From the IMG/VR virus record IMGVR_UViG_3300032292_000321, positions 1 through 27,868 of that record: a stretch of DNA of 27,868 bases; one strand, written 5' to 3'. The position numbers and the translations under genes are program-made. This stretch comes from a virus. Taxonomy: Duplodnaviria > Caudoviricetes. Positions 1 through 27,868 of this stretch are shown in pieces (positions within the stretch are counted from its first letter, which is position 1; each line of letters begins with the position of its first letter). Below the pieces are notes generated by a model that worked only from the letters and a program-made list of their open reading frames with translations, was not told where the DNA came from and did no database searches.

Positions 1-1320
1 GAGAAGCTCGTCGTCGAGATCACAGACGGCGAGATCCAAAGCGTGCGCAGCCCGCGCATGCGCGAATGGGTCGCCGAGCGATTAGGGCCAGAGGCCCGCA
101 AGCTCATGACCGTGTATAAAGACGGCGAGGCGAAGGCGTCCATCGACAAGGCGGTGCGCGCTAATCTCCTTGCCATCGAAGATCCTGAGCAAGTCCCGCC
201 GCATGTGGCGGACGTGATCCAATGCGCCGACGATTTGTGGGCCTCGTCGGTCGCTAAGTTTGACAGGCTCGCCAACCTAGCCGACGTCGAGGATCACCGT
301 GTCAGAGGAGCATTTGTATTTGCTGGTGGAAGTGCCACGGGGCGCGCTTCAAGCTACGGCGCCCAGGTTCACAACTTCACGCGTCGCACTCTTGGAAACG
401 CTGACGCCGTCCGCCATTCAATGGTCAGAGGTCACAGTATCGTTCCAACCTACGGACGACGGGTTACAGATGTTCTTAAAGGAATGTTGCGACCCGCTCT
501 TATCCCCGCCAGAGGTCACGTTTTCATCGTGGCCGACTGGGCAGCGATAGAAGCTCGAGCAACGCCGTGGTTATCGAACGACCCGCAGGCCGATACCGTG
601 CTGCAAGTGTTCCGCGATGGCGGCGACATATACAAGCGGGAAGCCGCAGGCATCTACCACTGTACGCCCGAACAGGTGACGGACGAGCAGCGCCAGATTG
701 GCAAGGTCGCCATCCTGTCGCTTGGCTTCGCTGGCGGCGTCGGTGCGTTCGCCGCGATGGGTCGAGGCTACGGCATCACGTTGCATGAATCAGACGCGCA
801 GCGCATCGTAGATGCGTGGCGCCGCGCGAATTCGTGGGCAATACGCTACTGGCAGGCGCTCGAGGCCGCCTACACTCGCGCCATGCGCAACCCCGGCCGC
901 GAGTTCTCCGCCGGGCGGGTGACGTATCTTTTTGATCGCCATCACTTGTGGTACGCGCTGCCCTCTGGGCGTATTCTTTGTTACCCCTTTGCACGGCTCG
1001 AGGACGACGGCGTGTCCTATTTGAAGGCCGCATGGAAGCCTGCCGCTGATGCAAAGGAATGGCCGCGTGCGCGGTTATGGCGAGGACTCGCGTGCGAGAA
1101 CATCACGCAGGCGACCGCCAATGACTTGTTGCGGCATGCGCTCGCGCAGCTCGACTATGTGGTGCTGCACGTCCACGACGAAATCGTTATGGAAGTGCCA
1201 GAGGCCAAGGCCGAGCACTATGCGCGAGTGCTGCGCGAGACGATGTGTACAGCGCCCGAGTGGGCGCGGGGGTTTCCGCTGAAGGCCGAGGTGAAGGTCA
1301 TGCAGCGGTACGGTAAATAA
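1..1320 (+). CDS. Family A DNA polymerase, phage type (5' end outside window)
   Basis: Frame is open from base 1 (EKLVVEITDGEIQSVRSPRM...). PolA motifs: ATGRASS, motif A ADWAAIEAR, motif B RQIGKVAILSLGFAGG, motif C VLHVHDEIV. Confidence 0.93.
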   Translation, partial: EKLVVEITDGEIQSVRSPRMREWVAERLGPEARKLMTVYKDGEAKASIDKAVRANLLAIEDPEQVPPHVADVIQCADDLWASSVAKFDRLANLADVEDHRVRGAFVFAGGSATGRASSYGAQVHNFTRRTLGNADAVRHSMVRGHSIVPTYGRRVTDVLKGMLRPALIPARGHVFIVADWAAIEARATPWLSNDPQADTVLQVFRDGGDIYKREAAGIYHCTPEQVTDEQRQIGKVAILSLGFAGGVGAFAAMGRGYGITLHESDAQRIVDAWRRANSWAIRYWQALEAAYTRAMRNPGREFSAGRVTYLFDRHHLWYALPSGRILCYPFARLEDDGVSYLKAAWKPAADAKEWPRARLWRGLACENITQATANDLLRHALAQLDYVVLHVHDEIVMEVPEAKAEHYARVLRETMCTAPEWARGFPLKAEVKVMQRYGK

Positions 1321-1345
1321 AAAACCCCGGCGGGTTAGGCCGGGG
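1314..1345 (-). terminator. Intrinsic terminator facing leftward, between polymerase and primase
   Basis: Stem CCCCGGC (1325-1331) / GCCGGGG (1339-1345), 7-nt loop. On the minus strand it is followed by TTTTTTATTT; the plus strand has no U-tract. Confidence 0.65.
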
Positions 1346-1369
1346 CAAAGTCTCTGAGGAGAGTTTCAC

Positions 1370-3670
1370 ATGCAAGAGTTCATCGACTATCTAGCACAGG
1401 CCGCCCCAGAAGGCGAGACAATTCTGCTAGTACGTCAAAAGCCCCGTCTCATCGACGGCGTGCAGCAGTACCACCAGGACGGCACGGCCAAGTACACATG
1501 GCCTGCCTGCCTGCCCGATAAGTACCGATCGAATCCGCCGAAGGCGTGGTACGCCAACACGGCGTCGTTCATCATCGAGCGCTTCCAACAGGGCAAGATC
1601 AGCGCGAGCAGCGCGTGCTGCAAACACGTCGCGTTCATGGTGCTCGATGACATTGGCACCAAGTCCAAGATCCCGCCGCTCGAGCCCACATGGAAGATCG
1701 AAACCAGCCCCGGCAATTACCAGTGGGGCTACACGTTCGACTACGACAACCAGCCGACCAAAGAGGATTTCTCTGCGGCCATCTTCGCTATCGCCGCAGC
1801 GGGCTACACCGATGGCGGCGCCATCAACCCGGTGCGCAACTTCCGCGTGCCAGGGTCGATCAACTTAAAGCCCGGCCGCGACAACTTCGCCGCCGTGCTC
1901 GTTGACTTCCACCCGCTGCGCCAGTTCACCCTGCAGCAGATCTGCGCGGCGCTTGGCGTCACACCGGCGCCTGCCGATACCGCCTCACATCAGGCGATCA
2001 ACATCGAGGACGACGGCAACGACAGCGTGCTGCGCTGGCTCGCCGAGCAGCAGCTTGTTCTGAATCCTCCTAACACGACTGGCTGGGCGGGCGTCGTCTG
2101 CCCAAACCATGCCGAGCATAGCGACAACAACCCAGAAGGCCGTTATCACCCTGTTCACCGCGCGTTCGATTGCTTCCATGAGCACTGCGGCGACTGGACG
2201 AGCGAGCGCTTCTTGCGTTGGGTCGAGGAGCAAGGCGGCCCTAAGACGGGCTACGGGCTGCGCGATGACCTACTCGCCGCGACCATGACAACGGCGCTTT
2301 CAAAGATCACACCGACCGAAGAATTCCCAGACGCAGCGGCCGAAACGATCGCCGAGGTGCGCCGGCGCGAGATCGGCCGCGTGACCAAGGCCGAGTGGTA
2401 CGAGCGCTTCGCTTACTTGCAGACCGATGACGCCTATTTCGACTTGCAGGAGCGCCGCGAAATATCGCGCAGCACGTTTAACGCGCTCTTCCGTCATATC
2501 TCTTGTAAGTCCGTACGCACCAACCGCGTTGTTGAGGCGTCGGTCTGTTATGACGAGAACCGGCAGGAGAAGGGCGCGCACTCTTTGATCGGCGTCACCT
2601 ACGCCGCCGGCGAGGGTATCCTCGTCAGCCGCGCGGGCGACGTCTACGGCAATCGCTGGCGCAACGCGCGCCCGCAGGGGCGTGAAGGCGACGTGTCGCG
2701 CTGGCTCGAGCACGCTGAGCGCATGATCCCAGACGACAAAGAGCGCGCGCATGTGCTAGCCGTGATGGCTCACAAAGTCCAGCACCCCAATAGAAAAATA
2801 AATCACGCCGTTCTGCACGCCGGTAAGCCTGGCTCTGGCAAGGACACCTTGTGGGCGCCGTTCTTATGGGCTGTTGGTGGTTCTATGAACGTGAACATCA
2901 GCGTCGTGCGCAACGAGGAATTAAATTCCCAATGGGGCTACGCGCTCGAGTCCGAGGTGATGGTCATCAACGAGCTGCGCCAAGCCGAGGCCAAGGATCG
3001 CCGCGCGCTCGAGAACCAGCTCAAGCCCGTTATCGCGGCTCCCCCGGAGCTTCTGCCTGTCAACCGTAAGGGGCTGCATCCGTACGATGCCTTGAACCGC
3101 ATATTTGTCCTTGCGTTCTCCAACGAGCGCGCCGCTATTTCGCTGCCGTCTGACGACCGGCGCTGGTTCGTCACTTGGAGCGAGGCCGATAGACTGCCAG
3201 AAGAAAAGGCGCAGGAATTGTGGCACTGGTACAAGTCCGGCGGGTTTGAACAAATTGCCTGTTGGCTTTCCTCCTACGACGTTTCCGCTTTCAATCCCGG
3301 TGCGAGCCCGATGATGACAGAGGCAAAGGCCATCATGATCGACGCGGGCATGTCGACGGCGGAGTCGTATCTCGTCGAGATGCTGCGCGGCCGCGTCGGC
3401 GAGTTCTCGCGCGGCGTGATCGGCTCGCCGTTCCATGTGGTGCTCGATCGCGTGGCGGGCTCGATGCCGCCGGGCGTGAAGGTGCCGCAGTCCGCGCTAT
3501 TCCATGCGCTGCGCGAGGCTGGATGGGTCGATAAGGGGCGCGTCGCGTCGGGTGACTACCCGTCGAAGAAACACCTATTCTGCGCGCCCGATATGGATAG
3601 CCGCAGCAAGTCAGAGCTGCGGCGACTGGTCGAAGTCCAACCGCCGGCGTCACTCTCCGTCGTCAAATAA
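1370..3670 (+). CDS. Primase-helicase (RepB-like/AEP primase, Zn-binding segment, SF3/D5-like DUF5906-type helicase)
   Basis: RBS GAGGAG upstream. N-terminal LDDIG...IETSPGNYQWGY...RNFRVPGSINLKP primase signature; CPNH...H...CFHEHC Zn ligands; Walker A HAGKPGSGKDT; Walker B-like VMVINEL; AFSNE sensor; DDRRWF. Confidence 0.88.
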   Translation: MQEFIDYLAQAAPEGETILLVRQKPRLIDGVQQYHQDGTAKYTWPACLPDKYRSNPPKAWYANTASFIIERFQQGKISASSACCKHVAFMVLDDIGTKSKIPPLEPTWKIETSPGNYQWGYTFDYDNQPTKEDFSAAIFAIAAAGYTDGGAINPVRNFRVPGSINLKPGRDNFAAVLVDFHPLRQFTLQQICAALGVTPAPADTASHQAINIEDDGNDSVLRWLAEQQLVLNPPNTTGWAGVVCPNHAEHSDNNPEGRYHPVHRAFDCFHEHCGDWTSERFLRWVEEQGGPKTGYGLRDDLLAATMTTALSKITPTEEFPDAAAETIAEVRRREIGRVTKAEWYERFAYLQTDDAYFDLQERREISRSTFNALFRHISCKSVRTNRVVEASVCYDENRQEKGAHSLIGVTYAAGEGILVSRAGDVYGNRWRNARPQGREGDVSRWLEHAERMIPDDKERAHVLAVMAHKVQHPNRKINHAVLHAGKPGSGKDTLWAPFLWAVGGSMNVNISVVRNEELNSQWGYALESEVMVINELRQAEAKDRRALENQLKPVIAAPPELLPVNRKGLHPYDALNRIFVLAFSNERAAISLPSDDRRWFVTWSEADRLPEEKAQELWHWYKSGGFEQIACWLSSYDVSAFNPGASPMMTEAKAIMIDAGMSTAESYLVEMLRGRVGEFSRGVIGSPFHVVLDRVAGSMPPGVKVPQSALFHALREAGWVDKGRVASGDYPSKKHLFCAPDMDSRSKSELRRLVEVQPPASLSVVK

Positions 3671-3718
3671 CCATGCACAGATCACGGCGACGATCGCGCA
3701 GACGGTCATCCAGATCAC
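3650..3718 (-). CDS. 22-aa hydrophobic peptide MIWMTVCAIVAVICAWLFDDGE (not in ORF track)
   Basis: GTG start overlaps the TGA of the upstream gene (GTGA coupling). One hydrophobic helix plus an acidic tail; overlaps the last 21 nt of the primase gene. Confidence 0.5.
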   Translation of the reverse strand: MIWMTVCAIVAVICAWLFDDGE

Positions 3719-3981
3719 GGCTCACCGTCTCGCGCGACGTCGGCGCGTCGCAGTAGCTCGCGCTCGAGCTCGTCATACCCCAGCGCCCGCGCGGCGACAG
3801 CTTGCAGCAAGTAGACGACGCGGCCGCCACCGGAGCACGCGAGGATACCCTCGAGCGCTTGCCGGTAGCGCTCCGCGCGCTTGTCTGGTGGCTCCCAGCG
3901 CGCGGCCGCTTGGCCGTGGGGTATGTCCTCGACTTCCCATAGCTCGCGCTGTTCGTCCTCAGTCAAAAACAGTTTGCCCAT
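3715..3981 (-). CDS. Hypothetical protein (88 aa, MGKLFLTEDEQREL...)
   Basis: Part of ORF 3715..4047; start moved to the ATG at 3981, which follows GGTGA and the upstream stop. Confidence 0.6.
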   Translation of the reverse strand: MGKLFLTEDEQRELWEVEDIPHGQAAARWEPPDKRAERYRQALEGILACSGGGRVVYLLQAVAARALGYDELERELLRRADVARDGEP

Positions 3982-3985
3982 GCTG

Positions 3986-4111
3986 TCACCAATAAACGGA
4001 GTCACCATGCCAGCGGCGCACGCATGCCCAGTTGGGCGGCGGCACATGTGCCCATTGTCGCCGCTCGTCGTCGTGCCTCTGGCACCATATCCGCAAAAGG
4101 TAGCGCAACAT
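3986..4111 (-). CDS. Hypothetical 41-aa protein (MLRYLLRIWCQRHDDERRQWAHVPPPNWAC...)
   Basis: TAATG coupling with the upstream gene at 4109-4113; fills the gap in a tightly packed operon. Confidence 0.5.
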   Translation of the reverse strand: MLRYLLRIWCQRHDDERRQWAHVPPPNWACVRRWHGDSVYW

Positions 4112-4386
4112 TAAAGCCTCCGCAGCTCGTCGCTTGCCCGTTGTAAATCGTCCTCGAGCGTCTCGAGTGTAGCCCGCAGCGCGCCAAATGCGCGCCGCTC
4201 GGCCGCCATGGCCGCGTGCCCGGCCGCACGCGCGGCGAGATAGTCCGGCGGCCAGTCCTCGGGCATGCGCTCGTCGTACCCGGTGCCATCGCATGCCCAG
4301 CATGTGACAGCGCCGCCGTCGTCGTCGACGGCGAGCGCGTCATACCCGGAGCCCGCACAACAGCTGCAGCGCGGGCGCGCCATCAT
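4111..4386 (-). CDS. Small zinc-finger protein with two DnaJ-type CxxCxGxG motifs
   Basis: CSCCAGSG and CWACDGTG followed by a helical tail; ATGA coupling at 4383-4386. Confidence 0.7.
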   Translation of the reverse strand: MMARPRCSCCAGSGYDALAVDDDGGAVTCWACDGTGYDERMPEDWPPDYLAARAAGHAAMAAERRAFGALRATLETLEDDLQRASDELRRL

Positions 4387-4736
4387 CGCAGCGCTTCCCA
4401 TGCGGCGCCCGCGCGGCGCTCGAGCGTGAAATTGCCCAGCGGCCGCCGGCGCAGGATGTTAGACGCCGGCCACACCAGCACCACCGTACCGGCGTCGTAC
4501 CGCCAGCAGCCCTCTTCCGTGCGGCCGTCGCTCAACATGTAGAAGGTGCGCCGCATGCCCTCGAGGTTTTCCGGCGTCGTCTGTAGCCGCGCGGCGTCGA
4601 GCGCGAGCGTGCAGGGCTCCGTCGTCAGAATGGTTTTCGCGCGCCAGTCGCCCTCGACGCCGGCGGTAGCGAACACGTCCGCATGTGCAGTGGTGATGGT
4701 GGCCGCGATCACGGCCGGAAGAATCAACTTTTTCAT
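4383..4736 (-). CDS. Putative exported protein (117 aa)
   Basis: Signal-peptide-like N-terminus MKKLILPAVIAATITTAHA; two cysteines; RBS AAGGA. Confidence 0.7.
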   Translation of the reverse strand: MKKLILPAVIAATITTAHADVFATAGVEGDWRAKTILTTEPCTLALDAARLQTTPENLEGMRRTFYMLSDGRTEEGCWRYDAGTVVLVWPASNILRRRPLGNFTLERRAGAAWEALR

Positions 4737-4769
4737 GGCTTCATTTCCTTTAGGTTAGTGGACAAAAAA

Positions 4770-5066
4770 CTAGGCGGCGTCGCCGTCGACGCGCGCGAGT
4801 AACGCTCGCGCGTCACTTGCGCATCGTTGGCAACTGCCTTGCATCGGGCCGGCAAGCTGGCCCAGCTTGCGCAATAAAAACTCGGCGTCACGCAGCGCGT
4901 CGGCGAGCTCCGGCGCTGCGGCGATTAGGCGCGCGTTCGCCTCGATTCGCTCGACGTCCACGCCGTCGCAGTCGATCATAGCGACGCGGCCGTCGCGGTC
5001 GATAACGTCTAGGTCTCGTGTTGCAAGCCCATCGAGGCGCCATACCGCCGTCGTGTACGCGCTCAT
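4770..5066 (-). CDS. Hypothetical phage protein with ANARLIAAAPEL motif
   Basis: The motif recurs in small phage early proteins; ATGA coupling, RBS GAGGTG. Confidence 0.7.
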   Translation of the reverse strand: MSAYTTAVWRLDGLATRDLDVIDRDGRVAMIDCDGVDVERIEANARLIAAAPELADALRDAEFLLRKLGQLAGPMQGSCQRCASDARALLARVDGDAA

Positions 5067-5269
5067 GGCGTCACCTCGACGTCGCTGTAAATCTGCGCCT
5101 CTTCGCGCAGTCGCTCGAGCTTGACGTGCACCAGCTCGAGGCCGTTATCGCCGTCGCCATCGAGTAGGCGGCACGCGTCAGCTAGCACATGATCGAGCAG
5201 CTCGAGCCGCGATAGCGTCGCGTCGGCCGAATAGGTGAGCGTTACAGTCGCTCGGACTTCCTGATACAT
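5063..5269 (-). CDS. Hypothetical acidic protein (68 aa, MYQEVRATVTLTY...EVTP)
   Basis: 3' part of ORF 5063..5404; ATG at 5269 preceded by AAGGGGG. Confidence 0.6.
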   Translation of the reverse strand: MYQEVRATVTLTYSADATLSRLELLDHVLADACRLLDGDGDNGLELVHVKLERLREEAQIYSDVEVTP

Positions 5270-5282
5270 GGCGGCGCCCCCC

Positions 5283-5675
5283 TTACCGATACCAGTAGGG
5301 GCGGCCGTCGACGTCGATCTGCGAGTAGTCCTCGCGGATGTTGCGCGCGGTAGCCGCCCAGTCGACGACGATATAGTGCGGCATGTCACGCGGCACGCCG
5401 CCACAGTCGACGACTAACTCAGTCGCGTACTCAATGAAGAACTCGTCGTCTATCAGCTGCAGCGGATACCAGTCGCCGCGCCACTCCTCGTCGCCACCGT
5501 ACCCGGCCAGCTCCTCGAGTAACGCGCACAACGCCGCATGTTCTGAGGCCAATTCAGGATGCGCGGCGGCCGTCGCCGTGTAAGTCGTCAATTCTTCCGC
5601 CAGCTCTTCAACGCGGGCAATTATGTCGCGCACGTCGATCACGTCGGCAGTCAAGTCCAATTCAGTCGATTGCAT
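5283..5675 (-). CDS. ArdA-like antirestriction (DNA-mimic) protein, 130 aa
   Basis: RBS AGGAG before ATG 5675. About 29 D/E versus 8 R and no K (hand count). C-terminal EYATELVVDCGGVPRDMPHYIVVDWAATARNIREDY resembles the ArdA C-terminal domain. Confidence 0.6.
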   Translation of the reverse strand: MQSTELDLTADVIDVRDIIARVEELAEELTTYTATAAAHPELASEHAALCALLEELAGYGGDEEWRGDWYPLQLIDDEFFIEYATELVVDCGGVPRDMPHYIVVDWAATARNIREDYSQIDVDGRPYWYR

Positions 5676-5704
5676 GTTGTGTGCTCCTAGTGTGGTGATG
5701 ATGA

Positions 5705-6481
5705 TCAAGCGGCCGCGTCGACGTCGGCGGGCGTCGGCGCTGGTGTGTCGGCGTGCGCCTCAGCGAGCGCGTCCTCGAGCGCGCCGGCGCCGATCGCGCC
5801 GCGCATGGGCATGACGACGGCGACGGCGTCCGGCTGGCCGTCAGTGATGATGGCCGGCGACGTGCCGCGAGTGTGGATCCGCACGGCGTGCCGGCCGGCC
5901 GCCTTTTTCGACACGTTGCGCAGGATGGCGAGCGCGTCGCACGCGTCGGCGACATACTGCCAGTTGGTGCACGACAGCTCGAGCGCGCCCAGCTGATCGG
6001 CCGCCGGCATGACGCGGCGCCATTGTGGGAAGTGCCCATCGAGCGGCCGGAAGCCGACAGCGCCGCCGTTCGGTACCGCGATCGTGCCCTCAGGCTGGCG
6101 GATGATGTGCACGTTTGCGCGCGTCGCATCGGGCTCGCGCACCCATCGCAGGGTCACCAGCACGTCGACGTCGCCTAGGCGCTTACCGCGCGCATACTCG
6201 CCGCTATAGAGCTTCAACGCGGCGTCGATCGCGTCGTTCGGAATGATCACGCCGTCGCGCAGCTCTGGCGGCATGACCGCCTTGTCGTACGCTCGAGCGT
6301 GCACGATACCCGGCGCCGACACCACCAGCATGCGGTGGCCGTCAGTGGCGACGACCTTGCCGGCCGTCACGTCGAGATAGACGCCGTTCAAATAGGAGCG
6401 GATATCCCCCTCGGCCGTGTGGGTACGCGCAGCGCGCAGGGTCGCCAGCGATACAGTCAAATGCAGTTCGTAAGTGCTCAT
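5705..6481 (-). CDS. DNA polymerase III beta-clamp (DnaN) homologue lacking domain I, 258 aa
   Basis: DIRSYLNGVYL...VVATDGHRM (DnaN central domain), LDGHFPQWRRVMP (domain II-III linker), AVVMPMR (DnaN C-terminal strand). RBS GAGGG before ATG 6481. Confidence 0.8.
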   Translation of the reverse strand: MSTYELHLTVSLATLRAARTHTAEGDIRSYLNGVYLDVTAGKVVATDGHRMLVVSAPGIVHARAYDKAVMPPELRDGVIIPNDAIDAALKLYSGEYARGKRLGDVDVLVTLRWVREPDATRANVHIIRQPEGTIAVPNGGAVGFRPLDGHFPQWRRVMPAADQLGALELSCTNWQYVADACDALAILRNVSKKAAGRHAVRIHTRGTSPAIITDGQPDAVAVVMPMRGAIGAGALEDALAEAHADTPAPTPADVDAAA

Positions 6482-6503
6482 CTGTAATGCCCTCGAGTGT
6501 GGG

Positions 6504-6650
6504 TTAGTTGCGGATGTGATCGATGACGCACGCCAGCGCGACAACGGCCGTGCTGGCGATTAGGAGCGGCAGCTCACCCCAATAGACGGCCGCCAAAAAG
6601 GCGGCGCATCCAATGGTGGCGAGCGCGTTGGACAGTTGGCGGGCGCTCAT
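6504..6650 (-). CDS. 48-aa membrane protein with two hydrophobic segments (not in ORF track)
   Basis: MSARQLSNALATIGCAAFLAAVYWGELPLLIASTAVVALACVIDHIRN; ATGA coupling and RBS GAGGTG. Confidence 0.65.
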   Translation of the reverse strand: MSARQLSNALATIGCAAFLAAVYWGELPLLIASTAVVALACVIDHIRN

Positions 6651-6865
6651 GGCGTCACCTCGAGCTCGTTCGCCGCGTGAATCGCGTTATCGAATTCTCG
6701 CAGCAACGCATAAAGCTGAAACGCGTCGGCTCGCGCGTCGGATGGGTCGCGCTCGAGCGCGTCGATCAACGCGCGCCGCAACCAATAGCTGGTCGCCGGG
6801 TGCGCGATCGTCGCCGTGAGGCGCTCGCGCGCGTCGAGCACGCGAACAGGCATCGGCGCGCTCAT
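6647..6865 (-). CDS. Hypothetical protein (72 aa) with SYWLRRAL..ALERDP.DA..DA motif
   Basis: 3' part of ORF 6647..6949; ATGA coupling at 6862-6865. The motif resembles a small helical family I recall from proteobacterial mobile elements. Confidence 0.6.
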   Translation of the reverse strand: MSAPMPVRVLDARERLTATIAHPATSYWLRRALIDALERDPSDARADAFQLYALLREFDNAIHAANELEVTP

Positions 6866-6933
6866 GAGCGCACCGCCAGCATGTAGTACTTGATCTGCCC
6901 GTAGATATGGCGCTGTTCGACTTGAATGATCAT
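6862..6933 (-). CDS. 23-aa ORF MIIQVEQRHIYGQIKYYMLAVRS, possibly a truncated gene
   Basis: ATGA-coupled at both ends; RBS GAGGTG. Confidence 0.5.
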   Translation of the reverse strand: MIIQVEQRHIYGQIKYYMLAVRS

Positions 6934-7094
6934 GACTTGGACACCTCATTAGCTGAGAAAAGGCAAACGAGCGCGGCTGCCACCGCGATCAGCGAGGGGA
7001 TGCCGACACCGCCAGACTCGGCGGCGATCAGAACGCCAAGGGCCATTTCGACCATGGCGAGAAGTTGAAAGAACGCGACGAGTAAAAGTTTCAT
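6930..7094 (-). CDS. 54-aa membrane protein with two hydrophobic segments (not in ORF track)
   Basis: MKLLLVAFFQLLAMVEMALGVLIAAESGGVGIPSLIAVAAALVCLFSANEVSKS; strong RBS AGGAG directly downstream of the ribozyme. Confidence 0.7.
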   Translation of the reverse strand: MKLLLVAFFQLLAMVEMALGVLIAAESGGVGIPSLIAVAAALVCLFSANEVSKS

Positions 7095-7111
7095 GCTGTT
7101 CTCCTATTGTT

Positions 7112-7161
7112 GGTCACATCAGTAGCGGCGTTACCGCTAGACGCCTCACGGCGTTTCGACC
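7112..7161 (-). ncRNA. Hammerhead ribozyme, type II topology, A9U core variant
   Basis: Minus strand reads GGUC GAAA CGCC GUGA GGCG UC UAGCGG UAACG CCGCUA CUGAUGU GACC. Stem II is GGUC/GACC, stem III ACGCC/GGCGU, the cleavage triplet GUC, stem I UAGCGG/CCGCUA, and the core CUGAUG(U) plus GAAA. Confidence 0.85.
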
Positions 7162-7163
7162 TG

Positions 7164-7394
7164 TTAGGCAACCTTGGGGTAGGAACGCTCCAGACGCTCC
7201 TTCTTGTCGGCCTTGCGGTAGGCTTCCGAAACCTTTCGACCTAGTCCCGAAACCGCCAAGTACTTGTTCCAAACCTCGTCTTGCTCTGGCGAAAAATTAG
7301 GCAATTCGTTGTACTTGTCCAGCAATCGAATGCACTCGTTGTTCATAGCGATGCTGATTGCTGAAAGTTCGTAAGCGCTGAGTTCGATTCGCAT
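7164..7394 (-). CDS. Hypothetical protein, first gene of leftward operon (76 aa; alternative start 7409)
   Basis: ORF 7164..7409; GAGGT precedes the ATG at 7394; visibly more AT-rich than neighbouring genes. Confidence 0.65.
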   Translation of the reverse strand: MRIELSAYELSAISIAMNNECIRLLDKYNELPNFSPEQDEVWNKYLAVSGLGRKVSEAYRKADKKERLERSYPKVA

Positions 7395-7451
7395 TTTCGT
7401 GTACCTCATTTCGCGCCGCCGGCTGGCGCTGTTTTCGTGCCGGCGGGGTCT

Positions 7452-7492
7452 ATTGTATTGGCGAGCGCAAGATCAACAAATAGTTTTTTATA
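7452..7492 (-). promoter_or_regulatory. Sigma70-like promoter of leftward operon with AT-rich UP-like element
   Basis: TTGTTG (7479-7474), 16 nt, TACAAT (7457-7452); TATAAAAAACTAT upstream. Confidence 0.55.
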
Positions 7493-7532
7493 GTGTGACC
7501 ATTGTGCGGATAGTCGCTCGAGCGCGCGAATG

Positions 7533-7930
7533 TTGGGTCATTTAGGTCGAGGTTGGGTTATGAGCGCGGCGAGAATGACCCACGCGCTCGAGCTTGAAAA
7601 CATAGGGCGCGAGAGGGTTTTGGGTCATTTAGGTCATGGGTTTTGATTAAATCTAAAAAGTTTCTACATACTGTATAGGCGTACAGCGGTGAGCTGCAGC
7701 GGCGCACAATGAAGCGGCGCTCCGACTTTTTTTCGATGGCTAAATGACCCAAGTGACCCAAAGCGCCCATGCCGCCATGCCCACGCCCGCATGCCTTTGG
7801 GCATTTTGGGCAATCGGCACGCCATGACCTAAATGACCCAAAAGCTGGCGCCCTGGTGCTCGAGCGCGCGCCGTCGCCCTGGTGCTCGAGCGCGCGCACC
7901 GGCTCGCATGCCATGACCTAAATGACCCAA
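7533..7930. repeat. Convergent iteron array around an AT-rich core; putative replication origin
   Basis: TTGGGTCATTTAGGTC(ATGG) at 7533 and 7620; its reverse complement CCATGACCTAAATGACCCAA at 7822 and 7911; variants at 7553, 7574, 7737-7761 and 7796-7814; AT-rich 7641-7677. Confidence 0.75.
7849..7897 (+). repeat. 23-bp direct repeat CGCCCTGGTGCTCGAGCGCGCGC x2
   Basis: Exact copies at 7849-7871 and 7875-7897. Confidence 0.9.
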
Positions 7931-8092
7931 CGCCGACGGCCGACGCGCGCGACGCTCGAGCTCGAGCGCTGGCGGGCTGGCGGGCGGGGGGCGCCCGGCT
8001 CCGGGCTGGCGCTGCGGGCTGGCGGCCGCTGGCCGCTGGCATGGGGGGGTAGGGCCCGAGGGCACCCGGTCAAAATTACGGGGAGCGTCCGC

Positions 8093-8153
8093 AAAAAATT
8101 TTTTATTTTTTTAGCAATCACGCTTGCCGCCCTGTGCTTTCATCCAGTAACCT
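8093..8153 (+). promoter_or_regulatory. Putative promoter of packaging/late operon
   Basis: A/T tract 8093-8112, TTGCCG (8124-8129), 18 nt, TAACCT (8148-8153); ATG 6 nt downstream. Confidence 0.45.
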
Positions 8154-8159
8154 TCGGCC

Positions 8160-8612
8160 ATGTCCTTCAAGTCTTTGCCGTTCGCACCGCGCGAGGTGAA
8201 AGCTACCGAGAAGACGCTGCAGGCGATTTACGACGCCGCCGCACTCGGGCTAAAAGGTGATACGTTGGCGCTGGCAGCTGGATTGCTGCCGGTCGAGTAC
8301 CGGCGTTTGTGCCAGCTAGATCCGATGGCCCAACTGGCCGAAGAGAAGGGACGCGCTGATGGACACGTCGAAGCCGCCACGCAACTGCGCGAAGCCGCGC
8401 GTCAAGGGGACTCTAAGGCTGCCCTATCCATACTCACGCATGTGCACGGCTGGGTGGCGAAGCAACAGGTGCAAGTCGACATACAGCAGCAGATCAGCAT
8501 CACGGCAGCACTGCGAGAGGCGGAATCGCGCGTCATTGCTGGCCGCCTGGCGCAAGATGATCGCCCCTCACTAACGATCGACCAGCCAACGCATGCAAAC
8601 GCCGATCTATAG
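8160..8612 (+). CDS. Probable terminase small subunit
   Basis: 150 aa, helical, directly upstream of and overlapping the large subunit; call rests mainly on position. Confidence 0.6.
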   Translation: MSFKSLPFAPREVKATEKTLQAIYDAAALGLKGDTLALAAGLLPVEYRRLCQLDPMAQLAEEKGRADGHVEAATQLREAARQGDSKAALSILTHVHGWVAKQQVQVDIQQQISITAALREAESRVIAGRLAQDDRPSLTIDQPTHANADL

Positions 8613-10116
8613 TGCTGACCAAGAAGAGCTGCTCATGAGCAAGCTCTGGTCGCCTGCGATTAAAGATGACCCCGAGGCGTTCGTGCTGTTTGTCTTTCCG
8701 TGGGGCCAGGCCGGCACGCCGCTCGAGCACTTCACCGGCCCGCGCAAATGGCAACGCAAAGTGCTACGCAAATTTAGCGAGCATATAAAAGCCAACAAGA
8801 CCCGCGAGGCGTACGAGGTGCTGCGCATGGCGACCGCTTCTGGTCGCGGTATTGGCAAGTCGGCGCTGGTCAGTTGGATAACGCTGTGGATGTTGTCGAC
8901 GCGGATAGGCTCGACGACCATCATCTCGGCAAACAGCGAGGCGCAGCTGCGCTCGGTGACGTGGGCGGAAATTACCAAGTGGCTTGCGCTGCTAATCAAT
9001 AGCCATTGGTTTGAAGTGTCCGCCACGCGGGTGATGCCGGCCAAGTGGATCGCAGAGCTGGTCGAGCGCGACTTGAAGAAAGGCACGCGCTATTGGTCGG
9101 TCGAGGGCCGGCTTTGGAGCGAAGAAAACCCGGACGCGTACGCGGGCGTGCACAACCACGACGGCGTGCTCGTCATCTTCGACGAGGCGAGCGGTATACC
9201 AGACCCGATCTGGGCGGTGACGGCGGGTTTCTTTACCGAAAACACACCGCACCGATTCTGGTGCGCGTTTAGTAACCCGCGCCGCAACGAGGGGTACTTT
9301 TTTGAGTGTTTCAACGCCAAGCGGGCGTTTTGGCAGACAGAAAGTATTGACGCGCGTGAGGTGGAAGACACCGACAAGATGGTCTACCAGCAGATCATCG
9401 ACGAGTACGGCGCCGACAGTCCCGAGGCGCGCATCGAGGTCTACGGTCAGTTTCCGCTCGAGGGCGACGATCAGTTCATTGGCCCGGCGGTGGTCGAGGC
9501 GGCGTGCAACCGCTCGAGATGGAAGGACGAGACGGCGCCGATCGTGCTCGGCGTAGACCCGGCGCGCTCAGGCTCCGACAGCACCGTGATCGTCGCGCGG
9601 CAAGGGCGGGACATTATCGCCATCAAGCGCTTCAAGGGTGAGGACACCATGACGACGGTGGGTCGCGTGATCGACGCGATCGAGGAGTTCAACCCGGTGT
9701 TTACCGTCATCGACGAAGGCGGCCTCGGGTACGGCATATTGGATCGGTTGAAGGAGCAGCGCTACAAGGTGCGCGGCGTGAACTTCGGGTGGAAGGCCAA
9801 GAACCCGGTCATGTGGGGCAACAAGCGCGCGGAGCTCTGGGGCAACATGCGCGAGTGGCTGCGCGAGGGGCACATACCGAACGATCGGCAGCTCAAGAGC
9901 GACCTAACCGGGCCGACGCAGAAGCCGAACTCTTCGGGCACTATCTTCTTAGAAGGTAAGAAGGAGATGAAGGCGCGGGGGCTCGCAAGCCCTGACGCGG
10001 CCGACGCGCTGGCGGTGACATTTGCATTTCCGCTCGCACAGCGCGAATATAGAGAGAAGGCTAGGCGTATTGCGGTCAATGAAGGCGGCAACGCTGGTAG
10101 CTGGATGGGGGCGTAA
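8593..10116 (+). CDS. terL: Terminase large subunit
   Basis: Walker A ASGRGIGKS, Walker B VLVIFDEASG, coupling motif FSNP, nuclease motifs LGVDPARSGSD and SPDAADAL. Confidence 0.95.
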   Translation: MQTPIYSADQEELLMSKLWSPAIKDDPEAFVLFVFPWGQAGTPLEHFTGPRKWQRKVLRKFSEHIKANKTREAYEVLRMATASGRGIGKSALVSWITLWMLSTRIGSTTIISANSEAQLRSVTWAEITKWLALLINSHWFEVSATRVMPAKWIAELVERDLKKGTRYWSVEGRLWSEENPDAYAGVHNHDGVLVIFDEASGIPDPIWAVTAGFFTENTPHRFWCAFSNPRRNEGYFFECFNAKRAFWQTESIDAREVEDTDKMVYQQIIDEYGADSPEARIEVYGQFPLEGDDQFIGPAVVEAACNRSRWKDETAPIVLGVDPARSGSDSTVIVARQGRDIIAIKRFKGEDTMTTVGRVIDAIEEFNPVFTVIDEGGLGYGILDRLKEQRYKVRGVNFGWKAKNPVMWGNKRAELWGNMREWLREGHIPNDRQLKSDLTGPTQKPNSSGTIFLEGKKEMKARGLASPDAADALAVTFAFPLAQREYREKARRIAVNEGGNAGSWMGA

Positions 10117-10376
10117 TGGCTCGCAAGTCGGTGTCACTGTCGGTTGGGCGCGGGGAAAAGCTGTCTACCAAGGCAGGGGCGGGGCTTACTGCCAAAGGCC
10201 GCGCGAAGTACAACCGCGAGACGGGGAGCAAGCTCAAAGCCCCCGCGCCCAGCCCAAAAACCAAGGCCGATGCAGGCCGCAAAAAGTCATTCTGTGCACG
10301 CATGAAAGGTGTCGTGCGTAACGCTAAAGGCCCGGCAACACGGGCTAAAGCCTCACTCAAACGATGGAAGTGCTAG
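10116..10376 (+). CDS. Small basic protein (DUF6321-like)
   Basis: GLTAKGRAKYNRETGSKLKAP...RKKSFCARM...WKC; TAATG coupling to terL. Confidence 0.75.
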   Translation: MARKSVSLSVGRGEKLSTKAGAGLTAKGRAKYNRETGSKLKAPAPSPKTKADAGRKKSFCARMKGVVRNAKGPATRAKASLKRWKC

Positions 10377-10378
10377 TC

Positions 10379-10537
10379 ATGGCAGCTAAACGGGGTCTAT
10401 ATGAGAACATCAATAGAAAGAGTGCTCGCATCGCTGCAGGCAGCGGTGAGAAGATGCGTAAACCTGGTGCAAAAGGTGCTCCTACCGCCAAAGCTTTCCG
10501 ACAGTCCGCCAAAACGGCCAAAAAAGGTAAAAAGTAA
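10379..10537 (+). CDS. 52-aa lysine-rich protein (not in ORF track)
   Basis: MAAKRGLYENINRKSARIAAGSGEKMRKPGAKGAPTAKAFRQSAKTAKKGKK; ends in TAATG overlap with the next gene. Confidence 0.75.
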   Translation: MAAKRGLYENINRKSARIAAGSGEKMRKPGAKGAPTAKAFRQSAKTAKKGKK

Positions 10538-10731
10538 TGAACTACCGAAAAATGACCGGCGTGTCGCCCGGCGCAACGATCGGCGACATGATCGTGCAAA
10601 GCCGCGTAAATCCGCCAAAAATGCAAAAGCCCCGGATGCCGAAGCGCGAGATGAGTGAAGACGCCATCCGTACGACGGTGGACTTCATGCCGTCGCCGGG
10701 GCGCCCGCGAGGTCGCGGAGGGATGCGCTAA
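10537..10731 (+). CDS. Small basic hypothetical protein (64 aa)
   Basis: TAATG-coupled at both ends; Met/Pro/Arg-rich. Confidence 0.6.
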   Translation: MNYRKMTGVSPGATIGDMIVQSRVNPPKMQKPRMPKREMSEDAIRTTVDFMPSPGRPRGRGGMR

Positions 10732-10874
10732 TGCCACTGGTTAAATCAGCCAGCAAAGCCGCGTTTAGAAAAAACATTGCGGCCGAGATTCGCTCAGGGA
10801 AAAAGCCCGCTCAAGCGGCTGCGATCGCGTACTCCGTGAAGCGTCGCGCGGCGGCAAAGAAAGGCAAGAAGTAA
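10731..10874 (+). CDS. 47-aa lysine/alanine-rich protein (not in ORF track)
   Basis: MPLVKSASKAAFRKNIAAEIRSGKKPAQAAAIAYSVKRRAAAKKGKK; TAATG coupling. Confidence 0.75.
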   Translation: MPLVKSASKAAFRKNIAAEIRSGKKPAQAAAIAYSVKRRAAAKKGKK

Positions 10875-10877
10875 GTC

Positions 10878-13013
10878 ATGGCTCAAGACCCGACAGGCAT
10901 GAAAGGCGCGGCGCAAGTCGCCAACAGTCCGCAATCGCGTCGCACTAAGGACGCCGCTGATGTGTTGGCGCGTATGCGCGACCGTCTGGAACAATCCTTG
11001 TCGGCGTACAGTGACTCGAGAGACAGCGAGCTCGATGACTTGCGCTTTATGGCGGGGTCTCCCGACAACCGCTGGCAGTGGCCGCAAGAAGTGTTGGCTA
11101 CGCGCGGCGCGGTGCAAGGTCAAACGATCAACGCACGTCCGTGTCTGACGATCAACAAGCTGCCACAGCATGTGCGCCAGGTCACAAACGATCAGCGCCA
11201 GAATCGTCCGTCGGGCAAAGTCATTCCGGTCGATGATCAGGCTGACGTCGAAGTAGCTGACGTACTCAATGGCGTGGTGCGTCACATTGAGTACATGTCA
11301 GACGCCGACGTGGTGTATGACACGGCGTGCGACAACCAAGTGACGTACGGCGAAGGCTACTTCCGTATTTTAACGGAATACTGCGACGATACGAGCTTCG
11401 ATCAAGACCTTCGCCTGCAGCGCATCCGTAATTCGTTCAGCGTCTACATGGATCCGCACATTCAAGACCCGTGCGGATCGGACGCTGAGTATTGCTTCAT
11501 TACCGAAGACATGCCGAAAGACGAGTTTGCGCGTTTGTTCCCCGACGCCGAACCGATTTCATCTATTTCAACGCGCGGCGTAGGCGACGAGCAGCTCTCG
11601 CAGTGGATTTTGGAAGACTCAGTGCGTATCGCCGAGTATTTCTATACGGTCTACGACAAAGCAACGCTGCATTTGTACCCCAACAACCAAACTGCTTACG
11701 CCGGATCACCCGAAGCGCGGCAGATGGAGATGATGGGCGTGCGTCCGCTGCGCATCCGCGAGGTCGAAATCCGCAAAATTAAGTGGATGAAGACCAACGG
11801 CTACGAAATTCTTGAAGAACAAGACTGGCCGGGCAGATGGATCCCGGTTATTCGCGTCATCGGCAACGAATTTGAAGTCGAGGGGCGCATTTACATCTCG
11901 GGTTTGGTCAGAAATGCCAAAGATGCCCAGAGAATGTACAACTACTGGGTGTCGCAAGAGGCTGAAATGCTTGCGCTGGCGCCAAAAGCGCCGTTTATCG
12001 GCTACGGCGGTCAGTTTGAAGGCTATGAGCACCAGTGGAAGACCGCCAACACGACAAATTGGCCGTATTTGGAGGTCAATCCCGACGTAACCGACGGTCA
12101 AGGCGCCGTTTTGCCGCTGCCGCAGCGCGCACAGCCGCCTTTGGCTCAAACTGGCTTGATTCAAGCCAAAATGGGCGCCTCGGACGACATTAAATCGACC
12201 ACTGGATACTACGATTCTAGCCTCGGAGCGACGTCAAACGAGCGTTCTGGGCGGGCCATCTTGGCGCGTGAACGGCAAGGCGACACAGGTTCATATCACT
12301 ACGTTGACAACTTAGCTCGCGCTATACGCTACGGGACGCGCCAACTTATCGACTTGATCCCGAAAATCTACGACACCCAGCGCATCGCGCGGATCATTGG
12401 CATTGACGGCGAGACGTCGACGGTGCGCATCGACCCGACGCAGGAAGAGGCCGTGCGCCAGGTCGTCAACGAGGCGGGGATTGTGATCGAGAAGATCTAC
12501 AACCCGTCGGTCGGTAAGTACGACGTGGCGGTGACGACGGGCCCGTCGTACCTGACCAAGCGGCAGGAAGCGATGGACGCCATGTCGCAGATCCTGCAGG
12601 CCAATCCTGAGCTGTGGAATGTGGCCGGCGACCTGTTCGTTAAGAACATGGACTGGCCGGGCGCTCAGGAAATCGCCAAGCGCCTGCAGAAGACGATCGA
12701 GCCGCGCATCCTCGAGGATGAAGAGGATCCAGCGCTGCAGGCCGTCAAGATGGAGAACGACGCGCTCAAGCAGCAGATGCAAGAGATGCGCGTGATGCTT
12801 GATAGCGTTCAGAAATCAATCGACGAGCGCGAAGTACGCGTTAAGGAGTACGATGCGGAAACTAAACGCATCAATACCGTCCAGGCGGGCATGACGCCTG
12901 AGCAGATACAGGACATAGTGATGGGCACTATTAGTGGCATGATGACGTCAGGCGATCTTGTTGCGCCGGTTCCACGTGAAACCGCTATGCCGATGGAGTT
13001 ACCGCCGCAATGA
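10878..13013 (+). CDS. Portal protein, P22-like
   Basis: 711 aa after terminase; DDLRF..G..QWP, RPCLTINKL, GLVRNAKDAQRMYNY, SGRAILAR, GKYDVAVTTGPSY.TKRQEA; C-terminal coiled coil. Confidence 0.93.
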   Translation: MAQDPTGMKGAAQVANSPQSRRTKDAADVLARMRDRLEQSLSAYSDSRDSELDDLRFMAGSPDNRWQWPQEVLATRGAVQGQTINARPCLTINKLPQHVRQVTNDQRQNRPSGKVIPVDDQADVEVADVLNGVVRHIEYMSDADVVYDTACDNQVTYGEGYFRILTEYCDDTSFDQDLRLQRIRNSFSVYMDPHIQDPCGSDAEYCFITEDMPKDEFARLFPDAEPISSISTRGVGDEQLSQWILEDSVRIAEYFYTVYDKATLHLYPNNQTAYAGSPEARQMEMMGVRPLRIREVEIRKIKWMKTNGYEILEEQDWPGRWIPVIRVIGNEFEVEGRIYISGLVRNAKDAQRMYNYWVSQEAEMLALAPKAPFIGYGGQFEGYEHQWKTANTTNWPYLEVNPDVTDGQGAVLPLPQRAQPPLAQTGLIQAKMGASDDIKSTTGYYDSSLGATSNERSGRAILARERQGDTGSYHYVDNLARAIRYGTRQLIDLIPKIYDTQRIARIIGIDGETSTVRIDPTQEEAVRQVVNEAGIVIEKIYNPSVGKYDVAVTTGPSYLTKRQEAMDAMSQILQANPELWNVAGDLFVKNMDWPGAQEIAKRLQKTIEPRILEDEEDPALQAVKMENDALKQQMQEMRVMLDSVQKSIDEREVRVKEYDAETKRINTVQAGMTPEQIQDIVMGTISGMMTSGDLVAPVPRETAMPMELPPQ

Positions 13014-13372
13014 CATGCGAAGTCTTTATCGGACGGCTATTTCTGGCGCGAGATGTAGCTCACTCTACTCATCTCAATACCCGCAATTTTGCCAAGCATA
13101 AAGCACTGCAAAAGTTTTATGAGGGCGTTATTCCGCTCGCTGACGACTTTGCAGAAGCCTATCAGGGTCGCTACGGGCTAATCGGCCCGATCGCTTTGGC
13201 GTCTGCCCAGAAGTCCAACAACGTGCTTGACTTTCTCGAAAAGGAGCTTAAAGAACTCGAGGAAATGCGGTATAAGGTCGTCGATAAAGACGACACGACG
13301 CTGCAGAATTTGATGGACGCTATCTTCGGCTTGTATCTATCCACCATTTACAAATTGAAATTCTTGGCTTGA
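13010..13372 (+). CDS. Ferritin/Dps-like four-helix protein (DUF5856-like)
   Basis: H..H..T..FA.HKAL..FYE.....D.FAEAYQG.YG...IYKLKFL pattern. Confidence 0.7.
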   Translation: MTCEVFIGRLFLARDVAHSTHLNTRNFAKHKALQKFYEGVIPLADDFAEAYQGRYGLIGPIALASAQKSNNVLDFLEKELKELEEMRYKVVDKDDTTLQNLMDAIFGLYLSTIYKLKFLA

Positions 13373-13381
13373 GGTAACGAC

Positions 13382-13684
13382 ATGGAACTTCTTAACCCCC
13401 TTGCTGACAGTCTGTTCCCAGCCAGAACTGCGGCCTATACGGGCACTGCTGGTTCAACCGCTACTTGGGATTCGGGCCCGCAGGGCGTAGTGGTGTGGTG
13501 TACGTCAGAGGCATACGTCCTTGTTGGCGAAGGCGTGACCGCTACGACCAGCAGCACACCGATTCCGCCCAACACTCCTATTCCTTTCCTTGTTCCGCAA
13601 GGCACGGGCGCTCCGTGGCGTGTAAGCGCCATCCAAGTGTCGGCCAGCGGCACGGTCTACGCAAAGCCGATCAACCAAAACTAA
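13382..13684 (+). CDS. Small beta-rich virion-associated protein (100 aa)
   Basis: RBS GAGGT; Thr/Gly/Val-rich; lies in the structural operon. Confidence 0.65.
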   Translation: MELLNPLADSLFPARTAAYTGTAGSTATWDSGPQGVVVWCTSEAYVLVGEGVTATTSSTPIPPNTPIPFLVPQGTGAPWRVSAIQVSASGTVYAKPINQN

Positions 13685-13851
13685 TGGCTCGGTATTTCGG
13701 CGTACCGCTTCGTAATGCGCTTGGGCTTGGCCTAGGGGGTATTATTGCGCTTGTCTCTGGGGTAAACCGCGACGATATAGTTGGCAACCTAGAGCTTGAA
13801 GACGGCGCAAACCTGTTGCTTGAAGACGGCGGCTTTATCCTTTTGGAGTAA
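13684..13851 (+). CDS. 55-aa protein ending in LELEDG-LLLEDG-ILLE repeats
   Basis: TAATG coupling at 13682-13686; 3' part of ORF 13465..13851. Confidence 0.7.
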   Translation: MARYFGVPLRNALGLGLGGIIALVSGVNRDDIVGNLELEDGANLLLEDGGFILLE

Positions 13852-13854
13852 TAC

Positions 13855-15042
13855 ATGGCTACTGACAAGAAAATATCTCAGTTAAGCTCAGGCGCGCCGG
13901 CTCAAGGCACCGATGAGACAGTTATTGCCCGTAGCGGCAGTAACTTTAAGCTCACAGTTGCTCAAGTCGTAGGTTTTCTGGGCACGCCGATCACGGTTGC
14001 TAACGGTGGCACTGGCGCCAGCACGCTGACGGGCTACGTCAAAGGCAGCGGCACTAGCGCCTTTACGGCTTCCGCGTCGATTCCTGGCTCGGATGTGTCG
14101 GGCAATATCAGCGGCAACGCGGCTAACGTCACGGGCACGGTAGCTGTCGGCAACGGCGGCACTGGGGCTACTACCCTCACAGGCTACGTTAAAGGCAGTG
14201 GTACTAGCGCCTTTACGGCGTCTGCATCAATTCCTGGCTCAGATATTTCGGGCAACATTAGCGGCAACGCGGCTAACGTTACGGGCGTAGTTGCCGTTGC
14301 TAACGGCGGTACGGGACTAAGCTCCACGCCTAGTAACGGCCAAATTAACATTGGAAACGGCACCGGGTTTACTCAGGCCACGATTACTGCCGGCTCCGGT
14401 ATCTCCATTACCAACGGCGCCGGGTCTATCTCGATTGCGGCAACCGGCACTAGTCCGATTCCGTCGGGATCGGCCATGCTGTTTGTGCAGACCGCTGCGC
14501 CGACGGGCTGGACTAAATCCACTACGCATGACAACAAAGCCCTGCGCGTGGTGTCCGGCGCTGCAAGTTCCGGCGGTTCGGTCGCCTTTACTACAGCGTT
14601 TGCCAGTCAGGGCGTTGCCGGAACAATCGGCAACACGACCGCGACTAACCAAGCCACTACAGCCACCAACCAAAACACTACGGCTGGCGGTAGCGTCTCA
14701 ACGTCGGTTAGCGGCAGCGTATCAGGAACCACGCTTAGTACCGGCGAAATGCCATCGCACGCCCATAGTATTAGCAATATGTCTACTGCGGGAGTCCCGA
14801 ACGGGGCTTTCAACACAGCATGGGTGGCGGCGGGCACTTACGGCACTAACGCTGAAGGCGGTAGCGGTTCCCACTCCCACGGTTGGTCGGGTAGCGGATC
14901 GTCCAGTTTTACTGGCACGGCGCACACTCACACGCAAAACTCGCACAACCACACTCAAGACGCGCACAATCACTCGTTTACGGGTACGGCGATTAACTTG
15001 GCTGTGCAGTATGTTGACGTAATCGTGGCGACTAAAGACTAA
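13855..15042 (+). CDS. Fibre protein with 50-aa shaft repeats, collar-like domain and His-x-His needle tip
   Basis: N-terminal KKISQL; VANGGTG repeats; PSGSAMLFVQTAAPTGW collar; EMPSHAH, HSH, HTH, HNH, HNH motifs as in T4 gp12/gp37-type tips. Confidence 0.8.
   Translation: MATDKKISQLSSGAPAQGTDETVIARSGSNFKLTVAQVVGFLGTPITVANGGTGASTLTGYVKGSGTSAFTASASIPGSDVSGNISGNAANVTGTVAVGNGGTGATTLTGYVKGSGTSAFTASASIPGSDISGNISGNAANVTGVVAVANGGTGLSSTPSNGQINIGNGTGFTQATITAGSGISITNGAGSISIAATGTSPIPSGSAMLFVQTAAPTGWTKSTTHDNKALRVVSGAASSGGSVAFTTAFASQGVAGTIGNTTATNQATTATNQNTTAGGSVSTSVSGSVSGTTLSTGEMPSHAHSISNMSTAGVPNGAFNTAWVAAGTYGTNAEGGSGSHSHGWSGSGSSSFTGTAHTHTQNSHNHTQDAHNHSFTGTAINLAVQYVDVIVATKD
13996..14316 (+). repeat. 150-bp intragenic tandem repeat, two copies plus start of a third
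   Basis: Units begin at 13996, 14146 and 14296; protein nearly identical, DNA differences mostly synonymous. Confidence 0.9.
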
Positions 15043-15044
15043 GT

Positions 15045-15356
15045 ATGAAGATTGAGCCAAAGCCGAACTGTCCCCTTGATGGTTTTAAGCCATGCCGCCA
15101 ACTGGAGTGCACATGGTTTATCAAGATTCGTGGGTATCACCCCAACACGGGCGATCCTATCGATGACTGGGGCTGTTCGATTGCTTGGTTGCCGGTACTG
15201 ATGATTGAGAACAGTCAGCAACAACGGCAGACGGGCGCTGCGGTAGAGTCGTTTAGAAACGAGATGGTCAAGGCAAACCAAACAAGCCAACAGGTTTTGT
15301 TAGCCACGGCCGCCGCGTCTAACAATTTAGACATTAAATATATCGAGGTCAAATAA
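15045..15356 (+). CDS. Cys-rich fibre-associated protein (103 aa)
   Basis: CPL....C....C.WF...DWGC.I.W.P.L.IENSQQQRQTGAAVESFRNEMV; follows the fibre gene. Confidence 0.7.
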   Translation: MKIEPKPNCPLDGFKPCRQLECTWFIKIRGYHPNTGDPIDDWGCSIAWLPVLMIENSQQQRQTGAAVESFRNEMVKANQTSQQVLLATAAASNNLDIKYIEVK

Positions 15357-15637
15357 TGGCTCGTATTACAGTTGTAAAGCCTGATGGGCTGGTTATCGTG
15401 GATAGCGAAGGCTACAACGGTCTTGATCTGTCGTTTTTAGAGGCCGGTATTCACGCTATTCAGTGGTATCACACGTACGGCGAAGTTGAGCGCAAGGACG
15501 ATCGCGGCCGGCATTTGCCCAACGAAGAGATTACTTCGTTTGACGCCTACGAAGCGCCAGTAATGGCGGCTTGGCAAGCAAAAAAGGCTGAAGTAGCGAC
15601 CGCTCGCGCGGCGTTGCAGGCTGCTTCAAATGGCTAA
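15356..15637 (+). CDS. Putative fibre assembly/accessory protein (93 aa)
   Basis: IHAIQW...GEVE motif; TAATG coupling. Confidence 0.65.
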   Translation: MARITVVKPDGLVIVDSEGYNGLDLSFLEAGIHAIQWYHTYGEVERKDDRGRHLPNEEITSFDAYEAPVMAAWQAKKAEVATARAALQAASNG

Positions 15638-15980
15638 GTGGAACGTCTCTAACATCGAAGTGAAGGACATTGACGGGTTAAAAAACGTCATTGTTAAAGC
15701 GCTATTCGAGGTATCGGAGCACGATCAAGGCCGCAACGCTTTCTTATCGGGCGAAATACACTTGTTGCCGCCCAGCGCGGCCACTTTTACTGAGCTTGGT
15801 TTTGTGCAGCTTGAACAAGCGGTGTCGTGGGTCAAAGAGGCTTTGGGTGACGAAGCCGTGACCAACTACGACGCGTTGATCAAAAAGATTATCGACGATC
15901 AGCCCATTCCTGCACCCCCAGTGGTGTTGCCGTGGGCTCCAAAATCTGAATTGCCGGTGCCTAAGCGGGGCGCGGAGTAA
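15630..15980 (+). CDS. Putative fibre chaperone/accessory protein (116 aa)
   Basis: W.V..IE...DGL.NVI...WVKEALG...LPW pattern seen in small proteins next to phage fibres. Confidence 0.6.
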   Translation: MAKWNVSNIEVKDIDGLKNVIVKALFEVSEHDQGRNAFLSGEIHLLPPSAATFTELGFVQLEQAVSWVKEALGDEAVTNYDALIKKIIDDQPIPAPPVVLPWAPKSELPVPKRGAE

Positions 15981-15983
15981 GAC

Positions 15984-17414
15984 ATGACTACGATTAAGAT
16001 TTCGCAGCTTCCTAACCCTACGGGCACGTTAGACGGCACGGAACTTAACCCTGTTGTTCAAAGCGGCGTCACCGTTAAGGCGGCGTCAAACGCTTTGGGC
16101 TACAAGCGCACGGGCACTGGCTCGACTGCGCGCACGCTAACTAGCAAAGTTGGCGAACGAGTTAGCGTCAAGGACTTTGGCGCCGCTTGCGATGGCACTA
16201 CAGATGACTCGGCGGCTGTTCAAGCTGCGGTTACTTATTGCGCCGCTAACAACTGGCCTACGCTGGTCATTCCGGGCAAGTGCAAAATTGTCACTTCTGT
16301 CGTCATCAACCGTTTGGTTGATAACAACAGCGACGAGTTTATCATTCTTGGCGAAGGCCCAGACGCCGGATTTTTTACTGCGGGCAACGTCGTCATATTC
16401 ACCTCGACGCTGCCGTATACGACTGCGCCGCAGTCCGAATTTACTACGTTTGAAAATATACGGTTTGAGTCGTCTAGTTTCTCTAACGCCAGCTATGTGC
16501 TGTCGCCGAACTTCTTGCGAATCAAGTTTCAAAACTGCGTGTTTTTCTTGATTCGCTGCATGATTTCGCCGATCTACGCGCAGACCATCTACTTTTTGCA
16601 TTGCAACATTCGTAACAACCCGGCAAACTTTATTAACGTCAACGGTTCCTACGACGTTAAGTTTACGCATTGCATTATTGAAAACGGCTTTACGATTGTG
16701 CGTTGTATTGATGCAGTGCGAGGCACTAACGGTTTAAGTTTTACCAGTTGCCTCATTGAGGGAATCCAAGGCAGCATTTGCGACATTACAGGTGCTACTG
16801 GATTTGCCTTAACCAACTGCCATCTGGAATCTAACTTTTCGCCGGAATTTAACTTTTTTGCGGGTGGTATCACAAACAAAAGCATTTGCATTACGGGTAA
16901 CTTTATTTATAACCCTGTTGGGCCAACAATGTATTACGGCCCAACTGAGTTTGTTTTTTCTGCGGGCAATTCGGTGTCTCCAAATCGGTTCCACGACAAC
17001 GCGATTCAATGCACTAGTCTAATTTCAACGGCCGACTATGCGCCGGGCGGTATCTCTAATGCCGCCAACGTACAAGTTGTAAATGGCGTGTACCGCGCCG
17101 GTAACGCGGCAACAACCGCGTGGACGGACACGACCAATCAATTTGCTAAAGACACTAGCGGGCGCATTGGTATTGGTTACGCCATTCAACCAAACATAAA
17201 GTTGACGGTTGCAGGGTCGGATCAAACGTCGTCTAACTATGCTGGCGCTTATTTCGACAGCAGCGGCAACGAAATTATAGCGTTTAGAAATGACCGTTTG
17301 ATCTCAATGCCAGCACTTAGCAACTATGCCGACGATACCGCCGCTGCGGCTGGAGGAATCCCGGTGGGGTTCCTATACCGCACCGGCTCTGCCGTCAAAG
17401 TTCGAGTGACTTAA
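15984..17414 (+). CDS. Tailspike / parallel beta-helix (pectate-lyase-like) depolymerase
   Basis: N-terminal KISQLP; ARTLTSKVGERVSVKDFGAACDGTTDDSAAVQAA entry motif; Asn/Cys/Phe/Ile ladder repeats; C-terminal YADDTAAAAGG.PVG..Y motif. Confidence 0.85.
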   Translation: MTTIKISQLPNPTGTLDGTELNPVVQSGVTVKAASNALGYKRTGTGSTARTLTSKVGERVSVKDFGAACDGTTDDSAAVQAAVTYCAANNWPTLVIPGKCKIVTSVVINRLVDNNSDEFIILGEGPDAGFFTAGNVVIFTSTLPYTTAPQSEFTTFENIRFESSSFSNASYVLSPNFLRIKFQNCVFFLIRCMISPIYAQTIYFLHCNIRNNPANFINVNGSYDVKFTHCIIENGFTIVRCIDAVRGTNGLSFTSCLIEGIQGSICDITGATGFALTNCHLESNFSPEFNFFAGGITNKSICITGNFIYNPVGPTMYYGPTEFVFSAGNSVSPNRFHDNAIQCTSLISTADYAPGGISNAANVQVVNGVYRAGNAATTAWTDTTNQFAKDTSGRIGIGYAIQPNIKLTVAGSDQTSSNYAGAYFDSSGNEIIAFRNDRLISMPALSNYADDTAAAAGGIPVGFLYRTGSAVKVRVT

Positions 17415-17422
17415 CAGAGTGG

Positions 17423-17451
17423 TTGCACCCTGTTAAACCATACAGTATTGT
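17423..17451 (+). promoter_or_regulatory. Sigma70-like promoter for scaffold-capsid genes
   Basis: TTGCAC (17423-17428), 17 nt, TATTGT (17446-17451), in one of the largest intergenic gaps of the late region. Confidence 0.65.
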
Positions 17452-17496
17452 CTATCTGTACTGGTGCGGTTCACCAGGTTTCCGTAAGGAAGATGT

Positions 17497-18279
17497 ATGA
17501 CGGACGAAAACCAAGTCCCTGAAGTTGTAGCGGAAGTATCCGCGCCGGAACCGGAAGCCACGGCGGCCCCGGAACCCGAAGTTGTTGCGGAAACGCAATC
17601 GCCGGAAGAAAAGCCTGCCAAATCGTTCTCTCAAGAAGAGCTGGACGCAATGGTCGGCAAGAGGCTTGCACGGGAACGTCGCAAGTGGGAGCGAGAGCAG
17701 GCGTTAAAAGCCCAGCCGTCACAAGCTGAGTCGGCGCCTTTGCCAAGCAGGGACTTGGATCCAGATGCGTATGCCGAGGCTTTAGCCGAGCGCAAAGCAG
17801 CTGAACTCCTAGCCCGCCGTGAAGCAGAGCGCGAGCGCATGGCTCTTGTAGAGGCGTATCACGAACGCGAAGAAGCGGTGCGGGACAAATACGATGACTT
17901 TGAAAAAGTCGCGTACAACCCGTCACTACCGATCACGCCCGTGATGGCCGAGACGATTCAAGCGTCGGATGTAGGGCCAGAGCTGGCTTATTACCTAGGC
18001 TCGAACCCCCGCGAAGCAGATCGTATTTCCCGTTTGTCGCCGTACTTACAAGCTAAAGAGATCGGCAAGATAGAGGCTAAAATGGCTGACAATCCGATAC
18101 CGATCAAGAAAACTACCAGCGCCCCCGCGCCGATCAAGCCGGTAACGGCTAGAGGCACTGGCGGAAGCGGTTACGAAACCACAGACCCACGGTCAATTTC
18201 GGCCATGAGTACGTCTGAATGGATCGAACGCGAACGCCAACGCCAGATTAAGCAGTGGGAAGCGCGTCAACGTCGCTAA
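17497..18279 (+). CDS. Capsid scaffolding protein
   Basis: Acidic Pro/Glu/Ala N-terminus, coiled-coil core, GPELAYYLGSNP, APAPIKPV, C-terminal helix; directly upstream of the capsid gene. Confidence 0.85.
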   Translation: MTDENQVPEVVAEVSAPEPEATAAPEPEVVAETQSPEEKPAKSFSQEELDAMVGKRLARERRKWEREQALKAQPSQAESAPLPSRDLDPDAYAEALAERKAAELLARREAERERMALVEAYHEREEAVRDKYDDFEKVAYNPSLPITPVMAETIQASDVGPELAYYLGSNPREADRISRLSPYLQAKEIGKIEAKMADNPIPIKKTTSAPAPIKPVTARGTGGSGYETTDPRSISAMSTSEWIERERQRQIKQWEARQRR

Positions 18280-18300
18280 CAATTTTTAGGAGACACTTTC

Positions 18301-19506
18301 GTGGCTAATACAATTCTTACTATTGATATGATCACGCGGAAAGCGCTCGAGATCCTCGAGAACAACCTCGTGCTCACCCGTAACGTCAACCGTCAGTACG
18401 ACAACTCGTACGCTGTCGAAGGCGCCAAGATCGGCACCACGCTGCGTATCCGTCTGCCGGATCGCGCTCTCGTCACCGACGGTGCCGCCCTGCAAGTGCA
18501 GGACGACAACGAGCAGTTCACGACCTTGACGGTTGCTTCGCAGAAGCACATCGGCGTGAACTTCACCACGGCCGAAATGACGATGCAGTTGGACGACTTC
18601 GCCGAGCGCGTGCTTAAGCCGCGTATCAGCCAGTTGGCTTCCAGCATCGACGCGGACGTTGCCAACTCGTACCAAAACATCTACCAGTCGGTCGGTACGC
18701 CGGGCACCACGCCGGGCACCACGGCCGTCCTGTTGGCTGCCCAGCAAAAGCTCAACGAAGCCGCTGCCGTCATGTCGCCGCGCTACGCAACCGTCAACCC
18801 GGCTGCTAACGCTGCGCTTATCGAGGGTATGAAGGGCTTGTTCAACCCGGTCAGCACCATCTCGGCGCAGTTTAAGAACGGCATGTTCGGCGAAGGACTC
18901 TTGGGCTACAACGAGCTCAACATGTCGCAGTCGATCAAGCAGTTCACGACCGGCACCCGCACGGGCGCTCACACCGTGACCACGACCGTTTCGGCTCAGG
19001 GCACTTCGACCATTGCCATCACCGGCACTGGCACGCAGACCTTGAAGAAGGGCGACGTGTTTACGATTGCTAACGTGTACGCTGTCAACCCGCAGACCCG
19101 CGAATCGACTGGCTCGCTCCAGCAGTTCGTGGTGACGGCGGACGTCGCGGCTTCGGGCGGCGCCTACGCGTCTGTCTCGATCAGCCCGGCGATCTACACC
19201 TCGAGCGTTGCTCTCGCCACTGTGGACTCGTTCCCGCAGGCTGGCGCGGCGATCACGTTCCTTGGTGGCGCGTCGACCCAGTACCCGCAGAACCTTGTGT
19301 ACCACCGCGATGCGATTGCCTTCGCCACGGCTGACTTGCTCATGCCGCAGGGCGTTGACATGGCTTCGCGCCAGGTTCACAACGGCATCTCCATGCGCGT
19401 TGTTCGTCAGTACGACATCAACAACGACCGTATGCCGTGCCGTATCGACGTGCTGTATGGCTACTCGGTGATCCGTCCGCAGATGGCTGTCCGCCTCTTC
19501 GGCTAA
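18301..19506 (+). CDS. Major capsid protein, P22 coat (gp5) family
   Basis: GTG start with RBS AGGAG; MANTILT...ALEILENNL, KIGTTLRIRLP, KGDVFTIANV insertion domain, RIDVLYG; strongly biased codons. Confidence 0.93.
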   Translation: MANTILTIDMITRKALEILENNLVLTRNVNRQYDNSYAVEGAKIGTTLRIRLPDRALVTDGAALQVQDDNEQFTTLTVASQKHIGVNFTTAEMTMQLDDFAERVLKPRISQLASSIDADVANSYQNIYQSVGTPGTTPGTTAVLLAAQQKLNEAAAVMSPRYATVNPAANAALIEGMKGLFNPVSTISAQFKNGMFGEGLLGYNELNMSQSIKQFTTGTRTGAHTVTTTVSAQGTSTIAITGTGTQTLKKGDVFTIANVYAVNPQTRESTGSLQQFVVTADVAASGGAYASVSISPAIYTSSVALATVDSFPQAGAAITFLGGASTQYPQNLVYHRDAIAFATADLLMPQGVDMASRQVHNGISMRVVRQYDINNDRMPCRIDVLYGYSVIRPQMAVRLFG

Positions 19507-19537
19507 TGATTAACCTATTTTTTTGGAGTAACTAAAA

Positions 19538-19939
19538 ATGGCACTTCCTAATGGTTCTGGTGGATATCAGGTTGGCGCGGGCGGTACTGAGCCGCTGTTT
19601 TTCCCGCAGGGCGCCCCGACCGCGCTGACGGCTGCTGCTACGGCAACGGCTGCTCAGTTGGTCAACGGCCTTTTCACCTTTGACGGTACGGCTGGCAACT
19701 TGACGCTGCCGACGGTGGCTCTCCTTGAGGCTGCCTACCCGTCGATTAGTGAGAAGAACGACTCTGCGTTTGACTTTTTCGTCATCAACATTGATGCGGC
19801 GGGGTCGGATGCGATCACGGTGGCTGTTGGTACGGGTTGGACGTTGGTTGGCGCGGGTGCGGTCTCGGCGGCTTCGTCCGGCCACTTCCGCGCGCGCAAG
19901 ACTGGCTCTGGCACCTGGACTTGCTACCGCGTTTCGTAA
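19538..19939 (+). CDS. Probable capsid decoration/minor capsid protein (133 aa)
   Basis: Follows the capsid gene, RBS GGAG, Ala/Thr/Gly beta-rich. Confidence 0.6.
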   Translation: MALPNGSGGYQVGAGGTEPLFFPQGAPTALTAAATATAAQLVNGLFTFDGTAGNLTLPTVALLEAAYPSISEKNDSAFDFFVINIDAAGSDAITVAVGTGWTLVGAGAVSAASSGHFRARKTGSGTWTCYRVS

Positions 19940-19946
19940 TGGCAAC

Positions 19947-19974
19947 GCCCTCGGCGGAAGAACCCGCCGGGGGC
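19947..19974 (+). other. Strong RNA hairpin after capsid/decoration genes, no U-tract
   Basis: GCCCTCGGCGG-AAGAAC-CCGCCGGGGGC: 11-bp stem with one G-U pair. Confidence 0.6.
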
Positions 19975-19995
19975 ATCACCTAAAGGGGTATTGAT

Positions 19996-20499
19996 ATGCC
20001 TAATACACAGGCGATTGGTGTTGCCTACGCTGACCCAGAGTTTCAGAGCGTAACTGTTACTGGGGCTGTGTCGGCAAATAGCGTAACTGTTACTGGGGCT
20101 GTGTCGGCAAATAGCGTAACTGTTACGGGTGAAGCAACGGCAGCAGACATATTCGCAAGCGACGAGCTTGGGTATACCAGCGCGGCTCAGGGCGCTGTTA
20201 CGCAGTTGACGAGCAAATCAACCGGCGTCACGCTTAATAAAAGCATGGGCCGCATTACGATGAATAATGCTGCTTTAGCGGGAAATACGGCTGCAATCTT
20301 TACTTTAACAAACAGCACTATCTCCGCTTTAGATGCAATCATCGTAAACGTGTCCGGCGGCGCCACGGCTGGCGCTTACACAACGTATATTTCTAGCATG
20401 ACCGCTGGTTCTGCGGACGTTGCGTTGCGTAACCTGACGGCCGGATCGTTGTCGGAAGCAGTTATCATTAACTTTTCGATCATTCACGGGGCTGCGTAA
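19996..20499 (+). CDS. Virion structural protein (167 aa) with internal 11-aa repeat
   Basis: QGAVTQLTSKSTGVTLNKSMGRITM motif; small-residue rich. Confidence 0.7.
   Translation: MPNTQAIGVAYADPEFQSVTVTGAVSANSVTVTGAVSANSVTVTGEATAADIFASDELGYTSAAQGAVTQLTSKSTGVTLNKSMGRITMNNAALAGNTAAIFTLTNSTISALDAIIVNVSGGATAGAYTTYISSMTAGSADVALRNLTAGSLSEAVIINFSIIHGAA
20047..20126 (+). repeat. Exact 33-bp tandem repeat, about 2.4 copies
   Basis: AGCGTAACTGTTACTGGGGCTGTGTCGGCAAAT at 20047 and 20080, partial copy at 20113. Confidence 0.95.
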
Positions 20500-20509
20500 G
20501 CCATTCAAT

Positions 20510-20716
20510 ATGCCGAATATCTATCTTCGTCACGCCAAACACGGCGAAAAAGTTGCAATCTCGTGGTTGGAAGCGAGGGAAGATATGGAGCATGGATGGG
20601 AAGAGTTTGACCCATCTGATCTTGATGATTCAGAATCTCCGGCGTCGTCAGAAATGGCGGCGTCGGAGACTTCTGCCCCTAATGCGTTGAGAACACGCCG
20701 CCGCCGTAAGGAGTAA
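20510..20716 (+). CDS. Hypothetical protein (68 aa)
   Basis: IYLRH..HG.KVA....EA..D...GW..FD; acidic linker and basic tail. Confidence 0.7.
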   Translation: MPNIYLRHAKHGEKVAISWLEAREDMEHGWEEFDPSDLDDSESPASSEMAASETSAPNALRTRRRRKE

Positions 20717-20719
20717 GTT

Positions 20720-21433
20720 ATGGCCACCACCGCTGCAGATCAGATCAACGGTGCGCTGCGTCTGATCGGAATGTTGGCGGAAGGTGAAGTACCTTCGGCG
20801 GCCACGTCGCAGGACGCCCTTACAGCGCTAAACCAAATGATTGATTCGTGGAATACGGAACGTCTGTCCGTGTTTTCCACCATCGACCAAATTTTTAACT
20901 GGCCGCCAAGCGTTCGTGTGCGCACGCTCGGCCCCACCGGCGACTTTGTGGGCGAGCGGCCTATCCTCATGGACGACGCTACCTATTTCCGTGACGCCTC
21001 GACCAACGTGTCGTACGGCATCAAACTGATTAACAACGAGCAATACAACAACATTGCCGTTAAAACAGTTACGTCTACGTATCCGCAGTTGATGTGGGTC
21101 AACATGACGTACCCCAACGTCGAGATTTACGTTTATCCGGTGCCGACTAAGGTGCTGGAATTCCACTTTGTGTCGGTGCGCCCCCTGTCTGCGCCGGCAG
21201 CGCTTGACACCGATCTGACGTTCCCGCCGGGTTACTTGCGCGCGTTTCGCTACAACTTAGCGTGCGAGCTGGCGCCGGAGTTTGGCGTTGAGCCGTCGCC
21301 GCAAGTGCAGCGCATCGCCATGTACAGCAAGCGCAACTTGAAGCGCATCAACAACCCGGATGACGTGATGGCAATGCCAGCGGCGCTGCTCGTCAACCGC
21401 CCGCGCTTTAACATCTTTACGGGCAATTTCTAA
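20720..21433 (+). CDS. Head-tail adaptor, P22 gp4-like
   Basis: T.ADQINGALRLIG..AEGE......QDAL..LNQMIDSW and YNLACELAPEFG; position before the gp10-like gene. Confidence 0.75.
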   Translation: MATTAADQINGALRLIGMLAEGEVPSAATSQDALTALNQMIDSWNTERLSVFSTIDQIFNWPPSVRVRTLGPTGDFVGERPILMDDATYFRDASTNVSYGIKLINNEQYNNIAVKTVTSTYPQLMWVNMTYPNVEIYVYPVPTKVLEFHFVSVRPLSAPAALDTDLTFPPGYLRAFRYNLACELAPEFGVEPSPQVQRIAMYSKRNLKRINNPDDVMAMPAALLVNRPRFNIFTGNF

Positions 21434-22962
21434 TGAAGACGCCGATCCTCGGGTCGTCGTATGTCATCCGATCGGTCAACGCTGCCGACAGCCGGATGGT
21501 CAACCTATACCCGGAAGTCATACAAGAAGGCGGCAAAGAGCCTGCCTATCTGCAGCGCTGCCCTGGCTATTCGCTAGTGGCCACTGTAGGTACAGGCCCG
21601 ATTCGAGGGTTATGGGAGCACGCTAACTTCCTGTACGTTGCGTCGGGCTCTGAGTTTTACCGACTTAATCAATCGTATGTAGCAAACAAAATTGGCGATA
21701 TTACGGGCACAGGCCCGGTGTCGATGACTGACAACGGCACGCAGATTTTTATTGCTGCAAACCCCGACGGGTTTATCTACAACACCGACACGCTGCAGTT
21801 TGCGCAGATCACTGACCCTGACTTTCCCGGCGCAGTGACTGTTGGCTACCTTGACGGCTACTTTGTGTTCAACGAACCCAACTCCCAGCGAGTGTGGGTA
21901 ACGCAGCTGCTCGACGGCTTGTCGATTGATCCGCTGGATTTTGCCAGCGCCGAAGGTTCGCCGGACGGGTTGGTGTCGTTGATTATCGACCACCGCGAAG
22001 CCTGGCTGTTTGGCGCCAATAGCGTTGAAGTTTGGTACAACTCAGGCGATCCGCTGTTTCCACTTAGCCGTATCCAAGGCGCGTACAACGAAGTTGGCTG
22101 TATCGCACCGTACTCGGTTGCGAAGATGGATAACTCGGTGTTTTGGCTTGGCGCAGATGTTCGAGGCCAAGGCATCGTGTACCGCGCGGAAGGCTACCAG
22201 GCTACCCGCGTATCTACGCACGCCGTGGAGTTTGCCGTTCAAGGCTACAGCAATTTAGCCGATGCCGTCGGGTACACTTACCAGCAGGACGGTCACACGT
22301 TCTACGTGTTGAACTTTACTAGCGCCGACACGACGTGGGTGTTTGACGCAGCGACCGGCGCTTGGCACGAACGAGCGGGCTTCCGTAACGGCGATTTCAA
22401 GCGCCATAGAGGCAACTGCCAAGCCCGGTTTAATGGCGATCCAATCATAGGCGACTATGAGGATGGGCGCCTTTATGCGTTTAGCCTTGACGTTTATGCA
22501 GACGCGGGCGCTACACAGAAGTGGCTTCGATCGTGGCGCGCCCTGCCTACCGGCGGCAACAACCTGACTCGTACTGCGCAGCACGGCTTGCAGATCGACT
22601 GCGAAACGGGCGTAGGTCTTCCCGGCTATTCGCTGGCGCAATCTAACGAATTTTTGTTGGGCACAGAGCTGCTTGAAGTTTTAGAAACAGAAAGCGGCGA
22701 AGAGCTGTTACTCGACGTCGCTTTCACTGTCGGCGCAGATCCCCAGCTGATGCTGCGCTGGTCTGACGATGGCGGCCACACTTGGAACGGCGAGCGCACG
22801 ACGTCTATGGGGCGAGTGGGCCAGTACGGCACCCGCGCCATCTTCCGTCGCCTTGGCATGACCACCAAACTGCGCGACCGCGTGTACGAGATCAGCGGCA
22901 CCGATCCGGTAAAAGTTGCCATCATGGGCGCCGAGCTGCAGATTAGCGGCACCGCGTCGTGA
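21433..22962 (+). CDS. Tail hub / packaged-DNA stabilisation protein, P22 gp10-like
   Basis: 509 aa beta-propeller-like; RMVNLYP, LDGYFVF, FASAEGSPD, GHTFYVL, LRWSDDGG.TW, FRRLG. Confidence 0.88.
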   Translation: MKTPILGSSYVIRSVNAADSRMVNLYPEVIQEGGKEPAYLQRCPGYSLVATVGTGPIRGLWEHANFLYVASGSEFYRLNQSYVANKIGDITGTGPVSMTDNGTQIFIAANPDGFIYNTDTLQFAQITDPDFPGAVTVGYLDGYFVFNEPNSQRVWVTQLLDGLSIDPLDFASAEGSPDGLVSLIIDHREAWLFGANSVEVWYNSGDPLFPLSRIQGAYNEVGCIAPYSVAKMDNSVFWLGADVRGQGIVYRAEGYQATRVSTHAVEFAVQGYSNLADAVGYTYQQDGHTFYVLNFTSADTTWVFDAATGAWHERAGFRNGDFKRHRGNCQARFNGDPIIGDYEDGRLYAFSLDVYADAGATQKWLRSWRALPTGGNNLTRTAQHGLQIDCETGVGLPGYSLAQSNEFLLGTELLEVLETESGEELLLDVAFTVGADPQLMLRWSDDGGHTWNGERTTSMGRVGQYGTRAIFRRLGMTTKLRDRVYEISGTDPVKVAIMGAELQISGTAS

Positions 22963-23561
22963 CGCAAAACATCACGCAAATACCCGCCCCTCGCGTGCCG
23001 CTCATCGACGAGCGCACCGGGTATGTTTCGCGTGAGTGGTTTCGCTTTTTCAACAATCAGTTTCTGCTGACGGGTAACGGCACGACTTCGGTTTCAATCG
23101 CCGATTTAGAACTTTCGTCTGCGCAAGCAGCGGCCGTAGAAGCGGAAGTAGCGGTTTTGCGGACAAAGATCCAAGACCTTGAAATCGCGCCGTTGCCAAC
23201 GCCCGCAGCAACAACTTCAAGCTCAGGGCCGGTGCCCGTAATCACTAACCCACCCGTAACAAAGACGGCCGATTTTACGGTTGGCGCTAACGAAACGTGG
23301 ATTATCAACAACAAGTCGGGTTCGACCTGTACGGTTACGTTGCCGTCAGCGAGCAGTAATTCCGGCTTAGTGTTGTACTTCCAAAACTACCAGTCTCAAC
23401 AACTAGTGTCGGCGTCCAGCAACGTCGTCCCGCAGGGCGGCGGTTCTGCCGGTACGGCCATTTTGGCGGCCACCGCCGGCGACTGGGCTACACTCGTTTC
23501 AGATGGCACAAACTGGGTTATTATGCAAGCGGCCAAGTACAACAACCTGTTGTTGGAATGA
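22959..23561 (+). CDS. Putative tail needle/plug protein (gp26 position)
   Basis: Follows the gp10-like gene; short coiled coil, then TVTLP...LVSDGTNW beta domain. Confidence 0.5.
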   Translation: MTQNITQIPAPRVPLIDERTGYVSREWFRFFNNQFLLTGNGTTSVSIADLELSSAQAAAVEAEVAVLRTKIQDLEIAPLPTPAATTSSSGPVPVITNPPVTKTADFTVGANETWIINNKSGSTCTVTLPSASSNSGLVLYFQNYQSQQLVSASSNVVPQGGGSAGTAILAATAGDWATLVSDGTNWVIMQAAKYNNLLLE

Positions 23562-23572
23562 GGATTTAAGCG

Positions 23573-24373
23573 ATGACTGTCTATCTTTCCCCGTTTGCTG
23601 GCGCCGGCGCGCAGTTCTTTACCGACGACAACCAAGTTCTGTCCGGCGGAAAGATTTACTCATACGCTGCAGGCACCACTACTCCCATCAACACGTACAC
23701 CGCTGTTGACGGTACTACGGCTAACTCTAACCCGATTATCTTAGACTCCGGCGGGCGTTTGCCGCAGGACATGTGGCTTACTGAAGGCCAAAAGTACAAG
23801 TTCGTGCTCACCGATTCTACCGACGTGCAGATCGGCGAGTACGACGACATTCCTGGTATTAACGATCTGTCGACGGGCACCGTGCCTTGGGCGTCGATTA
23901 CCGGCACGCCTACGACCTTGGCGGGATACGGTATTACCGATGGCATCACCGCTGCTACGGTAGCCGCCACGTATGCGCCGAAAGCGTCGCCCACTTTTAC
24001 CGGCACGCCGTTAATTCCCGATAACGACACGGTTAGCGCGAACTATGCGGTGGGCTACCGAGAAGCCCCGCAAGTTAGCAAGACGGCTAATTATCAGTTG
24101 GTGCTGGCCGATCGCGGCAAGTCGATTTTGATGAATGGCGCGTCGCTAACGCTGACCATTCCAGCCAACTCGGCTGTCGCGTTCCCGATCGGTACGGTCA
24201 TCATCATCGTCAACATTAACGCTTTGGCACTTTCGATCGCCATCACGACCGACACGCTGACGCTTGCCAACAGCACTACGACGGGCACACGCACACTGGC
24301 GCGTAACGGTCTTGCCACTTGCGTCAAGATCGGCAGCACGTCGTGGCTGATTAGCGGAGCGGGATTGACCTAA
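23573..24373 (+). CDS. Tail fibre with P22 head-binding-like N-terminal domain
   Basis: QFF..D...LSGGKIY.Y.AGTTTP...NPIILDSGG N-terminus; WASITGTPTTLAGYGITDG and ASPTFTGTP fibre motifs. Confidence 0.7.
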   Translation: MTVYLSPFAGAGAQFFTDDNQVLSGGKIYSYAAGTTTPINTYTAVDGTTANSNPIILDSGGRLPQDMWLTEGQKYKFVLTDSTDVQIGEYDDIPGINDLSTGTVPWASITGTPTTLAGYGITDGITAATVAATYAPKASPTFTGTPLIPDNDTVSANYAVGYREAPQVSKTANYQLVLADRGKSILMNGASLTLTIPANSAVAFPIGTVIIIVNINALALSIAITTDTLTLANSTTTGTRTLARNGLATCVKIGSTSWLISGAGLT

Positions 24374-25032
24374 TGGGCGGCGCTACTTTAGCCGCCGCTA
24401 TTTTTGGTACGACCGGCGGGTCAGGCGCCGGCGTATACGATTTTTCTGAAGGCGCTGGTTTTGTGACCATCCCTGCAGGCGCCACGGGCCTCACCCTTGA
24501 AGTTTGGGGCGGCGGCGGTGGCGGTGGTTGGGGCACCGTCACTAACATCTTTGGTGAGTTTGCTTACGAGCCCCAAGACAATCCGGGCGGTGGCGGCGGT
24601 AGCGGCGCGTATGCCAAAACCGTATTGGTGATCAGCGGCGGCGATATAGGCAAAACGATTGCATACGGCGTCGGTACGTTAGGATACGCAGGCACTAACG
24701 GCGACCCGGTTGGCGGCTCCGGCGGTATATCGTCCGCGTCAGCTGGCACGTATGCCCTTGCAGAGATGATCTGCACCGGCGGCTTTGGCGGGTACGGCGG
24801 TCTGGGCATCAACGGCGGCCGTCAAGGCGCCGGCGGTACGGCGTCAGGCGGCAACACTACTAACACCAACGGCAACGGCGGCGCAGCGTTTACGCAAGCG
24901 GGCGGTACGCCCATTACCGGCGACAACTCCTTAGTTGGAGGCGGTGGCGGTAATGGTGGCGATCCTGTCGAGGGCGGCGATGATGGGCAAGTCGGTTCAA
25001 GCGGCCGAGTTCGCTTCGTATTTACCTTTTAG
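24373..25032 (+). CDS. Glycine-rich fibre-tip/adhesin-like protein (219 aa)
   Basis: EVWGGGGGGG, GGGGGSGAY and further polyglycine tracts; TAATG coupling to the fibre gene. Confidence 0.7.
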   Translation: MGGATLAAAIFGTTGGSGAGVYDFSEGAGFVTIPAGATGLTLEVWGGGGGGGWGTVTNIFGEFAYEPQDNPGGGGGSGAYAKTVLVISGGDIGKTIAYGVGTLGYAGTNGDPVGGSGGISSASAGTYALAEMICTGGFGGYGGLGINGGRQGAGGTASGGNTTNTNGNGGAAFTQAGGTPITGDNSLVGGGGGNGGDPVEGGDDGQVGSSGRVRFVFTF

Positions 25033-25039
25033 GTGACAC

Positions 25040-25375
25040 ATGGCAGTTAATGTCAAGGTATTGATCCCGGCCAAAATCGCCGAAAACACGCAGACTACGC
25101 AATACACGGCTAATGGCGTTACGACCATTATCGACAAGTTTACGGCGACCAACTACAGCGGTTCGGCCGCTACGTTGTCGGTAAACTTAGTCACCGCGCT
25201 TGACGGCGCAGGCAACCAAAACCTAATCGTAAAAACAAAAACGCTGCAGGCGTCGGAGACGTACACGTTTCCTGAGCTTGTAGGCGCCGCTATAGCCCCT
25301 AGTGGATTCATCTCCACGCTGGCGGGTACGGCTTCGGCGATTAACATTCGCGCATCTGGGCGAGAGATTTCGTGA
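25040..25375 (+). CDS. Virion-associated hypothetical protein (111 aa)
   Basis: RBS AGGTG; beta-rich; GTGA overlap with the next gene. Confidence 0.7.
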   Translation: MAVNVKVLIPAKIAENTQTTQYTANGVTTIIDKFTATNYSGSAATLSVNLVTALDGAGNQNLIVKTKTLQASETYTFPELVGAAIAPSGFISTLAGTASAINIRASGREIS

Positions 25376-25830
25376 TCGTCCGCCGCGCCACGCTCGAGGA
25401 TCTGCCGGCGTATCTGCCGATGGGGCAAGCGTTTCATGACGCAAGCCCTATGCACCAAGTCATCCCGTTTGACCCGGAAGGCTTTAGCCAGTTCTACAAA
25501 TCGGCGCTGGAGAACCCGCACGCCGGCATGTGGATTACGGAAGTCGACGGGCGCCCGGTCGGCATCGCTGGCGCTCTGGCCTACCCCATGTATTTCAGCC
25601 CTTCGCATCTGGTTGCGCAGGAGCTCTGGTGGTGGCTTGCGCCAGAGGCTCGAGGGCATGGCGCTGGACAAGCGATGTATGATGCAATAGAAGCATGGGC
25701 AAATGAGCAAGATGTGTCCGCCTTGTTCATGATTGCGTTAGAAGACGAACGGGCACCGCAGATGGAAAAGTTATACGCCCGCAAGGGGTTCCGTCCGATG
25801 GAACGCACGTTTTTCAAAGAGGTCGCATAA
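25372..25830 (+). CDS. GNAT-family acetyltransferase
   Basis: IVRRATLED start; WWLAPEARGHGAG acetyl-CoA motif A; KLYARKGF motif B. Confidence 0.88.
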   Translation: MIVRRATLEDLPAYLPMGQAFHDASPMHQVIPFDPEGFSQFYKSALENPHAGMWITEVDGRPVGIAGALAYPMYFSPSHLVAQELWWWLAPEARGHGAGQAMYDAIEAWANEQDVSALFMIALEDERAPQMEKLYARKGFRPMERTFFKEVA

Positions 25831-26577
25831 ATGGCCATTAGTACCGCCGCAGCAGTTTTAGGTAGCGCCGTCATTGGCGGCGCCGTTGCATCTCGAGGCG
25901 CCAGCAAAGCCGCTAAAGCACAAGATCGCGCGACTCAAGAAGCCGCCGCCGTTCAGCGTGAGGCGCTGGCACGACAGGAAGAACTGTCCCGCCCGTATCG
26001 TGAGCAGGGCATCGAAGCGCAAAACGCGCTGGCTCGCATGGCGGGGCTGGGCACCGACACTGGCGCCCCCGACTACGGCGTGCTGGGACGACCGTTTGGC
26101 GAAAACGAACTGGTCGTTGACCCCGGCTACGGTTTTCGTCTGAAAGAAGGCATGCGCGACCTTGACCGCCGTTTGTCGGCGGGCGGGCGCATGTTCTCAG
26201 GCGGTGCAATTAAGGCCGGCCAGCAGTACGGTCAGGAGCTTGCGTCGCAGGAGTACCAGAACGCGTTTACCCGCGCGATGGAGCTGCGCATGCAACGCGG
26301 TAACGCTTTGGCGGGTTTGTATGGCGGCGGCTTGCAAGCCGCTGTGGGCTTTGGCCGCGACGTTGGCGAGTCTGCAGCGAACGTCGGTAACTTGATGACG
26401 TCGGGCGGCGCTGCTCGCGCCTCGGGCTACGTCGGGCAGGCCAACGCGCTCAATCAAGCGCTTGGCACTGGCACAAACTATCTGATCCAACGCGATCTGC
26501 TCAACCGCATCTATCCGACCGGCGGCGCTGGCGGCGCCAGTGTACCGTCAGGCGTCGGCGCCCAAGGCGTAATCTAA
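25831..26577 (+). CDS. DNA ejection/transfer protein, P22 gp7-like
   Basis: Gly/Ala-rich hydrophobic N-terminus, PYR..G..A, DPGY.FR..EG, SGGA.KA.QQYGQ.LASQEY. Confidence 0.75.
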   Translation: MAISTAAAVLGSAVIGGAVASRGASKAAKAQDRATQEAAAVQREALARQEELSRPYREQGIEAQNALARMAGLGTDTGAPDYGVLGRPFGENELVVDPGYGFRLKEGMRDLDRRLSAGGRMFSGGAIKAGQQYGQELASQEYQNAFTRAMELRMQRGNALAGLYGGGLQAAVGFGRDVGESAANVGNLMTSGGAARASGYVGQANALNQALGTGTNYLIQRDLLNRIYPTGGAGGASVPSGVGAQGVI

Positions 26578-26589
26578 GCGAGGTTCGTC

Positions 26590-27868
26590 ATGGCTATTGA
26601 TCCGCGTATTGCATTAGGCGTTCAGCCGGTACAGATTCAATCGCCGCTAGAAGTGGCGAATCAGATCGCGGGCATGCGCGAGGCCGAACAGCGCAACGCG
26701 CTGGTTCAACGGCAGATACAAGCTCAAGAGCGCGCGCTGACCGAACAAAACGCGCTGCGCCGCCGCATCTCATCACCGGACTTTTTTAAGCAGCCTAACG
26801 CTCTTGAGTCGCTGGTTGGCGAGTTCGGCCAAACGGGCGCGGACTTAGCTAAAGCAATAACCGACGCTCGTAAATCAGAGTCTGACGCGCTTAAGACTGA
26901 ACGCGAGCGCAAGATTGAAGAGTCGCGCCAGCTGTTTGATATTTTAGGCGTAGCTGAAGACGACGATAGTTGGGCGCAAGTCTATAGCCAAGCTGAACAA
27001 GCCGGGCTTGACCTCACCAACGTCCCGCAAAAGTGGAACCCGTTGTGGACAAAGAACGCCCAGCGCCGCGCGTTGGGCTACGTTAAGTTTCTTGAAAACG
27101 AGCGTGAAAACGACAAGCTCGCGCTAGAGCAGGATAAGTTTGGGCTGAGTAAAGATCGGTTAGCGTTTGAAAGAGATCAAGAAGCATGGAAACGTGCAAA
27201 CCCAGAACTTGACCTTGTAGAAACACCGCTTGGATACCTTGCGGTCAACAGACGTAACCCCAGCGATGTGCGCCCGGTAATGATTAACGGTAAACAGGTT
27301 ACGGGCGCTGTCAGTCAAAAGGCCACAGAAGATCAGCTCAAAACCGCGTACAACGCCGATCGCATGCTGTCCTCGGGTGAAGTAATTGGTAAAGCGCTGA
27401 AAGAAAATCCCAGCGCTGAAAAGCCGGGCTTTTTTGAAACCGTAGTAGGAAGCACGCCGTTTATTAAAGGCGCGGTCAACTTTGTGCGCGACGATCAACG
27501 CCAGCAGATTGCCGCTGCTCAAGTGCAGCTGGCCGACGCGTTGTTGTATCTCGCCACGGGCGCGGCCTACAACGAGCTGCAGTACACCAACAACCAAAAC
27601 GCGGTGATCCCCGCGTTTTCGGATGGCGCGCCTGCAATCAAAACCAAGCGCAAGCTGTTTCTCGACCAAGTGTCGGCAGCTAAACGTCGAGCGGCGGCGG
27701 CGTGGACGCCAGAGCATGAAGCTATCTACAAGGACATGCTCAAAATGTACGACACGCCGTTAGCTCCGCCGCCAGGCGCAATGAAAGAGCTGCTGGCAGA
27801 TCCGTCGCCAGAAGCGCGCAAAGAGTTTGACGAACAGTTTGGCGCTGGCGCTGCGGATAAAGTGCTCA
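26590..27868 (+). CDS. Second ejection/internal virion protein (runs off window; not in ORF track)
   Basis: ATG 26590 after GAGGT. MAIDPRIALGVQPVQIQSPLE... with Gln/Ala/Glu-rich helices; the same frame reads ...EFDEQFGAGAADKVL at the window end and I saw no in-frame stop. Confidence 0.75.
   Translation, partial: MAIDPRIALGVQPVQIQSPLEVANQIAGMREAEQRNALVQRQIQAQERALTEQNALRRRISSPDFFKQPNALESLVGEFGQTGADLAKAITDARKSESDALKTERERKIEESRQLFDILGVAEDDDSWAQVYSQAEQAGLDLTNVPQKWNPLWTKNAQRRALGYVKFLENERENDKLALEQDKFGLSKDRLAFERDQEAWKRANPELDLVETPLGYLAVNRRNPSDVRPVMINGKQVTGAVSQKATEDQLKTAYNADRMLSSGEVIGKALKENPSAEKPGFFETVVGSTPFIKGAVNFVRDDQRQQIAAAQVQLADALLYLATGAAYNELQYTNNQNAVIPAFSDGAPAIKTKRKLFLDQVSAAKRRAAAAWTPEHEAIYKDMLKMYDTPLAPPPGAMKELLADPSPEARKEFDEQFGAGAADKVL

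Follow-up and report, generated by a model that had tools for sequence, protein, structure and literature searches.

The window considered here is the whole 27,868-nt stretch of DNA from a Caudoviricetes virus (IMG/VR record IMGVR_UViG_3300032292_000321), a record that is 75% complete and contains DNA polymerase, primase, terminase, portal and major head genes. Its best terminase relatives are ctNMl277 and DSL-LC05 (68-69%), followed by Ralstonia phages (49%), and the sequence points to a proteobacterial host. A leftward run of small genes, presumably expressed early to judge from their layout, has a hammerhead ribozyme fold just behind its first gene. This first gene, gene X, has no Pfam or PHROG family and no named Atlas neighbour (best score 0.86), and its stop codon ends 2 nt before stem II of the fold. 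Homologues of the gene that follows, gene Y, are preceded by a hammerhead in all five loci. Farther along the operon, a first-pass annotation had named a sliding-clamp homologue and an ArdA-like gene. Both labels are weakly supported: the clamp label by a PHROG 947 match, made on the ORF 5705-6544, and a Pfam score below cut-off, and the ArdA-like label by a Pfam score that also falls below cut-off (Table 1).

Scanning detected no promoter-like or terminator-like site in 7095-7163 and no promoter upstream of gene X. A weak promoter-like spacing ending in TACAAT can be seen by eye on the minus strand at 7451-7478, below the scan threshold and at the edge of the variable cassette described below. 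Just upstream of gene X, a GC-rich inverted repeat (7413-7443) is terminator-like on the plus strand and was not seen in orthologous loci.

Table 1. Features of the ribozyme locus and of its operon, in window coordinates.
Feature	Position	Strand	Basis
Gene X, upstream gene, 76 aa from ATG 7394 (ORF start possible at 7409)	7164..7394	minus	ORF
Gene Y, downstream gene, 54 aa, hydrophobic, no Pfam/PHROG family	6930..7094	minus	ORF
Sliding-clamp-like gene, same leftward operon	5705..6484	minus	PHROG 947 E 1.3e-9; Pfam PF02767 E 4.6e-4, below cut-off
ArdA-like gene (weak), same leftward operon	5283..5678	minus	Pfam PF07275 E 5.5e-4, below cut-off
Strain-variable cassette: gene X, ribozyme, gene Y	6888..7473	minus	blastn gap in L130-L139
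Type II hammerhead fold, compact, pseudoknot-free, 17-nt stem I hairpin	7112..7161	minus	finder, folding, 46-homologue covariation
Stem II first arm GGUC (11.4-11.1), partner 7115-7112	7158..7161	minus	sequence
Core strand GAAA: G12 A13 A14 A15.1	7154..7157	minus	sequence
Stem III, CGCC-GUGA-GGCG, GUGA (GNRA) loop at 7149-7146	7141..7154	minus	sequence, covariation, folding
Predicted scissile bond after GUC, C17 = 7140	7139..7140	minus	hammerhead consensus
Stem I hairpin UAGCGG-UAACG-CCGCUA, loop UAACG (UNmYN type)	7123..7139	minus	sequence, folding
Core strand CUGAUGU, U9 at 7116 replacing consensus A9	7116..7122	minus	sequence
Stem II second arm GACC, G10.1-C11.1 pair kept	7112..7115	minus	sequence
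A immediately 5' of stem II; predicted partner of U7133 (loop I first base)	7162	minus	inferred
Shine-Dalgarno AGGAG of gene Y, whose ATG starts at 7094	7101..7105	minus	sequence

The 69-nt gap between the ORFs at 7164-7409 and 6930-7094 (7095-7163) had been described as almost entirely filled by a type II hammerhead on the minus strand, and sequence, stems and core are as claimed: 7161-7112 is a type II hammerhead fold, a minor variant of a published element type. Read along the minus strand, the TAA stop of gene X (7166-7164) is followed by CA and then by stem II, which begins at 7161. Sequence, folding and covariation agree on a three-way junction in which stem II has four Watson-Crick pairs, stem III four plus A15.1-U16.1, and stem I six plus a closing U-G pair. 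Stem II is open and stems I and III are loop-closed, which is the type II topology. C3 U4 G5 A6 N7 G8, G12 A13 A14, A15.1-U16.1 and H17 are all present, as is G10.1-C11.1, the first pair of stem II, and the sole core deviation is, as first reported, the U at position 9 (CUGAUGU). A9 belongs to the published minimal hammerhead core (PMC7151607) and makes a sheared pair with G12, the general base (PMC11300833), and the A9 phosphate together with G10.1 constitutes a metal site (PMC7151607). Since U stands at 7116 in place of the A9 of this sheared pair, the element is filed as a variant and not as a plain member of RF02276.

The minimum-energy fold of 7095-7170 is the hammerhead structure (z -2.1; 6/200 shuffles as good), with stem II lengthened by a G12-U9 wobble that could, on this model, misplace G12. 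The pair probability of stem II is 0.81 when 7170-7080 is folded and 0.05-0.32 in longer equilibrium contexts. The hammerhead consensus applied to the sequence puts the predicted cut after GUC, at 7140/7139 as originally proposed, and in computed folds the 3' product would start with a base-paired (hairpin) 5' end, 34 nt before the AGGAG (earlier given as about 35). Cleavage as a translation switch for gene Y was considered and rejected: the Shine-Dalgarno and AUG are predicted to pair with the gene's own coding start (7060-7110) in the cut and the uncut message, so cutting is not predicted to open the Shine-Dalgarno. The pseudoknot between loop I and the 3' tail that is typical of most type II hammerheads is not found here, the tail AACAAU holding no complement of the loop UAACG. 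An alternative U.A contact between loops I and II (UNmYN / RNnA) fits the sequence at U7133, A7162 and A7111.

How secure is the element, and how secure is the U? A strict type II finder with position 9 left free gives one match in the window, and no second hammerhead of any of three topologies was found by the finder in its whole length. None of 500 dinucleotide-shuffled windows matches at equal stem quality; five matches appear at looser quality. The Rfam search suggested in the first-pass annotation returned no hammerhead match on the window even at E<=10, the gathering score of RF02276 being 37 bits, and the A9 orthologues described below score 25-31 bits, also under that threshold. As RF02276 passes 7 of 8 pseudoknot-type A9 loci and none of 10 compact loci, the window element is missed by Rfam because of its compact form together with U9. 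A chance arrangement would account for the missing Rfam match and for the modest folding z-score, but the shuffled windows, the RF02276 scores of the A9 orthologues, and the covariation and orthologous position reported below leave it a negligible probability, and conservation at the orthologous site refutes it. A sequencing or assembly error over a true A9 is very improbable as well. A9 does stand at this junction in all other contigs and loci examined, but a separately assembled Logan contig from run X1 (depth 17) has the same base and 0 differences from 6800-7500; because run X1 is possibly the window's own source, and the reads possibly the same, this match argues only against an assembly slip, which is unlikely. 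Against GenBank phages, blastn of 3700-8600 gave no match. For the 71-nt element, 13 partial matches turned up, each below 80% coverage.

Sequence-only pattern scans of IMG/VR viral contigs, in which the pattern fixes GTC/GAC and the core, lead to an estimate of about 1,600 matching stretches (from 5/64 parts); contrary to the rarity implied by the first-pass annotation, such elements are common in phages. Stems I and III are formed by 137 of 140 distinct matches, and position 9 is A in 137 of the 140 and U in 3. The 143 structured copies split into two forms, 85 pseudoknot-type and 58 compact (window included), with the loop I-tail pseudoknot present in 79/85 of the former and 5/58 of the latter. 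In the compact form stem I is a 17-nt hairpin, and most copies have a fourth pair in stem II (55/58), an A just before stem II (55/58), a U opening loop I (55/58) and a purine at the position of A7111 in the window (54/58). For covariation, 46 of the 58 compact copies were aligned, omitting L014, L024, L033, L039, L040, L044, L060, one of L069, L070, two of L084, and L124; in several of the omitted copies stem III is longer or the register of stem I is shifted. In this alignment 99.2% of cells pair and 10 of 16 pairs change on both sides, and the covariation score of 0.658 is reached in 0/500 shuffles, the 46 copies having been pre-filtered for stems and five pairs being fixed by the pattern. 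Since GTC/GAC and the core are fixed, those columns of homologue sets carry no information; it is in the stems that the expected covariation appears, with compensatory changes. The placement of the copies is also regular. An upstream stop lies within 5 nt of GTC or overlaps it in 106/143 copies, compared with 63/1010 control positions, and an ATG led by a Shine-Dalgarno follows 16-40 nt downstream in 89/143 copies, compared with 57/1010 control positions. The stretches examined of the terminase relatives ctNMl277 and DSL-LC05 contain no convincing hammerhead, with one weak match in L222.

Searches with gene X recovered six viral loci and nine metagenome loci, the latter comprising six clear (59-86%) and three weak (38-48%) matches. 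In all 12 clear orthologous loci a ribozyme stands directly 3' of the gene X stop, with its core kept, A at position 9, and stems preserved through compensatory changes; the three weak matches are without a ribozyme. Among sequencing runs X2, X3, X4 and X7, all 10 Logan contigs covering 7116 have A9, many of them probably paralogous copies. One X2 contig is near-identical over 7101-7294 (7 differences in 194 nt), carries A9, and also matches 7365-7500. The intergenic regions thus conserve core and stems, and the U itself is not conserved in the lineage, a point that the first-pass annotation had proposed to examine; as all orthologues have A9, U9 appears to be a recent change private to the window phage.

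Does such a change inactivate the ribozyme? Whole-collection viral scans were run with one core base altered, counting loci that passed the stem rule. Position 9 variants were structured at 10 of 31 loci (9 U, 1 C, 0 G), G5 variants at 2 of 9 and A6 variants at 2 of 24. The U9 loci amount to seven distinct sequences in six independent lineages, and L174, with a bulged stem I that fails the stem rule, is by eye a further U9 lineage. Each of eight other core substitutions yields 0-2 structured loci against six to seven lineages for U9 (Poisson P(>=6) = 5e-5 at the mean of 0.625 of the other eight classes, 0.017 at a mean of 2), and this recurrence, which implies nothing about rate, suggests that U9 is probably tolerated rather than lethal. 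Random decay favours the A-to-G transition, yet G9 was seen 0 times, which also counts for tolerance of U9. Five of seven U9 records contain no form other than U9 among their pattern matches (two copies in G001, a single one in the complete G002), and most U9 copies retain the stop-ribozyme-start spacing. U9 accounts for less than 1% of matches (about 10 of the estimated 1,600 stretches). The C9 copy, by contrast, belongs to an array of 18 type II matches, all on the same strand and within 18 kb of a 65-kb viral contig (G008:C1:42951-60649). In bacterial genomes (14/64 parts, without an A9 denominator) the non-A9 pattern matched 120 loci with 0 U9, and the one locus that passed the stem rule looks like chance. 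Four viral loci (L181, L182, L201, L207) contain well-formed type II hammerheads with G5A, G5C or A6G cores, and these copies are likely inactive.

The element type, its position and its proposed role in splitting mRNA were already published in 2011: type II hammerheads flank prophage genes, processing into gene-length mRNAs was proposed, and prophage arrays, near which ardA was noted, cleave in vitro and in E. coli (PMC3088659). The window element resembles these hammerheads (RF02276) in topology, in its core apart from position 9, in lying between small phage genes, in having an ardA-like gene in its operon, and in the transcript splitting proposed for it. It differs in lacking the loop I-3' tail pseudoknot, in U9 and in being a single copy, and its ardA-like gene is four genes off instead of adjoining the ribozyme. 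The same study also interpreted, and tested, a sequence that occurs naturally in a phage as a U9 hammerhead: the primer table (Table S1) lists a Xanthomonas phage Xp15 construct, 't1-X.phage(cugaagU)', and Fig. S7 draws the Xanthomonas phage example as type I, with more than one deviation, and inactive (PMC3088659). In the Xp15 genome (NC_007024.1, minus strand; L220:456-396) we find a canonical type II hammerhead ending 5 nt before gp01. Its core, at 406-400, lies outside the 490-419 construct, GAAA, stem III and UC being common to both; the construct omits the canonical core and is therefore not a clean test of U9. Four U9 strings that were searched for are absent from the readable text of the PMC3088659 supplements (figure images lay outside the search, and Dataset S1 is possibly incomplete). 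Bcep176 offers a precedent for a phage hammerhead between genes that naturally departs from the consensus at one core base: its A6C core cleaves slowly in Mg2+ and fast in Mn2+ (PMC7151607; PMC3088659); there the change is at position 6 and cleavage is measured, whereas the position 9 change is known from sequence. Searching titles and the starts of abstracts found no paper on an active natural U9 core, most subscription journals being beyond reach, and rates of individual A9 mutants were not found in the texts available, which include part of eLife 80360.

The conserved loop I U and the A before stem II resemble the UNmYN / RNnA loop-loop motif, with a reverse Hoogsteen U.A pair, of viroid and satellite hammerheads (PMC2632901). 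Differently from the viroid motif, loop II is open in the window; the A of the putative contact would thus come from the 5' flank, where it is the second base beyond the stop codon.

The ribozyme also lies within a stretch that varies among strains (Table 1). Ten close backbone relatives were found via the clamp-like gene, with flanks at 78-93% DNA identity, and all ten are without the 6888-7473 cassette and without a type II hammerhead in the DNA examined (an all-topology hammerhead scan covered nine of them). An X3 contig likewise skips 6881-7392. The element is therefore dispensable for the phage backbone, and selection on it may be weak. Where gene X does occur, the ribozyme always comes next and the gene beyond it is one of seven, across 13 loci, and in L216 gene Y follows a different gene, again via a hammerhead. 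L144 and L214 have an identical ribozyme core and different downstream genes, and the window and L141 share both flanking genes and differ in their stems. In L144-L146, L213, L214 and L216, three to four hammerhead copies separate individual genes or small groups of genes. The window phage likely picked up gene X and its ribozyme together, as a cassette, from phages in which hammerheads recur between small genes and mark the sites of gene exchange.

Such short repeated intergenic elements at the joints of exchangeable non-essential genes recall the PeSLs of T4-type phages, promoter-terminator units with demonstrated recombination and mini-circles (PMC2839356). By analogy with these, and from gene order, recombination may take place at the ribozyme repeats. 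Here the repeat is a ribozyme fold, neither a promoter nor a terminator being found in 7095-7163, and the recombination is deduced from gene order only. Repeats at gene joints are seen in the relatives (up to 4 copies in 1.5 kb, 7 downstream genes), and the window has a single copy. No paper describing hammerheads as cassette joints was found by title or abstract start, again with most subscription journals beyond reach.

Our preferred reading, to which we give about even weight, is that the U9 ribozyme likely still cuts at 7140/7139, probably more slowly than an A9 ribozyme would, and so would split the leftward operon message. Stem II would close co-transcriptionally, as its 3' arm is made, and A7162 would dock on U7133 to give a fast-cutting conformation without a pseudoknot. 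U9, as a recent point change, would keep a workable contact with G12 and so be tolerated. Cutting after GUC would separate gene X from the rest of the operon message and leave a hairpin-capped 3' product with a 5'-OH end, 34 nt before the Shine-Dalgarno. A ribosome terminating at TAA 7166-7164 would cover stem II, only two bases away, and block the fold, so that cutting would occur on messages free of a terminating ribosome. RNase E has a 5'-end preference, and under it messages with 5'-OH ends decay more slowly. The 5'-OH together with the terminal hairpin may thus slow 5'-end-dependent decay in a proteobacterial host. The first-pass annotation likewise suggested that such an end may stabilise what it took to be a host-takeover message.

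It is also possible, if in our view doubtful, that U9 has abolished ribozyme activity, wholly or almost so, leaving in the window a newly dead copy of a dispensable element before any further decay. A9 in all orthologues, a cassette missing from close relatives and the G12-U9 wobble of the minimum-energy fold would all suit a dead copy, and the structured G5 and A6 variants (two each) indicate that dead copies can be sampled. The inactive Xp15 U9 construct points the same way, but is confounded by its exclusion of the canonical core just downstream. Loss of function does not readily explain why U9 recurs six to seven times against 0 for G9 and 1 for C9, nor why it is the sole form in five of seven records. 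Might U9 instead be a selected tuning, with cutting made to depend on Mn2+, high Mg2+ or temperature? The Bcep176 A6C core is a precedent (PMC7151607), the A9 phosphate and G10.1 make up a metal site, and U9 recurs; however, U9 is not kept among orthologues and Pfam and PHROG found no metal-related neighbour gene, and we consider this reading improbable.

Seven downstream genes after the same upstream gene, the L144/L214 and window/L141 patterns and the PeSL precedent (PMC2839356) could instead suggest that the element is kept mainly as DNA, a repeated 50-nt homology patch for swaps of small genes, with cutting incidental. The compensatory stem changes, alongside almost fixed catalytic bases, run counter to this, since such changes reduce DNA homology and indicate selection on RNA. 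Phage mosaic joints, moreover, fall at gene boundaries anyway, and we think a role mainly as DNA quite unlikely. A reading that combines the two functions is somewhat better placed and still tentative: U9 may be a naturally working core that has arisen repeatedly and been missed by CUGANGA searches, with compact hammerheads acting both as cutters of the early transcript into gene-sized messages and as crossover patches bounding cassettes of small early genes, one of which the window phage would have taken up.

What self-cleaving ribozymes do in bacteria and phages is in large part unsettled (PMC6765202), and the locus provides a natural test set: one upstream gene, an A9 or U9 ribozyme, seven downstream genes, and near-identical phages free of the cassette. 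Should the U9 core turn out to cut efficiently, the definition of the 'invariant' core would have to be broadened, and pattern searches would be missing a small share of hammerheads (less than 1% here). If the ribozymes are crossover points, they would be the counterpart in these phages of the PeSLs in T4-type phages. If U9 is dead, the window holds an ordinary decaying copy of a known element.

Three further features of these genomes were observed. In three relatives (L141:1880-2009, L143:1880-2009, L212:15-144) the DNA directly before the gene X Shine-Dalgarno, where others have a hammerhead, is a conserved leader of some 130 nt whose end forms a long hairpin interrupted by an internal loop. 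The leader pattern was found in 40 of 41 viral loci (28 distinct; L343-L382), followed by varying genes (X, Y and others); five of its pairs covary in three sequences, it has no Rfam match in 4 + 17 loci, and it is absent from the window. It is possibly an operon leader or a processing site. Non-coding DNA at 7520-7930, which separates the leftward operon from the small terminase gene and is common to close relatives, is rich in copies of a GGGTCATTTAGGTCAT-like motif, both direct and inverted, and in CTCGAG repeats; it is possibly an origin or packaging region. Finally, a gene by the portal gene (13010-13372) matches a starvation-inducible (Dps-like) regulator family (PHROG 858, E 1.5e-23).
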